From Flavobacteriales bacterium (GTDB lineage Bacteria; Bacteroidota; Bacteroidia; Flavobacteriales_F; PHOS-HE28): a stretch of DNA of 64,000 nucleotides. The position numbers were made by a program, and so were the translations under genes. The notes beneath the pieces were generated by a model. It was not told where the DNA came from, did no database searches, and saw nothing but the letters and a program-made list of their open reading frames with translations. The stretch covers positions 22,616-86,615 of the forward strand of contig JBBSUV010000012.1 in assembly GCA_038234075.1 (NCBI GenBank), given 5' to 3'. Of the stretch, positions 1 through 64,000 are shown in pieces; the stretch's first letter is position 1; every line of letters begins with the position of its first letter.

Positions 1-480
1 CTCGGTATCGATTACATGCCGAACGACCATTTCTCCGCATTCATCTCGCCCGCCACGGCGAAGTTCACCTTCGTGAACGACCAAGGCCTGGCCGATAAAG
101 GCGCCTTCGGCGTGGATCCCGCCACCTATTCCTACGGTGTGGATACGGTAAAGCTTACCAATGGCGCCAATAGCTTGTTCGAGTTCGGGGGCTACGTGAA
201 GCTGATGTACCAGCACGACCTGGCGAAGAATATCAACTTCCTCACCCGTGCCGACTTCTTCAGCAATTACCTGAAGAACCCGGAGAACATCGTTGTGAAC
301 TGGGAGACCCTCTTCACCTTCAAGGTGAACGACTGGTTCGCCGCCACCCTGAGCACGATGCTGATCTATGACGATAAGACCCAGATCCTGAAGCCTTGGG
401 AGGACACGCCGCTGTTTTATGTCGGCAAGGGCACGCAGTTCAAGGAGGCCATCTCGCTTGGCATCATGCTGAAGATCTGA
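1..480 (+). CDS. DUF3078-family outer-membrane beta-barrel-like protein, 3' part (5' end outside the window)
   Basis: Frame is open from base 1. Motifs FFSNYLKNPENIVVNWE and QFKEAISLG are typical of Bacteroidota DUF3078. Confidence 0.7.
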   Translation, partial: LGIDYMPNDHFSAFISPATAKFTFVNDQGLADKGAFGVDPATYSYGVDTVKLTNGANSLFEFGGYVKLMYQHDLAKNINFLTRADFFSNYLKNPENIVVNWETLFTFKVNDWFAATLSTMLIYDDKTQILKPWEDTPLFYVGKGTQFKEAISLGIMLKI

Positions 481-498
481 TCATTGGCTCCATTTTGG

Positions 499-537
499 AA
501 AGCCCGCACCGAAGCATTCGGGGCGGGCTTTCTTTTT
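499..537 (+). terminator. Rho-independent terminator
   Basis: AAAGCCCGC-N-GCGGGCTTT stem followed by CTTTTT, just after the stop at 480. Confidence 0.8.
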
Positions 538-556
538 GACAGATGCTTCTCTGGAG

Positions 557-889
557 CCTCATTTGCATGGCCATGCAAATGAGGATGGCCTTGCATGCGC
601 GATTTGTGCTGTGGGAGCGCCGGCATTCAATGGTAGATCAGGAGCTCCGCGGGCTAGACAAGGTCAGGTCAGCCTCAGCCTACACTAAGTTTCGAGGTTA
701 AATGTGAAATTGACGATTGCATGGCCATGCAAATGAGAGTCGCCCTGCACACGGGAGTGGTGTTGTTATAATGCGGACTTTTCAATGGCGAAGCAAGATC
801 TCTACACGTTTGACGAGCTGATGTCAGCCTGAGCTTTCGCGGAGCTTCGAGGTCAATTGTTAAATCGACGTTTGCATGGCCATGCAAAT
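557..889. repeat. Tandem array of three palindromes (TTGCATGG|CCATGCAA) at 154/155-bp spacing, with homologous intervening units
   Basis: Palindrome centres at 570/571, 724/725 and 879/880. Copy 1 is a perfect 28-bp palindrome (557-584). Units 581-734 and 735-889 share TTCAATGG, GTCAGCCT and TTCGAGGT blocks. Confidence 0.9.
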
Positions 890-954
890 GGGTATGGCCC
901 ATTGAAGGTCGTCGGGCCGAAACTGGATCACTTGTCTCCTGAACACCAAGTCTA

Positions 955-1386
955 TCACTTGGTGCGCAGTATCCCGTCAGCAAGTGCAGCTTGTTCGGCA
1001 AGTGATCTAGCCTCCCCTTCGCCCAGTAGAAGTGAATATGCAATACGAAGCTTTTCCCAAGCGCTGGTCGCCTCGGCAGCCTTTCGTGTGCCTTCGATCG
1101 TGAGGAAGACCTCGACAACACGGTCCTGGCCATTACGAACGATCAGGCTTTCCATTGCGAGCTTATCCAGTGTGCGAGAGATCGTGGAGGCATCCAACTG
1201 GTGAACGTATGCAAGGTCCGTGACATTAATGCCAGGAGCTTCTCTGGCCGTCATGAGGATAAATCCCATGGTGGGCGTGATCTCGATGTGACGAAAGTGT
1301 GCTTCCGCCATGCGGGTAAGTGATCTTCCCAAGGCGGCCCCGGCATGATAGAGGCAAGAGTTGTAGCGGCTTTGGAGATCAGACAT
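955..1386 (-). CDS. MarR-family transcriptional regulator
   Basis: 143 aa with a wHTH (LDASTISRTLDKL...GQDRVVEVFLTIEG). Confidence 0.85.
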   Translation of the reverse strand: MSDLQSRYNSCLYHAGAALGRSLTRMAEAHFRHIEITPTMGFILMTAREAPGINVTDLAYVHQLDASTISRTLDKLAMESLIVRNGQDRVVEVFLTIEGTRKAAEATSAWEKLRIAYSLLLGEGEARSLAEQAALADGILRTK

Positions 1387-1402
1387 GGTAGATGCAAGGT
1401 AA

Positions 1403-1424
1403 CATTTGCATGGCCATGCAAATG
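1403..1424. promoter_or_regulatory. Candidate MarR autoregulatory operator overlapping the promoter
   Basis: 22-bp perfect palindrome CATTTGCATGGCCATGCAAATG, 16 bp upstream of the marR ATG. On the minus strand TTTG-N17-TACCTTGC resembles a Bacteroidota -33/-7 promoter. Confidence 0.7.
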
Positions 1425-1470
1425 AGCCATCAGTAACTGAGCCGACGGTCTTCGACTTGAGCTGAAAAGT

Positions 1471-3465
1471 TCAAGGAAACCTCAGCGGCCCCTTCAACGG
1501 CTGGAACAGGCCATAGAGCCAAGGGTTCCCTTCGCGCACGTGGACCTCTATCGAGGCCACGCGTGCGGTCTTCCCGCCGGGGTTCCAGAGATAGATTTTC
1601 AACCGTGCGCCTTGCCCATGCTGAGGGAGGTCCGATAGCGGGGTGGACGTAAAGAGCGCGGAGCGACCAAGGGCAGGCCCATCGCCACTGGTGCGATAGA
1701 ATATGGAGCGGTCGCCTTCCTTCAGTTCCATCACCAGCTTCAGTTCACTTCCGGCTGCGGCGTTAAGCACCTCCATGCGGGCTTCCAGGATGTCGTTATC
1801 GCCCGAGGAAAGATCGAAGACCGAGCGCTCGAAAACAGCGCCGAACTCACGACCTGCAAGATCCCAGACTTTCGGAGCCATGCCGTATTTGCCCGTGGTA
1901 TCCCGTGATGAAGGCAGGTCCGCGTCCACGTTCCATCCTTCACCTTTCAGCGCTTCCGGTGTCACCATGCTGCGGTGTGAGAGGTCCTCTAGGTTTCCGT
2001 TGTTGGGCATGCCGGAGAACAAAAAGGCTTGACCCTCCTCCATATCGTGCCGTTCCACCATGAAGGGGAACGCCTGTTGGATGCGCTCGAGGTTTTCAGC
2101 AGTGGCACCGGAGGAGATCCCATAGAATACCTCGGCAGCGGACGTGGTGCTCAATAGGCTGTCCACGAAATGCGATGACCGTGAGCGCAGGTTGATGTAA
2201 GGTGCGGAGGTACTGTCGATGCCCCATTGCTTGAAGTAGAACCCCGGGATCTCCTCCGGTAGGTCCACCAGCGCCAACCGGTCGGGGACCTTGGAAGCCT
2301 CGACGATACCGTGGACGGCAACCTCGTATTTCGAGCGGTAGAAGATCTCGTAATGTTTCCGCTGCTCTACGAGTCCGAAAACGGCCGTGGCTGCGATCAG
2401 CGCTACCAGCGGGAACAGCAGCGGCGGACGCGGTGAACGCCAACCCGCGAACAAGGGAAAGACCAAGAAGGGGAAGGAGAAGATCACCACGGAATACTGA
2501 AGCACCGGCGCATGCCAGACCGAATAGCCGTATCCAACGGCCAAAGGCACCAGAGCAAGTATGAGGCATAGCAGGATGAAAGGGGAGGCTCCTTCGTCTT
2601 TGGAGCGGAATGCACGCGTCCAACCCAGAAGCGCCACGCCGAGCACCACCACCGCAAGCGGGATGCTGAACTGGAAGATCCAAGCGACATATTCCGGTAG
2701 CCAAATGGTTGTCGGCGGTGCCAGCCATTGGCCAACTCCGCCATAGCCGAATTGCCGCCACGTGATGGGCAGTTCCGGCAGGTAGAGCAACAGTGCCAAG
2801 CCACCGGCCAGCAGCACGCGTTTCCGTTCCACCGGCGGAGCCAGGAACAGCAGGCACAGCCCGGCCAGCAGCGCGAAGAGCAAGGTGAAATGATGCACAT
2901 AGGCACACAAGGCCGCAGCCAATGCGAGACCGGTCCATGCCCATTTCCGGCCGCCCAAGGCGCGTGTGATCTGATCCATCAACAGGGCGCAGGTGAAGAA
3001 ACCCGCCGCATAGGGCCGTGCGATCTGGGCATACATCACCGTGTATTGCACCGTGCCGATGAAGGCGATCGAAAGCAGTGCAGCTGCAGGTGAGGTCCAT
3101 GCTGCTGCAAAGCGGTACAAAAAGAACAGTGCCGCGATGCCCATTGCGATGAAGGGCAGCTTCACCGCTAACTCACTCGTGCCGAACAGACCGGTCCAGA
3201 TCCACTCGAACACCTGCACGCCCGAAGGATGCGCATCGATGGCCACGCCCTTCGCGATCAGCTCACTGAACGAACTGAAGCGCACGCGCAACAACGCGCT
3301 GATCTCGTCATGGGTGAAGGGAATGTGCGGCAGGTTCCACGAACGCAGTACGGTAGCCAACAGCAGCAGCGCCAACAAAGCCCAACGTTGTGCGGGATCA
3401 CCGGGAATGCCGACCGTGGCCGCCTCTTCCAGCCGCTTGCGCCAGTGCGGTTGCTCAGCTGCCAC
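1471..3465 (-). CDS. GT39/ArnT-PMT-like membrane glycosyltransferase
   Basis: THDEISA motif, multiple TM helices, AQIARPYA motif and a soluble C-terminal domain. Confidence 0.7.
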   Translation of the reverse strand: MAAEQPHWRKRLEEAATVGIPGDPAQRWALLALLLLATVLRSWNLPHIPFTHDEISALLRVRFSSFSELIAKGVAIDAHPSGVQVFEWIWTGLFGTSELAVKLPFIAMGIAALFFLYRFAAAWTSPAAALLSIAFIGTVQYTVMYAQIARPYAAGFFTCALLMDQITRALGGRKWAWTGLALAAALCAYVHHFTLLFALLAGLCLLFLAPPVERKRVLLAGGLALLLYLPELPITWRQFGYGGVGQWLAPPTTIWLPEYVAWIFQFSIPLAVVVLGVALLGWTRAFRSKDEGASPFILLCLILALVPLAVGYGYSVWHAPVLQYSVVIFSFPFLVFPLFAGWRSPRPPLLFPLVALIAATAVFGLVEQRKHYEIFYRSKYEVAVHGIVEASKVPDRLALVDLPEEIPGFYFKQWGIDSTSAPYINLRSRSSHFVDSLLSTTSAAEVFYGISSGATAENLERIQQAFPFMVERHDMEEGQAFLFSGMPNNGNLEDLSHRSMVTPEALKGEGWNVDADLPSSRDTTGKYGMAPKVWDLAGREFGAVFERSVFDLSSGDNDILEARMEVLNAAAGSELKLVMELKEGDRSIFYRTSGDGPALGRSALFTSTPLSDLPQHGQGARLKIYLWNPGGKTARVASIEVHVREGNPWLYGLFQPLKGPLRFP

Positions 3466-3904
3466 GTTCCAGGTCGCGTTTGATGTCCTTTTCCTTCAAG
3501 CTATCGCGCTTGTCGTAGGTCTTCTTGCCCTTGGCCAGCGCGATATCCACCTTCACGATGCCGTTCTTGGCGAAGAACGATCGTATGGGAACGATCGTGA
3601 CCCCTTGGTCCTTCAGCTTGCGCTGCAGCTTCTTCAGCTCTGTGCGGTGCAGCAGCAGTTTGCGATCGCGGATAGGCTCGTGGGCAAAGTTCTTCGCCTT
3701 CTCGAACGGCTGTATGCGCATGTTGCGCAGGTATAGCTCGTCGCCGATGAAGGTGCAGAAGGCCTCGGTGATGCTGGCGTCGCCGAGGCGCAGACTCTTC
3801 ACCTCACTGCCCACGAGCATGATGCCGCATTCGTGCGTTTCGAGGAAAAAGTACTCGAACGCCGCACGGCGGTTCTTGATCTCGGGCATCACTGGAGCGG
3901 CCAT
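3455..3904 (-). CDS. smpB: SsrA-binding protein
   Basis: IKNRRAAFEY, GIMLVGSEVKSLR and KGKKTYDKRD motifs. Start taken at the ATG at 3904. Confidence 0.97.
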   Translation of the reverse strand: MAAPVMPEIKNRRAAFEYFFLETHECGIMLVGSEVKSLRLGDASITEAFCTFIGDELYLRNMRIQPFEKAKNFAHEPIRDRKLLLHRTELKKLQRKLKDQGVTIVPIRSFFAKNGIVKVDIALAKGKKTYDKRDSLKEKDIKRDLERGS

Positions 3905-3953
3905 GGCGCGAAGATGGGGACTGGAAGCCGCAAATGGCTGGATTGCCGATGAG

Positions 3954-4814
3954 CTATTGCGTTTCACCGCCTTGCTGAGCATCCACCCAAGCGATCCCCT
4001 GCTCCTCGATGCGCACCTTGCGCTCCTTGTACAGTGCTCCGAGCGCTTTCTTGAAAGCCTTCTTGCTCATGCCGAGCGCCCGGTAGACCTCCTCCGGCGA
4101 GCTCTTGTCCGTCAACGGAAAGAAACCCTCGTGCTGCTTGATCCGCTTGGCCAGGAGGGCGGTGTTGGCATCGTTGAAGTGCTCGTATCCGATAGCCTGG
4201 AGCGCGATGTCCAGCTTGTTGTCGGGGCGCACGGCCTTCACGAAGCCGGTGATGCGGTCACCGACGGAGATCGGCTTGAAGACCTCGTTGGCATGGATGA
4301 GGCCTTGGTGCTTATTGTTCACGATCACAGACCAGCCCATCTCGCTGCGCCCGAAGACCAGGAGTTTGACCTCATCGCCTTCCGCGACGGTAAGTTCCGC
4401 ATTCCCCAAGTGCTTATCGATGCGGGTGCTTCCATAAAGCCGGTCCGTATGCTCGTCCAGCGCTAAATAGGTCACATACCAGCGGCCTTCCTCCAATTTC
4501 CGCTGTTGTTCCTTGAAGGGCACCAAGAGGTCCTTCTCCATGCCCCAGTCCATGAAGGCGCCTAAGCGATCCACGGCATTCACGCGCAGGCTGGCGAAAC
4601 CGTTCAATTCGATCTTCGGCTCCAGCGAGGTGGCTACCTGCCGGTCCTCGGAATCGCGGTACACGAAAACGTTGAGCACGGCTCCTTGGTCGTGCTCGAT
4701 CGGTACGTACTTGTTCGGCAGCAGCACCTCGTTCCCATCATCATCTCCCAGGAAAAGCCCTACGCTGGTGTTGCGCAGGATGACGAGGTCCTGGGTCTGG
4801 CCGGTGTGTATCAT
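3954..4814 (-). CDS. cvfB: CvfB-family S1 RNA-binding protein
   Basis: EVLLPNKYVP, GAFMDWGMEKDLLVP and C-terminal wHTH MSKKAFKKALGALYK. Confidence 0.9.
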   Translation of the reverse strand: MIHTGQTQDLVILRNTSVGLFLGDDDGNEVLLPNKYVPIEHDQGAVLNVFVYRDSEDRQVATSLEPKIELNGFASLRVNAVDRLGAFMDWGMEKDLLVPFKEQQRKLEEGRWYVTYLALDEHTDRLYGSTRIDKHLGNAELTVAEGDEVKLLVFGRSEMGWSVIVNNKHQGLIHANEVFKPISVGDRITGFVKAVRPDNKLDIALQAIGYEHFNDANTALLAKRIKQHEGFFPLTDKSSPEEVYRALGMSKKAFKKALGALYKERKVRIEEQGIAWVDAQQGGETQ

Positions 4815-4845
4815 CTGGCGAAAGTTAGGTTGTCCCCTCCCGCAC

Positions 4846-5145
4846 CTACTTCACGAAGTGGAATACCAACAGCAGGATGATCACCGCGATGCCGAGCAAC
4901 GATGCGATGAAGAAGTAGTCGGCCACTTTCTCCATCCGTATTTCCCGCTCCGGGTGTACCGTCCGGATGGAAGCATAGGAGAAGAGCGTGGAGACGGTCA
5001 ACAGCAATGCGATCACCGAAGTGAATTCATCGAGAATGGTGGATACGGAAGCGTTCGAAACGTGCAAGGAGGTGATCACGAAGAGGCAAAAACCCAGCAG
5101 GTTCGCGGAAGTACTGAGGATGTGCTTTGAGGTGCTCTTCGCCAT
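4846..5145 (-). CDS. Small conserved membrane protein (3 TM)
   Basis: 99 aa starting MAKSTSKHILSTSANLLGFC, with hydrophobic segments. Confidence 0.7.
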   Translation of the reverse strand: MAKSTSKHILSTSANLLGFCLFVITSLHVSNASVSTILDEFTSVIALLLTVSTLFSYASIRTVHPEREIRMEKVADYFFIASLLGIAVIILLLVFHFVK

Positions 5146-5677
5146 GTGAGGTAGCGAAATTAGCGCGGTTGCCAGTGGACCGGCGAAGGCAGGAACGCCC
5201 TCCACGTTAAAACTGCGCAACACGTGCTTGTGATCACGAAAGCATGGTATCCGTTTTTTGGTTGATGGTTTATTTTGGTTCGACGCTCAGTTGATACGCG
5301 GCAAACCTGGACGACCATTCGGACCGGCACTGGGCGAATGACAGTCTCGCCGCGATCCTGATATCGATCATGCGATAAACGCATTTTCGACCCAATTGTC
5401 TGATCCGTGTCATCCTTTTGGGGCGGTTACGGCCTGACCCAGGGTCAGCACGGCGAAGGTTCCCTGCTGAGCGAGCGGTGCATAAGGGGGTCCCTGTATG
5501 GAGGACGGGACGGGTCAAGGGTTCTCTCCAATAGGAAGGACAGGAATACCATTATCCATACAAGTAGTGCGAGGTACGGATGTTCCGATCCGATAAATTG
5601 GTCCCTCCTTCACCGGAGAGACCGGTGACAAGCTCCATCCGTAACCACCATCATCCGCAACAACGTTGACCAACCCC

Positions 5678-7909
5678 ATGCGCTTCCTTAAGACCGTACT
5701 GCCCGTTGCGATGCTTTTCCTCCTAAGTCCCGCGCAAGCCCAGATCTCCTTCGGGGGCACACCTGCCGGTCTTGGCGTTGAGGCCCGGGAGCTCCAAGCT
5801 CCACCGGTCATTGAGCTGCCTCCCGTGGATCGGGACGCTATGATGACCGAGGATGCACAGCGCATGGCCGATGGGGTGAAGGGCCCCTTCCGTTTCGGCG
5901 TGAACCGTGCCGTGGACCTTGGCCTGGACAACAGTGGGACGTGGAGCACACTGGCGGACGGCACCCGCATCTGGCGCGTTGCCATCCATTGTCCGGAGGC
6001 CTTCAGCATCAACTTCGAGTTCGGTGAATACGTGGTGCCCGAAGGGGCGAAGGTCTTCGTGTACAATTCCGAAGGCGGACAGCTCGGTGCTTTCACCGCC
6101 GCCAGCTCAGGAGGGAAACACACCATGGGCGTAACGCAGCTTGCAGGGGACAACATCACGGTGGAATACGAAGAGCCTGCTGCGGTGGCCGGGCAGGGAC
6201 AACTGCGGATCACGCAGGTGACCCATGCGTACAGGAACATCATGGGCAATGACCCGGAGCGCGCGCTTGGAGACAGCGGTCCGTGCAACAACAACGTCAT
6301 CTGTCCTGAAGGCGACGATTGGCGGGACGAGATCGCAGCGGTGGCCATGATCACCGTAGGCGGCAGCGGGATCTGCACCGGTACGTTGATCAACAACTGC
6401 GCCAGCGATGGCACGCCTTATTTCCTTACGGCGAACCACTGCACATCCAACGGCTCGTCCAACGTGGGCAACTGGGTGTTCCGTTTCAAGTGGGAAAGCC
6501 CCACGTGTACGCCCACCACCAACGGACCTACCACCAAGACCGTGAGCGGGGCCCAACTACTCGTGAACAGCGGGGGCAGTGACGTGGCCCTCCTGCAGCT
6601 CAACACGGCTCCACCTGCCAATTACAACGTTTACTATACCGGATGGAACGCTACGGGTGATATCCCTGAGAACCAGACCTGCATCCACCATCCCCAGGGC
6701 GACATCAAGAAGATCAGTTTCGACAACGACCCAGCGGAATACGGGACCATGTCAGGCGCGCCGTGCTGGCACATCCTCGGCTGGGATGATGGGACCACGG
6801 AACCCGGCAGCAGCGGATCTTGCCTGTTGGACCAGGATCACCGCATCATCGGGCAGCTCTTTGGAGGCTCGGCCAGTTGCGGTAATAACGTGGATGACTT
6901 TTTCGGCCGCTTCGATGTGAGCTATCCGCTCCTGCAGCCTTGGCTCGGCTCCTGCGCCACGGCCATTGACGGCTACGACCCGAACAGCATACCGAGCGCA
7001 TTGGATGTGCGGATGGTGAACATTACCGGCATCGCTAGCAACTACTGCAATACCGGGGTCGTGGAGCCGGTGCTGAATGTGAAGAACAACGGGTCGGATG
7101 TGATCACACAGTTCACCTATAGCTATGACCTGGACGGTGGTGCCGCCACCACGGCAGCGTGGACCGGAACATTGGCGCCCGGCGAGATACAGTCCATCGC
7201 CTTGGATGCCACCACGGCCCTCAATGGAAGCCATGTTTTCCATGCTTCCTGCAGTGAGCCGAACGGACAGGCGGACGGGAACCCAGTGAACAATTCGTCA
7301 CAAAGGAACTTCACCGTCGCCGATCCAGGATACCCGGTCACGGTGGCCATCACCACGGATAATTACGGATCCGAGACCACGTGGAGTATCGAGGAACAAG
7401 GAGGTGCCGTACTCTACACAGGTGGTCCTTACCAGGACACGAACGGAGGCACTTCCGAGGGCGGAAGCTTCTGCCTCGCCAGCGGGTGTTACAATTTCAA
7501 GATGATGGATGCCTACGGTGACGGTATCTGCTGCCAGTATGGGAACGGTAGTTTCCGGGTCCTTGACGGGAACGGTGCGGTGCTCGTGGATGGGACTGGT
7601 ATCTTCTCCACTTCGATCACATCACCCTTCTGTATAGGTAGCACAGGCATCAACCAAGAAGGAAGCATTGCCGACCTGCAGATCTATCCCAACCCGGGCA
7701 CTGGAGCGCTGGAAATTTCCATGCCCGGCACTTCCGGTGAAGCATCCATCCGTGTGCGCGATGCGCTGGGCCGCGAGGTCAATGCCACTAAGGTCCCTTC
7801 CATTTCACGGGCACGTCTCGACCTGGGCTTCTTGCCGAACGGAACCTACAGCTTGGACATCAATACGGGTCATTTCCATGCGGTGCGGCAGGTGATCATC
7901 ATGCGGTAG
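5678..7909 (+). CDS. T9SS-secreted lysyl-endopeptidase-like (S1) serine protease with CARDB-like domain
   Basis: Signal peptide, TANHC, DVALL, GSSGS catalytic motifs and a C-terminal IYPNPG T9SS CTD. Confidence 0.85.
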   Translation: MRFLKTVLPVAMLFLLSPAQAQISFGGTPAGLGVEARELQAPPVIELPPVDRDAMMTEDAQRMADGVKGPFRFGVNRAVDLGLDNSGTWSTLADGTRIWRVAIHCPEAFSINFEFGEYVVPEGAKVFVYNSEGGQLGAFTAASSGGKHTMGVTQLAGDNITVEYEEPAAVAGQGQLRITQVTHAYRNIMGNDPERALGDSGPCNNNVICPEGDDWRDEIAAVAMITVGGSGICTGTLINNCASDGTPYFLTANHCTSNGSSNVGNWVFRFKWESPTCTPTTNGPTTKTVSGAQLLVNSGGSDVALLQLNTAPPANYNVYYTGWNATGDIPENQTCIHHPQGDIKKISFDNDPAEYGTMSGAPCWHILGWDDGTTEPGSSGSCLLDQDHRIIGQLFGGSASCGNNVDDFFGRFDVSYPLLQPWLGSCATAIDGYDPNSIPSALDVRMVNITGIASNYCNTGVVEPVLNVKNNGSDVITQFTYSYDLDGGAATTAAWTGTLAPGEIQSIALDATTALNGSHVFHASCSEPNGQADGNPVNNSSQRNFTVADPGYPVTVAITTDNYGSETTWSIEEQGGAVLYTGGPYQDTNGGTSEGGSFCLASGCYNFKMMDAYGDGICCQYGNGSFRVLDGNGAVLVDGTGIFSTSITSPFCIGSTGINQEGSIADLQIYPNPGTGALEISMPGTSGEASIRVRDALGREVNATKVPSISRARLDLGFLPNGTYSLDINTGHFHAVRQVIIMR

Positions 7910-7944
7910 TCCATCGGGGAGCCATCGCATGCATTGCGATCGCA

Positions 7945-10080
7945 CTACTTGAAGATGTTGCCCAGCCCCTTGCCGATCTTCTGCACCGTTTCAAGGCCGA
8001 TGTTCAACGGCTCGGACGAGAAGCCCGTGTAGTCCTGGATGTGACGGTCCGTGAACTGCTGCGGGTACACGACGATCCGGTTGTTCGCACTGAAATACTT
8101 CTCCAACTTACTCGGCAACCCGTCCATGACGCTGAGGTAAGAAGCAGCACCCCGCCGCGCGGAGACCAACAACAGCAGATCGTCATCATGGATATGCCTG
8201 GAAAGCACCAGGAAGTCCTCCCACTTCTCGAACGGGTGAACGCTCAAGCTGGGAGTGACCTTGGCGCGTTTCAGCGCCCTGCGCATGGCGTTCTCCGTAG
8301 CCTCATTGCAGTGGGCGATGATCGGCAGGGTGAGCTCTTGGGCCAAGCGGGCGACTTTGGACAGCCATAGATCGAAACCTTTCTCATGCTCAGCCAGCGG
8401 GGGCGCCATCACGACGATCCGTTTCTGGGTGACCAAGGGCGATCTGAAATGGCTCACCAGCACGGTCTTGTCCACATTCTGCAGCACGCTCTCCAGCTTG
8501 TCGCCGAGCAACCTGTCGAAGAAGCCCGCCTTCTGCGGCCAGCCCAACACCAGGATGTCCGCCATGATCTCCCGCGAGATGCGCACGATGCCGCTCGCCG
8601 GGTTGTGGTCGATGGTGATGATCACGTTCAACTTGGTCTCCGAGGCGGCTGCCTGCTTCACGAATTCATCCAGTGATAGCCGGGCCTTGCGGATGTTCAT
8701 CTCGGCTACCTCATTGTTGGAGACCACCGTGAGGATGGAGATCGGGTTGGCCGAACGTTTGTCCTTGATGTAGATGCAGAGTTCCAGCAGCTTCTCGATG
8801 TTCTCAATGGTGGCCGTGGGCAGCAGGATGTGTTCGCTGTTGCCATTGGCCGCGCCCGGTTCCGGATCCTCCTCGCCGGACTCCACCACCAATTGCTTGG
8901 CCGCACGCTCCGTGACAAAGGAGGCGACCATGCAGGTCACCAGGATCAGCAGGATGGTGCCGTTCAGGATGCTCTCGTCCAGGATCCCTTCCCGGAAGCC
9001 CACGAGCACCACCGCCAAGGTGGCCGCTGCATGCGAACCGCTGAGACCGAAAATGATGCCGCGCTGGGCCTTGGTATAGCGGAACACCAACTGGGTGAAC
9101 CAGGCTGCGAACCACTTTCCCGCCAGCGCCGTCACTGTGAGCGTACCGGCCACGATCAGTGCGGCCGTGCCGTTCAACAGGACCGACACGTCCACCAGCA
9201 TGCCCACGCTGATGAGGAAGAAAGGGATGAACAAGGAACTGCCGATGAACTCGATCCGGTTCATCAGGGCGGAGGTGTGCGGGATCAGTTTGTTCAATGC
9301 GAGACCGGCCATGAAGGCGCCGATGATCGCCTCCACACCCGCCAGCTCTGCCAAGAAAGCAGCGAAGAACACCACCGCTAGCACGAAGATGTAATGCGAA
9401 TGCTTCTCGCTCTCCAGCTTGCGGAAGAACCATTTCGCAATGCGTGGGATCACCAGGAACATGATGAGCGAGAACACCGTGAGGGAGCCCACGAGCCGGA
9501 TCCAGAAATCCTGATCAAGCGTACCTCGGCTGTTGCTCATCACCACCGCCAGGATGATCAGCACCGCTGTGTCCGTGAGGATCGTCCCGCCCACTGTGAT
9601 GGCCACCGCCTGATCCTTCGACACCCCCAAGCGACTGACGATCGGGTAGGCCACCAACGTATGCGTGGCGAACATGCTCGCCGTGAGGAAGCTCGCGTTG
9701 AAGTCGAAGCCCAGTAGATAGCGGCATATCGGGTAACCCAAGGCCAGCGGTATGATGAACGTGAACAGGCCGAAGAGGATGCTCTTGTTGCGCTGCGCCT
9801 TGAACTCATTGATGTCCAGTTCCAAGCCGGCAATGAACATGATGTACAGCAGGCCGATGGTGGAGAAGAGCTCGATCGCCGAGTTCTGGTCCAGCACGTG
9901 CAAGCCATAGGGACCGATGAGCACGCCGGACAGGATCAACCCGATGATGCCCGGGATGTTCAATCGCTTCAGCAGGATCGGCGATAGTAGGATGATCGCC
10001 AGGATCAATGCAAAAACGAGCACCGGGTTCTGCAGTGGCAGCTGGAAGTGATGCAGGAGCGGGGCGAGGTATTCCTTCAC
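7945..10080 (-). CDS. CPA2 cation:proton antiporter with USP-like C-terminal domains
   Basis: Na/H exchanger TM pattern (GLLYIMFIAGLELD, GGTILTD) followed by a soluble C-terminus. GTG start. Confidence 0.85.
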   Translation of the reverse strand: MKEYLAPLLHHFQLPLQNPVLVFALILAIILLSPILLKRLNIPGIIGLILSGVLIGPYGLHVLDQNSAIELFSTIGLLYIMFIAGLELDINEFKAQRNKSILFGLFTFIIPLALGYPICRYLLGFDFNASFLTASMFATHTLVAYPIVSRLGVSKDQAVAITVGGTILTDTAVLIILAVVMSNSRGTLDQDFWIRLVGSLTVFSLIMFLVIPRIAKWFFRKLESEKHSHYIFVLAVVFFAAFLAELAGVEAIIGAFMAGLALNKLIPHTSALMNRIEFIGSSLFIPFFLISVGMLVDVSVLLNGTAALIVAGTLTVTALAGKWFAAWFTQLVFRYTKAQRGIIFGLSGSHAAATLAVVLVGFREGILDESILNGTILLILVTCMVASFVTERAAKQLVVESGEEDPEPGAANGNSEHILLPTATIENIEKLLELCIYIKDKRSANPISILTVVSNNEVAEMNIRKARLSLDEFVKQAAASETKLNVIITIDHNPASGIVRISREIMADILVLGWPQKAGFFDRLLGDKLESVLQNVDKTVLVSHFRSPLVTQKRIVVMAPPLAEHEKGFDLWLSKVARLAQELTLPIIAHCNEATENAMRRALKRAKVTPSLSVHPFEKWEDFLVLSRHIHDDDLLLLVSARRGAASYLSVMDGLPSKLEKYFSANNRIVVYPQQFTDRHIQDYTGFSSEPLNIGLETVQKIGKGLGNIFK

Positions 10081-10210
10081 GGCGCGGGGTGCGTGGGTGG
10101 ATCTTTCCGCGGCGGATCAACGAACCCCGTCACGCGCGTTTTGAAGAGAAGGCAACGAAGATAACCGGACGATCAGACGCATGGGGGTCACCATGACCGG
10201 AGCACTTACT

Positions 10211-10654
10211 TCAGAGCCCGTAGGCAGTGGTTCCCCAGCTCATCCCCGGCTGCAGGTGCTCGATCCACTTGGGGTCGGTCACCTTGACCTTGTAATCCAC
10301 TTGGGCCAGTTTGTCCTCATTCTCCCAACGGCCTTCCCGCTCATAATAGAAGGTGGCCAAGTGTTCCTTGTTGATGATCGGATAGTTCGCGCAGCTGATC
10401 GTGTCCACGCTCTCCACGTACTCGCCGGCATGCTCCAGCCGGAATTTCTCGCTGCAGATCTGCGGCACCGTGATCGCATCACCCAATGGGCCGCCACCAC
10501 CGAAGCGTGTATCCGCTTCATCCCACAGCACCATCAGGAAGAAATCCTTCGAATAGGGGATCTGGTCCCAGTCGTAGTAGGTCAGGAAAACCTTGAGCGT
10601 TACCGTGGATCCCTCCTTGGCAAGAACGCGTACTCCGTAAAGGTCCGTGGACAT
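10211..10654 (-). CDS. Hypothetical cytoplasmic protein
   Basis: 147 aa ORF with coding-like composition, isolated between two annotated genes. Confidence 0.65.
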   Translation of the reverse strand: MSTDLYGVRVLAKEGSTVTLKVFLTYYDWDQIPYSKDFFLMVLWDEADTRFGGGGPLGDAITVPQICSEKFRLEHAGEYVESVDTISCANYPIINKEHLATFYYEREGRWENEDKLAQVDYKVKVTDPKWIEHLQPGMSWGTTAYGL

Positions 10655-10705
10655 GGGTGCGAATTAATCGGTGAAGTGCGAAGGTGAAGATCCGTGGATC
10701 GCCTG

Positions 10706-12412
10706 TTACTGACCGGTTATGGCCTCCTGCTGCTCTGTGCTCTGTAGACCGGCTTCGGCCCTCCTTTTCCTCACCTCGATCTTGCGCTTGATCGGCTCGG
10801 GATAGTCGCTCGCATCTTCCGCTTCGTAAACGCGCACAGGTCGGGAGCTGTCGCTCTTCGTCAGCTCCTCCGCACGGCATCCGAGGATGATAGCGGCGGT
10901 CTGCACGCCGGAATACCCGGCACCCGCTACACCATGCGACTGGATGCTGGCGCCGCAGAGGTAGAGTTCGTCGATCTCCGCTTTTGGTCGGAAGGCGAAA
11001 GGCCCGATCTGCTTGAGCACCTTTTCCGTACCGTAGACCGAACCGTTGGTGGAGTTGATGTAGAACTCATTCGTCAAAGCCGTTCCCAGCTCTTTGTGCA
11101 CCACATGTCCGCTGATGCCAGGGACCACCTTTTCCAGGGTCCTCATCATCTTCTGCATCAGTAGCTCCTTGAAGGCCAGGTAGGCCGGGGAGCGTTCGGT
11201 CCCTTCATCCGCAAAGGCCTTGAAGGCCTGATGGTCCACGTAGGTGATCGCCTCGATGCAATGGTGCTTCCCATCGAAACTGGAGGGGTCCTTCAACGTC
11301 GTACAACTGATGAACATGCCGGGGAACTCGTCTCCCTCGGTAATGCTTTGCGACATCAGCCGGCCATAGACCTCATCAGCATCAAGACCATCACCGGCGA
11401 TCCAGATGTTTCCGGAATCCAAGCCCGCCTTGCGCAGGTCCATGTCCACCGTGAGGAAGAGCATCAGCGAAGTGCAGGAGTACGTCGTGCGGTCCAGCTT
11501 CTTCACCAAGTTCGGGCTCAGGTGCGCTTCGCCCACCAAGTGGCGATAGGTGGTGGTCGGGTCCGCGTTGCTGATCACCCGCTTGGCCAGAAGCCGCTGG
11601 CCGTTTTCCAGCTCGACACCGATCGCGCGTTTTTTCGTCTCCCCTTCCACCAGGATGCGGCGCACACGTTGCGACGTCCGCACTTCGCCGCCATGGCGTT
11701 TGATCGCATTGGTCATCGCCTTCACCATGGCACCGCCGCCGCCCATCGGATAGTAGGCCCCGCTGAAGTAGTGTGCCATCACCGCGCAATGCAGGGGGAA
11801 GCTGGCCTTGCCCGGAGGTAATCCGTGGTCGCCGCACTGGATGTTCAGGATGTACTTCAACATAGGGTCCTTGATGTACCAGCCGATCACCCGCTTCAGG
11901 CTGAACAGGGCATACTTGCCCATGTACCGGGTGCGCCATGGGATGGTGATGTTGTCCCAGAAGCCTTTCATCTTGGGGATCAGCATCAGCTGCGCGGACA
12001 CGGTGCGCACCATGTTCAGATATTCCGTCAGGTTCTTGCGCTCCTTCGGAAAAAGGTCCGACAAGTACGCTATCAGCTCATCGTGCCCCGCAGGCAGGTG
12101 GAAGCGCTGGTCGCCGATCCAGCAATGTTCATAGCCTGCCGGGTTCATGCGGAAGAACACGAGTTCGTCCGAGATCCCGAGCCCTTCGTACAGCTCGCTG
12201 GTGGATTCCCCTTCACCGAGAAGACCCACGTAATGGACACCGGGCGTGAAGCGATGTCCGTTCAGGTAGAAGCTGTGGCACCAACCGCCGGGGACATCGT
12301 GCTGCTCCAGCACCACAACGCGCTGGCCCGCTCGCGAGAGGCAGATGGCCGCAGCCAGTGCACCCGCGCCGGATCCGATGATAATGGTGTCGATCGCTGC
12401 GTTGTTGTCCAT
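10706..12412 (-). CDS. Phytoene desaturase/retinol saturase-family FAD oxidoreductase
   Basis: IIIGSGAGAL Rossmann motif, LEQH.VPGG and C-terminal LYLCGAS...GVAGA. Confidence 0.85.
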   Translation of the reverse strand: MDNNAAIDTIIIGSGAGALAAAICLSRAGQRVVVLEQHDVPGGWCHSFYLNGHRFTPGVHYVGLLGEGESTSELYEGLGISDELVFFRMNPAGYEHCWIGDQRFHLPAGHDELIAYLSDLFPKERKNLTEYLNMVRTVSAQLMLIPKMKGFWDNITIPWRTRYMGKYALFSLKRVIGWYIKDPMLKYILNIQCGDHGLPPGKASFPLHCAVMAHYFSGAYYPMGGGGAMVKAMTNAIKRHGGEVRTSQRVRRILVEGETKKRAIGVELENGQRLLAKRVISNADPTTTYRHLVGEAHLSPNLVKKLDRTTYSCTSLMLFLTVDMDLRKAGLDSGNIWIAGDGLDADEVYGRLMSQSITEGDEFPGMFISCTTLKDPSSFDGKHHCIEAITYVDHQAFKAFADEGTERSPAYLAFKELLMQKMMRTLEKVVPGISGHVVHKELGTALTNEFYINSTNGSVYGTEKVLKQIGPFAFRPKAEIDELYLCGASIQSHGVAGAGYSGVQTAAIILGCRAEELTKSDSSRPVRVYEAEDASDYPEPIKRKIEVRKRRAEAGLQSTEQQEAITGQ

Positions 12413-12597
12413 GTACTACTGAGCTCTTCCCGGGTCGTGGCCCAGCGAAGCAACAACGGTCGCAGCGCTGGGTTTGCGGAACGGACAAAGATGATCCATA
12501 TTCAATGGCCTATATCAGGCAGGCGCAGCATGGGATTTCATTGCTTGCACCTACGGAACGATCCCATTTAAGCCCGTTGTTCCTCCAGGAGGGCGTC

Positions 12598-13128
12598 CTA
12601 AATACCGCGGTCGGAGATGATCGTTCGGCATATCCGCCTTGCGGAGGATGTGGCTTTGTAAAAGTCATGACCACCACGCTCCAGAAGTGGCGGATCAACC
12701 CCCGATTTTTCAAACCATGAAAGATCAGGCTGGGAGAGATCCTCCGCTCCATAGAATAACTGGATCCGGCAGTCCAGCTTTTCAGATCGCAGCCTGAGCC
12801 GCGTGGAAGAGACCGCATACAAACGGCCGACGTCCATGCCCTTCAAACCGGCTTCCCAAGCAATGGACCCGCCCATGCTGAAGGCCATGATGTCGACCTT
12901 TCCCGTTTCCAACGACAACAACTTGTTGGCGGCGGTATCGATCCCGCCGTGGACGAATGCGGAGTGAATGGCCTCTTCACCGGCATCTGTGACGGCTACA
13001 TTCCCCAAGGCACAACTATCATAGAGCTGTATGCTGAAAACGGGATCCAGCAATTCCACATAGTGCTCGATCCACGTGCAATGCTCGAGGCCCCACATAT
13101 CGGAAAGGATCAGCAGCCTTGGTTTCAT
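12598..13128 (-). CDS. Small alpha/beta-hydrolase (dienelactone hydrolase-like)
   Basis: ILSDMWG, AFSMGG nucleophile elbow, FYGAED and GHDF motifs. Confidence 0.65.
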   Translation of the reverse strand: MKPRLLILSDMWGLEHCTWIEHYVELLDPVFSIQLYDSCALGNVAVTDAGEEAIHSAFVHGGIDTAANKLLSLETGKVDIMAFSMGGSIAWEAGLKGMDVGRLYAVSSTRLRLRSEKLDCRIQLFYGAEDLSQPDLSWFEKSGVDPPLLERGGHDFYKATSSARRICRTIISDRGI

Positions 13129-13269
13129 GTTCTTTCTTCCATCATAAAAGCAAGCGCTCGGCTCCGGAGCCTCATCCGGGGTTTGCCCTGTGCCTACTGA
13201 TCGCAAGCGCTCGGCTTTTTGCCGAGTGCCTATACTGTTAGGGCCTCTGGCCCGCCTCCAGCACGAAGG

Positions 13270-13827
13270 TCAAACCCGCACCACTCCCCTAAATCCCCGC
13301 ACTCCATAATACGATTGCGCCCCATTGTGATACGTGAACACATGGTCATACCGCCGATCGCAGAAGAGCGCACCACCCTGGGTGCGGATCGCAGGCGGCG
13401 TCAGCACCCAGCTCGATGTCTTCAGATCGAACTCGCCGAGCTTTTGCAGCTCCCGGTATTCTTCTTCGGTCAACATCTCGATGCCCATCTCCGCGGCCAT
13501 GTCAACCGCGCTGTTGGCGGGCCGATGTTCCTTCCGGCTCTCCAGCCCTTCGCGGTCATAGCAAATACTGCGACGTCCCTTCGGACTTTCCGCGGAACAA
13601 TCCATAAAGATGAACGCATCGCTCTTCTTGTCCTGGCCCACCACATCCGGCTCGCCACCGGTCTCTTCCATGGCATCCAGCGAACGCAGCTTTTTCGGAT
13701 GTGCCAGCAGACGGGTTTCCACGTCGGCCCACTTCAGCCCCTTGCGGCGGTGCATGTTCTTCTCGAAGCGTTCTTGCAATGCGCTGAGCAATGCAACCCG
13801 CTGATCCGCTGAAAGTTCGTGGTCCAT
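13270..13827 (-). CDS. DUF4256 family protein
   Basis: RFEKNMHRRKG, MEETGGEPDV and YHNGAQSYYGVRGFRG motifs. Confidence 0.85.
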   Translation of the reverse strand: MDHELSADQRVALLSALQERFEKNMHRRKGLKWADVETRLLAHPKKLRSLDAMEETGGEPDVVGQDKKSDAFIFMDCSAESPKGRRSICYDREGLESRKEHRPANSAVDMAAEMGIEMLTEEEYRELQKLGEFDLKTSSWVLTPPAIRTQGGALFCDRRYDHVFTYHNGAQSYYGVRGFRGVVRV

Positions 13828-13958
13828 TCGATCCGTTGAAATGTTATGTCGGGAGGGATGCAGGATTACCAACCACCCCCGCCGCCACCGAAGCCTCCGC
13901 TGCTTGAGGGTGGCGTGCTCTAGGACCGGGCACTGTTGGAAAGCGGACTTTTCATGGG

Positions 13959-14930
13959 TTACTTATCTACGATCTTGCTTGTCTTGAAGAACTTCGCCCA
14001 CTTATCCTTCAGGTCAGCCGGGATGGTTGCTTGCTTCACAGCTCTGAAGTTCGTGTAAAGGGCTTGCTTCCCCTGAACGATGTACCAAAGCTGCGATTCA
14101 GGTGTCTTATCGTCCTTGAAGCTTTGTGCTTCAATGGTGAAAAGTATCCAGGGGTATTGAACGCGCTCGTCCTTTTCCATAAAGGTCAGCTTTGCCTTGG
14201 AGGAATTCTTCTTCGCTTGGTCGAACATCATGTTCATGGCATCATCCATCGGGATATTCTTGGCTCCTTTGATCGATATCATCGTGCCGAACTCGGTCCA
14301 CTTCTCCAAGGATTCGTCGGAATGGATGAGTTCGACCATGACCATTTGGTCGTTCTCCTGGTTACTTCCAACTATCCATTTTTCGCTTTCCGGCCATTCA
14401 AGCTTCAATGATTCGGCTGCCTGTGCTCCATTCTCGCAAAATCGTGAGAGGTACTTGTCGGCATGGCTGTCGCCGATCTGTTTGGCCTGGTTGAAATCTT
14501 CGCACGCCCCTTCCTTATTTCCCGTCTGAGCCCTGATCTGTCCGCGCAAGGTCAACGCATTGGGGAGTGTTGGGTCCAGCGCTATTGTCTTGTCAAGGTC
14601 GGGCAATGCTTCCAAATACTTCTCTTGGCTCACAAAGACGGATGCCCTGCTGTAGTAGGCCTTTGGAAAGGTCGGGTCGATGGCAATGGCCTTATCAAAA
14701 TCCGCCATTGCCGACTTCAGGTCTTTCAAGGCAAGCTCACACGTTCCACGATTGAAGAAAGCATCCTTGTTCTGCTTGTCTTCTTTTATGGCCTTGTCAT
14801 AATCCTTGATGGCTCCCTTGTAATCCTGCTGTTCATGCTTGGCGATCCCGTTCTGGAAATGCTCTTGGGAGGTCTGTCCAAAAGCGGTCATTGAGCAGAT
14901 GATCGCTAGGGCTGAGGAAATAACTTTCAT
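13959..14930 (-). CDS. Secreted tetratricopeptide-repeat protein
   Basis: Signal peptide, several TPR units (AIKDYDKAI, AYYSRA) and a PsbP-like C-terminal region. Confidence 0.8.
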   Translation of the reverse strand: MKVISSALAIICSMTAFGQTSQEHFQNGIAKHEQQDYKGAIKDYDKAIKEDKQNKDAFFNRGTCELALKDLKSAMADFDKAIAIDPTFPKAYYSRASVFVSQEKYLEALPDLDKTIALDPTLPNALTLRGQIRAQTGNKEGACEDFNQAKQIGDSHADKYLSRFCENGAQAAESLKLEWPESEKWIVGSNQENDQMVMVELIHSDESLEKWTEFGTMISIKGAKNIPMDDAMNMMFDQAKKNSSKAKLTFMEKDERVQYPWILFTIEAQSFKDDKTPESQLWYIVQGKQALYTNFRAVKQATIPADLKDKWAKFFKTSKIVDK

Positions 14931-15082
14931 GGGTTTTCTATTGTAGAAGTTTCGTTTGAATGCCACGGCAGGAAGACGCATTGGTGCGTTCCCGTAGGCC
15001 TTGCCGGAGCTGTGCTGTTAGGAGGGTTTGAAGATAGGTGAGGCCAGTTCTTTCGTCCAAAATGCGGAAGGAGAGAACCCAC

Positions 15083-16414
15083 TTATTTCGTCATCAGGTA
15101 CTTCGCCACCGCCTCATACGCCGGCAAGGAGTACGCATCATTGGCGCTGTTCGCGGCAACGGGATGCGAGGCCATACGCACGATCACCATCTCTGCAACA
15201 GGATCGATGTAGATCGTCTGGCCATAAACCCCACGCGCTGTGAAGGCCCGGTGTTCATTCTCGGTGATCCACCACATGTCGCGGTAGGACCAGCCTTTCA
15301 GCTCCGGATGGCCCGACTTGGCAAAGGCCTCCTTGCTTCCGCCCTTTTCAATATCCGCTACGGCTTGAGCGGGGATCACCTGTTCACCATTCCACTTGCC
15401 ATTGTTGCGGATCATCTCCCCGAACCGTGCCAAGTCCCGCAGCCCTGCATTAAAACCACCGCCGGCAAAGGGAGTGCCTAGGCCGTCGACTTGGTAGTAG
15501 GCGGACTGCTCCATACCGAGTTTGCTCCAGATCCGCTCGGAAAGTAACGTCGCTACGGACTTGCCGGTAACGCGTGCAATGATCCATCCCAGCGCATCCG
15601 CGTTCACGGTCTTGTAGCCGAACGCCTCGCCATGTTCGCCTTGCTTTTTCACGGTCTCCAAATAGGCGTAATAGCCGACCGGACCCTTGCTCTCGCCGGG
15701 CTTCGGCATCGGATTGCCCGCAGCGGAAAAGGCCCAGATCTCCGCCTTCGGGTCCGCATAGTCCTCGCTGTATTGCAACGCCGTGGTCATGTCCATCACC
15801 TGGCGCACGGTGGCATCGCCGAATGCGGACTGCGCTAGCTCCGGCACATACGCACTCACCTTCTTGTTCGCGTCCAGCACACCTTCAGCCACCAGCATGG
15901 AAGCCAACGTGCCGGTGAAGGATTTCGTGAGCGACATCACCGCATGCACCCGCTCCTCGTTCAGCGCACCGAAGTAGCGCTCATACACCACTTGGCCTTT
16001 GTGCATCACAATGATCCCGTCCGTGTAGTTCTTCCAGAGCGAAGCATCCCAGGTCATTGCGTTCTTCTCTCCCCAAGGCTGGAAACGCAGGGAGTCGATC
16101 CGCGGATCCAGTTGGTAGGGTAGGGGCCGGGGCGCTTGAAGGCCCCGGGAAACTTCAACGGTCGGCAACAGTTCCCGCATGTGCGCCACGCTCCAACGCA
16201 TCGCGGGGAATTGGAAGAACGATCCATCCACCGCGCTCAGCACCTTGTCCTTCGGCGGGGGAAAGCCCTGCATCCACCCCAGCTTCACCGGGTCGCTGTC
16301 CTTGGCGGAGAGGAATGCATCCTGCTTTTGGGCCATGGCATTCAAGGAGGTCAGAACGAGGGAGAAGAGGGCGAGGGATGGGGTGAGGCGGTTCGGCCTG
16401 TGGGCGTTATTCAT
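15083..16414 (-). CDS. Serine hydrolase, class C beta-lactamase fold (6-aminohexanoate-dimer hydrolase-like)
   Basis: MSLTKS SxxK motif, FGYKTVN, ARGVYGQ and an N-terminal signal peptide. Confidence 0.8.
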   Translation of the reverse strand: MNNAHRPNRLTPSLALFSLVLTSLNAMAQKQDAFLSAKDSDPVKLGWMQGFPPPKDKVLSAVDGSFFQFPAMRWSVAHMRELLPTVEVSRGLQAPRPLPYQLDPRIDSLRFQPWGEKNAMTWDASLWKNYTDGIIVMHKGQVVYERYFGALNEERVHAVMSLTKSFTGTLASMLVAEGVLDANKKVSAYVPELAQSAFGDATVRQVMDMTTALQYSEDYADPKAEIWAFSAAGNPMPKPGESKGPVGYYAYLETVKKQGEHGEAFGYKTVNADALGWIIARVTGKSVATLLSERIWSKLGMEQSAYYQVDGLGTPFAGGGFNAGLRDLARFGEMIRNNGKWNGEQVIPAQAVADIEKGGSKEAFAKSGHPELKGWSYRDMWWITENEHRAFTARGVYGQTIYIDPVAEMVIVRMASHPVAANSANDAYSLPAYEAVAKYLMTK

Positions 16415-16449
16415 AGGATGGTAGGCTTAGTTAGACCTGAGGTTGAGTG

Positions 16450-18021
16450 TCAGTTCTTAATGAATTTAAGCGTGTAGGTATTGGACTTGAAGATCAGATG
16501 AATAAAGTGGATCCCTTTGGTAAGTCCGGAGACATCGATCCGGTGAGCCTGGTCAATTGCTACGCTTGTTGACGTGCCGAGTAACGTGGTGATCTGAATG
16601 TCCTGTAGGTCTGGATCGTTATCCATTCCTTCGATGGTCAGCAAGTCGCCAACAGGATTGGGGAATAGTTGAATGTCCCTTCGTAGTGAAGGATGGTCGC
16701 TTATAGACGTTGCCGTGTCAACTTGATAGACCGTGATCTTGTCGGCGTCCGTACCTCCGTTATTGATCAGATAGATCGATCGGCCATCATTGGATACAGC
16801 GATGTCCCTCAATCTGCCGTTCAGTGCCTGGTCCTCGCCGAAGAACTTTTTCGGATTTGGATCTGAAGCTGTTGATGGAACAAGTTCTCCACTCGCTTGA
16901 AGTTTGAATTGATAGACCTCTCTCTCGGTGGATACACCCTCTTTTAATGTAACGACCAACAAACTGTTGTTCCATTGAGGGATGCCATCGCTGCCGTAGT
17001 AGATCCCTCCCGAAGGAGCTACAGTGCACCAATCCTCCGGCACCTCTGAACTGACAGCAGTGGTACACCACGCGAATAGTGGATCGACCAAGGAGTCATT
17101 CGGGACCGATGGATCAGGGACATAGTTGGCGGCGAAATCACCTTCCCCGGGATAGCTGTTGTCATCCCGATAGCCGCGAACATTCTTCCAGCCATAGTTC
17201 ATTCCCTTGTAAAGCACATTGATCTCATCATCGGTCCGGTCGCCATGTTCAATATCATAGACCAGGTCCAGGGTCGGGTTATACATCAAGCCCTGCGGAT
17301 TGCGATGCCCGCGGGTGAAGAAGGAGTTCCCGGCTATCGGGTTGTCCGAAGGGATGGAGCCGTCTACATTGAAGCGATGGATCTTGCCATTCTGAGTGGT
17401 TACATCCTGTGCGAAATTGTTCGGATTTGTGGATTGGGGCGAATAGCATTCGGGTGAGTTCTGCTCCGATCTCCCATTGTCACCAACAGAGAGGAACAGG
17501 TACGATGTGCCATTTTGCTTGATCGCCATTAAGCGGCCACCCAGGTGGTCATAGCCGGTAGTGATCGAGTTGACAACGTTGGTGTCACTGACCACCGAGT
17601 TGGTGGCAGCGCTCCACTTGAGCCTCTTGACACGGAACTTGGTAGCAGGTGCCGACGCGCTTCCGGAGTTATACGAATAGACGTAATAGATATACGAACT
17701 TGAGCTATCCATGAAGTCAGGATGTAGAGCCAGCCCAAGGGTTCCTGCGCCTATGGAGAATTCAGGACAGAGCAGCGAGTTCTCAAGTGGTGATCCGGAG
17801 AAATAGTCCGGAGCAGTATAGACAACCATTTTGCTCCCATCAGCTGGATCAACCCGAATGACCTTCCCTCCCGACTCAGTGAGCCAAAGAAAATTGTCGG
17901 GGCCGTATGTGATCTCCCATGGCGTGGAAAGTGCCGTTGGGAGTTCCGTGCGAATGAACGTCTGGGACTTCACTGGAACTGATGAGGCAAGTAAAATGCA
18001 GAATAGTAGAATGGGCTTCAT
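16450..18021 (-). CDS. T9SS-secreted PQQ-dependent glucose/sorbosone dehydrogenase-family protein
   Basis: PWEITYGPD, HLGGRL, RGHRNPQGL, NYGW motifs and a T9SS CTD. Confidence 0.85.
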   Translation of the reverse strand: MKPILLFCILLASSVPVKSQTFIRTELPTALSTPWEITYGPDNFLWLTESGGKVIRVDPADGSKMVVYTAPDYFSGSPLENSLLCPEFSIGAGTLGLALHPDFMDSSSSYIYYVYSYNSGSASAPATKFRVKRLKWSAATNSVVSDTNVVNSITTGYDHLGGRLMAIKQNGTSYLFLSVGDNGRSEQNSPECYSPQSTNPNNFAQDVTTQNGKIHRFNVDGSIPSDNPIAGNSFFTRGHRNPQGLMYNPTLDLVYDIEHGDRTDDEINVLYKGMNYGWKNVRGYRDDNSYPGEGDFAANYVPDPSVPNDSLVDPLFAWCTTAVSSEVPEDWCTVAPSGGIYYGSDGIPQWNNSLLVVTLKEGVSTEREVYQFKLQASGELVPSTASDPNPKKFFGEDQALNGRLRDIAVSNDGRSIYLINNGGTDADKITVYQVDTATSISDHPSLRRDIQLFPNPVGDLLTIEGMDNDPDLQDIQITTLLGTSTSVAIDQAHRIDVSGLTKGIHFIHLIFKSNTYTLKFIKN

Positions 18022-18100
18022 GGGTGCAGTAGTTAGTGTTTGTTGACCGATCCGCCATGTCCAATATGTGGAGCTCTTTCGAGGCTCGGGCCGTGACCTA

Positions 18101-18586
18101 CTACTCACCACCGGCCGGTTCCCAGAGCTCCACCTTGTTCCCTTCCGGATCCAGGATGTGGACGAACTTCCCATAGTCGGATGCCTCGATGCTATCCACG
18201 ATGGTCACGCCTTCCTTCTTCAGTTGCTCCACCAAACCTTCCAAGTTCTCCACCCGGTAGTTGATCATGAAGTCCTTGGTTGAAGGTTCAAAATAGGTGG
18301 TCTTCTCGGCGAAGGTGCTCCATTGCGTAACGCCCTTTTTTGTCGGGTCGGCATCTTCCCTCCACGCAAAACTGGCCCCGTACTGGCCAGCGTCAATGCC
18401 CAAGTGGGTGTTGTACCACGCATTCATCTGCTTGGGGTCCTTGCACTTGAAGAAGACGCCTCCGATGCCTGTTACCTTTTTCATTATTGCCGTGTCGTTG
18501 GGTGGTTCGGTTGTGCCTGCTTTGAATGCGAAGCCCAGACCGAAAGTAGCGACCAAGGCGAGCGTGACCAGTAAGGGACTCTTCAT
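18101..18586 (-). CDS. VOC/glyoxalase-family protein
   Basis: KVTGIGGVFFK, FMINYRVENL and YGKFVHILDPEGNKVELWEP motifs. Confidence 0.88.
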   Translation of the reverse strand: MKSPLLVTLALVATFGLGFAFKAGTTEPPNDTAIMKKVTGIGGVFFKCKDPKQMNAWYNTHLGIDAGQYGASFAWREDADPTKKGVTQWSTFAEKTTYFEPSTKDFMINYRVENLEGLVEQLKKEGVTIVDSIEASDYGKFVHILDPEGNKVELWEPAGGE

Positions 18587-18625
18587 GGGTAAACGAGGTT
18601 TGCGCTGATGTTTGCGACGAGCCAC

Positions 18626-18802
18626 TTATTCCCGGCGCGTTCTAGCATAGGCAAAGAACACGATGCCGAGCCCCATGAATGCCGGGCCTAACGTGGTGAA
18701 CACAAGCTGGTGCGAGGCCAGGCCCACCACAAGGAAGGTCACTCCGCAACCGAGGAGGACCACCCCAAGTGCCTGCAGCTGTTTTGCCTTCTTCTCATCC
18801 AT
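18626..18802 (-). CDS. Small 2-TM membrane protein (58 aa, absent from the ORF track)
   Basis: Manual translation MDEKKAKQLQALGVVLLGCGVTFLVVGLASHQLVFTTLGPAFMGLGIVFFAYARTRRE*. It fills the gap 8 bp after the upstream gene. Confidence 0.65.
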   Translation of the reverse strand: MDEKKAKQLQALGVVLLGCGVTFLVVGLASHQLVFTTLGPAFMGLGIVFFAYARTRRE

Positions 18803-18810
18803 CAAAGTGC

Positions 18811-19092
18811 TTAGATCTTCTCCAGGATCAAGGTCTTCATCCGGGTCACCTCCGCCTTGGTGAAGCCATGCGCTCGGATGTTCCCTTCGCCGGTGGTGTT
18901 GATGATGATGGTGGAGTAACCCACCAGCGGACAGTCGATGTCCACGGAAGAGATCCGCGTGAAAGGGATCGTCTTCTCATTACCGCTGAAGAGGCTGGGC
19001 ACTTGCAGGGTGACCCCTTGTTGGTCGATGATGACCTTCGAGGGAAAGACGCGGTTGCCTTCCGCGAGACGTGCAGCGATGAATGTTTCCAT
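18811..19092 (-). CDS. Bacterial PH-domain protein
   Basis: 93 aa, GNRVFPSKVIID...EKTIPFTRISSVDI pattern. Confidence 0.7.
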   Translation of the reverse strand: METFIAARLAEGNRVFPSKVIIDQQGVTLQVPSLFSGNEKTIPFTRISSVDIDCPLVGYSTIIINTTGEGNIRAHGFTKAEVTRMKTLILEKI

Positions 19093-19161
19093 GGTGATGC
19101 AAGGTAGGTGCGCATTCGTTCAATGCCGTTGGAGGATCCTGAGTCTTATTCTGAAAGAGGC

Positions 19162-19576
19162 TTGAAGTGCTCCTCTCCTTCCTTCAAGGAGGGGCAGGGG
19201 TGGTGCATTCAGTGAGCGGTCAATGACCACCCCGAACCTCTCCTTCCAAAAAGGAGGGGAGACCCATGGGAGCGCTGACGAAGTCGCAGCGCTATTAATG
19301 GATGGATCAGTCATGGTCAGTCGTCGAGGGTTGAAGTTCTCCCCTCCTTCCTTCAAGGAGGGGCAGGGGCAATGTCATTAAGTTAAGCTAGCTGTCATAC
19401 CGGGCGAAGACCCGGGGTCACACGCGGCAGGCATTCGCGGCCAACGTTCTCCGGCGCTGGTGGGTGTGATACCGGGTCCGCCACCCTGCGGGTCTTCGCC
19501 CGGCATGACAATCCTACTTCCTCCGTTTCCTTAACTTAATGACATTGGGGGCAGGGGTGGTGCATTCAGTGAGCGG
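19162..19576. repeat. REP/BIME-like cluster of CCCCTCCTT-N-AAGGAGGGG hairpins
   Basis: Direct copies at 19162-19219 and 19331-19369 plus 19558-19576. An inverted copy lies at 19226-19261. Confidence 0.8.
19370..19547. mobile_element. 178-bp MITE with 18-bp TIR and 10-bp target-site duplication
   Basis: TIR CAATGTCATTAAGTTAAG (19370-19387) and its exact reverse complement (19530-19547). GGGGCAGGGG is duplicated at 19360-19369 and 19548-19557. Confidence 0.85.
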
Positions 19577-19878
19577 ACCACGGGCACCCGCTTATTCTAT
19601 GAAATCTCCAAACGCTTGTTGAGCTTTTTCAGGCATGAGGAACACCGGGCTTGGGCGGGAAGTCCGTTGGTCCTCCCGCCCATGGCCGAAGCCCGTTGTT
19701 CGTCGGGCTTATCCTTGGCGAGTTGCTCTCAAGCATTGCCCGCTTCCGTTTGGCCCGATGTGGACCATTTACCTCGAAAAGAAGATAAGACACCATCGTC
19801 CTGTTGCGTCAGGGGCCATCGCCCAGCAATGTCGTACCTTGTATGTTCCCTCGGCAAACCTTTCAATCCGACCTCCCC

Positions 19879-20238
19879 ATGCTGAAGCCCCTGATCTGGA
19901 TCACCGCATTGCTCTTCTTCTCCGCGAATGCCATCGGACAAACGCCCGGCAGCAACCCATCCAGTGCAGTGCTGCAGAGCTGCTTCATTGGCACGCCGGC
20001 GGCGATGTGGACCAAGTTGAAGCTCACCAGCGATCAGCAGGAGCGCCTGAGCCGGGTGCAGGAGGCTTGCAAAACGGAATGCGATGTGGCCAATGGCAAG
20101 AAGGAGAACGATGGCATCTCCCATTCCAGCGGCGATATGATCATCACCGAGCTGAAGAACATCCTGACCATGGACCAGTATGCCGCTTGGTTGGCCTATT
20201 GCGAGGGCTCCGGCGGAAAGGGGACTACCCCGAAGTGA
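19879..20238 (+). CDS. Small secreted helical protein
   Basis: Signal peptide MLKPLIWITALLFFSANAIG, 119 aa, four Cys. Confidence 0.7.
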   Translation: MLKPLIWITALLFFSANAIGQTPGSNPSSAVLQSCFIGTPAAMWTKLKLTSDQQERLSRVQEACKTECDVANGKKENDGISHSSGDMIITELKNILTMDQYAAWLAYCEGSGGKGTTPK

Positions 20239-20261
20239 AGGGGCGCGTTGGGAATTCCGTG

Positions 20262-20338
20262 TGGAGACTCCGGATCTGGGCCCGGGTGAAAACCATCGGT
20301 TCCAAGAACGAATGTCATTCCGGGCTTGACCCGGAATC
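20262..20338. repeat. Inverted pair of REP-like hairpins (GTCATTCCGGGCTTGACCCGGAATC type)
   Basis: 20313-20338 TGTCATTCCGGGCTTGACCCGGAATC, with a degenerate inverted partner at about 20262-20290, between convergent genes. Confidence 0.6.
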
Positions 20339-20369
20339 GCGCAAATGCCATGACCGGAGTACTCCCACA

Positions 20370-21371
20370 CTATTCCTTCCAGCGCCTTTCCCTCCACTCC
20401 TTCTGTGCTTCCTTGGAAAGGAATGTCCAAGCCACGATCCGGGTGACCTTATTCCCCGTCCCCATGGAGATGGTCTTCACCTGGCTGGCTTCGCTCTCGT
20501 CCAAGAGCCGATGGATCCCTTTCAGGTTGGAATGCTTGGATACCATGGTTGTGAACCAGAAGCAGCTTTGCGAGAACAGCTTACTCTCTCTGATCATGTT
20601 CTGGATGAATCCATATTCCCCGCCATCGGTGATCAGCTCATTGCTGATCCCTGAAAAGTTGAGCACGGGGACCTTTGCCTTTTTACCCGACAGGTTCTCC
20701 ACTTTTCGTCGTGTTCCATGTTGGGCCTCTTCCAGCGAAGCATGAAAAGGAGGGTTGCACAGGGTGATGTCGATCCGCTCTTCTTTGGTCAGTATGCCGT
20801 AGAAAATGGCCTTCGGGTCCTTTTGCAACCGAAGCTCGATCTTGCCGTGAAGGGACGGGTTGGACCGGATGATATGCTCCGCCGAGGCGATCGACCGGGG
20901 ATCGATATCCGAACCGATGAAGCGCCAGCCATATTCAGTAACACCGGTGATAGGATAGATGCAGCTGGCCCCCACGCCAACATCCAGGCAAGTGATCTTG
21001 TCGCCAAGGGGGATCGTGCCCCCATTGCTTCCACCTACCAGGTCAGCAAGGTGGTGGATGTAGTCTGCCCGACCCGGTACGGGTGGGCACAGATTGTCAT
21101 CCGGGAAGTCCCAGTGCTTGATCCCGTAATAGTGGTTGAGCAAGGCTTTGTTCAAGAGCTTAACGGCGCGTGGATCGGAAAAGTCGATGGACTCGGCTCC
21201 GAACTCGTTCACCCTTACATGGCTCTTCAATTCAGGTATAGCAGTTATTAAAGCGCTCAGATCATATCGCTCCCGGTTCTTGTTCCGAGGATGGAGTCTT
21301 CCCTTCTCCTTCACCCCTCCCGCCGGGTCTCCGCCTCGGGACCCTGCGGTCCGTGCTTTTCCGTGGCCCAT
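20370..21371 (-). CDS. rlmF: 23S rRNA (adenine1618-N6)-methyltransferase
   Basis: LHPRNKNRERYD, LCPPVPGRADYIH, LDVGVGASCIY and CNPPF motifs. Confidence 0.95.
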   Translation of the reverse strand: MGHGKARTAGSRGGDPAGGVKEKGRLHPRNKNRERYDLSALITAIPELKSHVRVNEFGAESIDFSDPRAVKLLNKALLNHYYGIKHWDFPDDNLCPPVPGRADYIHHLADLVGGSNGGTIPLGDKITCLDVGVGASCIYPITGVTEYGWRFIGSDIDPRSIASAEHIIRSNPSLHGKIELRLQKDPKAIFYGILTKEERIDITLCNPPFHASLEEAQHGTRRKVENLSGKKAKVPVLNFSGISNELITDGGEYGFIQNMIRESKLFSQSCFWFTTMVSKHSNLKGIHRLLDESEASQVKTISMGTGNKVTRIVAWTFLSKEAQKEWRERRWKE

Positions 21372-21386
21372 GTCGCGCTAACCCCG

Positions 21387-22361
21387 TCAATCCAACGTCA
21401 ACAGGATCTTTCCAATATGATCGCTGCTTTCCATCAGCCGATGTGCATCTGCCGCCTCTTCCAGCGGGAACGTCTTGTAGATCACAGGATGGATCTGTTT
21501 GGAACGGAACAGCGGCCAGATGTGCTGCTCCACCTCCTGCGCGATCCGGGTCTTCACCTCGGCGGTTTGGGGCTTCAGAAAGCTCCCTGTCAAGGTGAGG
21601 TTCTTGCTCATGATGGTGCGCAGATCGATGCTGACCTCCGTGCTCTTCATGCCGTTGATATAGAGAAGTCGGCCCTCTTTATTCAGGATGGCCAGGTTCT
21701 TCTGGGTGTAGTCCCCACCGACCATGTCCAGGATCACATCGATCTGCTCCGCTTTCCAGACTTCTTCGAACGCTTCCTTCTTGTAGTTGATCGCCGTTCC
21801 GAGGTGCATGCTGTTCAGGAATGCGATCTTGGCATCGCTGCCGGCGGTGGTGTAGACCGTGCAGCCCCAAGCCTTGGCCATCTGCAGGCCCATGGTGCCG
21901 ATGCCGCTCGTACCGCCGTGGATCAACAGCTTCTCACCGGGTTGGAGCTTGCCCAAGTGGAACACGTTGAACCAGACCGTGAACACGGTTTCCGGGATCG
22001 CGGCGGCGTCCGTTAAACTGATCCCTTCCGGCACGGGAAGGCAATGGGAGCTGTCCACCGCCACATATTCGGCATAGCCGCCACTTGCGATCAGCGCGCA
22101 GACGGCATCGCCAACCTGCTTGTCCGTTACCCTTGCGCCCACCGCTGTGATCACCCCGGAAACTTCCAAGCCCGGGATCAAGTTGTCCCCGGATCCCTTG
22201 CCGTAGGTATCGGTGTTCTGTCGCGTGATCACATCGCTGCGATTGACGCCCGCAGCTTTCACCTTGATCAATACCTGGTCGGCTTCAAGTTCCGGCGTTG
22301 GCGTTTCCTGTAACTGCAGTACTTCCGGCCCACCGGATCGGGTGATATGGATCGCTCTCAT
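21387..22361 (-). CDS. NAD(P)H:quinone oxidoreductase, PIG3 family
   Basis: AAGVNRSD, GGYAEY, LIHGGTSGIGT and HIGKILL motifs. Confidence 0.9.
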   Translation of the reverse strand: MRAIHITRSGGPEVLQLQETPTPELEADQVLIKVKAAGVNRSDVITRQNTDTYGKGSGDNLIPGLEVSGVITAVGARVTDKQVGDAVCALIASGGYAEYVAVDSSHCLPVPEGISLTDAAAIPETVFTVWFNVFHLGKLQPGEKLLIHGGTSGIGTMGLQMAKAWGCTVYTTAGSDAKIAFLNSMHLGTAINYKKEAFEEVWKAEQIDVILDMVGGDYTQKNLAILNKEGRLLYINGMKSTEVSIDLRTIMSKNLTLTGSFLKPQTAEVKTRIAQEVEQHIWPLFRSKQIHPVIYKTFPLEEAADAHRLMESSDHIGKILLTLD

Positions 22362-22625
22362 GGGATATTCCTTAGGGAGCATTAAAGGTACCGTGGTTTG
22401 AAGCCGTGCGAAGAACGTACCTCGTCGGCATTATCGCTAATCCACTTCTCGTGCCGTAGTTGCAGTGCCCGCCTGAGGCGGATCAAAACGCCGGAGACTC
22501 GGCAAACAGCCGAGCGCCGGGGTGGAGCTCACTTTTTAGTAGGGCCGGAAAAGACTTGCGGGAGCGAGGGAGATCAACGATAATGAAAAGTTATGACAGA
22601 AAAGAAAGAAGGTTATTGAACCGTG

Positions 22626-23882
22626 TCAGCCATATATCTTATGAAATACTAACCTCATCAAGAACCCTGCTAAAATTAATGAAAAACCAGAGAACGCTAC
22701 CTTTAAAGGCAAAGAAGCGGACATTGCTAAGCACCCCACTAAGCCTAGTATAGGAATTATCCTGCCATACATCCTATCTTGCTTCGGCTGTTTTATAGCC
22801 GCTATATTAGTAATACTATAATAGAGCAGAATCGTAAAAGTCGCAGCTCTAACAATAAATTCGAACGAACCTATAAGGGTGATCATCAAAATTACAAGAC
22901 CTGTAAAAAGTATTCCAATATGTGGAACCCGATATTTTTCATGTATGCTTTTAAAAGTAGGTGGTAAGTCATTCCTTCTGCCCATGGCTAACATCACTCT
23001 GCTTATCCCCAATACCTGACTCAACAGCACACCTAACATTGCAGTGGATGCGCCAATGGTTATAACGATACTGATCGCCGGAGTGTTCAACGCAGCAGCA
23101 ACAACTTGTAACGGCGAGGTGCTGTTTGCCATATTCTCTGTTCCTATAACACCAATAGCTACAACAGAAATTATACCATAGAGAATAATCGCTGTTACTA
23201 TAGTGATCATGATCGATCTTGGGATCGTTTTCTTGGGGTCCACTACTTCTTCTGCAAGTGTTGCTATTCGCCCATATCCTGTAAAAGCAAAAAATAAAAG
23301 CGCAGCAGCTTCTGCAATTCCTGAAATGCCAAATGGAGCGAAGGGTTTGAAGTTTTCAAGATTCACCTCAGAAATACCGCTAAAAGCCAGATATATAAGA
23401 GAAAGTAAAGTTCCAGTAACGATCACAAGATTTAAAATTCCGGCTTTCTTAATGCCACAGTAATTGGCCACTGTCACAAGAATGACAGCTAAAACAGAAA
23501 AAGTCAATGGAGAAGCAATTGGCATCAGTTGGTAGAAATAACTACCAAAGCCTATTGCAACAAATCCTGCCCCTGCAAGCTTACTCACTAAAAACATCCA
23601 TCCTGCCAAAAATCCAGAGGAAGGACTTAACAATATGTACCCATATTCGTAAGTGCCGCCCGATTGTGGATACTTGGCTGCCAATTGCGCAGAGCTTAAA
23701 GCATTAAAAGTGGCAATGATCCCGGCAATTAGAAGACCCACAAGAAAGGCAGGGCCCGAAACTCCAGCTGCTATCCCGGTAACCACGAAAATGCCTGCAC
23801 CAATTATTGCGCCCAAACCAATGCCCACCGCATCTTTTAAGGTTAGTGATCTTAAAAGATGCTGCTCATCTAAATCCTTCAT
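22626..23882 (-). CDS. APC-family amino acid permease (AT-rich island)
   Basis: GLGAIIGAGIF, FFAFTGY and EEVVDPKKTIPRS motifs. GC is visibly lower than the host. Confidence 0.88.
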   Translation of the reverse strand: MKDLDEQHLLRSLTLKDAVGIGLGAIIGAGIFVVTGIAAGVSGPAFLVGLLIAGIIATFNALSSAQLAAKYPQSGGTYEYGYILLSPSSGFLAGWMFLVSKLAGAGFVAIGFGSYFYQLMPIASPLTFSVLAVILVTVANYCGIKKAGILNLVIVTGTLLSLIYLAFSGISEVNLENFKPFAPFGISGIAEAAALLFFAFTGYGRIATLAEEVVDPKKTIPRSIMITIVTAIILYGIISVVAIGVIGTENMANSTSPLQVVAAALNTPAISIVITIGASTAMLGVLLSQVLGISRVMLAMGRRNDLPPTFKSIHEKYRVPHIGILFTGLVILMITLIGSFEFIVRAATFTILLYYSITNIAAIKQPKQDRMYGRIIPILGLVGCLAMSASLPLKVAFSGFSLILAGFLMRLVFHKIYG

Positions 23883-24351
23883 GCGTTCTTATTTAGTATA
23901 AGCCGATCCAATGAAAATTTTCCGGCACCCTTAAGTATAAGAAAAAGGCATCCCAACCACATTGCAAGATCAGTACGGATCTCGTGCGCCATACTCCAGA
24001 ATCCATAGGTTTTGAGTTCTCGTAGCACAAAAGGTCCGAAACTTGCGCCAAAAGCAATCGGGATTTTAGTGACAATTATTGATACTGTCATGTTGATGAT
24101 CATTGCTATAGCTGCTGCACGGGTTAAAAATCCGAGAAGAAGTAATACACCGCACACAATTTCAAAAACGCCTACGAAATGTGCGAAAAGATCAGGATCG
24201 GGAATCCCATTTTTACAAATCGTTCCGGTCCGAGAACCGCAGGGAATAAAAATTTCTGAATGCCTTCGGAAAGAAAAACGGAGCCTACCATCAAACGAAT
24301 GATGATAGTAGTTTTTGAATTGTCGGTGTGCGTAATTCTTTGATACATCAT
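23879..24351 (-). pseudogene. DoxX-family membrane protein with a -1 frameshift (real or sequencing error)
   Basis: N-terminal frame (IIRLMVGSVFLSEGIQKF) stops early. Adding one base at about 24208-24215 (AAAAATGGG) restores ...GIPDPDLFAHFVGVFEIVCG. The span is 473 nt (3n-1). Confidence 0.8.
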
Positions 24352-24418
24352 TATTTATGGGTCTATATTTTGCCTACTTCGCCGAAAGCAAATATGTTTT
24401 ACACAGTACAAAGTAAGA

Positions 24419-25612
24419 TCAGGAACCAAATTCAAAGTTTAGGATCATCGTGCCCACTAAGGCATTATTAAATTCACCACCGGGGTTAATTACGTACTGT
24501 GCATCCGCTTTTACATTTAACCAATGTGTAACGACGAACTTGTAGAATGCTTCCAAGTTGGTTTCGTCTTGTTCGGGTAAATGTAATTCTGGACTTAAGA
24601 ACGCATAATGAGAAGAAAAGCCGAAGGCATCATCACTACGCTTGGCTGATGGCCCCGTCCAAACTACGCCACCGCCGTAATGGGCATAAACGGCGGCAAG
24701 GTGGTGGTCAGTTAAACCATATACAAGAAACATCCGTATTCCCCTATCACTTGTGTTGTGCGCAATAGGTTGCCACAAGGTTTGGTCGAATATTGCGTAA
24801 ATACCATTTGTACCTTGTACGCTCTTGCCATCAAAGTTGGAAAAAGTTCCTGTATGCTGCCATACGCCGAATTTTAGATTTCCATCTTTTTGTAAGCTTG
24901 ATAAATGATTCCACTTTAACCCCAACTCACTTAAAAGCAATACCCCATTTGTCGTTGGTTGTAGAGAGACGGGGTCTCCATGAAAATTGAGAAACCGCGC
25001 ATTTTGATTGGCGTAATCCATTGCCAGGTTTATGTAAAATAATTTGCCCGAGGAAATGAAGATATTAATACTTGGGACTGGATCCGGAAATGTGGGAAAA
25101 ACGAAGAACGTTGGCGTAACCTGCGTTGAGCTATTGATAAATTCAAGTCCGTTGTCAATAACGCTAAATTCTGAATTGGTATCTATCTTGCCTATTTTTA
25201 ATCGTAATTTAGAATTAAACAGCTCCTGTTGATACCAAAATTCCAGCATCTGCACAAAGGGAAATGAATTATGTTTATCAAACACCTGAAAATCGCCAAT
25301 TAGTTTTTCAGAAGGATCATCTCCGGCGTGATACTCAAGGTCGGCATAGATAACAGCATTTTTTATACCGATTGATTTTTGTAAATCGAAATTTATATTC
25401 GCATCAAAAGTGGAAGCATAAGCTGTACCTGTTTTAATGCCACCTTCAAAATTATTATAACCTTCCAATGTTTCGCTGATGCCAAAGGATATTCCATTTG
25501 TACTTAAAATCGTAAAAATATTCTTTTGTTTAATGGAATCCTGAGCAGTAGAGGTGGTGGATAAGCTCATTAAGATGAATATTACAGAAAAGTATTTGAG
25601 AATGAACTTCAC
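24419..25612 (-). CDS. OprB-family carbohydrate-selective porin
   Basis: GTG at 25612 gives the signal peptide MKFILKYFSVIFILMSLSTTSTA. Also WYQQELF...LRLKIGKID and VKADAQYVINPGG, ending in a terminal F-x-x. Confidence 0.8.
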   Translation of the reverse strand: MKFILKYFSVIFILMSLSTTSTAQDSIKQKNIFTILSTNGISFGISETLEGYNNFEGGIKTGTAYASTFDANINFDLQKSIGIKNAVIYADLEYHAGDDPSEKLIGDFQVFDKHNSFPFVQMLEFWYQQELFNSKLRLKIGKIDTNSEFSVIDNGLEFINSSTQVTPTFFVFPTFPDPVPSINIFISSGKLFYINLAMDYANQNARFLNFHGDPVSLQPTTNGVLLLSELGLKWNHLSSLQKDGNLKFGVWQHTGTFSNFDGKSVQGTNGIYAIFDQTLWQPIAHNTSDRGIRMFLVYGLTDHHLAAVYAHYGGGVVWTGPSAKRSDDAFGFSSHYAFLSPELHLPEQDETNLEAFYKFVVTHWLNVKADAQYVINPGGEFNNALVGTMILNFEFGS

Positions 25613-25669
25613 CTTCCGCAGGGTCTCCACTTCGGGACTCTGTGGTCTGTGCTCTTCCGTGGCTGTTCT

Positions 25670-25753
25670 ATGAATAAGGTCGATCACAGTCTCATCACCC
25701 CGAAGCAGGTACACAGCGATGTTTGTGTCAACGACATACCTAGTTCCACTCAT
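25670..25753 (-). pseudogene. Truncated PIN/VapC toxin N-terminus
   Basis: MSGTRYVVDTNIAVYLLRGDETVIDLI is a PIN strand-1/DTN motif. It overlaps the antitoxin stop by 14 nt, and similarity ends after about 27 aa. Confidence 0.7.
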
Positions 25754-25919
25754 CCCGCATCCGTTGCTGGATCATCAAGGAATCCTCTTTCAGCTTGATC
25801 GTTCCGGCGAACTGTCGGATGTCAGGTAGTTCCCGACGCTTGCGGGCACGCGGTTTCAGCTTCTTCAACGCTGCGGCGATCTGCCGCTTCGTCATGCCTT
25901 CCCGGATGATGATAGCCAT
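25740..25919 (-). CDS. Putative antitoxin (Bacteroidota PIN-associated small protein)
   Basis: 59 aa basic protein ending FAGTIKLKEDSLMIQQRMRDEW. A TAACTTTG -7 box lies at 25937-25944. Confidence 0.65.
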   Translation of the reverse strand: MAIIIREGMTKRQIAAALKKLKPRARKRRELPDIRQFAGTIKLKEDSLMIQQRMRDEWN

Positions 25920-25970
25920 GTGTTCTGCTTCAAGACCAAAGTTAGGGCACAAGGAGGATGGAAGCCATTT

Positions 25971-27836
25971 TCACTTCACCACCAACACCGGCACCTTCAC
26001 CCTATGCCTTACCGCATCCACGGTAGCGCCGAAGAGCAGGTCCATCAGCCCGCGGTGGCCGTGTGAGCCCATCACGAGGAGGTCGGCCTCGCTCTTGTTC
26101 ACCAAGTTGGCAATGGCCGCCACCGGACTGCCTTGGCCCACCACCGCCTGTGCGGAATAGCCTGCGGCACGGAGCTTTTCGGCGTAGAGTTCCAGGTTGG
26201 TGGCGTCGTCCACCGCCTCGCGGTCTTCGGTGAGCGCGCCGAGGTAGTGTGCGGCGGCGCTTTCGGTGATGTGGATCAGGATGTACTCGGCCACCTTTCC
26301 GCCCTGGGCGATGGCCGCGTTCAGCACGCGCTCGTCCATCGCCTTGAACTCCACGGTCACAGCGATGCGCTGCGGCGGGCGCTGCTCCTGCACCTTCAGC
26401 TCCGGCAGGGTACTGTCGATATGTCGCTTGGCGGGTCTCAGCTTCGCAAAGAACGGCTTCACGGTGATGTAGAGCAGCAGCAGTGCGAAGAGGATGATGA
26501 TGGGGATCACGAGGAACTCCACCCAGAACACATGTGCACCGCTTCCTTCGAGCCAGCCCTGCACCTCCTGCAGCACGAGTTGTGCGTTCAGCACCACGAT
26601 GATGATCGCCGTGGCCCACGACAGCAGTTTCACCCACGGTTTGATGGCGAAGGTGCCCATGCGTTTCTTGTCGCTGGTGAAGTGGATCAGCGGGATCACG
26701 GCGAAGCCAAGCTGCAAGCTGAGCACCACTTGGCTGAGGACGAGGAGCTGGCCCAACGAATCCGGCCCGAAATAGATGATGCTGATGACCGCGGGGATGA
26801 TGGCGAGCGAGCGCGTGATGAGCCGCCGCAGCCACGGGCGGATGCGCAGGTCGAGGTAGCCTTCCATCACGATCTGCCCGGCGAGCGTGCCGGTGATGGT
26901 GCTGCTTTGCCCCGCGCCGATGAGGGCGATGGCGAAGAGCGCCGGGGCCATGGTGCCGAAGAGTTCGCCGAGCAGTTCGTGCGCCTGGTCGATCTCCGCC
27001 ACGTCGTAATGCCCTGCGGTATGGAAGGCGGCCGCGGCGAGGATGAGAATGGCGGCATTGACGAAGAAGGCGAGGTTGAGCGCGATGGTGGTGTCGAAGA
27101 AGTTGAAGCGGATGGCCTCGCGCATGCCCTTGTCGGTGCGCTCGAAGCGGCGCGTCTGCACCAGCGCGCTGTGGAGGTAGAGATTGTGCGGCATCACGGT
27201 GGCGCCGATGATGCCGATGGCGATGTAGAGCGCCTTGTCGGAAAGCGCGGAAGGGATGAGGCCTTTGAGCACATCGCCCACCACGGGTTCCACGATGAAC
27301 ATTTCCGCGAGGAAGGAGAGGCCGATGAGGGTGACGATGGAGACGATGAAGATCTCCAGCATGCGCATGCCCTTGTTCATCAGGAAAAGGATGAGCAGCG
27401 TGTCCAATGCGGTGATGAGCACGCCCCAGAGCACGGGCAGGCCGAAGAGGAGGTTGAGGCCGATGGCCATGCCCACCACCTCGGCGAGGTCGCAGGCGGC
27501 GATGGCGATCTCGGCCATCACGTACAGCGGGATGTTCACGATGGGCGGGTAGGTATGCCTGCTGGCCTGGGCGAGGTCGAGGCCGCGCACGATGCCGAGG
27601 CGGGCGCTGAGGCTTTGCAGCAGTAGCGCCATGAGGTTGCTCATCAGCAGCACCCAGATCAGCTGGTAGCCGAAGGCCGACCCGCCGGCGATGTCCGTGG
27701 CCCAGTTGCCGGGGTCCATGTAGCCCACGCTCACCAGGTAGGCAGGGCCGAGAAAGGCGAGAATGCGGCGCCAGCCCTTCGCGGTGGGAATGGCCACGCT
27801 GGAATGCGCGTCGCCGAGGGAGCGCCGGTCGTGCAT
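25971..27836 (-). CDS. mntH: Nramp-family Mn2+/Fe2+ transporter with C-terminal USP domain
   Basis: GYMDPGNWATD and GATVMPHNLYLHS motifs. C-terminal LLVMGSHGHRG is USP-like. Confidence 0.93.
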   Translation of the reverse strand: MHDRRSLGDAHSSVAIPTAKGWRRILAFLGPAYLVSVGYMDPGNWATDIAGGSAFGYQLIWVLLMSNLMALLLQSLSARLGIVRGLDLAQASRHTYPPIVNIPLYVMAEIAIAACDLAEVVGMAIGLNLLFGLPVLWGVLITALDTLLILFLMNKGMRMLEIFIVSIVTLIGLSFLAEMFIVEPVVGDVLKGLIPSALSDKALYIAIGIIGATVMPHNLYLHSALVQTRRFERTDKGMREAIRFNFFDTTIALNLAFFVNAAILILAAAAFHTAGHYDVAEIDQAHELLGELFGTMAPALFAIALIGAGQSSTITGTLAGQIVMEGYLDLRIRPWLRRLITRSLAIIPAVISIIYFGPDSLGQLLVLSQVVLSLQLGFAVIPLIHFTSDKKRMGTFAIKPWVKLLSWATAIIIVVLNAQLVLQEVQGWLEGSGAHVFWVEFLVIPIIILFALLLLYITVKPFFAKLRPAKRHIDSTLPELKVQEQRPPQRIAVTVEFKAMDERVLNAAIAQGGKVAEYILIHITESAAAHYLGALTEDREAVDDATNLELYAEKLRAAGYSAQAVVGQGSPVAAIANLVNKSEADLLVMGSHGHRGLMDLLFGATVDAVRHRVKVPVLVVK

Positions 27837-28516
27837 CAGGGCTTCCGGCTTTTTCCTTTGGGCAGCAGTTCCACCAGCAGGTGCGCGGCCACTTGCGCGG
27901 AAAGGGTGAGGTGCGCTGCTTTGTCGCCTTGGAGTTCCACGCTATCATCGAAGGCATGGCGGGCGATCACGGCGAAGCGCATGCCGATGCCGAGGCCTTT
28001 GCCGTCCAGCAGGTGCAGCAGGGTGTCGCTGCCGTCCTTCACGGCGACGATGCGCATGTGCGCGCCCGCGCTGCATTCCGTCAGCGGCAGGGTATCACGC
28101 TCGGTCATGCGTCCGTTGCGGTCCGGGATGGGGTCGCCGTGCGGATCGAAGGCGGGGTCGCCGAGGTATTGCGCGAGGCTCTCCGTGAGCTTTTCGCTCT
28201 GCACATGCTCCAATTGTTCGGCAACGTCATGCACCTCGTTCCACTTGAATCCGAGGCGTTCCACGAGGAAGGTCTCCCACAGGCGGTGCTTGCGGACAAG
28301 CTTCAGCGCGGCGGCCTTACCCTTGGCGGTGAGCTTCACGCCGTAGTAAGGTTCGTGCTTCAAGAGGCCCTTCCCGGCAAGCTTCTTCAGCATCACGGTA
28401 ACGCTGCTGGCCTTGATGTCCAGGCGTTCCGCGAGGTCCTTGGTGCCTGCGGTGGCACCGTCCTGCAGCAGGGTGTGCACAGCCTTGATGTGGTCCTCTT
28501 CGCTGCGGGTGAGCAT
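27836..28516 (-). CDS. mntR: DtxR/MntR-family metal-dependent repressor with FeoA domain
   Basis: SEEDHIKAV, ASSVTVMLKKL, RKHRLWETFL and DPHGDPIP motifs. Confidence 0.9.
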   Translation of the reverse strand: MLTRSEEDHIKAVHTLLQDGATAGTKDLAERLDIKASSVTVMLKKLAGKGLLKHEPYYGVKLTAKGKAAALKLVRKHRLWETFLVERLGFKWNEVHDVAEQLEHVQSEKLTESLAQYLGDPAFDPHGDPIPDRNGRMTERDTLPLTECSAGAHMRIVAVKDGSDTLLHLLDGKGLGIGMRFAVIARHAFDDSVELQGDKAAHLTLSAQVAAHLLVELLPKGKSRKP

Positions 28517-28522
28517 CGGGGA

Positions 28523-28562
28523 CAAATGTAGGATGAAATAAAATTATTAGACAAGGCTAAAT
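28523..28562 (-). promoter_or_regulatory. mntR promoter (-7 TACATTTG) with DtxR/MntR-type operator TTAG-N6-CTAA
   Basis: ATTAGACAAGGCTAAAT at 28546-28562 and the reverse complement of TACATTTG at 28523-28530. Confidence 0.7.
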
Positions 28563-28578
28563 TGGTGAATAATGAGGA

Positions 28579-28770
28579 GTGATTGGTGATCGGGGTTCCC
28601 AAGGCCCCAGGATCCGCCGCCATTTTCCAGTCAGTAGCACACTGCTCCGCGCACAGCGCGAGATCCTGTCAATCCTGTAATCCTGTCATTCTCTTGTCGG
28701 CAGTCGTCATGCCCAGTCACCAGTCACCAGTCACCACCAACCAATCACCATCACTGATCGCCGATCACTA
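28579..28770. repeat. Intergenic repeat element, copy 1 (heptamer arms plus conserved core)
   Basis: GTGATTG/GTGATCG left arm, core CTCCGCGCACAGCGCG..ATCCTGTC..TTCTCTTGTCGGCAG, and a CAGTCAC/CGATCAC right arm. Confidence 0.7.
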
Positions 28771-29973
28771 CAACGAAACCACTTCCGGCAGTGCCGCCCC
28801 CAGCCCTGTGTAGAGCTTGATGCCCGCTAAAGCCAACAGCACAACGAACACGTAGTTCCAGTTGGCGGTGAAGTCGAAGAGGCTGCCCGCGATGAACGGC
28901 CCGGTGGCCGCGAGCGAATAGCCGATGGCCTGCGCCATGCCAGAGAGCTTCGTGGCAGTCTCCGTGTTGCTGGAGCGCACTACGATCAGGTACAGCGACA
29001 GGCCGAAGGAACCGCCAAGCGCAAAGCCGATCAGGGCCACCCAGAGCTGCACCGGTCCAAGTCCGGGGAAGATCAAGCCGAGCAAGGCCACCACTTCCAA
29101 GGCGATCAGTGTGATGATGATCGAGCGTTGGTCCGGACGCTTTCCCGCCCAGAGCGGCGTGAGCAACGAGCCGAGTACGCCGGTGGCCTGCGAGAGGGAG
29201 AGCATCCATCCGGCGAAGACAGCGTCCTCTCCGCGACCTTGTATCATGTCCGGGAGCCACGCCAGGATCACGTAGAAAGCCAACGATTGCAGCCCCATGA
29301 AGAGCGCTACGTTCCACGCGAGGCGGGAAGAAAGCAATTGCTTCATGGCCTGCTTGTAACTGCCCGGCGGCCTTACATGCGCGGAGCGCGAAAGTTGCGG
29401 AAGCCAGAGCAGGAGCGCCGCCACCGCCAAAGCCGCCCACACTATCAATGCTCCTCGCCAACCCCACGAAAGGCCTTTCGCCAGCGGCACCGTGACCCCT
29501 GCGGCAACGGCAGCGCCTACGCCCATGGTGCCGGAATACATGCTCGTCATCAACCCGAACTTCTTCGAGAAGCTCTGTTTGACCAAGCCGGGCAGCAATA
29601 CGTTGCCGAACGCGATGGCGATGCCGAGCAGAAGCGTGCCGAGGTAAAGCGTGAACACGGAATGAACGGTCCGCACCAGGATGCCGATGGTGAGCAGGCC
29701 CATGGCGGCCGCCAGCATACCGGGAATGCCGAAACGCCGCGTGACCAGTGGCGTCACCAAGGAGATGCCGGCGAATGCCAGCAACGGCAACGTGGTCAAC
29801 AGCCCCAGCATGGTATTGGAAAGTCCCGTACTGTCGCGGATCATGCCGACCAACGGGCCCACAGCCGCCAGTGCGGGGCGCAGGTTGAGCGCGATGAGCA
29901 GGATGCCGGCGATGAGCAGGCCGTCCTTGGAACGCACGGAAGGCGCCGATGAATTGGATTGAAGCGAGGACAT
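28768..29973 (-). CDS. CynX/NimT-family MFS transporter
   Basis: ALNLRPALAAVGP, GNVLLPGLVKQSF and LSGMAQAIGY motifs. Confidence 0.9.
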   Translation of the reverse strand: MSSLQSNSSAPSVRSKDGLLIAGILLIALNLRPALAAVGPLVGMIRDSTGLSNTMLGLLTTLPLLAFAGISLVTPLVTRRFGIPGMLAAAMGLLTIGILVRTVHSVFTLYLGTLLLGIAIAFGNVLLPGLVKQSFSKKFGLMTSMYSGTMGVGAAVAAGVTVPLAKGLSWGWRGALIVWAALAVAALLLWLPQLSRSAHVRPPGSYKQAMKQLLSSRLAWNVALFMGLQSLAFYVILAWLPDMIQGRGEDAVFAGWMLSLSQATGVLGSLLTPLWAGKRPDQRSIIITLIALEVVALLGLIFPGLGPVQLWVALIGFALGGSFGLSLYLIVVRSSNTETATKLSGMAQAIGYSLAATGPFIAGSLFDFTANWNYVFVVLLALAGIKLYTGLGAALPEVVSL

Positions 29974-29997
29974 GGACGGAGGCGGCGAAGGTAGGCT

Positions 29998-30218
29998 GGT
30001 GATAGGAGGTGATAGGTGGATGGTGATTGGTGATTGGAGGCACCGTAGGTCGCAGCAGCCGGTCGCCACATTCAGATCAGCAGCGGTCAACTCCGCGCTC
30101 AGCGCGGAAATCCTGTCGTCCGATATGTATCGGACCTGTGATCCTGTCCTTCTCTTGTCGGCAGCAGTCGGGCCCAGTCACCGATCACCGATCACCATCA
30201 CCCTTCACCGATCACTAT
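29998..30218. repeat. Intergenic repeat element, copy 2 (direct repeat of 28579-28770)
   Basis: Core CTCCGCGCTCAGCGCG at 30091 (offset 1446 from copy 1), the same TTCTCTTGTCGGCAG block and heptamer arms, plus an extra hairpin GTCCGAT-N-ATCGGAC. Confidence 0.7.
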
Positions 30219-30271
30219 AGGCAGAAACTCCGTCAAAGCCCCACACGCACCACCGGCTACTTTTGCGGCCG

Positions 30272-31306
30272 ATGTACAAACTGCTCCGTCCGTTGCTTTT
30301 CAGCCTTTCGCCCGAGCGCGCGCATCACCTCACGTTCTCGGCCTTGGAAATGGCGAAGCACATCCCCGGTGCGCTCGCACTGGTAGGTGGTGAGCGCCCT
30401 TCTGCGGAAGCTGCGTTGGAAGTGATGGGATTGAGATTCCCTGGTCCCGTGGGCCTTGCAGCCGGAATGGACAAGGATGCCAAGCACGTGGACGCCTTGT
30501 CGCGGATCGGCTTCGGCTTCATTGAAGCAGGCACCTTAACGCCCGTAGCACAGCCCGGCAATGAGCAACCACGCCTCTTCCGCCTGAAGGCCGATCGCGC
30601 GCTGATCAACCGCATGGGCTTCAACAACGGCGGCGTACTGGCAGCGGTGGAACGCTTGAAGAAGCGCACGCCCGGCATCATCGTTGGCGGCAACATCGGC
30701 AAGAACAAGGTGACGCCGAACGAGCAGGCCATCGACGACTATGTGAAGTGCTTCGAGGCGCTGCACGGCGTGGTGGACTACTTCGTGGTGAACGTGAGCA
30801 GCCCGAACACACCGGGTCTGCGTGCGCTGCAAGAGAAAGGTCCTCTGCTGGCCATCTTGAACGAATTGAAAAAATGCGATGTAGCGAAGGCGGTGCATCG
30901 GCCGATCTTGCTGAAGATCGCGCCGGACCTGACGGACGAGCAGTTGAACGACATCGTTTCTGTGGTGAAGGAGAGCAACATCGCGGGCGTGATCGCCACC
31001 AACACCACCATCTCGCGCGAAGACTTGCAGATGCCGAAGAGCGAAGTGGACGCCATGGGCGCAGGCGGTGTGAGCGGGGCACCTGTACGCGAACGGAGCA
31101 CCGCGCTGGTGCGTTACCTGCGTGAACGCTTGCCGAAGCCGCTCGTCATCATCGGCGTGGGCGGCATCGACAGTGCTGAAGCTGCAATTGAAAAGCTGGA
31201 CGCCGGCGCGGACTTGGTGCAGGTCTACACGGGCTTGATCTACGAAGGACCCGCGCTGCTGAAGCGCATCAACAACGCTTATGTGATATGGAAAAGCCGC
31301 AAGTGA
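30272..31306 (+). CDS. pyrD: Dihydroorotate dehydrogenase (quinone)
   Basis: [32 protein letters not shown] and ATNTT motifs. Confidence 0.96.
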
Positions 31307-32151
31307 AACTCGTCGAGTGCCCGCGCGATGCCATGCAGGGCATTCACCAATTCATACCCACGGATGTGAAGGTGCGTTATCTCAATGGGCTGCTGCGTGT
31401 AGGCTACGATACCATCGACATCGGTAGCTTCGTCAGCCACAAGGCGATCCCACAGTTAGTGGACACAGCGGAGGTGCTTCAGCGTATCGACCTCAGCACA
31501 ACGAAGAGCAAGCTGCTTGTTATCGTGGCCAACGAGCGCGGCGCGGAGGACGCGGTGAAGCAGGAAAGTGTGCGCTACTTAGGCTATCCGTTCAGTATCA
31601 GCGAGACCTTCCAGCAGCGCAACACGAACACCAGCATCGAAGGCAGTTGGTCGCGCACGGCGAACATCGCGGAGCTGGTGCGGAAAGCGGGGAAGGAGAT
31701 GGTGGTCTACATCAGCATGGCCTTCGGGAATCCGTACGGCGATCCATGGAACGCGGAGGTCGCGCAGCATTGGACCTACAAGCTGGTGAAGGAGCTTGGC
31801 GTGCGCATCATTGCATTGAGCGACACCGTGGGCGTGGCCAAGCCGGAGGACATCGCAAGCATGTTCAGCACCTTGATACCTGCGATGCCGGAAGTGGAGT
31901 TCGGTGCGCACCTCCATGCCCGCTTGGACAATTGGAAGGGGAAGACCGATGCCGCATGGAACGCCGGCTGCCGCCGCTTCGATGGTGCGCTGAAAGGCTA
32001 TGGCGGTTGCCCGATGGCGGAAGATGATCTCGTTGGGAATTTGGCCATGGAGCAATTCGTGCGGGACCTAGAAACGCGTGGTATCCACACAGGACTGGAC
32101 TTGGCGCAGATGGAGCGCAGCGTGGTGGAAGCGGGAACGGTGTTCCCGTAA
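31288..32151 (+). CDS. Hydroxymethylglutaryl-CoA lyase family
   Basis: [25 protein letters not shown] and GYGGCPMA motifs. Confidence 0.9.
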
Positions 32152-32301
32152 AGCCCACAGGGCAAGCCACAACGCAAACTCCCGCTCAGGGTCTCGCAAA
32201 GCGGACCCTGAGTTCCAGAACTTGCTCTTTCAGCTAACGCCTACCAAACCCGACAACGGCGACAGCGTGAGACCGCGTTCCAAGAGGTCCTGAACAGCCT
32301 C

Positions 32302-34582
32302 TTATAGTTTCACGAACCGTGCCGTTTCTCTTGTGCCCTTGCCGAACGTGGTGATCACGAACGATCCCGCGGGAAGCTGGCTCACGTCCACGGCACCGTC
32401 GGGCGAAAGCGGTCCTTCCAGCAGGATCCTTCCGAAAAGGTCTTGTATCTCGAAACGGCCAAAGACTGCTTTTTGTCCTTGGCATGTCACCCAGATCCGT
32501 TCATGTGCGGGATTGGGGAACACGCGGACATCGTGGAAGGAATATTCGGCCAAGGAGGTGCTTGCGTCCACACGGAATACAGCAGGAGGGGTGATGATCG
32601 GAGCGTTGAAGTCGAAAACGATGTGCGCAACATTGTCGATCTCGGCACCATCCGCCAAGCTCGTCTCAGGCAGGATGCTGAAACGGACAAAGCCGTGGCT
32701 ATTAACCTCATCGCTGATGCTATCGGGTAAATTGATGGCATTGAACAGTACGTACAACACGCCGTGGTCCACGTACCACTGATAGGGATGGCTGGCCCCC
32801 AGAACTTGGATACTCGCCACTTGCAGGCCCGTTGGTAGTGTGTCTGCGATCACTACGCGTTGGGCCATGAATGTTCCCGTGTTCTGGAAGCGGACCGTAT
32901 AGTTGAGCCGCGTTCCACCGGCCTGGATCTCAGCGGGGGACAAGGATGAAGGAGCGACCAACTTATCGTTCGGGTCGTAACTGCCGACCACGCTGTCGGT
33001 GTAGTTAACGATGTTGTCGACCGGTGTTTCATCGCTGCTATCGGGAAGTACAACTAAATGATAATTGAGTGTGGTGCCCAAAGGCACATTGGCGGCGGTG
33101 TTCAGTTCCACGACAATGGAGATAGTGGAACCCACTGCCAATCCGGGCACGTCCCACGTTGCCGTATTGCCGGAAATTGAACCGGGCGCGATCGAACTGC
33201 CCACCCAACTTTGGTCTGGATCGAGATCCAGCACCAAGTGGGCATCCATGGGAACGGTGCCGAAGTTGCGACAAGAGAGGTAAAGCTGGCTGTTGAAGCC
33301 GGGAACGGCGGGGCCGGCATCAAGCCGGGCCTGTAGGTCTTGGATGTCCGGGATAAGGAAGGCAGCAAAATCATTATGGGTATCCGCCATCCCCATGGCG
33401 GGCAGATCCGCAGTATGGGTGGTGGGTGTGAAGGATTGGACATAGGGGTAGTAGGAGGAAGGAACCATGGTATAGGAACCGGGCAGAACGCCGACTTGCC
33501 AGGTACCGTCCAAGTCGCAGCCCACGATGTAATTGCTTGGTTGGAGCGAAACGGAGGCAGTAGGCAGTCCCGGCTCACCGGGGTCGTATTGTCCGTTGCC
33601 GTCCAAGTCCATGAAAACGCGGCCGGAGATGCCCGGATTCGAGCCGGGGCAACTGCTGTTAAGCACCGAACAGTAGTTAAAGTCATTGGGGCCGAAAGGT
33701 CCGTTGATTGTTTGACATGATATCAAAGACGCGGGCCAGTTGGGAGGCAGAATTGCTGAGTAACGTCATAATTGGTGAGGTCCAGGCTCGTCAAACCACA
33801 GGGAACGATGCCAAGCATAATTTCAGGTGATCATCAAAGAAATTCATCGAGAGCTTGGTCATGTCCTGTGTCCAGCCCTGCACCGTGAGCGTGCCAAAGG
33901 AGTTGATCCCAGTAATGAACTCCACGGAATCACAGGTAAATGCGGAAAGGTCCAATAACTGGTCATTGGCGTCCGGCATTACGAACATCGATCTGGCCAT
34001 TCCCGCAGGTAGGACGACCTCAGGGCCATAACAATCCAACGAAAGTGAACCCGTCTTGACCGATCCCTGCCAGGTAATGTCCTGAAATGTTGCGACCATG
34101 TAGTGCAAGCTGTCCGGCATGGTGCCGAAAGCGAGATGGGATGATTCTGCATAGACGACCAGTGTCTGTAAGCCTGCGGGGAGATCATGTAAGTTGACCG
34201 AATCAATGGAGCCATTGAATATTTGCACTCCAAACTGCTTCAAGCCAGCAGGAAGGCCATTGACGCTGAAGGACGATATGTAGTTGTTATTGCAGGTGAT
34301 GGTCAGGCTCTTCAGGGAATCCAAGTACTTAAAGCCGATGAATTCAGATGGTATCGAAGGCAGGTATATGTCACTGAGTTGAACTGCGGCCGTGTCCAAG
34401 TCGGCAATGCCCGTCTGCGTCGTGTCCATAATGCCGACGGCATCGACGATCCCTGGTATCAGTGAGTTCAGGGCTTGGCGTTCTAGCGTGTCAGGGATGA
34501 AGACTTGTGCTTTTGCAGTGCCCAAGGCAAAAGAGATCAGGGTTGCAAGTGCGATGCGGTGAAGGAATATTTGGTAGTTCAT
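32302..34582 (-). CDS. T9SS-secreted surface protein (LRR-like N-terminus, DUF7619-like GSYDPNDK module), split by two -1 frameshifts
   Basis: ORFs 33791-34582 and 32302-33726 join via an intermediate frame (PEIMLGIVPCGLTSLDLTNYDVTQQFCLP) if one C is added at about 33826 and one at about 33745. The span is 2281 nt (3n+1). Confidence 0.7.
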
Positions 34583-34749
34583 GATAGGTGAATTTACACG
34601 CGAGAAATTGAATTGATCGATCGCGCCGACCTTAAGACGACTCTTTCCGGTGGAACGCTGCTTGCAAGCGATACCCCCAGGTTGGGATACCTAGCAGATC
34701 CGCAGAATCCCGTTTCTGGACGTGTCCGCTCCATTCGACAAAATGCAGC

Positions 34750-34799
34750 ACGACGATATTGTCGTCATTTGGAATCCGGATATATCGTCAATACATTTG
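34750..34799 (+). promoter_or_regulatory. Bacteroidota -33/-7 promoter with inverted repeats
   Basis: TTTG (34768-34771)-N20-TACATTTG (34792-34799). GACGATAT/ATATCGTC-type inverted repeats overlap it. Confidence 0.65.
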
Positions 34800-34819
34800 G
34801 CGCGCTAACCCTCCGCGCC

Positions 34820-35650
34820 ATGAGCCCCAATCCCTACTTCGGAAGCAACTTGAAACTGCTGCGTGCCCGCCGTGGCCGCTCGCAGGAAGAGGTCGCCATC
34901 GGCCTCGACGTGAAACGCTCCAGCTGGAGCGGCTACGAGAACGGCAGCGCCGAACCGCCCTTGGACCTGCTCGTGCGCATCAGCGCCTACTTCAGGGTAA
35001 GCTTGGACAAGCTGCTGAAGGACGACCTCACGCTGCTCAGTGAGAGCCAGCTGGGCATCCTGGAGCGCGGCGGTGATGTGGACCTCAGTGGCCGCCGGTT
35101 GCGCGTACTGGCCACCACCGTGGATAGCAAGGATCGCGAGAACATCGAGCTGGTGCATGAGAAGGCCAAGGCCGGCTATGCGTTGGGCTATGCCGATCCC
35201 GAATACATCAGTGTGCTGCCGGCCTTCCAGATGCCCTTCCTCAGCCGCGACCGCAAGTACCGCACGTTCCAGATCAGTGGCGACAGCATGCCGCCCGTGA
35301 GCGAAGGCTCTTGGGTAACGGGCGAGTACGTGCAGAACTGGCAGACCATCCGCGACGGCCAGCCCTACATCATCATCACCAAGGAGGACGGCATCGTGTT
35401 CAAGGTGGTGTACAACCAGCTGAAGACCACCGGAGGCCTGTTGCTCTGCAGCACCAATCCGGTCTACCAACCCTACGAGGTGCCCATCTCAGAGGTCTTC
35501 GAGGTGTGGAAGTTCGTGCACTTCATCAGCCACGAACTGCCCGAGCCGAACCTGACCCGCGATGAGCTTTCGCGCAGCGTGATGGACCTGCGCAAGGAAG
35601 TGGGCCAGCTGCGGATGACCATGGAGAAGCAGGGGAGGCTGGCGTTGTAA
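34820..35650 (+). CDS. XRE/CI-type HTH plus S24 peptidase repressor (non-canonical LexA-like)
   Basis: HTH_3 (LKLLRARRGRSQEEVA...WSGYENG), AG cleavage-type site (KAGY), SGDSM serine and VFK lysine. Confidence 0.85.
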   Translation: MSPNPYFGSNLKLLRARRGRSQEEVAIGLDVKRSSWSGYENGSAEPPLDLLVRISAYFRVSLDKLLKDDLTLLSESQLGILERGGDVDLSGRRLRVLATTVDSKDRENIELVHEKAKAGYALGYADPEYISVLPAFQMPFLSRDRKYRTFQISGDSMPPVSEGSWVTGEYVQNWQTIRDGQPYIIITKEDGIVFKVVYNQLKTTGGLLLCSTNPVYQPYEVPISEVFEVWKFVHFISHELPEPNLTRDELSRSVMDLRKEVGQLRMTMEKQGRLAL

Positions 35651-35673
35651 CGTACGCTCAGGATTTCCCTTTT

Positions 35674-35733
35674 AGCCGCAAGCCATAAGCTCCAAGCCAC
35701 AAGCTTGTGCCTTATGGCTTGTAGCTTATGGCT
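35674..35733. repeat. Heptamer-built hairpin (AGCCATA/AGCCACA arms)
   Basis: AGCCGCA AGCCATA AGCTCCA AGCCACA followed by inverted TATGGCT TGTAGCT TATGGCT. Confidence 0.7.
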
Positions 35734-35790
35734 CATATTTCATAGCTGACCCACTGCGGATATCTTTGGCGAAAGTCATCACCTTCGCAC

Positions 35791-36501
35791 ATGAGATCCC
35801 TGATCCATTCCCTGCGTCCCGTTCGAAGTTGGGCGTTTCTTGCCGTGATCCTCTTCGCCACCGGCTGCATCACTATCGAGGAGCACTATACGTTCAAAAG
35901 AAACGGCTCCGGCACCATGGAATACGTGGTGGATATGACCGAGATGGCGGAAATGATGAAGTCCATGGACGCCATGGACAAGAAGGCCAAGGGAAAGGAT
36001 AAGAGCAAGGACAATGACAAGGAAGCCCCACCCGCCATGGGTCTGGAGGAGCAATCCAAGCAGTTGAAGGGCTTGGAAGGGATCAAGAAGGTGAAGTTCA
36101 AGGAAGAGGCCGATGGCTATCTCCAGCGCGTCTCCTTCGCTTTCAAGGACCTGGACGCGCTGAACCGGGCGCTGAACGTGCTGATGCCCGACAGCACCGG
36201 TGTGCAGCAGACCTTCTTCCGCTGGGAAGGGAATACCTTGGTCCGCATCAGTAACAAACACGCGAAAGAGATGGGCGGGGACATTACCAGCGACGCGGAT
36301 TCCTCCGACCTCAGCAGCATGATGGAAAGCATGAAGTACAAGTACAGCTTCAAGTTCCAGGATGCGATCCGCGACATCACCTTGGCCGATGGCGTGAAGC
36401 GGGAAGACCCGAAGCCCAAGCAGGTGAACCTCTCCACGGACTGGTCCGTGATCATGAAGGACCCTAAGGCGCTGGATATGCGAATCACCTTGGATAAGTA
36501 A
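35791..36501 (+). CDS. Hypothetical lipoprotein
   Basis: Lipobox FATGC followed by ITIEEHYTFKRNGSG. Confidence 0.75.
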   Translation: MRSLIHSLRPVRSWAFLAVILFATGCITIEEHYTFKRNGSGTMEYVVDMTEMAEMMKSMDAMDKKAKGKDKSKDNDKEAPPAMGLEEQSKQLKGLEGIKKVKFKEEADGYLQRVSFAFKDLDALNRALNVLMPDSTGVQQTFFRWEGNTLVRISNKHAKEMGGDITSDADSSDLSSMMESMKYKYSFKFQDAIRDITLADGVKREDPKPKQVNLSTDWSVIMKDPKALDMRITLDK

Positions 36502-36509
36502 ACACGGGC

Positions 36510-36995
36510 ATGGAAGAGCATTTGTTGGAACGCGCCATCCGCTTGGCGGCGAAGGTGCACAAGGGGCAGAAGGATCGGGCACAAAAGCCATACATCCTGC
36601 ACGTGATGCGGGTGATGATGCGCGGAACCGACATGGAGGAACAATTGCTGGGTGCGATGCATGATGTGCTGGAACGCTCCACCCTGACCACCGCTGACCT
36701 GGAGCTGAAAGGCTTTCCTCCGCGGGTGCTCACGGCCTTGGAGCACATTTCCAGAAGGAAGGAAGAAGACTACGTGGGATACATCGAACGGGTGGCGTTG
36801 AATGGATTGGCCACGCGCGTGAAGCTCCACGACCTCTCCGACAAGATGGACATCCGGCACATGAACGTACTGGACCAATCCGACCTGAAGCGCTACAACC
36901 GCCAATTGGCCGCCTACCACAAGCTGCGTATCCTGGCCGAAGCGGCGCGTTCCGTGGAAGGCCAAGGCAACGGGTGGAAAGCAACAACCGCTTGA
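36510..36995 (+). CDS. HD-domain hydrolase, small (p)ppGpp hydrolase (SAH/Mesh1)-like
   Basis: AAKVHKGQKD...PYILH...MHDVLE and RVKLHD motifs. Confidence 0.75.
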   Translation: MEEHLLERAIRLAAKVHKGQKDRAQKPYILHVMRVMMRGTDMEEQLLGAMHDVLERSTLTTADLELKGFPPRVLTALEHISRRKEEDYVGYIERVALNGLATRVKLHDLSDKMDIRHMNVLDQSDLKRYNRQLAAYHKLRILAEAARSVEGQGNGWKATTA

Positions 36996-37042
36996 GGCCT
37001 TGGCCCATGCGGCTATATTCGCGGTCTTGAAAATCACCCCTC

Positions 37043-39082
37043 ATGCAACGATACCTACTCTCCCTATTGGTAATTCCATTCCTTTTCTCCTGCAACAGCC
37101 CTGCTGACAAGACCACGGATGTGAACAAGAACGACACCTTGACCGCGGATCCCTTCAAGTGGGAAGCCGACCAGTTCGGGGATGTGCGCGTGCTCCGGTA
37201 CAAGATCCCGGGATGGGAGCAGCTTTCGCTCCAGCAGAAGAAGCTGGCCTACTACCTGACGATGGCCGGCCTTAGCGGCCGCGACATCATGTGGGACCAG
37301 AACTACCGCTACAACCTTCCGGTGCGGCATGCGCTGGAGAAGATCATCAGGGACTACAAGGGCGAACGTTCCGGCGCGGAATGGGATGCCTTCATGACCT
37401 ACGCGAAGGAGATCTTCTTCGCCAACGGCATCCACCACCACTACAGCATGGACAAGTTCACGCCCGATTTTCCGCGCACCTACATGGATTCGCTGGTGAC
37501 GGCCAGCGGCGCCACCTTGGCAAAGGAGGTGGTGGACATCCTGTTCGATCCGACCATCGATGCCAAGAAGGTGAGCCTGGATAAGGACAAGGATCCGGTG
37601 CTGGCCTCGGCGGTGAATTTCTATGGGGACGACATCAACTCGAAAGAGGTGGATAATTTCTATGCCGCCATGGAAGTGAAGGGGGACACCACTCCGATCA
37701 GCTACGGCCTCAACAGCAAGCTGGTCCGTGGCGCTGATGGAAAGTTGATGGAACAGACCTACAAGGTCGGTGGCATGTACGGTCCGGCTTTGGCGGAATG
37801 TGCGAAATGGCTGGACCAGGCCGCCGACGTGGCAGAGAACGATCAGCAGCGCAAGGCCATCAAGTTGCTCGCGGAATACTACCGTACCGGTAGCCTGAAG
37901 ACCTGGGACGACTTCAACGTCGCTTGGGTTCAGGACACCAGCAGCACAGTTGATTTCATCCAAGGATTCGTGGAGGTGTACAACGATCCCTTGGGCAAGC
38001 GCGGTTCCTTCGAGTCCATCGTGGAAGTGACGGACCCTGCGGCCACGAAGAATATGGTGATGATCCAGAAGAACGCGCAATGGTTCGAGGATCACTCGCC
38101 CTTGTTGCCGCAGCACAAGAAGAAGAAAGTCGTGGGCATCACCTACCGCTTCATCAACTCCGTGGGCGAGGCGGGCGATGCCTCGCCCAGCACGCCCATC
38201 GGGGTGAACGTGCCCAACGCCGACTGGATCCGCAAGGACTATGGCAGCAAGAGCATCAGCCTGGGCAACATCATCGATGCCTATGACAGGAGCTCCGGCC
38301 AAAGCTCGTTGAAGGAATTCTGCTACGACTCAGCAGAAGTCGCCAGAGCGGTGAAATACGGATCCCTCGCGGGGAACATCCACACCGCCTTGCACGAAGT
38401 GGTGGGCCACGCCAGCGGCCAGATCGAGCCGGGCATCGCCGGGCCGGACGTCACCCTGAAGAGCTATGCCAGCACACTGGAGGAAGGCCGCGCCGATCTG
38501 GTGGCCCTGTACTTCATGATGGACCCCAAGCTGGTGGAGATGGGCGTGATGCCTTCGTTGGAAGTGGGCAAGACCGAATACGACAGCTACATCCGCAATG
38601 GCCTCATGGTCCAATTGCGTCGCCTGAAGTTGGGCAAGCAGGTGGAGGAGGCGCACATGCGCAACCGCCAGTGGGTAAGCGCATGGGCCTATGAGAAGGG
38701 AAAGCAGGACAGCGTGATCGTGAAAGAGGTGCGTGATGGCAAGACCTACTTCCATATCCGGGATTACGAAAAGCTGCGGACCATCTTCGGCGACCTGCTG
38801 CGGGAGGTACAGCGCATCAAGAGCCAGGGCGACTACAAGGCCGGGCATGACCTGGTGGAGAACTATGGCGTGATGGTGGATCCCGCGATCCATGCCGAGG
38901 TGCTCAAGCGCTCCGAGCATATCAAGACCGCACCATACGCAGGCTTCATCCAGCCGCGCTTAGTGCCTGTTACCGGCAAGGACGGCGCGATCACCGACAT
39001 CAAGGTGGAGTACCCGGACGACTTCGTGAAACAGATGCTGGAATACGGCGAGAAATACAATTTCCTGCCAGTCACGAACTGA
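37043..39082 (+). CDS. Dipeptidyl-peptidase III (M49) lipoprotein
   Basis: Lipobox LFSC, HEVVGH (HExxGH) motif and EEGRADL. Confidence 0.9.
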   Translation: MQRYLLSLLVIPFLFSCNSPADKTTDVNKNDTLTADPFKWEADQFGDVRVLRYKIPGWEQLSLQQKKLAYYLTMAGLSGRDIMWDQNYRYNLPVRHALEKIIRDYKGERSGAEWDAFMTYAKEIFFANGIHHHYSMDKFTPDFPRTYMDSLVTASGATLAKEVVDILFDPTIDAKKVSLDKDKDPVLASAVNFYGDDINSKEVDNFYAAMEVKGDTTPISYGLNSKLVRGADGKLMEQTYKVGGMYGPALAECAKWLDQAADVAENDQQRKAIKLLAEYYRTGSLKTWDDFNVAWVQDTSSTVDFIQGFVEVYNDPLGKRGSFESIVEVTDPAATKNMVMIQKNAQWFEDHSPLLPQHKKKKVVGITYRFINSVGEAGDASPSTPIGVNVPNADWIRKDYGSKSISLGNIIDAYDRSSGQSSLKEFCYDSAEVARAVKYGSLAGNIHTALHEVVGHASGQIEPGIAGPDVTLKSYASTLEEGRADLVALYFMMDPKLVEMGVMPSLEVGKTEYDSYIRNGLMVQLRRLKLGKQVEEAHMRNRQWVSAWAYEKGKQDSVIVKEVRDGKTYFHIRDYEKLRTIFGDLLREVQRIKSQGDYKAGHDLVENYGVMVDPAIHAEVLKRSEHIKTAPYAGFIQPRLVPVTGKDGAITDIKVEYPDDFVKQMLEYGEKYNFLPVTN

Positions 39083-39176
39083 CATCGCACGGGGTGATCG
39101 GAAAATCATCCCGGGACCGATCGGATAAGCCGGACGCGGCTATATTTGCGCCCCCGTTCCGAACAGGGCGGGAAAT

Positions 39177-39260
39177 ACCGGAGTGGCGGAATTGGTAGAC
39201 GCGCACGTTTCAGGGGCGTGTGACCGTAAGGTCGTAAGGGTTCGAGTCCCTTCTTCGGTA
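39177..39260 (+). tRNA. trnL: tRNA-Leu(CAG)
   Basis: Acceptor ACCGGAG/CTTCGGT, D-loop TGGTA, anticodon arm CACGT-TTCAGGG-GCGTG, long variable arm and GGTTCGAGTCC. CCA is not encoded. TATATTTG box at 39141-39148. Confidence 0.95.
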
Positions 39261-39391
39261 CTGACAGAGCGGCGCGAGCCGCTTTGTTCGTTCTCAGGGT
39301 TTGCCGAAGCCTCATGTCGATCTTGGTCGCAGCCTCGTTTCCTTCAGCAACCGTTCGCGCCATCGTTCGCGGCTACCTTTGATCGGACCAG

Positions 39392-39970
39392 ATGTCCGTG
39401 AAAAGATTCAATAGCCGACGTTCCTACCGGTGGGTATTCCTGTGGGGTGGCCTCTGTATAGGCTTGACCATAATGGGGCTCTTGGCAATGGACATTACGG
39501 GCTCCAATATCCTGATCATCATCGCTGTCGTTGTGGTGGTCCTGAGGTTGGTATGGAGCGCGGTCCAAAGCAAGAAGAACATCATTGAGTATGTACTTGG
39601 CACGGATGCCTTGCTACTGCGCCGCGGTGCGGAAGAGGAGCGGTTGCCCTTGATCAATGTGATCGATGCGAACCTCATTGACTTGACCACCGCCCGGGAT
39701 TATGTGCAGGAGCACCGCAACTCCGATAACGACTCGGAAGATGGACAAGCCGGAGGTCCGAACCGCAGTGCAACCCGCTTTTGCAGCGTGCCTATCGTGC
39801 TTGGTCGCTTGGATCCGCTTTTGGCCGGGCTTACCGGGCTGAGCACGCACGGCTTCCGCCAGAGCTTGGTCCTGTTGCGGATCCGGGATGGAGGTGTGCT
39901 GTTGCTCTCGCCGAAATACAGTGAGCGCATGGTCAATGCCATCGGCAAGGCCAAAGGCATCACCCACTAA
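39392..39970 (+). CDS. Hypothetical 2-TM protein with PH-like domain
   Basis: GTG start, two N-terminal TM helices and ATRFCSVP...LLLSPK. Confidence 0.65.
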   Translation: MSVKRFNSRRSYRWVFLWGGLCIGLTIMGLLAMDITGSNILIIIAVVVVVLRLVWSAVQSKKNIIEYVLGTDALLLRRGAEEERLPLINVIDANLIDLTTARDYVQEHRNSDNDSEDGQAGGPNRSATRFCSVPIVLGRLDPLLAGLTGLSTHGFRQSLVLLRIRDGGVLLLSPKYSERMVNAIGKAKGITH

Positions 39971-39991
39971 GGTTTCACATACACGGTCCGA

Positions 39992-40873
39992 TCAACGGAG
40001 CCGGATGCGCTGACCCACGCGCAGCGTGCTTCGTGTACTGATCCGGTTCGTCCGGCACAGCTTGGCCACTGGCACACCGGTCTTGCGGGATATGCCGTAG
40101 AGCGTATCGCCGCGCCGAACATGATATGCGCTTATGCTCGTGGGAGCGGGGATATTGAAAGTCGTGGGTGTGATCGTCAAGCTATCACTGTGCAGTGTTC
40201 CGTTCTCGATGTTGAAGACCGTCTGTGGGTTGATGGGATGGCCCAGATAGCGTGTCTCGAAATGGAGATGGCTTCCGGTGGACCTTCCCGTGGAACCGCC
40301 CAGGCCGATGGTCTCGCCCGCTTCCACATGGTCGCCCACCTCCACGAGGCGTTTGCTCATGTGGCCGTAAAGCGTTTCCAGTCCATTGGCATGGCGGATC
40401 ACCACCACATTCCCGAAGTCGCGGTGATAACGGGATATGCGCACCATGCCAGCGAAGGCGGCATCCACGGTATCCCCTACCTGCAATTTGATGTCCGTGC
40501 CGTAATGATGACGGCCATGGCGGATCCCGTAAGGGGAAGTGACGCGGCCGCTGAATGGCATCTTATGATCGCAAGGCGCGTACGCCAAACGCAGGGCCAC
40601 CGTATCGGTCACGGCCGGGCCACGTTCAAAGATCTGGTCGGTGTTCCAGTCACCATAGGTCTCATAGGCCGGGATGTGATAAGCCGAATCGGCTGCTGAC
40701 CAAAGATCCGCGGAGAAGGACTCGTCCACAATAGGACCATCGCCGGTCTCGACGTAGGTCTCAGGGTCCTCTGGGCCACCGATGGAGTTGGTATCTTCTT
40801 GAGCGAATGCGGACACGTGCATCGCGGCGAAGACCACCAAGAGCAGGGCGGAGATCGACGTGTTTACTTTCAT
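39992..40873 (-). CDS. M23 peptidase with C-terminal LysM
   Basis: HHYGTD, GHMS, GRSTGSHLHFE motifs and YHVRRGDTLYGIS. Confidence 0.9.
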   Translation of the reverse strand: MKVNTSISALLLVVFAAMHVSAFAQEDTNSIGGPEDPETYVETGDGPIVDESFSADLWSAADSAYHIPAYETYGDWNTDQIFERGPAVTDTVALRLAYAPCDHKMPFSGRVTSPYGIRHGRHHYGTDIKLQVGDTVDAAFAGMVRISRYHRDFGNVVVIRHANGLETLYGHMSKRLVEVGDHVEAGETIGLGGSTGRSTGSHLHFETRYLGHPINPQTVFNIENGTLHSDSLTITPTTFNIPAPTSISAYHVRRGDTLYGISRKTGVPVAKLCRTNRISTRSTLRVGQRIRLR

Positions 40874-41036
40874 GGGTCGCAAATCTATCCGCCGAGGCCA
40901 ACCGCTCGACACGGGGAGGGCGATGCATCGCTGACAATGGCATGTGTCGAACCGGGTAAGTGCTAAGATCCCCTTTATTCATCAGCAGTTGAGGCACATC
41001 CCCCATCTTTGCGCCCCCGGTTAATGATCGTTAATC

Positions 41037-42710
41037 ATGAAGTTCAGCCTCCTCCCGTTCCTCATTGCACCGGTCCTGCTCGTTGCCGCCTGCGGAGGTC
41101 CATCTGCGGATACGCAGCACGATATCCTGGGCGTTGACAGTGCCCATTTGGATGCCCGGGTACGCCCTTCCATCTATGTGCCGGTGAAGCTCACCACGGA
41201 CATGAACGCGCTCAGTGCGACCGACCGGCTGCTACTGCCGCTGTTCATCGGCGTGGCTAACATTATGGACAGCATTTTCTGGCAAGAGGCTTGGGGACGG
41301 CCTGACAGTATCCCAGTGAAGCATCCGGATCCCGACACGAAGGACTTCTTCATCATGAACTATGGCCCGTGGGACCGGCTGGCCGGTGATCGGTTTTTCA
41401 TCGATGGCGTAGGAGAGAAGCCCAAGGGCGCGCGCTTCTATCCGCAGGATATGACCGCCGAGGAATTCGATGCCTGGGGCAACGATGCGAAGAAGAGCCA
41501 GTACACCATGGTGCGCCGCGACGAGGACGGAAAGCTGACCGCCATTCCATATCATGTTTTTTTCAAGGGAGCAGTGGAGCGTGCGGCCCATTTGCTCGAC
41601 AGTGCGGCGGCGATCGCCACGGACCCGGGCCAGAAGAAATACCTGAGCGCCCGGGCGGAAGCATTGCGCACGGACAAGTATGACAAGAGCGACATCGCCT
41701 GGTTGGACATGCGCCACAACAAATTGGACCTCATCGCGGGCCCCATCGAGACCTATGAGGACCAGCTCTATGGGTTCAAGGCGGCTCATGAAGCATACGT
41801 GGTGGTGAAGGACAGCGCATGGACCGCGCGGTTGGAGCGTTTCGCCAAACTGCTCCCCGGTCTGCAACGCGGCCTGCCCGTCCCGGATGCCTACAAGCGG
41901 GAGAAGCCCGGTAGCGACTCGCAGCTTGGTGCCTATGATGTGGTCTTCTACGCCGGCGACGCGAATGCCGGCGGCAAGACCATTGCTGTGAACCTGCCCA
42001 ACGACGAAGCGATCCAATTGAAGAAGGGCACGCGCCGCCTGCAGTTGAAGAACGCGATGAAAGCCAAGTTCGATAAGATCGTCGTGCCCATCGCAGGCAT
42101 GCTGATCGCCGAGGACCAGCGGAAGCACATCACCTTCGATGCTTTCTTCCAGAACGTGATGTTCCACGAGGTGGCACATGGGCTCGGCATCAAGAACCTC
42201 ATCAGCGGCAGCGGGACCGTGCGCGATGCTTTGGGCAACGAGGCCGGTGCGCTGGAGGAGGGCAAGGCGGATATCCTCGGCCTCTACATGGTGGAGCAGC
42301 TGCGCGACAAAAGAGAGATCAGCGACGGCGAAGTGATGGACAACTACGTCACCTTCATGGCCAGCGTGTTCCGCTCCGTTCGTTTCGGCGCTAGCGATGC
42401 CCATGGGCGTGCGAACATGCTCCGCTTGAACTACTTCATGAACGAAGGTGCGCTGCAACGCGATGAAGCCACGGGCACGTATCGTGTGGACGCGGAGAAG
42501 ATGCACAAGGCGATCTCCGACCTCAGCGCACTGATCCTGAAGTTGCAGGGCGATGGGGATCTAGAGGGCGTAAAAGCCTTGATGGAGAAGGATGGCTCGA
42601 TCAAGCCGGAGATGCAGAAGGACCTCGATCGCCTGAAGGCCGCAAAGATCCCGGTGGACGTTGTGTTCCAGCAAGGGCTTGAAGTGCTGGGCCTCGGTGC
42701 GGCACGATGA
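41037..42710 (+). CDS. M49-like Zn-dependent hydrolase lipoprotein (HExxH type)
   Basis: Lipobox VAAC, KTIAVNLPND, MFHEVAHGLG and LEEGKADILG motifs. Confidence 0.82.
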   Translation: MKFSLLPFLIAPVLLVAACGGPSADTQHDILGVDSAHLDARVRPSIYVPVKLTTDMNALSATDRLLLPLFIGVANIMDSIFWQEAWGRPDSIPVKHPDPDTKDFFIMNYGPWDRLAGDRFFIDGVGEKPKGARFYPQDMTAEEFDAWGNDAKKSQYTMVRRDEDGKLTAIPYHVFFKGAVERAAHLLDSAAAIATDPGQKKYLSARAEALRTDKYDKSDIAWLDMRHNKLDLIAGPIETYEDQLYGFKAAHEAYVVVKDSAWTARLERFAKLLPGLQRGLPVPDAYKREKPGSDSQLGAYDVVFYAGDANAGGKTIAVNLPNDEAIQLKKGTRRLQLKNAMKAKFDKIVVPIAGMLIAEDQRKHITFDAFFQNVMFHEVAHGLGIKNLISGSGTVRDALGNEAGALEEGKADILGLYMVEQLRDKREISDGEVMDNYVTFMASVFRSVRFGASDAHGRANMLRLNYFMNEGALQRDEATGTYRVDAEKMHKAISDLSALILKLQGDGDLEGVKALMEKDGSIKPEMQKDLDRLKAAKIPVDVVFQQGLEVLGLGAAR

Positions 42711-42726
42711 TCGTGGACGTGATGTG

Positions 42727-43653
42727 ATGAACGCGGAGAAAGCAACGAAGGAAGAACAACGCTGGGTGACCGGCCTGCTTCGGACCGGGCCCCATATTCT
42801 GGTGGCCTTGGTGGTGTCGTTGCCCATCTGCATCGCGATCTGGCCGCATCTGCCGGTGATGCGGGTCCCTTCCTTGTCGGGTATCGGGATCGATCGGTTG
42901 CTCTTGTTCCTGTTGGTGTTCGCAGGCTCGCTCTTCCTGTTGCGGAAACTCCCTTTGCTGAGCTACGGTGCGCTGGTGGTCGTCGTGTCCGTTGTCACCT
43001 TCCGTGCTTTTCAAGGCGGGCATGGCTTCCGGGACATTTTCGACGATTATGGCGTGATGCTTTCCTCGATGTCCCAAAGCACCAATGCGCTTCCGGATGT
43101 GACGGAGCTGCGGCCCTTCAAAGGCGCCGAGGAGTTGCGTGGTGCCATGGACTATACCAACCCGGTGGTACGCTCGTTCGCCGTGCGCTCCGCCACCACC
43201 TATTTCAACAAGGAAGCGGATGAGGATGGGGATCACACGCTGGTGCAGGCCTTCTCCATCTTCAAAGTGATCAACTCCTCTTGGATCTACGTGAGCGATC
43301 CTGCCGATGGCGAGTACTTCGCCAAGGCCAGTGAAAGCGTGCCCTTGCTGGCGGGCGATTGCGACGACCATGCCGTGCTGATGGCCGCCAGCATCAAAGC
43401 CATTGGCGGGAAGGTGCGGCTTGTGCGCACCACCGGCCACATCTACCCGGAGATGTGCGTGGGCGATGCGAAACATCTACAGCGGGCCATCTACCTCATC
43501 CGCAACGTACTCTTCCCGGATGAGGCGCGCCACGCCGACCTTTACTACCATACGGACGTCAATGGTGATCGCTGGATCAACCTCGACTACACGCGTCACT
43601 ATCCCGGCGGCGTGGTGATGAGCGAGAAGATCATCGGGATCCTCTACGTGTGA
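42727..43653 (+). CDS. Membrane-anchored transglutaminase-like protein
   Basis: Three N-terminal TM helices, GDCDDHA, GHIYPE and WINLDY (Cys-His-Asp triad). Confidence 0.8.
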   Translation: MNAEKATKEEQRWVTGLLRTGPHILVALVVSLPICIAIWPHLPVMRVPSLSGIGIDRLLLFLLVFAGSLFLLRKLPLLSYGALVVVVSVVTFRAFQGGHGFRDIFDDYGVMLSSMSQSTNALPDVTELRPFKGAEELRGAMDYTNPVVRSFAVRSATTYFNKEADEDGDHTLVQAFSIFKVINSSWIYVSDPADGEYFAKASESVPLLAGDCDDHAVLMAASIKAIGGKVRLVRTTGHIYPEMCVGDAKHLQRAIYLIRNVLFPDEARHADLYYHTDVNGDRWINLDYTRHYPGGVVMSEKIIGILYV

Positions 43654-43795
43654 TCGATCCTTGTTGCACGGGAACACCCCGATCGCTTTTACCGCTCTAC
43701 CACAGCATCCGGGATCGGCTCCAAGCCGGGTTCTGAAGGACGGATCCGGGTCCGACTACATTTGGTGTCCGGGAAGAAAATGCCCGGACCGCCGA

Positions 43796-44305
43796 ATGGA
43801 AGCGATTGCCAAGAGATATGCGACGATCGTGGGCATCCTGCTTATGGGCATGTTGCTCTCCTGCGGGGGAAATGACCAACGCATAGCGGAGTTGAACGGG
43901 CGGGTTGACAGCCTGCGCAACGTGGTGGTCCATGCCTATAGGCCCGGACTTGGTGAGTTCATGTCCGGCGTACAGGTACACCACGTGAAGCTTTGGTTCG
44001 CCGGGACCAATGCCAATTGGAAGCTGGCGGACTTTGAAGTTCACGAGATCATGGAATCCCTGGACGACATCAGGACCTATGCCAGTGACCGCAAGGAGAC
44101 CGCATTGATCGGGATGCTCGATCCCGCCCTCGACAGCGTCAACGTGGCCATCTCCAAGGAGGATACCGCCCGATTCCGTTCCGCATACCGAATGCTCACC
44201 CGATCCTGCAACAGCTGTCATCAGGACACGGAACATGGCTTCAATGTGATCACCGTGCCCACATCCCCTCCATTCAGCGATCAGGAGTTCACACCGGTGA
44301 AATAG
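43796..44305 (+). CDS. Lipoprotein with C-terminal CxxCH (cytochrome c'-like)
   Basis: Lipobox LLSC, helical sequence and CNSCH near the C-terminus. Confidence 0.7.
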   Translation: MEAIAKRYATIVGILLMGMLLSCGGNDQRIAELNGRVDSLRNVVVHAYRPGLGEFMSGVQVHHVKLWFAGTNANWKLADFEVHEIMESLDDIRTYASDRKETALIGMLDPALDSVNVAISKEDTARFRSAYRMLTRSCNSCHQDTEHGFNVITVPTSPPFSDQEFTPVK

Positions 44306-44329
44306 ACGCAAGCCCCTACATTTGGCGAG

Positions 44330-46084
44330 ATGGCGGAGGACCGCAAATTGATGAACCCGGCGGAGTTGGCGAAAGCCAGCCACATGAAACCGGGTGACCC
44401 GCGGTTCACGATGCTGGCCGAGATGAGCGGGCTCAACCGGCTGGAACGCATGTACAATGACATCAAGGTTGAGCCGGGCGAGGATTTCATCACGGCCTTC
44501 TTCAAGCATCTCGATCTCCACTTGGAAGTGGATGCCGCGGACCTGGAGCGCATACCGAAAGAGGGCGGCGTGGCCATCGTGGCCAACCACCCGTACGGTG
44601 CCATCGACGGTTTGGCAATGCTGCACGTATTGCGCGATCGCCGCCCGGACCTGAAGGTGATGGCGAACTTCATGCTCCAGCAGTTGGAGCCGCTCCACGA
44701 CCGCTTCATCGGCGTGAATCCTTTCGAGCAGCTGAATTCGAAGAGCAGTTTCCAAGGTATGCGGCAAGCGCTCCAACAGCTGAATGACGGACACGCGCTG
44801 GGGGTGTTCCCTGCAGGGGAGGTGAGCAGCTACCGCAACGACCTCGATGCCGTGGCCGATCCCCGCTGGAAGACGCCGGTGATCAAATTGATCCGCCACA
44901 CCGGCGTACCCGTGGTGCCACTGTGGTTTGATGGTGCGAACAGTGTGATCTTCCAGATCCTCGGCATGGTGCACCCCAGCTTGCGCACCCTGCAGCTACC
45001 GCGGGAAATGATGCGCATGCACGGACGGAGCGTGCGCCTGCGGATCGGGAACCCGCTCACCGACAAGGAGCTTTCACAGTTCACCTCCATGGACGATCTG
45101 GCCCGCTACCTGCGCGCCAAGACCTATGCCATCGGCAGCGGCGTCACCGTGCGGCGCGAGCATTTCAAGCCGCTCTTCTTCCCGCGGAAACCCAAGCCCA
45201 TCGCAGCCGCCGGCCCCGTTGAGGCCATGGAGGCGGAACTCGCGAAGTTGGCGGACAAGCGCCTGAACACGCAGGGCGAATTCGACCTCTACCTCGCGCC
45301 CAGCGGGAGGATCCCGAACATCCTGCGCGAGATCGGCCGCCTGCGCGAAGTCACCTTCCGTGCCGTTGAGGAAGGGACCAACAAAGCGATCGATCTCGAT
45401 GAGTTCGATCACTACTACGATCACCTCTTCCTGTGGGACCGCGAGAAGCGGAAGCTGGCCGGGGCCTATCGCGTGGGCGATGGCAAGGTGATCATGGAAC
45501 GCTACGGCAAGCGCGGCTTCTACCTCAATACGCTTTTCAAACTGGGGCGGCCCATGCGCGCCATCCTCGCCAGCAGCTTCGAGCTGGGACGCTCCTTCGT
45601 GACGCCTGAGTACCAACGGCACCGCATGCCGCTGTTCATGCTCTGGCGCGGGTTGCTCCTGCACATCACCTCGAATCCGGACCACCGCTACCTCATTGGA
45701 CCGGTCAGCATCAGTGGTGGCTACAGCAAATTCTCGCGGCGCCTCATCACCGAGTTCGTGCACAAGTACCACTACGATGAGGACCTGGCCAAGTACGTGA
45801 AGCCGCGCAACCGCTTCTATGCCGGTATCGACAAGGAGGACGGCAGCGCCTTGCTGGAGGCCTCCGGAGAGGACATCAAAAAGCTGGATCAGGTGATCTC
45901 GGACATCGAGGAGAACGGTTCCGCGGTACCCGTGCTGCTGAAGCGCTACCTCTCACTCAACGCCAAGATCATCGGCTTCAACCGCGACCCGCACTTCAAC
46001 GATTCGCTGGACGGGCTGGTGTTGCTGGACCTTTCCAAGGTGCCACCTGCGACGATAGAAGGTTTGCGGAAGGGGATGGCGTGA
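44330..46084 (+). CDS. Lysophospholipid acyltransferase plus GNAT fusion (OlsF-like)
   Basis: ANHPYGAIDG and FPAGEV (acyltransferase). EIGRLREVTFR, GAYRVG and ELGRSFV (Acetyltransf_5/OlsB-like). Confidence 0.8.
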   Translation: MAEDRKLMNPAELAKASHMKPGDPRFTMLAEMSGLNRLERMYNDIKVEPGEDFITAFFKHLDLHLEVDAADLERIPKEGGVAIVANHPYGAIDGLAMLHVLRDRRPDLKVMANFMLQQLEPLHDRFIGVNPFEQLNSKSSFQGMRQALQQLNDGHALGVFPAGEVSSYRNDLDAVADPRWKTPVIKLIRHTGVPVVPLWFDGANSVIFQILGMVHPSLRTLQLPREMMRMHGRSVRLRIGNPLTDKELSQFTSMDDLARYLRAKTYAIGSGVTVRREHFKPLFFPRKPKPIAAAGPVEAMEAELAKLADKRLNTQGEFDLYLAPSGRIPNILREIGRLREVTFRAVEEGTNKAIDLDEFDHYYDHLFLWDREKRKLAGAYRVGDGKVIMERYGKRGFYLNTLFKLGRPMRAILASSFELGRSFVTPEYQRHRMPLFMLWRGLLLHITSNPDHRYLIGPVSISGGYSKFSRRLITEFVHKYHYDEDLAKYVKPRNRFYAGIDKEDGSALLEASGEDIKKLDQVISDIEENGSAVPVLLKRYLSLNAKIIGFNRDPHFNDSLDGLVLLDLSKVPPATIEGLRKGMA

Positions 46085-46225
46085 GGGGTATGCAGGAACA
46101 GCGGGGGCACGGGAGGACGGCCCGCCGCGCACAGGCCTATGACAGCTAACTCCCGCGCCAAAGAATTTTGGGAAAGCCGGAAGAGCCTTGGGATGGGGAG
46201 ACGGGCAATGGGGATAACTTCGAAT

Positions 46226-47050
46226 ATGCAACCTGCAACCTTCAATAGGATCATCATTATCGACTCCATTCCGAATGGTGAGGTTTCCACGGCGAACGAG
46301 CTCTTTAATGATAAGCTGAGATGGAATGTGCTTTTCGGGGATTGTCCATCAGTTGAACGTGTCCAGCTTTCAAATAAACTCGAATTCGTCAATCGCTTGA
46401 ATACCATTTACAGTCAATGCATTCAAGAAGGACTTAAACCCATCATTCATTTGGAAATGCATGGGAACACGGAAGGCCTCGTTCTTTCTTCGGGTGAATA
46501 CATTGGCTGGATGGAGGTCCTTGCGAGCCTCAGGACAATCAACGTTGCGTCCAAAAACAATCTCATACTTGTCATTGCCGCGTGCTATTCAGCGCGGTTA
46601 TTTGAAATTGTTCCTGTTCACCAACATGCTCCCTTTTGGGGATTGGTTGCTCCGCTTCATGAGGTGTTTCCCGATGATGTGCGTCAGTTCAGCACTTTCT
46701 ATGAAGAACTGCTCCGCGAACCGAACCTTCAACTTCGCGTGGATGGTATGAACGCGAGAATCTCAGACCCAATGAGGCAATTCAGGGTATACAATTCGGA
46801 AGAGCTCTTCGATAAGGTGTGGCTCATCTACGAAAGGCACATGCGAAATCCTGAGTACGTGAATGCTCGCATTGAACGCTTGATGGAGCATCATCAACAA
46901 AACAGCGGACCATTATTACCCCATGAGGCGCAAAACATAAGGACCAAGTACAGGAACGAAATAGTCGAGTTTCCTAACCGTGATAAAAGGCATCTCATGG
47001 ACATCTTTCAGGGACGAGCAGATGAAAAATCTCCACTACCTCCATGGTGA
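46226..47050 (+). CDS. Hypothetical protein with caspase/CHAT-like His-Cys motifs
   Basis: IIHLEMHG and LILVIAACYS motifs. GC is lower than the flanks. TAACTTCG box lies 3 nt before the ATG. Confidence 0.55.
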   Translation: MQPATFNRIIIIDSIPNGEVSTANELFNDKLRWNVLFGDCPSVERVQLSNKLEFVNRLNTIYSQCIQEGLKPIIHLEMHGNTEGLVLSSGEYIGWMEVLASLRTINVASKNNLILVIAACYSARLFEIVPVHQHAPFWGLVAPLHEVFPDDVRQFSTFYEELLREPNLQLRVDGMNARISDPMRQFRVYNSEELFDKVWLIYERHMRNPEYVNARIERLMEHHQQNSGPLLPHEAQNIRTKYRNEIVEFPNRDKRHLMDIFQGRADEKSPLPPW

Positions 47051-47242
47051 GTTCGGGAAACCGGAAGGACGCGCTTGGCTTCCACCTTGCCTCCGCACTT
47101 CATTTCACTACGGATAACTTCAACGTCCTGTTGAGTACGCCTTACGCGAAGGTGACGAAGTAGATCCACTTGCTCACGTTCTCCAGGTCCGCATCGGTCC
47201 TCTTTCCATTCGTGCTCGAAACGTAGTGGATCGTGGGAACCG

Positions 47243-48169
47243 CTAAGCGGAGTTGATGTCCCACGCCACCACCGCCTTGTCATCGCTGGCGGTGATCAAC
47301 GTGTTGCCGTCGAGCCAGAGCACCGCGTTCACGGAGTAGCCATGGCCACCCGCATGGCGGTCCAGCTTGCGCAGCAGGTCGAAGCTGTTGCCGTCCCAGA
47401 GCTTGGCGCTTTTATCACGGCTGGCGGAAGCGCATCGATTGCCGTCGCTGTTGAAGGCGATGCGGTAGATGGTGTCCTTGTGCGCGGGGAAGGCATGGAG
47501 CTGCTGGAACTCGGCATCCGTGCGCCAGAGGCGAAGGTGGCCGTCCTTGCCGCCGCTTACCAGCACCGGCTTGGTAGGGTGCCACGCCACGCAGTTGGCT
47601 CCGATGTCGTGTCCCGAAAGGGTGAAGTGTTCGTTGAGATCGGTGCTATCGAGGATGTGGATGCTGCCATCGCCGCAAGCAATGGCGAGCAGGCTGCCAT
47701 CGGCGTTCAGGGCGAGGTCGCGCACCTTCTCATCGGTGAGTGGGATCTTGCGCTGGAGTGTGATGCGGTGGTCGCCTTCGCCGTCGGTGGTCCAGATGGA
47801 TATCGAACCATCCCCAGCCGCCACCACGAGTCTGCCGTCGGGCAGTTCCTGGATGGCGAAGATGCCCTTCACATGAGCGCGCTCGAGTTGCACTTCTTGG
47901 CGTTCCGCGAGGTCCACCACATGCAGGCCGCCATCCTCGTCGCCGAGGTAAAGTAGTTGCTCACTGGTGCGGTGCATGGCGAAGATGGCACGGCCCACGC
48001 GGGCTTCCGTGATGCCGTTCTCGGGGTTGTTCAGATCCCAGCGCACCACGGCACCGTCGCCGCTGGCGCTGAGGAAGCTTCCGGGCGTGGCAGCGGGGCA
48101 TAGGGCGTAGACGGAACCTTTGTGACCGGTGAAGCGGTTGGTGCCGGGGAAGGACTTGGTTTGAGGCAT
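47243..48169 (-). CDS. WD40-repeat protein
   Basis: Repeated GH...WD units (GHKGSVYAL, SGGKDGHLRLW, SASRDKSAKLWD). Confidence 0.9.
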   Translation of the reverse strand: MPQTKSFPGTNRFTGHKGSVYALCPAATPGSFLSASGDGAVVRWDLNNPENGITEARVGRAIFAMHRTSEQLLYLGDEDGGLHVVDLAERQEVQLERAHVKGIFAIQELPDGRLVVAAGDGSISIWTTDGEGDHRITLQRKIPLTDEKVRDLALNADGSLLAIACGDGSIHILDSTDLNEHFTLSGHDIGANCVAWHPTKPVLVSGGKDGHLRLWRTDAEFQQLHAFPAHKDTIYRIAFNSDGNRCASASRDKSAKLWDGNSFDLLRKLDRHAGGHGYSVNAVLWLDGNTLITASDDKAVVAWDINSA

Positions 48170-48183
48170 GTTGCAATGTAGTT

Positions 48184-48211
48184 CTGGTCCGGATCGCAGA
48201 TCCGAACCAAC
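48184..48211. repeat. REP-like hairpin 3' of RAYT
   Basis: CTGGTCCGGATC-GCA-GATCCGAACCAAC. Confidence 0.7.
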
Positions 48212-48213
48212 GT

Positions 48214-48744
48214 TCAGATCAATATGACATCCAACAATGAAGGCAGGCCTGCATAACTGCCAGCACTCGAGTAGACGTAATGCTCCGGTTCGTGAACAAG
48301 CCCTGCTGCCACCGGGTTCTTATGCAGGTAGTTCAATTTCTGCTCAACGATGGACGGGGTCCGTACCCAGATCGGATGTAGGTCATGCTGCCAGAATTGT
48401 GTTGAACCATCGCTCTTGCGAAAGTGCTTCAGCATCCATTCACGCCTGCTTTCCTTCCCGTTCTCCGCTATCGCCTGCACAAGAGCCTTGGAGGTATGTT
48501 TCTTATGATCCCGCATGATGTCCTCCAGCTTCAGTCCGGGTTCCGCCTTGGCGATCAGGTGTACGTGGTTGCTCATGATGCACCATGCGTAGAGCTGCAA
48601 TCCTTTTTGTTGCTGGCAATAGCGGAAGCTTTCTACGACGATGTCCTTGTATGCAGGCCTTGATAGGGCATCCACCCAATCTACGACGGCGTAGGTGATG
48701 AATTGTAGATCTGCCTGGTCGTAGATCTTGTATTTGCGGCTCAT
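48214..48744 (-). mobile_element. REP-associated tyrosine transposase (RAYT, Y1/HUH)
   Basis: QFITYAVVDW, YAWCIMSNHVHL (HUH), FWQ, and YLHKNPVAAGLV...YSSA motifs. Confidence 0.9.
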
Positions 48745-48763
48745 TTGGGCAAGTTATGTAGAG

Positions 48764-48791
48764 CTTGGTACGGAACGCAGATCCGGACCAG
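48764..48791. repeat. REP-like hairpin 5' of RAYT, inverted relative to 48184-48211
   Basis: CTTGGTACGGAAC-GCA-GATCCGGACCAG. Confidence 0.7.
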
Positions 48792-48893
48792 CTCTCAGAT
48801 GGACCGAACCAGCGATCCGGTGTGCCGACCGCTTGTGTGATCCGCTCGCCGAGCAGCGGTAGATTTCGCACCTTTCCCCCGAAAAGCACACCC

Positions 48894-49784
48894 ATGGACC
48901 TGATCATCGAAGGACTCAGCAAGACATACGGCAACGGCGTGAAGGCGCTGGATAACGTGAGCCTCCACATTCCAAAGGGAATGTTCGGCCTGCTGGGCCC
49001 CAATGGCGCGGGCAAGAGCACGCTGATGCGCATCCTCGCCACCCTGCAGGAAGCCGATGCCGGTACCGTGCGGTTGGGCGACATCGATGTGCTGAAGCAG
49101 AAGGACGAGGTGCGCCAAACACTTGGTTACCTGCCACAGGAGTTCGGCGTTTACCCCAAGGTGAACGCTTACGAAATGCTGGACCACATCGCCTTGCTGA
49201 AAGGTGTGACGGCGAAAGGTGAACGCAAGGAGCTGGTGGAGGCCCTGCTGCAGCGAGTGAACCTGTGGGAGCAGCGGAAGCGGCGGCTGAGCGGCTTCAG
49301 CGGTGGGATGAAGCAGCGCTTCGGTATTGCACAGAGCTTGATCGGCGAGCCGAAGCTCATCATCGTGGACGAGCCCACTGCGGGCCTCGACCCCGGCGAG
49401 CGTAACCGCTTCTACAACCTGCTTACGGAGATCGGGGAGAACGTGGTGGTGATCCTCAGCACGCACATTGTGCAGGACGTGAAGGAGCTCTGCAGCAACA
49501 TGGCCATCATCAACAAGGGCAAACTGCTCTATGCCGGTCCTCCGGAGGAGTCTTTGCGGAGCATCCAAGGAAAGGTGTGGGAGAAGAGCATCGCCAAGAG
49601 CGAGCTGGAGGGTTACGCTGCTTCGGGCAAGTTGATCAGCAACCGATTGGTCGCTGGTAAGCCGGTGATCCACATCCTGAGCGATGAACGCCCCGGAGAG
49701 GGCTTCGTCACCGCCGAGGCGAGCTTGGAGGATGTCTTCTTCGGCGCCATCAGTCGCAGCAACACTGAAACTGCTGCGAAATGA
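48894..49784 (+). CDS. ABC transporter ATP-binding protein
   Basis: GPNGAGKST, FSGGMKQRFG and IIVDEPT motifs. Confidence 0.95.
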   Translation: MDLIIEGLSKTYGNGVKALDNVSLHIPKGMFGLLGPNGAGKSTLMRILATLQEADAGTVRLGDIDVLKQKDEVRQTLGYLPQEFGVYPKVNAYEMLDHIALLKGVTAKGERKELVEALLQRVNLWEQRKRRLSGFSGGMKQRFGIAQSLIGEPKLIIVDEPTAGLDPGERNRFYNLLTEIGENVVVILSTHIVQDVKELCSNMAIINKGKLLYAGPPEESLRSIQGKVWEKSIAKSELEGYAASGKLISNRLVAGKPVIHILSDERPGEGFVTAEASLEDVFFGAISRSNTETAAK

Positions 49785-52700
49785 CACGGCGCTTCTTCCT
49801 CTTCGAAGTGCGCTATTGGCTCCGGCAGCCGATGGTGTACATCTTCCTGGTGATCATCGGACTGCTGCCGTTCTTCGCGGTGATCTCATCGAACGTCTCG
49901 ATCGGTGGCGGCATTGGCAACGTGTACAAGAACGCGCCCTTCGTGGTGTACCAGTTCTACGGTGCGATGTCCTTCATCGCTGTCCTGATGGTGACGGCTT
50001 TCGTGAATGGCACGGCGATCCGTGACTTCACCAGCGACACCGCGCAGATCGTCTTCTCCACGCCGGTCTCCAAGCGGAGCTACCTCGTGGGCAAGTTCCT
50101 CGGCAGCACCTTCGTTGCTTCACTTCCATTGCTGGGTGTTACCCTCGGCATCGTGTTGGGCAGCTGGTGGCCCGATCTGGATCCCTTGCGCCTTGGCCCG
50201 AATCTGATCCTTCCCCATCTGGAGGCCTTCTTCGTGATCGCGCTTCCGAACGTGTTCTTCACGGCGGCCATCATTTTCTCGGTGGCTGTGCTGATGCGTT
50301 CCACCATGGCCTCCTTCATCACGGCCATCGCGCTGTTCGTGGGCTATACCGTCGCCGCCAGCTTCATGAGCGACCTGGACAACCAGACCCTCGGCGCCAT
50401 GCTGGACCCCTTTGGAAGCGCGGCAACGGACCTCATCACGAAGTACTGGTCCGTGTCCGACAAGAACACGCGCTTACTGCCTTTGGACGGCTTGCTGCTC
50501 TGGAACCGACTCGCTTGGATCGGGGTCTCGGTGCTGATCTTCCTCTTCGGCTACTTCCGTTTCCGCTTCACTGATCGGGCACAGAAGGCCAAGCCGCTAC
50601 TGGCGGATACGGACGTCCGAGGTGTCACCGCTGTGGCGCTGCCCCGGGTTCAGCTTCACCATGGCCCTTCTGCGGCGCGCCTCCAGTTCCGTACGCTCTT
50701 CATGAGCGACTTCCTCGGCATGCTGAAGAGCACACCGTTCATCATCATCATGACGTTGGGCCTGATCCAGCTGTTCACATCGCTGGCATTCGTTACCAGC
50801 ATGTACGGCAATACCACGTACCCGGTCACCTACAATGTGCTCGATAGCATCCGTGGCAACCTGATGATCTATGTGATGATCGTGGTGACCTTCTATGCCG
50901 GGCAGTTGATCTGGAAGGAGCGCGACCCGAAGATGGACGGCATCATCAACGCGCTGCCCATGGCCACGCGCACAAACCTCCTCGCCAAGCTGGCGGCGCT
51001 CATCAGCATCGTTCTTGTGATCCATCTGTTCGCCGCCCTGGCGGGTATGACCACCCAGTTGCTGCATGGCTACACGCGGTTGCAGCCGGGTGTCTACCTC
51101 ACGTATTTCATCCTTCCGGGTACGCTGAACTTCGCCGCTTGGGCGGCCTTGGCCATCCTGGTACACGTGCTGGTGAACAATAAGTACCTCGGCTACTTCG
51201 TGTTCATCATCCTCTTCGTGCTGAACATCTTCGGCTGGCAGGCGCTGGATGTCTCGTCCAACCTCGTTAACCTGAACAGTTCCTCCGGTCTCACCTATTC
51301 GGATATGAACGGCTTCGGCCCTTTCCTCAAGGGCTGGCTCTTCTTCAAATCCTATTGGACGCTGTTCGCTGCGCTGCTGATCTACAAGTCCTACCTGTTC
51401 GTGGTGCGTGGTAACGACACGGCCTGGCGCTGGCGGTTCCATAATGCGCTGGGTAGGCTCAAAGGCTCGTGGCCGGTGGTCGCGCTGATCGCCGGTGCAT
51501 GGCTGGTGATGGCCGGTTTCGGCTACTACAACACCAAGGTGCTGAACACCTACCGCAGCAGCGATGAAACGGAGGAGCTGATGGTGCGCTACGAGAAGGA
51601 CTACAAGAAGTACGAGCACATGCTCCAGCCGCACTACACGGATATCTCCTACTTCATCGACCTGGACCCCGAGGCACGCTCCATCGTTTACTCCGCGGGG
51701 ATCGTGTTGAAGAACAAGCAAGCAGTGGCGATCGACACGCTCTACTTCAACGTGCCGCACCGGATGAATGTGATCCTGGACATCCCCGGTGCCGAGCTGG
51801 TGTTGAACGACACCGCGCTCGACCAACGGATGTACCGCTTGGCCGCTCCGCTGCAGCCGGGAGCGACGATCAAATTCACCTGCACGGGCAGCTGGCGGCC
51901 GAAGGGGATCACCAACAATGTGGAGTTCACCGGGATCGTGAACAATGGCAGCTTCTTCAACAACATGGACCTCCTTCCAGCGATCGGCTACGACCCGAAC
52001 GGGGAGATCCACGACCGCGAGAAACGTCGCAAGCACAAGCTGCCGCCGAATGAGCGCATGCCGAAGCTGAGCGATGATCCCGCCAAGCGCATGGACAATT
52101 ACATCCTGCGTTACAGCGACTGGGTGAACGTGCGCACCACCATCGGCACTTCACCGGACCAGATCGCGGTGGCGCCAGGCTCGCTGAAGAAGGAATGGAC
52201 CGCGGACGGCAAGCGCTGGTTCCATTATGAGCTGGACTATAAGGCACTGAACTTCTATTCCTTCCTCAGCGCGCGCTACGAAGTGTCGCGCGACACGTGG
52301 AAGGACCCGCTGGGCAAGGAACCGGATGTGGCGCTGGAGGTCTACTACCAGAAGGAGCACGGCGTGAACGTGCCGCGCATGATCAACTCCCTCCGCAAGT
52401 CGCTGGATTACTATACGGTGAACTTCGGACCCTACCGCCAGAAGGAAGCGCGCATCGTGGAATTCCCGCGCTACGCTTCCTTCGCACAGGCATTCCCCGG
52501 CACCATGCCGTACAGCGAAGGCATCGGCTTCATCACCGACCTCACCGCCAAGGAGGACATCGACATGGTGTTCTATGTGGTGGCCCACGAGACCGGGCAC
52601 CAGTGGTGGGCGCACCAAGTGGTGGGCGCCAACATGCAGGGTGCCACCTTGCTCAGCGAGAGCATGTCGCAATACTCCGCACTGATGGTGATGGAGATGG

Positions 52701-53395
52701 AATACGGGAAGGACCACATGCGGAAGTTCCTGAAGTATGAAGGCGATAAGTACCAGAATTCGCGGGGTTCCGAGGCGCTCGGTGAGTCGCCGCTGATGAC
52801 GGTGGAGGACCAGGGCTACGTCTACTACAACAAGGCCAGCGTGGTGCTTTACGGTCTGCGCTCCTTCCTCGGTGAGGACACGTTGAACAAGGCGTTCAAG
52901 TCGTTGGTCGACTCCTTCGGCTATGCCGATCCACCTTGGCCCACCTCGCTGGAGTGGTACCGCGCGGTGAAGAAGGTGACGCCGGACAGCTTGAACTACC
53001 TGCTGGAGGACGGCATCAAATTCATCACGCTGTACGACAACAAGATGATCGAGGCCAAGGGAGATATGAACCCCGACAGCACCTGGACCGTGACCCTGAA
53101 GCTGACCGCCGAGAAGGAACACGCCGACTCGCTGGGCGCAGGAACCTCCGTGCCGATGAACGACTGGATCGACATCGCCGTGGAACGCTGGCCCACCTTC
53201 GGGAAAGAGAAGGAGCTGAACGATGTTCCGCTGGTACAGCAAAGGCTGAAGATCCACACGGGCGAGAACATGTTCACCTTTCAAGTAGCGAAGAAACCGT
53301 CCGCCGTGGTGATCGATCCGGACCATCTCTTCTTCGACCGGCACCCCGACGACAACCGGATGATGGTGGAGTTGGAGAAGGTGGAGAAGAAGTAG
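49781..53395 (+). CDS. ABC-2 permease fused to M1 aminopeptidase
   Basis: Two multi-TM permease halves followed by AQAFPG and VAHETGHQWW...LSESMSQY (HExxH-18-E). Confidence 0.88.
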   Translation: MTRRFFLFEVRYWLRQPMVYIFLVIIGLLPFFAVISSNVSIGGGIGNVYKNAPFVVYQFYGAMSFIAVLMVTAFVNGTAIRDFTSDTAQIVFSTPVSKRSYLVGKFLGSTFVASLPLLGVTLGIVLGSWWPDLDPLRLGPNLILPHLEAFFVIALPNVFFTAAIIFSVAVLMRSTMASFITAIALFVGYTVAASFMSDLDNQTLGAMLDPFGSAATDLITKYWSVSDKNTRLLPLDGLLLWNRLAWIGVSVLIFLFGYFRFRFTDRAQKAKPLLADTDVRGVTAVALPRVQLHHGPSAARLQFRTLFMSDFLGMLKSTPFIIIMTLGLIQLFTSLAFVTSMYGNTTYPVTYNVLDSIRGNLMIYVMIVVTFYAGQLIWKERDPKMDGIINALPMATRTNLLAKLAALISIVLVIHLFAALAGMTTQLLHGYTRLQPGVYLTYFILPGTLNFAAWAALAILVHVLVNNKYLGYFVFIILFVLNIFGWQALDVSSNLVNLNSSSGLTYSDMNGFGPFLKGWLFFKSYWTLFAALLIYKSYLFVVRGNDTAWRWRFHNALGRLKGSWPVVALIAGAWLVMAGFGYYNTKVLNTYRSSDETEELMVRYEKDYKKYEHMLQPHYTDISYFIDLDPEARSIVYSAGIVLKNKQAVAIDTLYFNVPHRMNVILDIPGAELVLNDTALDQRMYRLAAPLQPGATIKFTCTGSWRPKGITNNVEFTGIVNNGSFFNNMDLLPAIGYDPNGEIHDREKRRKHKLPPNERMPKLSDDPAKRMDNYILRYSDWVNVRTTIGTSPDQIAVAPGSLKKEWTADGKRWFHYELDYKALNFYSFLSARYEVSRDTWKDPLGKEPDVALEVYYQKEHGVNVPRMINSLRKSLDYYTVNFGPYRQKEARIVEFPRYASFAQAFPGTMPYSEGIGFITDLTAKEDIDMVFYVVAHETGHQWWAHQVVGANMQGATLLSESMSQYSALMVMEMEYGKDHMRKFLKYEGDKYQNSRGSEALGESPLMTVEDQGYVYYNKASVVLYGLRSFLGEDTLNKAFKSLVDSFGYADPPWPTSLEWYRAVKKVTPDSLNYLLEDGIKFITLYDNKMIEAKGDMNPDSTWTVTLKLTAEKEHADSLGAGTSVPMNDWIDIAVERWPTFGKEKELNDVPLVQQRLKIHTGENMFTFQVAKKPSAVVIDPDHLFFDRHPDDNRMMVELEKVEKK

Positions 53396-53420
53396 TGATA
53401 GCTGCTTCATCTCCTTATTT

Positions 53421-53636
53421 CGTCATCGCGAGGAGTCTTCGGTCCCGGCCTCCGAGCCGGGAAGCGATCTTGTAAAAGAGAGGCGTCAGTGTGCTCGCCC
53501 TCTGAGCCGTGATCGCTGTTGATCATCACAAGGCTCCGCAAGACGATCCCGTTCCGTGCGAGATAGAGATCGAGCCCTGTGGCCCGAGATCGCTTCGCCC
53601 ACCCCGGCCTGCGCCGCGGGCGGGCTCGCGATGACG
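53421..53636. repeat. Inverted pair of 50-bp REP-like elements
   Basis: CGTCATCGCGAG...GAAGCGATCT (53421-53470) and AGATCGCTTC...CTCGCGATGACG (53587-53636). Confidence 0.75.
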
Positions 53637-53757
53637 TGCAGGATCGGCGGAAGGCGTTATCTGCGTCCATCTGTGTCATCTGCGGTTTTTCCCTTCTCAG
53701 CGGAAGAAAGCCATCCATGCCGCAAAGCACATCCGCGGATCCTGCTACCTTCGCCGC

Positions 53758-53927
53758 GCTGATGATCCCCGTCTTAACAAGCGGGGTTAAAAGGGAATCA
53801 GGTGCGATACCTGAGCTTTTCCTGAAGCTGTAAGCCTGAATGCCGAACCGGCAATAAGCCACTGTCAACCGCAAGGAAGATGGGAAGGCGCCGGAGAGGA
53901 AGGCGAGCCAGAAGACCTGTCACTAGC
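53758..53927 (+). ncRNA. Cobalamin (AdoCbl) riboswitch
   Basis: AAAAGGGAA-TCAGGTG..A..CCTGA, CTGTAA, GCCACTG, GGGAAG and B12 box GAGCCAGAAGACCTG. TACCTTCG promoter at 53746. A terminator-like hairpin lies at about 53942-54018. Confidence 0.92.
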
Positions 53928-54045
53928 ACAATGGATGATCGCTTCCAGGAAAGAGGCGTGCTCCTGTGCCCTCGGTCCGCGTCGGCATGTAAGCACGGTT
54001 ATTCCTGGAGGTTCTTTAGAACGAAACCTCAACAAGGAATAATCA

Positions 54046-55161
54046 ATGAAAACAACCGGACATCTTCTTACACTTCTCGCATTCTCCGCAAGCACTGCGG
54101 CACACGCGCAATTCGACATGGCCCAAGTGCAATACTGGGTGGGCGCAGGCGCGGACAGCTCCGTGCTCATAGTGGATTTCCAGGACGGCACCGATGATGC
54201 CAGCTATGCCTGGGGCTGGCTGCACAACGGCGGAACAGGGGAGGACATGCTCAACGCCATCGCAGCTGCCGACGTGAACTTCACCATCGACCTCACGGGA
54301 GGATTCCTGAACTCGGTCACCTACGGAAGCCATGCCGGCATCGGTGGTTCACCGGATTACTGGTCCACCTGGAGCGGAACGAGCTTAGCCACGCTGGGCA
54401 TGAACATGGGCGCTTCGGAAGAAGTCGGAAACGGCGATTGGTTCGCTTGTTCCTACACGGATTTCAGCCCGGCACTGGAGCCGACGGAACCCATTGCAGC
54501 AATGGACCCGTTCGGGTTCACCGCAGCGGATGTGACCTTCTGGGTAGGCACGGGATCCGACACAACAATGCTCGTGGTCGACTTCCAGGATGGTAGCGGC
54601 GCTTCCTCTTTCGCGTGGGGTTATCTGCATGATGCAGGCGTGACCGGTGAGACGATGTTGAATGATATCGCCGCTGCTGATCTCGCATTCACGGCGGTCA
54701 CTACAGGTGGTTTCTTGGGTGATGTCACCTACGGCGATCATGCCGGCATTGGCGGAAGCCCGGATTATTGGTCCACCTGGAGCGGCACCAACCTGGGCGA
54801 TTGGTCCATGAACCTGGGCATTGGTACCACACTCGGTAGTGGTGATCTTTTCGGTTGCTCGTACACGGATTTCGCACCGGCTATACGTCCCGGTTTTCCT
54901 GCGGCCGCTTCCTTCTCCACGGGTATCACGACCACGGTCGCAGCCTCATTCAACGTGTGGCCACAACCGGCCATCGACTTCTTGAACGTGAGCACCGACC
55001 GCGCAGAGCAACAGGAAGTGGCCGTGTATGATATGGCTGGAACCCTTGTGTATCAAGGGTCCGCGAATGGAACGGTGAGCACGGTCGATGTGCGTTCGCT
55101 GTCCGCTGGCATGTATGTACTGCAGCTCGGAACGGCCAAGCGTTTGATCGCAGTGCAATAA
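54046..55161 (+). CDS. T9SS-secreted protein with two tandem ~125-aa domains (putative B12-binding)
   Basis: Signal peptide, duplicated WVG.G.D...VDFQDG...WG..H...TGE.ML..IAAAD...GGSPDYWSTWSGT unit and a T9SS CTD. First gene after the riboswitch. Confidence 0.75.
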   Translation: MKTTGHLLTLLAFSASTAAHAQFDMAQVQYWVGAGADSSVLIVDFQDGTDDASYAWGWLHNGGTGEDMLNAIAAADVNFTIDLTGGFLNSVTYGSHAGIGGSPDYWSTWSGTSLATLGMNMGASEEVGNGDWFACSYTDFSPALEPTEPIAAMDPFGFTAADVTFWVGTGSDTTMLVVDFQDGSGASSFAWGYLHDAGVTGETMLNDIAAADLAFTAVTTGGFLGDVTYGDHAGIGGSPDYWSTWSGTNLGDWSMNLGIGTTLGSGDLFGCSYTDFAPAIRPGFPAAASFSTGITTTVAASFNVWPQPAIDFLNVSTDRAEQQEVAVYDMAGTLVYQGSANGTVSTVDVRSLSAGMYVLQLGTAKRLIAVQ

Positions 55162-55219
55162 GGGGAACAAGGGAGGGTGAAGCATGATCGCTTCTCCTCC
55201 CGCATTCCATTTCCATCCG

Positions 55220-57154
55220 ATGCTTCTTCGTCGCTTGTTCCTTCCGCTGGTGCTTCTGCCGGGTCTTGTTGCGTTCGCGCAGCAACCCACGGACACCGTG
55301 CGATTGGTGCCGGTGGTGATCAGCGCGGAGCGGCTCACCGATTTCGATGCAGGCGTGAAAGTGCAGCGGATCGACAGCGCGACGTTGGCCCGCTACCAGT
55401 TCACGGACCTCGGCGATCTGCTGAGCAACGAAAGCCCGATCTTCATCAAGTCCTACGGCTTGGGCAGCTTGGCCACCACCTCCTTTCGTGGCGGCAGCGC
55501 GAACCAGACGGCCATTCTTTGGAACGGCTTCAACCTCGGCAGCCCGATGAACGGGACGCTCGACCTATCGTTGGTGCCGGTGAGCTTAGCCAACAACGTG
55601 AGCATCCAGTATGGCGGTGCCGGCGCCCTGTGGGGAAGCGGTGCCGTGGGCGGAGCGGTGCTGCTCAACTCGGAACCGGTGTTCGATCAAGGACTGACGG
55701 TGGACGCGGGTGCATCCTTCGGCAGCTTCAGTGATCGGCGACAGCACGTCGGCCTTTCCTTCAGCAAGAAGAAATGGATCGCATCGATCCGCGGGTACAA
55801 CATCACGGCACGTAATGATTTTTCGTTCCGTGACAACACGTTGATCGGAGAGCGAGAGCGGCGCCAACTCAACGCGGAACTCGCGCAGCACGGGATCATC
55901 GCGGAGAATTATTACCGCATCAACACACGGCAGAAGATCAACCTGCGGCTCTGGTACGCCGATGGCGAACGCCAGATCCCGCCGACACTCCTGCAGGACA
56001 ACAGCACGGACCACCAGCAGGACCGCAGCTTCCGGGCAACTTCGGAATGGCAGCGCACCGGTGATAAGGTCACCAGCTTCGTGCGCGCTGCTTGGTTTGA
56101 TGAGCAACTGTGGTGGCATGGCGCAGGCTTCGATAGTGCGGCATTCAGTCATTCCCGCACGGTGATCGCGGAAGCGGAAATGCGGTTCCGGTTGAAAGAG
56201 CGGCAACTGCTTTCGATCGGCATCAACAACACGTTCGCGGAAGCGCTTTCGGACGGTTATCCGGAGCGGCCTCAACAGAACCGCACCGCGCTTTTTGCTT
56301 CTTACCGCATCACGACCAAGGATCAGCGTTCCGTTACTACGGCCTCGCTGCGGCAGGAGATGGTGGCACAGGAACTTGTGCCGTTCACCTGGTCGCTCGG
56401 GAGTGAATTCAAACTGCATCAAGGACTGACCGCCAAGGCGAACTTGTCGCGGGTGTACCGCATCCCCACCTTCAACGACCTCTATTGGCAGCCCGGCGGA
56501 AACCCGGATCTGCTTCCGGAAAGCGGCTACAGCGGCGAGATCGGATTGGCTGCAAGGACCGATGCGAAAAGGCCCGTATCGTTCAGCGGTGAAGCCACGT
56601 GGTTCCAGCGCACGATGGACAACTGGATCATCTGGCTGCCGGACGGCGCATACTGGAGTCCGCAGAACTTGATGAACGTGTGGAGCCGTGGCGTGGAACT
56701 TCGCGGTGGCCTGGCCTGGCGCGTGAAGAGCACCACCATCAAGCTGGACGTGATGACGAACTATGTGGTCTCCACCAACGAAAAGGCGAAGTCCGTGAAC
56801 GATGCTTCGGTGGACAAGCAGCTGATCTATGTGCCGATGTACAGCGGCCATGGAACGCTCTCCGTGGGTTGGAAGGACCTTACTGTTTCCGGCAGTACAC
56901 ACTACACTGGCTATCGCTACACCAGTGCGGACAACCGGCAATTCCTCAAGCCTTACCTGCTGGTTGACGCGGCGCTTTCCTATCGCCTCGCGTCGGGCAC
57001 CAAGTACGTGCTCGCGCTCACCGCGCAAGGCTTCAACCTGCTTGACGAGACTTACCAAGTGATGCTGAACCGGCCCATGCCGCTGCGCAATTTCCAAGTG
57101 GGTATCAGCCTGCGGTTCAATCCACCCGTCAGGTCAGCTGTAGAAACGAAATGA
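55220..57154 (+). CDS. btuB: TonB-dependent receptor, BtuB-like
   Basis: Plug (SFRGGSANQTAILWNG, YGGAGALWGSGAVGG), PTFNDLYW and NPDLLPE motifs. Located in a cobalamin riboswitch operon. Confidence 0.85.
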   Translation: MLLRRLFLPLVLLPGLVAFAQQPTDTVRLVPVVISAERLTDFDAGVKVQRIDSATLARYQFTDLGDLLSNESPIFIKSYGLGSLATTSFRGGSANQTAILWNGFNLGSPMNGTLDLSLVPVSLANNVSIQYGGAGALWGSGAVGGAVLLNSEPVFDQGLTVDAGASFGSFSDRRQHVGLSFSKKKWIASIRGYNITARNDFSFRDNTLIGERERRQLNAELAQHGIIAENYYRINTRQKINLRLWYADGERQIPPTLLQDNSTDHQQDRSFRATSEWQRTGDKVTSFVRAAWFDEQLWWHGAGFDSAAFSHSRTVIAEAEMRFRLKERQLLSIGINNTFAEALSDGYPERPQQNRTALFASYRITTKDQRSVTTASLRQEMVAQELVPFTWSLGSEFKLHQGLTAKANLSRVYRIPTFNDLYWQPGGNPDLLPESGYSGEIGLAARTDAKRPVSFSGEATWFQRTMDNWIIWLPDGAYWSPQNLMNVWSRGVELRGGLAWRVKSTTIKLDVMTNYVVSTNEKAKSVNDASVDKQLIYVPMYSGHGTLSVGWKDLTVSGSTHYTGYRYTSADNRQFLKPYLLVDAALSYRLASGTKYVLALTAQGFNLLDETYQVMLNRPMPLRNFQVGISLRFNPPVRSAVETK

Positions 57155-58212
57155 TCATGAGCTCACTACGAAAGATGACAAGGAAGTCCGCGCTGACGTT
57201 CGGCATGATCGCGTTGCTCGCCTTCACCGGCTGCCGTAAGGACAAGCCGGAAAGTCCCGTGGACGAACCTGTCACCCTTGGCAACGGCCGCGGCGTGTAC
57301 ATCACCAACGAGGGCAACTTCCAATGGGGCAATGCGAAGGTGAGCTACTATGACATCGCATCAGGCACAGCCACGGAGGACCTCTATGAACCTGCGAACG
57401 GCGTATCCATCGGTGACGTCTGCCAGTCCATGGTGCTCTATAACGGCAAGGGCTATGTGGTAGTGAACAACTCCGGAAAAGTGGTGGTGGTGGATCCGAA
57501 CAACTTCATTGCCACGGCGACGATCACGGGCTTCACTTCACCGCGCTACTTCCTGTCGGTGGGCAATGGAAAGGCTTACGTCACGGACTTTTATGCGAAC
57601 AGCATCAGTGTGGTGGACCTTGTGAGCAACAGCATCACCGGCCACATCCCGTCCTCCGGCGCGACACAGGAGCTGGTGTTTTCCAACGGCAAGGTGTACG
57701 TGACCAATGAAGGTCGGGGCGAGATCCATGTGATCGATCCTGCGACGGATGCCGTGGTGGATACGATCGCTGTGAGCCGCGGTGCCAACAGCATCGTGGA
57801 GGATGCCAACGGAAAGCTCTGGGTGGCCTGCACCGGCGGTGGTAGCACGCCACCTGCACTCGTCCGCATCGATCCGCAAACGGCGCAGGTGGAAGCCACT
57901 TTTCCCTACTCGAATTCAGCGAACAACCCGTGGCGGCTCAACATCAATGGAGGAGGGGACACGCTGTACTTTCTCCGGGGCGGCATCTACCGCATGGCGA
58001 TCACGGACACCGCAGCACCCACTTCCGCCTTCATCCCTGCCGACGGCCGCAACCTCTACGGCTTGGGCGTGGATCCCGTGGATGGCACGCTCTACCTCAG
58101 CGACGCCATCGACTACGTGCAGCGGGCTGTTGTCTACCGTTACCGGCCAGATGGCAGCTTGCTGAACACCTTCCACGCTGGGTCGATACCGGGGAGCTTT
58201 TGCTTTCGGTGA
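57151..58212 (+). CDS. BtuG-like YncE/DUF5074 beta-propeller lipoprotein
   Basis: Lipobox FTGC, YITNEGNFQWGNA, IGDVCQSM, SPRYF and YGLGVDP motifs. Directly after btuB. Confidence 0.85.
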   Translation: MIMSSLRKMTRKSALTFGMIALLAFTGCRKDKPESPVDEPVTLGNGRGVYITNEGNFQWGNAKVSYYDIASGTATEDLYEPANGVSIGDVCQSMVLYNGKGYVVVNNSGKVVVVDPNNFIATATITGFTSPRYFLSVGNGKAYVTDFYANSISVVDLVSNSITGHIPSSGATQELVFSNGKVYVTNEGRGEIHVIDPATDAVVDTIAVSRGANSIVEDANGKLWVACTGGGSTPPALVRIDPQTAQVEATFPYSNSANNPWRLNINGGGDTLYFLRGGIYRMAITDTAAPTSAFIPADGRNLYGLGVDPVDGTLYLSDAIDYVQRAVVYRYRPDGSLLNTFHAGSIPGSFCFR

Positions 58213-58221
58213 GAGGCGTGA

Positions 58222-60714
58222 TCACTGCTTCATCCACTTACCACTTCGGACATCCTTGCCGGTGGTTGACACCAGACGGTAGGTGAAGAGGCCTGCAGGT
58301 AACCTTGCCGTATACACGACTGCGGATCCTGCGGAAACACGTTGGCGAAGCACTTCACGTCCGGTGACATCGTGCAGGAAGAGAGTGCCTTCAGGAATGG
58401 ACGCGGGCAGGTCGATGGTGAAGTTGTCGGTACCGGGGTTGGGGTGGATGAGCAGCGCATCAGTTGTCGAGAGTTCAGGGACCCCGACCGCTTGGAGCGT
58501 GTTCTTTAAGAAGAAGAAACTTGCTCCTTGATGAGCCACAAGATCAAGATCTCCATCCCCGTCGGCATCGAGCGGCACAAAAGGGGACGTGCTGTGGTAG
58601 ACGAAGTCGCCCCGAGATAGAGGATAGGACCCCGTGTTCACATACGGGAACAGGTCGTAACTATTATGATCGTTCAAAGTGGTGCCTAGAGAAAGTAGGA
58701 AGTCGATATCGCCATCCCCCTCCAAGTCCAATGCCTCTACCTTAAAATAAAACGGAGGGGTGGCCATAGAAAAGATCTCCGTGGGCGGTGAGATCCCTGA
58801 AAGGGTAATGGTGCTGAAATTGATGCGGATCGAATCGCCATCCAACTGTGTCCAGATCTGATCAGTAGTGCCATCCCCGTTCATATCCTTCCAACCGATA
58901 GAACCATAGTGATCAATGCTGAGGGCTGGCAATAAGGTGAAAGCCCCATTGCCGTCGTTGTGGTAGATATCGAGTTCATTAGCGGAAGGCTGCACCAGGA
59001 GCTCTTCCAGGCCATCACCGTCAAGGTCGCGATGGCTGGCGTAGGTGCCTATGGGTAATGAGGCTTCGCCTATCTCGAAGTGGAGCGGTGTGGTCTGGAG
59101 CAACACATAGTCTTGATGTGATTGGTCCTGTGGGGCCATCAGGTCAACCCAATGGCCTTGGATCAAGAGGTCCTTCAACCCGTCCCCGTTCACATCGATA
59201 ACATTCAAAGAACTGAGGATATAAGCCTCTATGCTATGTGTTCCGGACATGACATGACCAAGACAACGTTGAACATAAATGCCGCTCGAATCCTCCATGC
59301 AGAATAACTGACACGACTTGAATGGGTCCCAATTGGGTTGATAGCCTACAAGGTCGATATCCCCGTCATTGTCCATGTCGATCGGATACATGCGGCACTG
59401 GTCGCTATACCAGTAAGCTGGTAACATGGGTTCGGCGGTGAGGCTTGGTACGGCCACGTTCGCGTCGGCTTTGAGGAGGTGGAAACCGGATACCGGCGGA
59501 TAGCTGGAATTATTTGAAATGAAGGCCAGTTCTCCAATGCCATTGTCGTGTGGGTAAACTGCAACGGTAGGCCCCGTGTTAGCGTGGTTCCAAACGAATT
59601 TCTCCAAGATCGGACCGAAGAGTTGTGCTGTGTCGCCGTGAGCGATGAGCAGTCGATCATCCTTGGCGATGACGAGGATGTCCTCTTCGCCATCCCCATC
59701 CACGTCAGTTAAGCTAAAGTCCGTGATCCCGGGTAAAACGGTCTCCAGTGTATCAAAAGGACCATAGGTAAGGTCCGGATGGATCTGCGTCCGGATCAGC
59801 TGGTGGTTATTGACGAAGAACAGGTTGGCTGCGCCGGCAAGGTTTCTGAATTGATAAGTGTCATCAAACCAGATCCCCAGATAAGTCAATGGGGACCGCA
59901 GAAAAGTGGCTGCTCCCAGGTTCGCCCAGATCATGAATGAACTGTGTTGGGGTTCAGAATTCCCTCCTGCGAAGAGATCGATAAGACCATCCCCGTTGAA
60001 GTCCGCCGCACCGATCCGGCCTATGTCGCCGAAGTTGCTATCGATCATGATCAGTTGGGAAGTCGGCCCCGTTGTGGCATCCCAGGCCATGATCGTCGTC
60101 CCGGTCCTGATGATCAGGTCCAGTACTCCATCACCCGTAATGTCCGCTATTGTTTTTCCGCCGGAAGGCAAGGAGCGCACCAAAGCGATCTGACCCACAT
60201 TCGCATCGAAATTGTACACATCGATCGATGGGCCTCCACTCAGAATGATCTCCGGTATCCCGTCACCTGTGAGATCCGCCGCAGTAACGTCGGTATAGCT
60301 GGTAGACCCATCCGTAGTGATCGGGGCGCTGAAAGTGCCATCCCCTTGGCCCAGGAATACCGCAATGCGCGGTGTGTCCGTATCGGCATCTCCTTCGATC
60401 CGGCTTCGGATAAGGTCGGGTATCCCATCTGCGTTCAAGTCCCCGACGCCCATAAAGCTGCTTGGCCCAACCGGCAACAGCCGCTGCATACTTGATACGG
60501 AGTCCCCTACGAAAGTCAAGGCCACCACCCCGCCGTATTGGGTGGAGCCAAGGATGACCTCCTGCTGACCATCGCCATCGATATCACCAACAAAGGCGCG
60601 TTGTATCCCATCTATATTCGGGCCTATTGGGACCGGTGCCTCAAAAATAGCCTGGCCAAATGTTGATGATCCGATCAATACTGAGATCAAGAAGACCGAC
60701 GAATACCGGTTCAT
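58222..60714 (-). CDS. FG-GAP/VCBS-repeat T9SS-secreted protein
   Basis: Many DxDGDGxxD repeats and an IHPNPG T9SS CTD. Confidence 0.85.
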   Translation of the reverse strand: MNRYSSVFLISVLIGSSTFGQAIFEAPVPIGPNIDGIQRAFVGDIDGDGQQEVILGSTQYGGVVALTFVGDSVSSMQRLLPVGPSSFMGVGDLNADGIPDLIRSRIEGDADTDTPRIAVFLGQGDGTFSAPITTDGSTSYTDVTAADLTGDGIPEIILSGGPSIDVYNFDANVGQIALVRSLPSGGKTIADITGDGVLDLIIRTGTTIMAWDATTGPTSQLIMIDSNFGDIGRIGAADFNGDGLIDLFAGGNSEPQHSSFMIWANLGAATFLRSPLTYLGIWFDDTYQFRNLAGAANLFFVNNHQLIRTQIHPDLTYGPFDTLETVLPGITDFSLTDVDGDGEEDILVIAKDDRLLIAHGDTAQLFGPILEKFVWNHANTGPTVAVYPHDNGIGELAFISNNSSYPPVSGFHLLKADANVAVPSLTAEPMLPAYWYSDQCRMYPIDMDNDGDIDLVGYQPNWDPFKSCQLFCMEDSSGIYVQRCLGHVMSGTHSIEAYILSSLNVIDVNGDGLKDLLIQGHWVDLMAPQDQSHQDYVLLQTTPLHFEIGEASLPIGTYASHRDLDGDGLEELLVQPSANELDIYHNDGNGAFTLLPALSIDHYGSIGWKDMNGDGTTDQIWTQLDGDSIRINFSTITLSGISPPTEIFSMATPPFYFKVEALDLEGDGDIDFLLSLGTTLNDHNSYDLFPYVNTGSYPLSRGDFVYHSTSPFVPLDADGDGDLDLVAHQGASFFFLKNTLQAVGVPELSTTDALLIHPNPGTDNFTIDLPASIPEGTLFLHDVTGREVLRQRVSAGSAVVYTARLPAGLFTYRLVSTTGKDVRSGKWMKQ

Positions 60715-60969
60715 TGGAGGCTTGTTTGGTTCAGCAGATGTACCGCGAACGGATCAAGGACCAGACTTATTGCTGAACAGGCCACAGCACACAAATAAGT
60801 TCACGGAGAAGCTTAGCAATAGCAGGGTTCGCTTTGAACACCTTCCACGCAGGCACGATACCTGGTAGCTTTTGCTTTCGGTGAGTGTTCGCCGCCAAGT
60901 CCTGAAAGCCAATTTGATCTGATCGGCATGCCCCATCGCATGGCGGGGTAGAACTTTGACTTCTGCCCC

Positions 60970-61980
60970 ATGGACAAACACCGTTACGCCTCCTCACCCA
61001 ACTTCGAGAACGGCAAGTTCCACAACCTGCTACCCACCAGCATGTCGATGTCCGCAGAGGACATGGTGAAGACCATAGCCGGATTCATCGGAGGCGGCGA
61101 AGGGCGTGCGCCGAAGCACAAGATCCATGTGCGGCACCCGGATCCCAAGGTGATCGCTTCCCCCTATGGAAGCACGCGGGTGATCTGGTATGGTCATTCG
61201 GCGTTCCTGCTGCAGATCGACGGCAAGAGCCTGTTGCTCGATCCCATGTTCGGCTCCACGCCTGCGCCCTATCCGTGGATGGGCCGGTCGCGCTTCACCG
61301 ACGGCCTGCCCATCGCCATTGCGGACCTGCCGCATATCGACGCCATCCTGCTTTCGCACGACCACTATGACCACTTGGACTACCCATCCATCCTGGCACT
61401 GAAGGAGAAGACCAAGGAGTTCTTCGTGCCCTTGGGTGTGGGCCTGCGCTTGCGTGCATGGGGCATTGAACCGGCGCGGATCCACGAGCTGGACTGGTGG
61501 GACGAGATCGACCTGGGGCACTTGCATCTCGCGTTCACACCTGCGCGTCACTTCTCCGGCCGTGGGCTTATGGACCGCTTCTCCACGCTCTGGGGTGGCT
61601 GGGTGATCCAAGGGCAACGGGACAACATCTACTTCAGCGCGGACAGCGGTTACGGTCCGCACTTCGCTGCGATAGGTGCGAAGTATGGCCCGTTCGACTT
61701 TGCCATGATCGAGTGCGGGCAGTACAACGAGAAGTGGGCGGACATCCACATGATGCCGGAGGAATCGGCACAGGCGGCCTTGGATGTGCGAGCGAAGGTG
61801 ATGATGCCGATCCACTGGGCGAGCTTCGTGCTGGCCACACACAGTTGGACCGAGCCGGTGGTGCGCGTGACGAAGAAGGCGGATGAGCTGCGCATGCCGA
61901 TCATCACGCCGCGCATTGGCGATGTGGTCGCTCTGGATGCGCTGGGCGCTTTCCACGATCGGTGGTGGCAGGAGGTTTGA
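60970..61980 (+). CDS. MBL-fold hydrolase (RomA/NAPE-PLD-like)
   Basis: WYGHSAF, LSHDHYDHLD, PARHFSGR and MPIHW motifs. Confidence 0.9.
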   Translation: MDKHRYASSPNFENGKFHNLLPTSMSMSAEDMVKTIAGFIGGGEGRAPKHKIHVRHPDPKVIASPYGSTRVIWYGHSAFLLQIDGKSLLLDPMFGSTPAPYPWMGRSRFTDGLPIAIADLPHIDAILLSHDHYDHLDYPSILALKEKTKEFFVPLGVGLRLRAWGIEPARIHELDWWDEIDLGHLHLAFTPARHFSGRGLMDRFSTLWGGWVIQGQRDNIYFSADSGYGPHFAAIGAKYGPFDFAMIECGQYNEKWADIHMMPEESAQAALDVRAKVMMPIHWASFVLATHSWTEPVVRVTKKADELRMPIITPRIGDVVALDALGAFHDRWWQEV

Positions 61981-62017
61981 TCGGGTAGGCGCCACGGCTG
62001 ATCCTTATATTTGGAAC

Positions 62018-62239
62018 ATGGCAGTGAAGAAAGAGAAACAGAAGGCGACACCCAAAGCTCCGCTGACAACGAAGGTTTTGCGTCGTGTTTCCGCTGAAGC
62101 CACCCGCAAAGCAAGCCGGAAGGCGTTCGATAGTGTAGCTGAATTGCTTGTGGTGCGAGGAGGTTGGCTTGTCAAAGTGGACAAGACCGGCAAGGTGACC
62201 AAGCACGTTCGGAAGATCCCGTTGCCCGCACAGCCTTGA
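62018..62239 (+). CDS. Small basic protein, putative antitoxin
   Basis: 73 aa, Lys/Arg-rich. TATATTTG box at 62006-62013. Ends 4 bp before the P-loop gene. Confidence 0.6.
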   Translation: MAVKKEKQKATPKAPLTTKVLRRVSAEATRKASRKAFDSVAELLVVRGGWLVKVDKTGKVTKHVRKIPLPAQP

Positions 62240-62243
62240 TCCC

Positions 62244-63074
62244 ATGCCTCGTTCCTTGCGGCTGAGGGTATTTGCCGGACCGAACGGCTCAGGTAAAACG
62301 ACCATCATCAATGCCGTGCGCAAGGCACGCGTAAATGGCCGTGGAGTTGATTTCGGGGCCTATATCAATGCAGACGACATAGCCCGATCCCTGGGCACTG
62401 GTTTTGACCTTTCCATTTACGACGTGGAAACAGGTCCTGATGGTTTTCATGAATTCGCGGAACGCTCCGGACTGCTTGGAAAGGACCTTACCTTGAATGC
62501 CTTGAGTAAGGGCATGCTATGGACGGGTTCCACGGTACGAGCACGTGCGGGGTTGCCCAAGGATCGTGCGGCCCAATTGTTGGCGCAGTACCTGTACGAT
62601 GCCTTGTTGACAGCGAAAAAGAAGTTCTCGTTCGAGACGGTCTTCAGCCATTCCGGTAAGCTCGAACTGATGCGAAGGGCAGGAGCTATGGGATACAAGG
62701 TGTACTTGTACTTCATCTCAACGGAAGACCCGGCGATCAATGTTCAACGCGTCAAGGAGATCCGTGTAAAGGAAGGCGGACATGATGTTCCGAAGGACAA
62801 GATCATCAGCAGGTACAAGCGGACCATGGAGCACTTGAAGGATGCCATGGGACTGGCATACCACGCCTACTTGTGGGACAATTCCAAGCCGGGAATGAGC
62901 ACCCTGTTCTGTGAAATGAAGAGAACGGATGGGGCCGTTACTTGGAACATTGAAGTAGAAAAGGCCCCTATCTGGTTCCTACAGCATTTCTTGATCCACT
63001 ATCCGGAGGACGCTGTTCTCTACAAGGCCTGTTATGATGTTATTTATCATCAGATAGGGTTGGAGGAACCATAG
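62244..63074 (+). CDS. Zeta-toxin-like P-loop kinase/ATPase
   Basis: FAGPNGSGKTT, INADDIA, FSFETVFS and RV..GGHDVP..KIISRY motifs. Confidence 0.8.
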   Translation: MPRSLRLRVFAGPNGSGKTTIINAVRKARVNGRGVDFGAYINADDIARSLGTGFDLSIYDVETGPDGFHEFAERSGLLGKDLTLNALSKGMLWTGSTVRARAGLPKDRAAQLLAQYLYDALLTAKKKFSFETVFSHSGKLELMRRAGAMGYKVYLYFISTEDPAINVQRVKEIRVKEGGHDVPKDKIISRYKRTMEHLKDAMGLAYHAYLWDNSKPGMSTLFCEMKRTDGAVTWNIEVEKAPIWFLQHFLIHYPEDAVLYKACYDVIYHQIGLEEP

Positions 63075-63130
63075 TCAATTCGGAGCGACACATCCGCTCA
63101 ATGCCGGTGCATCGGAAGTGCGCAGATCGC

Positions 63131-63991
63131 TCACTCTTTCACCCAACGTAACGGCTTCCGTCCCTCATCCACCTTAACCAGATAGATGCCCGAAGGCAAG
63201 TCCGTGGTTTGTACTGATGCTCGCTCGTTAATGATCTGTTGCTGATGCACCACACGCCCCGTGGCATCGAATAGCGTAATGGTGTGTGACCCGGGATGAA
63301 GTGAAAGTGAGAAGTGATCCGTGCCGGGGTTGGGGTAGATCATCAGGCTGGAGATCGCGGAGGCCTCGTTCACGCCCATCAGCATTTCACACGCCCCGGA
63401 GGTCAATTGATAGGATATCTCGTTGTCACTGTAGCAACGCATACCGGTCGGCCCATCGATGAGCCAATTCGGACACCACATGAACATGTCCCATGTGGAG
63501 CCGACGCGTTCCATAACGGTTAAGTCGTCCGTGGTGCGGAGCCAGTGCAGCGGCACACCGCCGACCACCGTCGTGCCGGTATCCACAACTGTGATGGGCG
63601 CGCAGGTCGTGTCATTCACATGTGCCGGGAACCAATGTTCACCCGGGACCGCTCCGAACCAATACAGGGTATCCCACACCGTACCGGAAAGAATGAAGAC
63701 AACCTCGCTATCCGATCGCGTGATCAGTTCAACGGGGGTGTAACTGATATAAGGTGGTCCACTAAAGGTCGGCCCCGGAGGAGGTTGCGGATATTGTATC
63801 GCGGAATAGCGGTCGATCACTTGGGCAGTGTAACCACCGATGAGCGTGTCGTGCGTGTAGGTCATGCGGAGGAACCCCGCCAAGGCCATGCCTGCATTAT
63901 AGGTCCATGTCGCACCGGGCGTGCACCAGCTTTGGGCTTGGCCTGAAATGGTGGACAGAGCGAGCAGAACGAAGAGGAGTTTTCGCACCAT
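63131..63991 (-). CDS. T9SS-secreted hypothetical protein
   Basis: Signal peptide, QSWCTPGATWTY, MRCYSD and IYPNPG CTD. Confidence 0.85.
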   Translation of the reverse strand: MVRKLLFVLLALSTISGQAQSWCTPGATWTYNAGMALAGFLRMTYTHDTLIGGYTAQVIDRYSAIQYPQPPPGPTFSGPPYISYTPVELITRSDSEVVFILSGTVWDTLYWFGAVPGEHWFPAHVNDTTCAPITVVDTGTTVVGGVPLHWLRTTDDLTVMERVGSTWDMFMWCPNWLIDGPTGMRCYSDNEISYQLTSGACEMLMGVNEASAISSLMIYPNPGTDHFSLSLHPGSHTITLFDATGRVVHQQQIINERASVQTTDLPSGIYLVKVDEGRKPLRWVKE

Positions 63992-64000
63992 AGGTTGAAG

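Follow-up and report, generated by a model that had tools for sequence, protein, structure and literature searches.

Candidate operators of a MarR-family repressor on both sides of their own gene and in intergenic arrays of Flavobacteriales

A palindrome, TTGCATGG/CCATGCAA, that flanks a marR gene of a Flavobacteriales genome on both sides is probably the operator of the encoded MarR-family protein; under this reading, which is held with moderate confidence, the copy upstream of marR (copy 4) would be autoregulatory, the downstream copies would be auxiliary, and the dispersed arrays of the same motif in related genomes would be occupied by MarR. Adjacency of gene and palindrome, the geometry of the marR promoter, and co-variation between site and protein lineage suggest that the palindrome, with its half-site TGCATG, is the DNA operator of a clade-specific MarR-family dimer. 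A further reading, which is tentative and somewhat doubtful, is that this MarR responds to a ligand and that its perfect 16-bp operator has multiplied, giving helically phased tandem arrays at tens of loci between genes, most of them away from promoters.

The palindrome and the marR gene in the window

The 16-mer TTGCATGGCCATGCAA had four exact occurrences in the window, which is the whole 64-kb stretch of DNA that was analyzed, with centers at 570.5, 724.5, 879.5, and 1413.5 (Table 1). Beyond these four copies, a search allowing up to three mismatches gave one match, at position 19087 with three mismatches, which is chance level; shuffled windows contained a mean of 0.62 such matches, and five were reached in 0 of 100 shuffles. 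The original prediction of four copies, here exact matches starting at 563, 717, 872, and 1406, and of none elsewhere in the window was therefore borne out. The perfect palindrome equaled or exceeded the core in every copy (28, 16, 18, and 22 bp for copies 1 to 4), and of the seven loop-less perfect palindromes of at least 14 bp in the 64 kb, four were the marR-associated copies. Neither the 16-mer nor its 12-mer core gave anything relevant in a full-text literature search, and a search of viral contigs for the motif returned one single match, at chance level.

Table 1. Features of the marR locus in the window
Feature	Position	Strand	Description
DUF3078/DUF481 gene, 3' part	1–480	+	Outer-membrane-type gene; convergent with marR
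GC-rich hairpin with T-runs on both sides	498–532	none	Canonical bidirectional terminator for DUF3078/DUF481 (+) and marR (-)
Copy 1	557–584	none	28-bp perfect palindrome CCTCATTTGCATGGCCATGCAAATGAGG; core 563–578; last copy before the terminator
Degenerate tandem repeat	563–887	none	Two ~155-bp units (563–716 and 717–871) plus closing palindrome
Copy 2	717–732	none	16-bp core only; putative auxiliary MarR site
A/T-rich flank TGTTAAATCGACGT	858–871	+	Read on the marR strand, palindrome-ACGTCGATTTAACA; copy-2 counterpart TGTGAAATTGACGA at 703–716
Copy 3	871–888	none	Core 872–887; first palindrome past the marR stop, 68 nt downstream; putative auxiliary site
marR	955–1386	-	143-aa MarR-family winged-helix repressor of a clade-specific subfamily
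-7-like box TACCTTGC	1394–1401	-	Bacteroidetes TAnnTTTG type; separated from the palindrome by 4 nt and from the marR ATG by 7 nt
Copy 4	1403–1424	none	22-bp perfect palindrome CATTTGCATGGCCATGCAAATG; core 1406–1421; probable autoregulatory operator
PMT_2 gene	1471–3465	-	ArnT-like glycosyltransferase; lies upstream of marR, same strand, after smpB

The marR product is a genuine MarR-family protein, as established by Pfam, an AF2 model, and fold matches in the PDB. It scored 35.4 bits against the Pfam MarR model PF01047 (cut-off, 24.6 bits), and its AF2 model (pLDDT, 87) had the MarR topology a1-a2-b1-a3-a4(recognition)-b2-b3(wing)-a5-a6, with helices at residues 2–32, 38–49, 55–61, 66–78, 97–120, and 125–142, a wing at residues 82–95, and N- and C-terminal dimerization helices. 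The best 50 Foldseek matches in the PDB all belonged to the MarR family and included DNA-bound MepR, AbfR, and MftR. A total of 32 homologue clusters were found; all of the source names given were Flavobacteriales or a MarR-family name, and the clusters carried PF01047 or PF12802. Identity to characterized MarR proteins was ~20%, and none of the NCBIfam equivalog models reached its cut-off on this protein.

Copy 4 covers the spacer and the -33 region of the predicted marR promoter and lies 50 nt past the PMT_2 stop codon. The overlap with the promoter was as first described; the accompanying distance of 16 bp upstream of marR is right for the 22-bp palindrome only, the core lying 19 nt before the ATG. 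The closeness of the box TACCTTGC to the marR ATG implies a leaderless or very short-leader mRNA. MarR bound at copy 4, which is placed between the -33 position and TACCTTGC, would be expected to block RNA polymerase.

Downstream of marR, the gap between the DUF3078/DUF481 stop (480) and the marR stop (955) measured 474 bp and held no credible ORF, in agreement with the ~470 bp originally given, and the reported spacing of the three downstream copies, 154 and 155 bp, was confirmed. An addition to the earlier description was the tandem repeat around these copies. Its two units were identical at 108 of 155 positions (70%) in a MAFFT alignment; all 48 core positions in the window units were intact, despite only about 66% identity outside the cores. 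Identity was 73% between 626–745 and 781–900 and 80% between 563–612 and 717–766. Tandem Repeats Finder returned nothing on 400–1600, the ~155-bp repeat being too degenerate for detection. The units contained no conserved ORF, promoter box, Rfam match, or conserved spacer. A coding reading of the units was rejected; ORFs starting from the ATG within the palindrome run for 44, 16, and 9 codons, and their length is not conserved. The A/T-rich flank TGTTAAATCGACGT may be a short U-run after a hairpin or a bend element.

marR loci and palindrome arrays in related genomes

The comparison set consisted of 15 loci that encode the clade-specific MarR subfamily (50 to 98% identity) in three gene neighborhoods: PMT_2, marR, and convergent DUF3078 (group A); rpsP, marR, and co-directional DUF4421 (group B); and marR with convergent CarbopepD_reg_2 (group C). 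PMT_2-marR synteny was retained in L010 and L021, and the position of the hairpin terminator was conserved in L021, L010, and L115. An upstream palindrome was present at 13 of the 15 loci, followed by 4 nt, a TAnnTT box, a further 4 to 8 nt (up to ~30 nt in one group), and the ATG, and 14 of the 15 loci had between one and eight downstream palindromes. The upstream copy was missing in the group-A loci L133 and L134, and downstream copies were missing in L136; neither element is therefore indispensable. The TACCTTGC-type box was kept in six of six group-A orthologues, even in the two without the palindrome.

The placement of copy 4 recurred at marR in L021, L131, L132, and L143 and in groups B and C. 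Among 274 palindrome flanks, the geometry palindrome-4 nt-TA..TT-ATG was found in 12, and 11 of these were marR-upstream copies, so that the placement expected of an autoregulatory site, over the core promoter at a conserved position, occurred at 11 marR loci and in a single case elsewhere. With the strict box there were seven matches in total, including five at the +4 offset, all five of which were marR-upstream copies, and no promoter overlap was found among the array copies elsewhere. Because the 15-locus comparison links the palindrome to marR, copy 4 is very probably the autoregulatory marR operator.

The upstream and first downstream copies were 479 to 555 bp apart and bracketed marR, and in distant homologues a variant, TGCATG-TA-CATGCA, flanked the gene on both sides. 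Group A and most of group B had GC at the palindrome center, and L139, L137/L138, and L141 had TA; the variant was always identical on the two sides of any given marR. Both the half-site TGCATG and the recognition-helix motif D-x-S/T-T-x-S/T-R-x-x-D-K were conserved. The recurrent promoter geometry, the bracketing in three neighborhoods, and the change of the palindrome together with the protein lineage argue for the original assignment of the palindrome as the operator of this MarR.

Downstream copy number varied among close relatives, with three copies in the window, two in L143, which has one ~155-bp unit fewer, and eight in L132. Multiple downstream copies (two to eight) were thus kept at orthologous marR loci, but the spacing, which ranged from 99 to 165 bp, was not. 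The even spacing in the window is explained by the tandem duplication of the ~155-bp unit, of which it is a by-product, and not by design. The absence of a target gene beside the copies, also part of the original prediction, held in the window, whereas in one branch the downstream copies lie directly before co-directional DUF4421, which gives those relatives a candidate target. A hidden inverted target gene was considered and rejected; DUF3078/DUF481 and DUF4421 show no similarity, and the neighbor in the window is therefore not an inverted group-B target. In orthologous arrays the cores were kept and the spacers were unalignable, a pattern that suggests purifying selection on the cores.

Arrays of two to eight copies of the motif were found in related Flavobacteriales MAGs, with at least 10 loci in one MAG, and occurred at orthologous positions across species. 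The arrays occupied convergent, tandem, and divergent gaps; in the convergent gaps (window, L020, L015, L087, and L147), there is nothing to repress. The array spacings had a periodicity of 10.3 bp (R = 0.40, P = 0.013), which is modest, the spacings being partly non-independent. No functional theme was found among the array-flanking genes, which argues against an ordinary regulon, and marR was the sole gene consistently flanked by palindromes. The case that had been named as fatal to the original prediction, a dispersed genome-wide repeat unrelated to marR, was found in its first half: the motif is dispersed in the clade and is related to marR. In MAG_AAO, most pairs consisted of a perfect copy and a center-variant copy, and either orientation of these pairs relative to the genes fit the majority of loci. 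The orientation of array units was the same between orthologues. L016 and L017 were ~95% similar, too close to inform the comparison.

Proposed mechanism and competing explanations

An ancestral operator-marR-operator unit would have been kept throughout the subfamily, and in the lineage of the window the downstream operator and its ~155-bp spacer would have been duplicated in tandem, the identical palindromes supplying homology for slippage. The three downstream copies are predicted to be auxiliary MarR sites and part of the marR module itself; since they have no promoter, ORF, or conserved RNA and their cores are intact, they would act as protein-binding DNA. Most likely they bind MarR cooperatively, or in a loop, with the operator at the promoter, and they may in addition serve as a roadblock or as a local reservoir in the marR 3' region. 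Among the functions first suggested, looping, which is part of the favored role, and decoy or titration may each apply. Because the same operator forms arrays, with at most weak phasing, at many intergenic loci, this MarR probably occupies a genome-wide set of multi-site arrays and not a single promoter.

The main rival, which is unlikely, regards the copies as self-amplified, REP/BIME-like extragenic hairpins, acting as RNA 3'-end, terminator, or stabilizer elements or as RAYT-type ssDNA targets, with an incidental or partial association with marR. The copies are indeed extragenic, repeated, and clustered, as REP/BIME elements are; they are dispersed, strictly intergenic, and variable in number, they lie in convergent gaps and directly after stop codons, and those in the window sit between the marR stop and the terminator and would thus belong to the marR 3' UTR. 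Furthermore, there was a surplus of copies with five to seven added perfect stem pairs of non-consensus sequence (13 of 70 copies with at least five extra pairs versus 5.6 ± 1.8 expected; P < 0.0002), and 13 of 17 copies had a TTTTAACAA tract behind the palindrome when read on the strand of the upstream gene, yet this orientation depends on only four versus two independent loci. The long stem extensions and the one-sided TTTTAACAA tract may point to a hairpin or strand-specific component, which a model of a dimer on duplex DNA does not predict. However, quasi-palindromes tend to be perfected by template switching, which could explain the extended stems. Pooled flank covariation seemed strong but was largely gone once right flanks were shuffled within genomes only (P = 0.37, 0.16, 0.006, 0.26, and 0.10) and is therefore unusable as hairpin evidence; a half-site consensus specific to each genome accounts for most of the flank symmetry, and of these signals only the surplus of long perfect stem extensions held up. 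The imperfect looped hairpin with compensatory stem changes that is typical of REP/BIME elements was not found: the stems are perfect and have no loop, changes to the core, where there are any, affect one side only, and a GTAG-type 5' tetranucleotide was not noticed in the flanks read. A terminator scan of 400–1600 returned none, and the features of an intrinsic terminator (a GC-rich hairpin with a 3- to 8-nt loop and at least five U residues) were absent from the palindromes, which are followed at most by TTTT or ATTT, that is, by U-runs of three to four; the rplI array already has a canonical terminator in front of it. No transposase was seen beside the arrays among the flanking genes read or scanned. 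The fixed marR promoter geometry, the bracketing in three contexts, and the shared GC/TA variant would be unexpected for unrelated hairpins. Literature searches on flavobacterial REP elements and MarR decoys returned nothing applicable. Assignment of the arrays to CRISPR was likewise not supported, the spacers being 85 to 160 bp long and mutually homologous, with no cas genes among the neighbors.

It is quite unlikely that the palindrome is the site of another, global or architectural DNA-binding protein that also controls marR while MarR binds something else. This explanation accords with the many arrays that are distant from marR and have neither functional theme nor promoter geometry and with the two orthologues that have no marR-upstream copy, but it leaves unexplained why marR is bracketed in all three synteny groups, why the center variant co-segregates with the MarR lineage, and why no gene besides marR is consistently adjacent. 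In addition, the dimensions of the site, 16 bp with one helical turn between half-sites, suit a MarR dimer as known from MarR-DNA complexes, and the fold matches include DNA-bound MarR proteins. That the units are small-RNA or micro-peptide genes in tandem, each driven from a promoter under MarR control, is highly improbable. Tandem arrays of regulated small RNAs are known in other bacteria (PrrF1/2, which is under Fur control, and LhrC1-5), and the units of ~100 to 170 bp in tandem, each starting with an operator, resemble them; against this, no -7 box was found beside the array copies, and TAnnTTTG occurred 0 times in 33 arrays (8460 nt) versus 3.5 ± 1.9 expected. A sigma-70 scan returned nothing, and Rfam gave no relevant match at E values up to 10 on 1–4000 or at the gathering threshold on the whole window. 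Spacers could not be aligned between orthologous loci, and ORFs starting in the palindromes varied in length. The low folding energy of the whole region (z = -4.6 and -5.5) was rejected as an artefact of identical palindromes pairing with one another. The original suggestion that the downstream copies are operators for non-coding transcripts is accordingly disfavored by the lack of -7 boxes, conserved spacers, and Rfam matches. Recombination sites that bound invertible or shufflon-like segments are the least probable explanation and an extremely unlikely one: the segments between identical inverted (also direct) repeats measure 100 to 175 bp, similar in size to Bacteroidetes invertons, and the pairs of perfect and variant copies in MAG_AAO would suit such sites, but no recombinase is adjacent, up to eight units with homologous spacers all have one orientation, which orthologues share, and the symmetric central GC leaves the sites without polarity.

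Significance and comparison with known systems

A typical MarR regulator acts locally, at a single promoter with one or two operators, and its binding is relieved by a ligand or by oxidation. Here, comparison of the loci suggests that an operator-gene-operator array module has been kept across a whole MarR subfamily and that strong selection also preserves the operator in multi-copy arrays at many sites that lack a promoter to be repressed. If these arrays are occupied by MarR, they would be a natural bacterial example either of decoy or reservoir arrays for a transcription factor or of roadblocks or insulators that depend on one; both have been much discussed in synthetic and theoretical work, and to our knowledge few natural cases are known. 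If the operator has been amplified into arrays as tentatively proposed, the result would be a protein-bound repeat family whose binding-protein gene is bracketed by the repeats, a functional analogue of REP/BIME or centromere-like arrays built on a transcription factor; across the genome, such arrays could serve as switchable roadblocks or insulators, provide an architectural scaffold, or set the level of free MarR by acting as a decoy reservoir. An identical operator pair can seed tandem amplification, which bears on the origin of binding-site arrays and REP-like families. The system comprises one small protein, one 16-bp site, and a natural GC-to-TA center variant.

In the F-plasmid sopC, 12 repeats of 43 bp each contain a 16-bp inverted repeat bound by SopB. 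The arrays described here are similarly tandem repeats with one 16-bp palindrome each and with a dimeric DNA-binding protein, here predicted to bind them, encoded beside the array; they differ in that they are chromosomal, occur at many loci, and have 100- to 175-bp units, and in that a ParA/ParB-type partner was not seen. Enterobacterial REP/BIME elements are bound by IHF and gyrase and mobilized by RAYT. A survey tool for REP elements has been published (PMC12306157). The likeness to the present copies lies in clustered extragenic palindromes of variable copy number in convergent gaps and 3' UTRs with a protein partner, presumed here, and, as in REPtrons, in the flanking of the presumed partner's gene by the repeats. 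Unlike REP/BIME elements, the present palindromes are perfect and have no loop, and a GTAG motif was not noticed in the flanks read; the copy number seems far lower (tens versus hundreds); the linkers, of 85 to 160 bp, are long and share homology inside each array; the repeats flank a gene for a MarR repressor and not for a Y1 transposase; and the arrays lie at orthologous positions across species.

Auxiliary operators that form repression loops are known from lac (O1/O2/O3), gal (OE/OI), and deo, in which further operators of one type are found tens to hundreds of base pairs from the first, also downstream of the promoter, as they are here; those operators tend to be spaced by integral helical turns, to which the modest 10.3-bp periodicity of the present arrays may correspond. 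The lac, gal, and deo systems use a tetramer or a bridging factor, whereas MarR proteins are dimers and bridging here is only putative, and these systems have two or three operators without tandemly amplified arrays or genome-wide dispersal. The operators of E. coli MarR (marO sites I/II), MepR, MexR, and OhrR serve autoregulation at promoters. The proposed arrangement shares with them a homodimeric winged-helix repressor and a 16- to 20-bp pseudo-palindromic operator over the repressor's own promoter, the dimer and its binding being predicted here. The known operators are promoter-region sites, in most cases for a target operon that is divergent or downstream, whereas the palindrome described here has one to eight extra copies 3' of the gene and forms arrays at many non-promoter positions.

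Palindromes and promoter at the marR gene

The 16-mer TTGCATGGCCATGCAA, with half-site TGCATG, was matched exactly in the 64-kb window only at starts 563, 717, 872, and 1406. These four palindromes had been described in the original prediction as probable operators of a marR gene, three of them downstream at spacings of 154 and 155 bp in a gap with no credible open reading frame (ORF); the coordinates and spacings were right, and so was the reading of the gap, where ORFs read from the ATG within each downstream palindrome ended after 44, 16, and 9 codons. With up to three mismatches allowed, one further match was found in the 64 kb, at 19087, which is chance level, and none of 100 dinucleotide-preserving shuffles gave five or more matches. 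Among the seven loop-less perfect palindromes of at least 14 bp in the window, four were copies 1 to 3, downstream of marR, and copy 4, upstream of it.

Features of the marR region, with two RNA features located elsewhere in the window
Feature	Position	Strand	Description
DUF3078/DUF481 outer-membrane-type gene	ends at 480	plus	neighbor left of marR
Canonical GC-rich hairpin	498-532		3' of the DUF3078/DUF481 gene
Copy 1, perfect palindrome	557-584		28 bp
Copy 2, perfect palindrome	717-732		16 bp
Copy 3, perfect palindrome	871-888		18 bp
marR	955-1386	minus	143-codon ORF
Copy 4, perfect palindrome	1403-1424		22 bp
PMT_2 glycosyltransferase gene and smpB		minus	precede marR on its other side
tRNA-Leu (CAG)	39177-39261	plus	sole tRNA of the window
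Cobalamin riboswitch	53746-53938	plus	Rfam RF00174, 106 bits

Copies 1 to 3 stood at the heads of units of about 155 bp in a degenerate tandem repeat (626-745 versus 781-900, 73% identity; 563-612 versus 717-766, 80%), whole units being identical at 108 of 155 positions. The even spacing therefore reflects duplication of a single palindrome-plus-spacer unit; being palindromic, the copies double as direct repeats and would offer a ready substrate for slippage or unequal exchange. The syntenic marR locus L143, from a close relative in a metagenome (MarR 92% and DNA 82% identical), had one unit fewer. All 48 core positions of copies 1 to 3 were intact, versus about 66% identity in the spacers, a pattern that would point to selection or gene conversion and is very unlikely to be due to chance.

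On the marR strand, copy 4 was followed by 4 nt, the box TACCTTGC (1401-1394), 7 nt, and the ATG, and its left half occupied the expected place of a -33 TTG element. The Bacteroidetes -7 element has the consensus TAnnTTTG; the resemblance of TACCTTGC to it implies a marR mRNA that would be leaderless or nearly so. No sigma-70-like site was found by scanning the marR region of the window. A TAnnTT(T/G)(G/C) box only 4 to 8 nt before the ATG was seen in the window (1387-1401) and in the comparison loci L021, L131 to L134, and L143, and the same arrangement occurred in the thrE-like genes of L014 and L148; this short distance in several genes of the clade suggests that leaderless mRNAs may be widespread. 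In the marR locus of ACE_NR_BACT18 (L132, 2751-2966), a tandem duplication of approximately 215 bp covered the marR promoter and first codons, placing a degenerate palindrome, TTACATGACCATGCAA, a TTCCTTGC box, and an ATG with a fragment of the first codons upstream of the intact copy, with an additional perfect palindrome at 2893.

Association of the palindrome with a MarR subfamily

The window protein was an ordinary MarR by Pfam and predicted fold (pLDDT 87; a1-a6, wing 82-95), all tested features of MarR-family membership were present, and all of the top 50 fold matches in the PDB were MarR family members, including DNA-bound MepR, AbfR, and MftR. No close characterized relative was found among NCBIfam equivalogs, which scored far under cut-off, or in the PDB, where the best sequence match had an E value of 4.5e-4. 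The subfamily is small, with 32 homologue clusters whose given source names were all Flavobacteriales or MarR-family. In its alignment, recognition-helix residues D65, T68, R71, D74, and K75 were invariant and S67, I69, and S70 nearly so.

Fifteen loci encoding subfamily members (50 to 98% identity) fell into three gene neighborhoods. In group A (PMT_2, marR, convergent DUF3078), an upstream copy was present at an identical position in the window, L143, L021, L131, and L132, and had been lost from L133 (= L010) and L134 (= L115), which retained the TACCTTGC box; downstream copies numbered three in the window, L021, and L131, two at L143, L133, and L134, and eight, at 99-bp spacing, at L132. 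In group B (rpsP, marR, co-directional DUF4421; L135, L136, L139, L140, L142, and L091), the upstream copy often had one to three mismatches, followed by 4 nt and then TAGATTCA or TATATTCA, and zero to three downstream copies lay immediately before or overlapping the DUF4421 start. Group C (marR, convergent CarbopepD_reg_2; L137/L138 and L141) carried the variant ATGCATG-TA-CATGCAT once on each side of marR, the downstream copy being a 26-bp perfect palindrome. The annotated start of the 117-aa group C protein P0032 (L137, 84-120; L141, 139-175) seems to lie too far downstream: translation from the in-frame ATG located 4 nt past a perfect TAGTTTTG box restores the family N-terminus (MTDLQS.FNDCLFHAS...), so that this marR is probably leaderless and encodes about 143 aa.

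Overall, an upstream copy was present at 13 of the 15 marR loci and one or more downstream copies at 14, and palindromes bracketing marR were kept across the three neighborhoods. A TA..TT box at offset +4 occurred at 12 of 274 palindrome flanks from all clade loci, 11 of them belonging to marR-upstream copies; all five matches to a stricter box at this offset were marR promoters. Group A and most of group B had a GC palindrome center, whereas L139, L137/L138, and L141 had TA; the center was always identical on both sides of any given marR, and both the half-site and the recognition helix were constant across loci. Taken together, promoter geometry, portability, center covariation, and the MarR fold make it very probable that the palindrome is the operator of this MarR and that copy 4 is autoregulatory.

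Dispersed arrays in related genomes

In motif scans with one genome per species, the matches listed included single, chance-level hits in many phyla and, in a clade of high-GC (56 to 63%) Flavobacteriales genomes, arrays, i.e., regularly spaced multicopy clusters of the core. MAG_AAO_H125.21 had arrays at 10 or more loci; among the matches listed, MAG_25 had them at five, ACE_BAC32 and Cryomorpha ignava T2.bin.84 at four each, BAC5, LejiaF_58_12, and ACE_NR_BACT18 at two each (one of the last comprising eight copies at roughly 100-bp spacing), and Hirt_18 at one. A metagenome scan added two loci from close relatives of the window organism: L147, with three copies 101 bp apart, and L148, from the same sample as L143, whose two copies lay in the gap from rplI to a ThrE-family gene.

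The arrays spanned convergent gaps (the marR locus; murI/gamma-CA-like; gcvP/ABC transporter; GT1/mazG; and, both named from translations, a partial membrane-protein ORF [proton pyrophosphatase]/deoxynucleoside kinase ORF), tandem gaps (rplI to thrE-like; ksgA to mgtE), and divergent gaps (AraC-HMA/copper ATPase and M28 peptidase; BamD and kbl). No shared function was found among the neighboring genes, ten of whose proteins were checked against Pfam and the others read from translations. At the marR locus and the rplI locus (four genomes), arrays were kept at orthologous positions with unalignable spacers and with cores intact throughout. The order rplI, canonical terminator, array, TAGCTTTC box, 6 nt, ATG of the ThrE-family gene, and acnA was conserved in four genomes (L014, 1012-1492; L034; L099; L148, 5919-6229), the last palindrome lying 37 to 66 nt upstream of the box. 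L016 (5988-6436) and L017 (1291-1740) shared an array of four copies spaced 166/101/166 bp, flanked on one side by a divergent AraC-HTH/HMA regulator with a copper P-type ATPase and on the other by an M28 peptidase. L020 likewise had an HMA-domain gene one gene off its array; a metal link is possible. Nine MAG_AAO_H125.21 loci (L036, L040, L047, L054, L073, L091, L092, L114, and L127) paired a perfect copy with the center variant TTGCATGGCAATGCAA at 173 to 176, 123 to 125, or 235 bp, with ATTGAC..N7..AAATTCC upstream of the variant; downstream of marR in L091 and L140, the variant likewise came first and the perfect copy second.

Array copies as marR-type promoters were ruled out: the +4 box was absent from all of them in the survey of 274 palindrome flanks, and TAnnTTTG occurred 0 times on both strands of 33 arrays (8,460 nt) versus 3.5 ± 1.9 expected. 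Canonical terminators were likewise rejected, since a scan of the window marR region gave no match and a separate terminator was present at the group A loci (3' of the array) and the rplI locus (5' of it). Folding z-scores for the region were strongly negative, an artefact of identical palindromes pairing with each other.

Binding site, hairpin, and known systems

MarR dimers would bind each palindrome, copy 4 repressing marR and the downstream copies serving as auxiliary sites. Across the ~530-bp gene (the upstream copy and first downstream copy were 479 to 555 bp apart at all loci), these may act cooperatively with copy 4 or form a loop with it; they may also obstruct polymerases on their way out of or into the marR 3' region, or keep a pool of repressor nearby. 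In group B, the downstream copies lie on the DUF4421 start; the original function may simply have been co-repression of a downstream gene, and the window lineage would then have kept and amplified the sites after its neighborhood changed. As worded, this account of an operator with auxiliary sites (looping, roadblock, or reservoir) is somewhat favored; the observation behind the original prediction was confirmed and its interpretation borne out in part only.

The main rival, though an unlikely one, is a family of REP/BIME-like hairpins unconnected with MarR binding. Pooled over genomes, flank positions 1 to 3 showed apparently strong complementarity, most of which disappeared when right flanks were shuffled within genomes (P = 0.37, 0.16, 0.006, 0.26, and 0.10 for positions 1 to 5; summed pairing, 200 versus 180.6 ± 7.5). 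Most of the symmetry therefore reflects a half-site consensus that differs from genome to genome (window, CATT...AATG; ACE_BAC32 and MAG_25, ACGT or ACAG; MAG_AAO, ATGA or ACGA), as predicted for a symmetric protein site. Spacings of neighboring copies, some related by descent, had a modest 10.3-bp period (R = 0.40; P = 0.013, ±6-bp jitter null) with a phase near integral turns, which points to duplex DNA. Poorly fitting a pure duplex site, 13 of 70 copies had at least five extra perfect, nonconsensus pairs (5.6 ± 1.8 expected; P < 0.0002), and many copies had a one-sided tract (palindrome, 5 to 6 nt, TTTTAACAA), lying on the strand of the upstream-ending gene in 13 of 17 copies, equivalent to only 4 versus 2 independent loci. 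The hairpin reading thus stays alive, if doubtful; quasi-palindromes are perfected by template switching, which could explain the stems, and the tract could be a weak U-run or bend element. Extended stems reached 5 to 7 bp beyond the core, several just past a stop codon (e.g., L040, 6540; L127, 5865; L046, 7608; L021, 3640; window, 557-584). The tract, (A)TTGTTAAAA or, on the opposite strand, palindrome-N6-TTTTAACAA(T), exceeds a plain U-run in specificity and was seen 5 to 6 nt from the palindrome in the window (703-716 and 858-871), L010, L016, L034, L074, L014, L115, L128, L143, and L148.

A symmetric site could also be bound by a different protein, which is unlikely given how center variants match across each marR. 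Small-RNA genes under MarR control are very improbable, an Rfam search of the window having found no conserved RNA for the array, and conserved RNAs or peptides were rejected because neither spacers nor ORFs were conserved. That the palindromes are recombination sites is scarcely credible.

Measured against the generally known features of each system, the arrays lacked the defining features of terminators, small-RNA arrays, and CRISPR. They resemble REP/BIME elements in distribution and differ from REP in its imperfect looped hairpin; no GTAG motif was noticed in the flanks read. In form they resemble sopC-type centromere repeats. With a single small protein and a single 16-bp site, the MarR operator system is amenable to direct test. 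Its promoter copy appears to parallel classical MarR autoregulation, and its downstream and dispersed arrays are alike in principle to the auxiliary operators of lac, gal, and deo; as a probable MarR operator system whose nonpromoter arrays have been amplified and dispersed, it is both conserved and unusual.

Follow-up and report, generated by a model that had tools for sequence, protein, structure and literature searches.

Autorepression through a palindromic operator is the textbook behaviour of MarR-family regulators, and the known MarR systems possess one to three sites, which are placed inside promoter regions. REPs are dispersed palindromic repeats that occur in hundreds of copies and evolve quickly. 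LacI regulates its own gene by a roadblock at O3, which lies behind lacI (PMC3711431), and the MarR-family regulator ScoC forms a tetramer that loops DNA (PMC12297555). Titration of response regulators by decoy sites is documented (PMC8599769), and synthetic decoy arrays have been described (PMC7826281). The repressor acting as a roadblock is an established mechanism; for the locus considered here, the precedents for gates, loops and decoys serve as analogies and not as tests. This locus lies in a stretch of 64,000 nucleotides of DNA from a Flavobacteriales bacterium (referred to as the window), in which region 557-890, behind a marR-family gene, is probably a tandem array of MarR operators that was made by duplication and that acts as DNA.

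The array is built around a 16-mer palindrome, TTGCATGGCCATGCAA, which was found exactly at positions 563, 717, 872 and 1406 and at no other exact site in the 64 kb, all four exact copies falling within 900 bp around marR. None of 100 shuffles reached five matches to the palindrome, and a search of the 64 kb using the relaxed pattern TGCATGNNCATGCA, with two mismatches allowed, returned only chance-level extra matches. Three of the exact copies bound two units, with start-to-start spacings of 154 and 155 bp, and the fourth precedes the start codon of marR by 27 nt. The half-site preference reaches CCATGCAA-N-Y-G, yielding a 22-bp site with the consensus CRN-TTGCATGG|CCATGCAA-NYG, and the palindrome has the size of a MarR operator (approximately 16-30 bp).

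The original prediction had judged the two units to be homologous, about 60% identical by eye, and this was borne out by pairwise alignment. Global alignment of 584-713 with 738-868, from which the palindrome blocks had been removed, yielded 85 identities in 130 positions (65%) with a single 1-nt indel and a score 9.7 standard deviations above 1000 dinucleotide shuffles (z = 9.7), and without gaps 626-745 is 73% identical to 781-900. The shared blocks that had been listed, namely GAG..T.GCC.TGCA, TTCAATGG, GTCAGCCT.AGC and TTCGAGGT.AA.TGT.AAAT.GACG followed by the palindrome, were all found. The units are homologous and lie head to tail, and thus represent a duplication of a module of approximately 155 bp. 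No array was reported at the locus by Tandem Repeats Finder because the unit copies are too diverged. No further copy of the unit sequence was detected anywhere in the 64-kb window, and comparison of the window units with the promoter and 5' end of marR revealed no similarity beyond the palindrome. The earlier view that the similarity is non-coding also held, since the short open reading frames are kept neither between the units nor in relatives and the distribution of mismatches over the three codon phases (15/21/9) is not significant. Two candidate frames were rejected: for both the small ORF MAMQTSI*, whose ATG lies inside the palindrome, and a 76-aa His-rich frame on the minus strand, frame and stop are unconserved between the units and in L004, L016 and L008 (related loci and assemblies are referred to by L numbers throughout).

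The array is situated in a 475-bp gap between two convergent genes. On one side lies the 3' part of an outer-membrane-type DUF3078/DUF481 gene (16-480, plus strand; Pfam DUF481 match), the 5' end of which is outside the window; its orthologues in L004, L008 and L025 encode 324-344 aa and match DUF3078/DUF481. This gene is followed by its intrinsic terminator (498-540, plus strand), consisting of a 16-bp stem (498-513/517-532, 94% complementary) and a T-run, and a counterpart hairpin with a T-run is present on the side of the outer-membrane protein gene in L004, L008, L001 and L025. The array adjoins the terminator hairpin (498-532), in agreement with the original prediction, which had placed the hairpin at 499-537. 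The predicted distal operator copy (557-584) is a perfect 28-bp palindrome, CCTCATTTGCATGGCCATGCAAATGAGG, with 14-nt arms that are 100% complementary and a core at 563-578. Offset from it by 18 bp is a degenerate, operator-like second copy, GAGGATGGCCTTGCAT (581-596, three mismatches), which has orthologues in L016 and L017 and forms a conserved block in the unit alignment; the equivalent stretch of unit 2 (735-750) has decayed further. The interior, or spacer, of unit 1 (585-713) runs into the one-sided flank of the middle operator (691-715, minus strand), which reads CGTCAATTTCACATTTAACCTCGAA in the direction of marR and is a paralogue of the flank at 846-870. The predicted middle operator copy (717-732) is an exact 16-mer within a 24-nt block (714-737). 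The interior of unit 2 (738-868) resembles that of unit 1 and also matches units in relatives, with an identity of 72% to the only unit of L004 and of 94% to its counterpart in L016. It overlaps the one-sided flank of the marR-proximal operator (846-870, minus strand; CGTCGATTTAACAATTGACCTCGAA in the direction of marR), and the predicted marR-proximal downstream operator copy itself, TTTGCATGGCCATGCAAATG (871-890), has its centre 75 nt past the marR stop codon.

The regulator gene (955-1386, minus strand) encodes 143 aa and matches Pfam PF01047 (E = 1e-8), as expected from the original prediction of a MarR-family neighbour. Upstream of it, a -7-type promoter box of putative function, TACCTTG (1395-1401, minus strand), is located 8 nt before the marR ATG in a leaderless-type arrangement, and the predicted autoregulatory operator, CATTTGCATGGCCATGCAAATG (1403-1424), centred 27 nt before the ATG, ends 4 nt before this box. 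A PMT_2-type glycosyltransferase gene (1471-3465, minus strand) follows on the upstream side, on the same strand as marR and separated from it by an 85-bp gap, and smpB is likewise found upstream on the marR strand. Window genes at 39392, 44330 and 48169 also carry a Bacteroidetes -7-type box (TAnnTT(T)G) 4-10 nt before the ATG, and boxes this close to start codons therefore suggest leaderless or near-leaderless mRNAs. The marR box is kept as TA[CT][CA]TTG in the window, L016, L017, L004, L008, L001, L012 and L027. A copy of the palindrome thus overlaps the putative promoter of the regulator's own gene, and its position between the presumed -33 region and the -7 box would correspond to the classical geometry of an autorepressor.

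A total of 32 close homologues of this MarR were identified, all of them from Flavobacteriales metagenome-assembled genomes (one genome being labelled Cryomorpha ignava), and the DNA around 13 of the 32 was used as the comparison set. The recognition helix VHQLDxSTISRxxDK is invariant throughout the marR clade, and the closest solved structure is only YusO (E = 4.5e-4). The palindrome flanks marR in 13 independent lineages or assemblies. Downstream of the gene it is present in all marR orthologues of at least 58% identity with the exception of L020, in one to six copies of which the first lies 33-83 nt past the marR stop codon. In most orthologues it is also present upstream, where its centre is 27 nt before the marR ATG (range 24-49; exactly 27 in eight lineages). 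The genes around marR differ between lineages: the order is GT-marR-<DUF3078 in the window, L016, L017, L004, L008, L001 and L025, glyoxalase-marR-transketolase in L012-L014, and marR-DUF4421 in L015, L021 and L022. In the last three, the final palindrome stands directly before the co-directional DUF4421 gene, and in the window lineage and L028 the palindromes occupy the gap that separates marR from the 3' end of a convergent outer-membrane-type gene. No sequence similarity was found between the two outer-membrane genes, DUF3078 and DUF4421. A variant palindrome, TGCATGT|ACATGCA (central dinucleotide GT|AC), stands on both sides of marR in L021 and L028, the two orthologues that are most distant. 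In the P0014 lineage (L025-L027), the upstream operator has been cleanly lost (gctcat|tcccgcc|TACCTTG) and two downstream copies are kept.

Away from marR, no palindrome was found in approximately 120 kb of related loci, and a single chance-level match was obtained in 2.9 million viral contigs. A metagenome scan for pairs of the palindrome returned only an unrelated AT-rich contig (L003), which was set aside, and a literature search with the palindrome sequence returned unrelated mouse papers only. The palindrome accompanies marR through three neighbourhoods, and where it changes in distant orthologues the variant is shared by both sides of the gene; it can therefore be assigned to marR, and it is most likely the MarR operator, that is, the predicted binding site of the protein. 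Of the original prediction of an sRNA array regulated by the adjacent MarR, this supports the regulatory half, as the palindromes are tied to marR in three contexts and one of them lies in the marR promoter; the sRNA half did not fare in the same way (see below).

The extent of sequence divergence at which the palindromes persist was gauged from the four-fold sites of marR. Their identity to the window is 30-38% in L008, L001, L012, L025 and L015, indicating saturation, and 51% in L004. Across the same saturated lineages the downstream 16-mers are exact or one base off. However, the unit interiors, compared between lineages, show identities of 0.42-0.61, which is the level of random alignments (null 0.51 +/- 0.07), and vary in length from 83 to 145 nt. 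Perfect palindromes between drifting spacers therefore indicate that selection acts on the palindromes and not on the bulk of the spacer, and evolution, as far as can be read from these alignments, preserves the palindromes rather than the unit interiors. The number of downstream copies changes among close relatives. Three are present in the window and in L016 (98% MarR identity), and two in L017 (95%) and L004 (92%). The single unit of L017 resembles unit a at its start and unit b at its end, and so looks hybrid. L012, L013 and L014, which have identical MarR proteins, carry three, at least six and at least four copies, respectively, of a 99-100-bp unit; their units are 83-100% identical to each other, and a decayed duplicate of the operator together with the first ~90 nt of marR is found upstream in these loci. 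Several contigs stop within the array or are interrupted there by an N gap, a pattern that a variable repeat would be expected to cause. The differences in copy number and the hybrid L017 unit therefore suggest that tandem duplication and unequal recombination expand and contract the array, and the array behind marR is most likely a copy-number-variable element that is kept in a clade of uncultured Flavobacteriales.

Distal palindromes in several loci are longer than the operator consensus. These are perfect palindromes of 28-32 bp with outer arms that differ between copies: CCTCAT...ATGAGG in the window (557-584), GTTCTCAT...ATGAGAAC in L004, TCATAG...CTATGA and GGACAG...CTGTCC in L008, and GGACAC...GTGTCC in L001. 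Five were observed, compared with approximately 0.3 expected by chance (an estimate based on 45 distinct sites). They could have been produced by quasi-palindrome template switching or by selection for a hairpin or cruciform.

The original prediction had envisaged each unit as a MarR-controlled promoter followed by an RNA of ~100 nt; judging from the sequence, such an sRNA, of ~100-130 nt, would be read from the minus strand, in the direction of marR. The best remaining argument for transcripts starting in the units is the one-sided flank. Conserved sequence follows each non-terminal downstream palindrome (846-870 and 691-715 in the window), only on the side facing away from marR, and at 846-870 it is identical between the window and L004 at 23 of 24 positions, even though the four-fold sites of these two are only half conserved. 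The flank begins at the offset of the marR -7 box, the consensus of which it matches at just four of six positions. A motif ATTT(A/C)ACA follows downstream palindromes in L004, L016, L017, L008 and L025, and related ATT(T)CAC motifs occur after palindromes in L008, L025 and L028 as well as in three marR promoters (L015, L020 and L022). In L022, moreover, a copy of the marR leader can be recognised in the flank of the first downstream palindrome. This flank could be a weak, possibly MarR-controlled promoter, the site of a second protein or an extended MarR contact; the motif does not occur, however, in units from L001 or L012. No promoter of a known type was recognised either: a scan of 400-1600 for sigma-70 promoters and terminators gave no such site, no exact match to the Bacteroidetes-type box TAnnTT(T)G is present in the array, and relaxed matches occur near background density. 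The only candidates for terminator hairpins are the palindromes themselves, which are not followed by a U-tract. Two of the checks proposed with the original prediction were also unfavourable to it. Rfam, searched at E <= 10 over window positions 1-5000 and at gathering thresholds over the whole window, returned no match at the locus, and RNAalifold, applied to 11 homologous units on both strands, recovered only a helix between palindromes, with no covariation inside the units. On both strands the unit interiors fold worse than shuffled sequences (z-scores of +1.4, +1.4, +1.7 and +0.5), and the folds of units from L012, L008 and L004 show no stability signal. The whole 421-nt region does have a negative fold z-score, which is due solely to palindrome-palindrome pairing. 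What would be the body of the RNA is the least conserved part of the unit, unrecognisable between lineages, and it matches no curated family. Small-RNA genes at the units are thus not supported by the sequence features surveyed, and we consider this explanation quite improbable.

It is unlikely, if somewhat less so, that the downstream palindromes serve primarily as a sink for MarR that sets an induction threshold, or as anchors for loops to the promoter operator, which in the window is ~534 bp away. Such roles would suit perfect, high-information sites that have no recognisable promoter, as well as a copy number that is an evolving variable, and they have precedents in the looping ScoC tetramer and in the decoy titration of bacterial transcription factors. 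The first downstream operator also lies at a nearly constant distance (532-555 bp) from the upstream one. However, helical phasing is absent, as no common helical phase is shared by the spacings between palindromes (99, 100, 113, 121, 126, 130, 140 and 148-161 bp across lineages) or by the upstream-to-downstream distances, whose range of 516-555 bp is mainly a reflection of constant gene length. Moreover, looping would require a MarR able to bridge two sites, as a tetramer does, and the nearest solved relative of this one is distant, the conserved asymmetric flank would not be explained, and the retention of two downstream sites after loss of the promoter operator in L025-L027 makes a role restricted to helping autorepression unlikely. 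The remaining explanation, that of a neutral, decaying duplication or of a generic element (REP/BIME, MITE, invertible promoter), is very improbable. The units are indeed diverged duplicates, and palindrome arrays between convergent genes resemble BIMEs. A ~155-bp unit between inverted repeats also has a size like that of Bacteroidetes invertons and Correia-type MITEs. However, the palindromes are perfect at saturated synonymous divergence, and the element is specific to the locus, with no other copy in the 64 kb or in the ~120 kb of related loci and essentially none in the viral contigs. The REP/MITE interpretation was rejected, as neither palindrome nor unit is dispersed elsewhere in the 64 kb, and an inverton was rejected since unit orientation is constant over more than ten assemblies and no recombinase is present among the called neighbour genes. 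The decayed duplication that the original prediction had offered as a fallback is therefore retained for the origin of the units only; the suggestion that they are functionless conflicts with perfect palindromes alongside saturated four-fold sites.

For the operator array, we favour a mechanism in which it acts as DNA by forming a gate or roadblock, and hold this more specific proposal with less assurance than the presence of the array itself. Each palindrome would be bound by one MarR dimer. The upstream copy would confer classical autorepression of marR, and the downstream copies would load the intergenic region behind the gene with repressor. This loaded region may constitute a multi-site gate or roadblock on transcription passing through it, which a ligand would release. 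The transcription blocked would be either read-through from marR or the output of weak promoters beside the palindromes, directed towards the next gene. In relatives that gene is the co-directional DUF4421 gene, which the last palindrome could gate; in the window it is the convergent DUF3078 gene, reached from its 3' end, where release of MarR would give rise to antisense or colliding transcription. A block that becomes multiplicatively stronger with each added copy would account for the evolving copy number, for the irrelevance of phasing and for the drift of the spacers. The P0014 lineage, which keeps downstream sites without an upstream one, argues that the downstream sites are not mere helpers of autorepression through looping or titration. 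Three observations stand against parts of this proposal. A bare roadblock does not need the asymmetric 24-nt flank, the strong terminator hairpin between the array and the DUF3078 gene may limit antisense read-through, and the 28-32-bp distal palindromes with differing arms are not predicted if the palindromes are there for protein recognition only.

We put forward more tentatively, as a possibility on which we would not yet rely, that this is a natural, evolvable operator array, conserved in a family-level clade, which by gaining and losing copies tunes a ligand-gated block on antisense transcription or read-through into an outer-membrane neighbour, or which acts as a repressor sponge. If this were true, the locus would exemplify, in nature, regulation that is tuned through how many repressor sites are present and not through what sequence they have; work on this idea has until now relied largely on synthetic arrays of decoys and roadblocks. 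An uncharacterised MarR clade of uncultured Flavobacteriales would also gain a probable target, an outer-membrane DUF3078/DUF4421 gene, together with a defined operator and a model for the promoter. For the scanning of genomes, tandem non-coding similarity can stem from duplicated operator modules and not necessarily from RNA genes.

The described systems resemble the locus in different respects. Head-to-tail units of ~100-150 nt with a regulator palindrome before each recall PrrF1/PrrF2, OmrA/OmrB and LhrC1-5, whereas here terminator, fold, covariation, conserved RNA body and Rfam family are all lacking. Tandem palindromes in the gap between convergent genes are reminiscent of REP/BIME elements; unlike these, the present palindrome is restricted to the locus of marR and identical across saturated lineages. 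A cluster of sites without an evident promoter, the copy number of which could set the level of free regulator, is shared with datA (DnaA), response-regulator decoys and synthetic arrays, and in a non-exhaustive literature search no natural tandem decoy array for a MarR regulator beside its gene was found. That search also returned no copy-number-variable operator array located behind the gene with drifting spacers of ~100-160 bp. The lac O2/O3, gal OE/OI, deo, ScoC and LacI O3 systems likewise have extra operators of the regulator itself hundreds of base pairs away, including behind the repressor gene. In contrast to these auxiliary operators and looping systems, the locus shows no helical phasing and up to six copies, and its downstream sites outlast a lost promoter site. 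With MarR/marO, OhrR-ohrA, HucR and MepR, finally, it has in common a winged-helix marR gene and a palindrome in the gene's own promoter that are inherited together. It differs from them in possessing one to six further perfect copies behind the gene at intervals of 99-161 bp, the number of which varies between strains and which, in the window, face the 3' end of a convergent gene.

The distal copies of the tandem palindrome array behind marR, the MarR-family regulator gene, are perfect palindromes of 28-32 bp, located at positions 557-584 in the window and, in contigs of relatives carrying marR orthologues, at 3579-3610 in L004, 4634-4661 in L001, and both 3666-3693 and 3814-3841 in L008. Their outer arms vary among sites and lineages, and the differences between the window and L004 in these arms include a compensatory change from C:G to T:A. 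The symmetry of the distal palindromes exceeds that predicted from a preference for the 22-bp operator, the putative MarR site. The marR stop codon falls within a separate 13-bp inverted repeat, CTGAACACCAAGT / ACTTGGTGCGCAG (window 939-969), which is not kept in L004.

The upstream operator, in the marR promoter, has been both lost and duplicated in relatives. It has been cleanly deleted in the P0014 MarR lineage (L025 1-163, L026 376-452 and L027 880-955), where the GCTCAT left flank and the TACCTTG box are still present and two downstream palindromes are retained. In the lineage represented by L012, L013 and L014, the real marR gene is preceded, at 2735-2892, by a decayed duplicate that comprises the operator and roughly 90 nt from the start of marR, bringing the number of palindromes upstream of marR to three. 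A stretch of N is found within the array of L013 (3583-3680). In L014, L018 and L019 the contig itself stops within the array or just past it. Assembly evidently breaks off at the repeat, and published array copy numbers are therefore lower bounds.

On an unrelated AT-rich metagenome contig (L003, JGI Ga0058701_10023253), identified in the palindrome-pair scan, TGCATGGCCATGCAAAAGTGCA occurs twice, 144 bp apart (2590-2750). No ORF of at least 70 aa was found over 2.5 kb of this contig, and the pair is a repeat different from the marR array.

Elsewhere in the window, a cobalamin riboswitch (RF00174, 106 bits) was located on the plus strand at 53746-53938, upstream of the gene at 54046-55161, and the sole tRNA within the 64 kb, a tRNA-Leu (CAG), at 39177-39261, also on the plus strand. 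TAnnTT(T)G boxes were observed just 4-10 nt ahead of the start codons of the window genes at 39392, 44330, 48169, 48744, 60970 and 1386, which suggests that most mRNAs of this organism are leaderless or near-leaderless and expressed from Bacteroidetes-type promoters.

Follow-up and report, generated by a model that had tools for sequence, protein, structure and literature searches.

The stretch of DNA that we analysed (64,000 nucleotides, referred to here as the window) contains a MITE in a 786-bp intergenic region between two divergent genes, one at 18811-19092 on the minus strand and the other at 19879-20238 on the plus strand, and this location is a divergent promoter region. The positions of the element, of the repeats in which it lies and of the neighbouring genes are summarized in Table 1. 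The sequencing runs that contain the source sequence are mostly soil and rhizosphere metagenomes. We compared the contigs of public soil and rhizosphere runs (X1, X2 and so on) with the region; X1 is the run holding the source sequence.

Table 1. Features of the locus and their positions in the window
Feature	Position	Strand	Remarks
Upstream neighbour gene	16450-18174	minus	Por_Secre_tail domain in public contig, consistent with Bacteroidota
93-aa ORF	18811-19092	minus	no Pfam match; called as gene in public assembly
Intact neighbouring host-repeat unit	19157-19262	plus	'empty' reference
Hairpin A of intact unit	19172-19194		
GGGGTGGT…ACCACCCC hairpin of intact unit	19197-19233		
Hairpin A' of intact unit	19237-19259		
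Left half of disrupted host-repeat copy	19326-19369	plus	family D2; 93% identical to 19157-19200
Hairpin A of disrupted copy, CCCCTCCTT-CCTTC-AAGGAGGGG	19341-19363		within left half
Left copy of 10-bp target-site duplication, GGGGCAGGGG	19360-19369	.	directly abuts left TIR
MITE	19370-19547	.	178 bp, non-coding, bounded by perfect 18-bp TIRs
Left TIR, CAATGTCATTAAGTTAAG	19370-19387	plus	18-mer common to IS4-family IS ends elsewhere
Inner palindromic element, TGTCAT…ATGACA	19393-19510	.	nested or captured REP-like filler
Right TIR	19530-19547	minus	perfect reverse complement of left TIR, 18/18 complementary
Right copy of 10-bp target-site duplication, GGGGCAGGGG	19548-19557	.	directly abuts right TIR
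Right half of disrupted host-repeat copy	19548-19589	plus	family D3; 88% identical to 19191-19232
119-aa ORF	19879-20238	plus	hydrophobic N-terminus suggesting secretion
Solo TGTCAT-type hairpin, AATGTCATTCCGGG-CTTGA-CCCGGAATCG	20311-20339	plus	same class as MITE-interior arms
rlmF	20370-21371		Pfam Methyltransf_10; a glyoxalase-like gene also lies beyond the divergent genes

The segment 19589-19763, to the right of the disrupted repeat copy, is also repetitive, its depth in X1 being 85-190 against 22 in the unique flanks, and separate contigs of 112-116 nt match it at about 92%, so that the intergenic spacer is a cluster of at least three repeat families. A strong hairpin inside this segment (19646-19688) gave rise to an Rfam match to mir-645 at 19629-19712, which we rejected as spurious. 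Elsewhere in the window, positions 22000-26000 have a low GC content (0.42-0.46 versus about 0.57 elsewhere) and include genes for an amino-acid permease (22626-23882, minus strand) and an OprB-family porin (24419-25753, minus strand); this stretch is possibly acquired DNA. A cobalamin riboswitch (53746-53938, 106 bits) and a tRNA-Leu(CAG) (39177-39261) are ordinary features.

An earlier note on this DNA, made from the letters alone, described a 178-bp element with perfect 18-bp TIRs and a 10-bp target-site duplication, and each of these was found exactly where the note had placed it. A search of the window for CAATGTCATTAAGTTAAG with up to three mismatches returned the two TIRs only, and no shuffle among 100 gave a match. 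The inverted pair noticed in the interior was likewise confirmed, its arms (19393-19414 and 19489-19510) being 22 nt long and 95% complementary. The interior of the element has a GC content of 65%, and the whole MITE as single-stranded DNA has a predicted fold of -54 kcal/mol (z = -9.5 against shuffles). The 178-bp element contains no ORF, a 52-aa ORF at 19223-19381 entering it by 12 nt only, and no promoter or terminator was detected within it by a simple scan. Searches of Rfam, in E-value mode over 18500-20900 and in gathering mode over the whole window, placed no family at the element. The note had also stated that the window holds no cognate transposase; a tblastn search with 10 transposases of the clade described below found no IS4-like transposase in the 64 kb (best E 0.04).

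The element thus has the properties expected of a MITE: it is shorter than about 400 bp, lacks a transposase gene and has TIRs and a target-site duplication, while the metagenome contigs provide indirect evidence of several sites and empty sites, and full-length relatives in other genomes provide autonomous ISs with common ends. No passenger gene, as expected of a mobile insertion cassette, lies between the ends in the 178 bp. The element is a clean textbook example and not a new kind of element.

The two halves of the host repeat on either side of the MITE allow the empty site to be reconstructed. When 19326-19369 was joined to 19558-19600, the resulting sequence matched the intact copy at 19157-19232 with 89.5% identity over 76 nt, which bears out the earlier proposal that removal of the element restores the neighbouring repeat. 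The 29 nt rightwards from the duplication (GGGGCAGGGGTGGTGCATTCAGTGAGCGG) are identical in the disrupted and intact copies, and GGGGCAGGGG is found once in the intact repeat, at 19191-19200. The insertion point is the junction of two hairpins and not the inside of a stem; the duplication includes four G from the end of hairpin A and four from the start of the GGGGTGGT…ACCACCCC hairpin. The predicted fold of the intact unit (19146-19266) is -24.9 kcal/mol (z = -2.5). Within the 64-kb window the host repeat is confined to this intergenic region, its multi-copy status being derived from the depth of metagenome contigs and not from the window. The unit is about 90-105 nt long, extragenic and palindromic, with three hairpins, whereas REPs in the strict sense are 20-40 nt long. 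Accordingly, of the earlier designation of the host as a REP, the palindromic and multi-copy character (the latter by depth) could be retained, but a multi-hairpin unit of this length is better described as REP-like than as a REP of the classical 35-nt kind. In the sequence beside the hairpins we noticed no GTAG-type tetranucleotide, the kind of conserved 5' motif that goes with REPs associated with a RAYT (REP-associated tyrosine transposase).

The inner palindrome is of a class that is also found outside MITEs. A blastn comparison of the MITE interior with the TIR-bearing genome loci showed that it is common to none of them among the 120 matches listed. The arm motif TGTCATNCCGGGCGAAGACCCG, on the other hand, occurs in at least 120 metagenome contigs, and among the matches listed the TIR was absent from 119 of 120 of these, with one weak TIR-like string. 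In most cases TGTCATNCCGGGCGAAGACCCG marks the left side of a palindrome about 97 nt long, consisting of TGTCATCCCGGGCGAAGACCCGGGATCCA, about 40 nt and TGGATCCCGGnTCAAGnCCGGGATGACA; 13 standalone copies are exactly 97 nt long (among the matches listed). Positions 19393-19510 of the window have the architecture of this standalone palindrome with a longer right arm. The copies of the palindrome (L122-L241, e.g. L142, L197, L238) are often in tandem or clustered, and their habitats are freshwater, soil, termite-gut, marine and sludge metagenomes. Contigs from X7 and X4 begin at 19391-19393 and have flanks other than the TIR, which indicates that standalone relatives of the palindrome are present in the same habitats.

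The resemblance between the MITE interior and the hairpin at 20313, which had been pointed out in the earlier note, consists of TGTCATNCCGGGC and the hairpin that follows it, with 3 matches in the window versus 0.6 expected and an equal number in 3 of 100 shuffles. Such a resemblance is weak alone, but the wider scans show that both sequences belong to the widespread TGTCAT hairpin class. The 9-mer AATGTCATT, which is common to the TIR and the 20313 hairpin, was dismissed as a coincidence, the standalone TGTCAT elements being without a conserved AA upstream. We found no relevant paper with a name for the TGTCAT element in the searchable literature. 'REP-like cargo', the term used previously, is a fair description of the palindrome, whether this was enclosed when the MITE was formed or inserted later. 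As for the proposed capture of a REP pair, the REP-like nature of the filler was upheld, the class standing alone without the TIR; the data do not distinguish capture from a nested insertion.

In order to trace the ends of the element, the TIR 18-mer was searched in a collection with one genome per species, where it was found in at least 120 contigs from several phyla. Among the Bacteroidota the carriers include Flavobacterium, Aquimarina, Chitinophagaceae, Ferruginibacter, Pedobacter and others, and among the Bacillota they include Clostridium, Lachnospiraceae, Erysipelotrichaceae, Streptococcus, Lactobacillus and Paenibacillus; Chloroflexota, Gammaproteobacteria (Thiotrichaceae and Methylococcaceae) and a cyanobacterium also have it. 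Pairing of left and right ends among the matches listed gave 12 full-length elements of 1433-1697 bp with one long ORF each, and a second size class of many short elements of 72-346 bp. The TIR, which the note had regarded as an element end that should recur, therefore bounds both ISs and MITEs in these genome contigs.

Several observations bear on the family of the full-length elements. Two of the long ORFs matched the NCBIfam model NF033592 ('IS4 family transposase') with 142 and 158 bits (cut-off 115), and the same two matched Pfam DDE_Tnp_1. The signature Y(2)R(3)E(6)K, which defines the IS4 family (PMC2266710), was read from the sequences of L005, L044 and L090 as YFRRWGVETNISVQK, YFKRWKVETFYDELK and YFKRWGIETSFRDLK. 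The published end signatures are -AATR--------WTW with a duplication of 10-13 bp for the IS4 subgroup and CA------T with a duplication of 8-10 bp for IS4Sa (PMC2266710, Table 1), and CAATGTCATTAAGTTAAG agrees with every specified position of the IS4 signature and of the looser IS4Sa signature. IS4 of Escherichia coli K-12, the type element of both the family and the subgroup, with the transposase InsG, has 18-bp ends in the same frame as the window TIR: its ends TAATGCCAGTCAGTTAAG and TAATGCCGATCAGTTAAG, or TAATGCC(A/G)(G/A)TCAGTTAAG, have 14 and 13 of their 18 positions, respectively, in common with the window TIR. From the transposases of the relatives, the end signature and the comparison with IS4, we therefore assign the ends of the MITE to the IS4 family, IS4/IS4Sa type. 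The autonomous IS with the same ends that the earlier note had called for thus exists in other genomes, and its parent family is IS4. No named IS was obtained for these ends, a tblastn search against plasmids giving only the generic 'IS4 family transposase' and ISPa1635 at about 29% identity, and no relevant paper on the TIR string was found in the literature search.

The clade differs from the known systems in several respects. InsG is homologous to the clade transposases (E 1e-7 to 1e-14, with DDE and YREK motifs), but the two are only 20-22% identical, and the duplications of the clade are 9-10 bp compared with 11-13 bp for IS4; the duplication of IS4 in MG1655 is 12 bp and that in the window 10 bp, both being about one helical turn. 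IS4 codes for InsG, whereas the window element is a non-coding derivative. The MIC231 and IS231-derived cassettes of the Bacillus cereus group (IS4 family, IS231 subgroup) likewise have IS4-family ends around unrelated DNA; they are mobilised in trans with 10-12-bp duplications, and IS231 has a target preference (PMC2266710). MIC231, however, has passenger genes and CAT ends of the IS231 type, in contrast to the 178-bp window element, which has no gene, IS4-type ends and a host among the Bacteroidota. In Tn5 (IS50) and Tn10 (IS10), both of the IS4 family, a short terminal pair is enough for cut-and-paste transposition, which generates 9-bp duplications. Similarly, the mutual similarity of the clade elements ends exactly after 18 bp, although Tn5 and Tn10 belong to other IS4 subgroups with other end sequences.

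A duplication with at most one mismatch was seen in 35 of the 54 TIR pairs for which both flanks were available among the matches listed, so other copies do carry target-site duplications, as the note had anticipated. Their lengths were 10 bp in 23 cases, 9 bp in nine and 8, 11 and 12 bp in one each, and the 10-bp duplication in the window is typical of the clade. Many of the targets are centres of small palindromes (e.g. CCCTTCGGG, CCCTTTAGGG and AAATCACTAAAGCAATTGCTTTAGTGATTT): at 29% of the sites the duplication forms the centre of a dyad run of 5 bp or more, compared with 5.6% of 5000 control positions (Mann-Whitney p = 1.3e-4). Unlike many clade targets, the duplication in the window is not a dyad centre. 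Two elements, L064 2402-4078 and L010 2872-3119, have no direct duplication, and their flanks are mutually reverse complementary, over a perfect 20 nt in L064 (CAACCCCCTACCCCCAATCT and AGATTGGGGGTAGGGGGTTG); their sites may be the middle of a long palindrome, or else the inverted repeats themselves may be 38 bp long. A contig labelled as a Nanoarchaeota MAG also carries a 174-bp MITE with the ends of this clade (L097 2772-2945), which may reflect a mistake in binning or a genuine presence in another domain.

ISs that target REPs (IS1397/ISKpn1 of the IS3 family; IS621 and IS1594 of the IS110 family) likewise insert repeatedly at one defined point of a palindromic repeat between genes, and a passage of Delihas (2011, PMC3184786), citing Tobes and Pareja (2006), gives REPs as integration sites of ISs such as IS1397, IS621 and IS1594. 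Those ISs are autonomous and belong to other families with other chemistries, whereas the present element is a MITE with IS4-type ends, and its target is a multi-hairpin unit of about 100 nt.

Evidence for mobility comes from the metagenomes, with copy numbers and alternative flanks taken from short metagenome contigs. In X1, the depth was 22 in the unique flanks, 628-906 in the left half of the host repeat, 450-585 in its right half, 600-700 in the TIRs, about 570 in the inner arms and 230-290 in the MITE centre. The values over the MITE are thus 10-30 times that of the unique flanks. Because the values for both repeats are far above that of the unique flanks, the MITE and the host repeat are both multi-copy by depth, which in a metagenome may pool several organisms. 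A 779-nt contig of X1 that extends from 19552 onwards ends at about 20330, as expected at repeated sequence.

The empty site is represented by contig 19 of X3 (487 nt), which covers 19548-19910 with 3 mismatches and continues into the downstream gene. Directly before 19548 this contig has …GGTTGAAGTTTCCCCTCCTTTCTTCAAGGA, that is, the left half of the repeat and no MITE; 30 nt are visible on this upstream side, and the other 94 nt were unaligned to the window even at 80% likeness. The junction of the left half to 19548 fits a single copy of GGGGCAGGGG, and the contig is an empty-site allele from a related strain, of the kind that the earlier note had proposed to look for. Short contigs of X5 and X7 have the same MITE-free junction, and a MITE-free copy of the repeat is also present elsewhere in X1 (19364 joined to 19554, depth 23). 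A look-up of the empty site by the exact protein of the upstream gene led to the X1 contig only, which ends inside the first repeat copy, and exact-protein look-ups with the downstream gene (three start choices) and with rlmF found no contig.

The MITE was also found at other places and in the other orientation. Record 22 of X5 joins the left end of the MITE (19370-19460, one mismatch) to an unrelated flank, …ACCACCCCCAACCC, and right-end contigs of X5 run on into ACCCCAACCC…, the duplication at that other site being about 10 bp. Record 7 of X1, record 25 of X5 and record 7 of X15 contain the right end of the MITE with the right repeat half; beyond 19581 their sequences differ from the window, and they represent insertions at other loci with the host repeat. 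Record 4 of X15 consists of the reverse complement of 19573-19548, then the TIR and then 19388-19474, i.e., an inverted MITE at the same repeat position, which can only have arisen by a separate insertion. This junction does not come from a chimaeric assembly, since the assembly graph has 31-mers, which reach across the 18-bp TIR. The contig sequences support recurrent insertion at one position of the host repeat, in accordance with the earlier statement that the element targets another REP family: further copies of the host repeat have the MITE at this position, in one case inverted. Minimal MITEs were observed as well, one of 59 bp in X1 (19386 joined to 19530) and one of 72 bp in L059 (3763-3834), consisting of two TIRs and 23-36 nt of filler, which suggests that the ends alone can persist as an element.

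These results are best explained by an IS4-derived MITE that is mobilised in trans, has a nested palindromic filler and prefers the host repeat, a reading to which we give a probability of nearly nine in ten. A DDE transposase of a full-length IS with the same 18-bp ends would bind both TIRs and move the element in trans, and the excision, by analogy with Tn5 and Tn10 of the IS4 family, would be of the cut-and-paste type. The element would then be joined to target cuts staggered by 10 bp, and repair of the gaps could account for the observed duplication of GGGGCAGGGG. The target is the multi-copy palindromic intergenic repeat, where the element landed at the junction of two hairpins, and other copies were hit independently at the same position. 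On this reading only the 18-bp ends derive from an IS, the GC-rich interior being a TGTCAT palindrome of the type that also stands alone, so that the MITE is a chimaera of AT-rich IS ends and host-type filler. As for the source of the transposase, four metagenomes were compared with the Ferruginibacter element L089; ISs with about 80-88% identity to it are present in X2 and X3, and a 4046-nt contig of X1 has two perfect TIRs 1442 bp apart, so that autonomous elements exist in the same communities. The 1442-bp IS could not be assigned to the source genome, the depth of its contig being 8.7 versus 22 for the source genome.

Two alternative explanations would deny that the 178-bp element moved by itself into this site. 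The halves of the host repeat and the MITE might form one larger repeat unit that spreads as a block, with the 'duplication' as part of the unit, and the several contigs in which the right end of the MITE is followed by the same right repeat half up to 19581 (record 7 of X1, record 25 of X5 and record 7 of X15) agree with this. A block of this kind, however, is contradicted by the MITE-free repeat copies in the window (19157-19262), in X1 (19364 to 19554) and at the orthologous site in X3, by the X5 copy of the MITE, which lies in sequence unlike the repeat and has a separate duplication of about 10 bp, by the copy inverted within the repeat in X15, and by the use of the same TIRs as boundaries of elements at unrelated sites in at least 120 genomes. 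Alternatively, the element might be what is left of a full-length IS that was inserted at this site and had its interior deleted there, without ever moving as a MITE; internal deletion is a general origin of MITEs, and full-length ISs with the same ends exist. Nevertheless, the junctions of TIR and interior occur with different flanks in X5 and X15, the depth of the interior in X1 is 10-25 times that of the unique flanks, and the interior, with its 65% GC and its TGTCAT palindrome, has nothing in common with the ISs of 28-46% GC. Because the contig evidence taken together rules against a fixed repeat-plus-MITE block and against decay of an IS in place, we regard both explanations as very improbable, one as much as the other.

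A chance inverted repeat or a structured RNA gene, instead of a transposable element, would be in keeping with the strong predicted fold, but the TIR appeared in no shuffle, no Rfam family was found apart from the spurious miRNA match elsewhere, and the duplication, the empty site and the common IS ends all indicate transposition; this explanation retains next to no probability and is refuted. A different matter is whether the inner TGTCAT palindrome is itself a mobile or functional unit, such as a REP moved by another enzyme, that was inserted into a tiny pre-existing MITE. Standalone TGTCAT copies are widespread, some of them starting exactly at 19391-19393 (X7 and X4), and very small MITEs do exist (59 bp in X1 and 72 bp in L059), whereas no duplication is visible around 19393-19510 and no enzyme for the TGTCAT elements was identified. 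We consider such a later insertion possible, though less likely than not; it bears solely on which step came first and does not conflict with the IS4-derived MITE proposed above.

The wider pattern in the clade is of some interest. Transposases with an identical 18-bp end are only 24-28% identical between Bacteroidota (elements of 1.43-1.47 kb; L005, L044, L062, L089 and L093 were compared) and Bacillota (1.65-1.70 kb; L016, L064, L090, L095 and L100), the constancy of the end being partly a selection effect of a sample picked by the exact 18-mer. The interiors of 44 short elements (among the matches listed) fell into 32 unrelated clusters, and their GC content tracks that of the host (r = 0.83), the full-length ISs having 28-46% GC. 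This suggests, as a lead and not as a result, that nothing beyond the 18-bp ends is required and that host-type DNA has given rise to MITEs again and again. Tentatively, and at somewhat under even odds, we propose that one lineage of the IS4 subgroup has an identical 18-bp end although the identity of its transposases has fallen to 24-28% in at least four or five phyla; that this lineage, needing only the short end, continues to generate MITE families with host filler that are unrelated to one another; and that its targets are chosen by DNA structure (at or beside hairpins, REP-like repeats and terminators) and not by sequence.

The importance of the finding for the source genome is small: a divergent promoter region is seen to contain a mobile, polymorphic site, which accounts for the assembly breaks at the locus. 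The current understanding of transposition is also unchanged. The analysis connects a MITE of a soil Bacteroidota with an IS4 lineage that extends across phyla, has an unusually constant 18-bp end and also leans towards insertion at palindromic sequences; these two aspects, the constancy of the end across phyla and the leaning towards hairpin targets, are the only ones that may merit follow-up. The constant 18-bp end is a convenient search key for the annotation of IS4-type MITEs, and the lineage lends itself to studies of the recognition of hairpin-rich targets by a transposase of the IS4 family.
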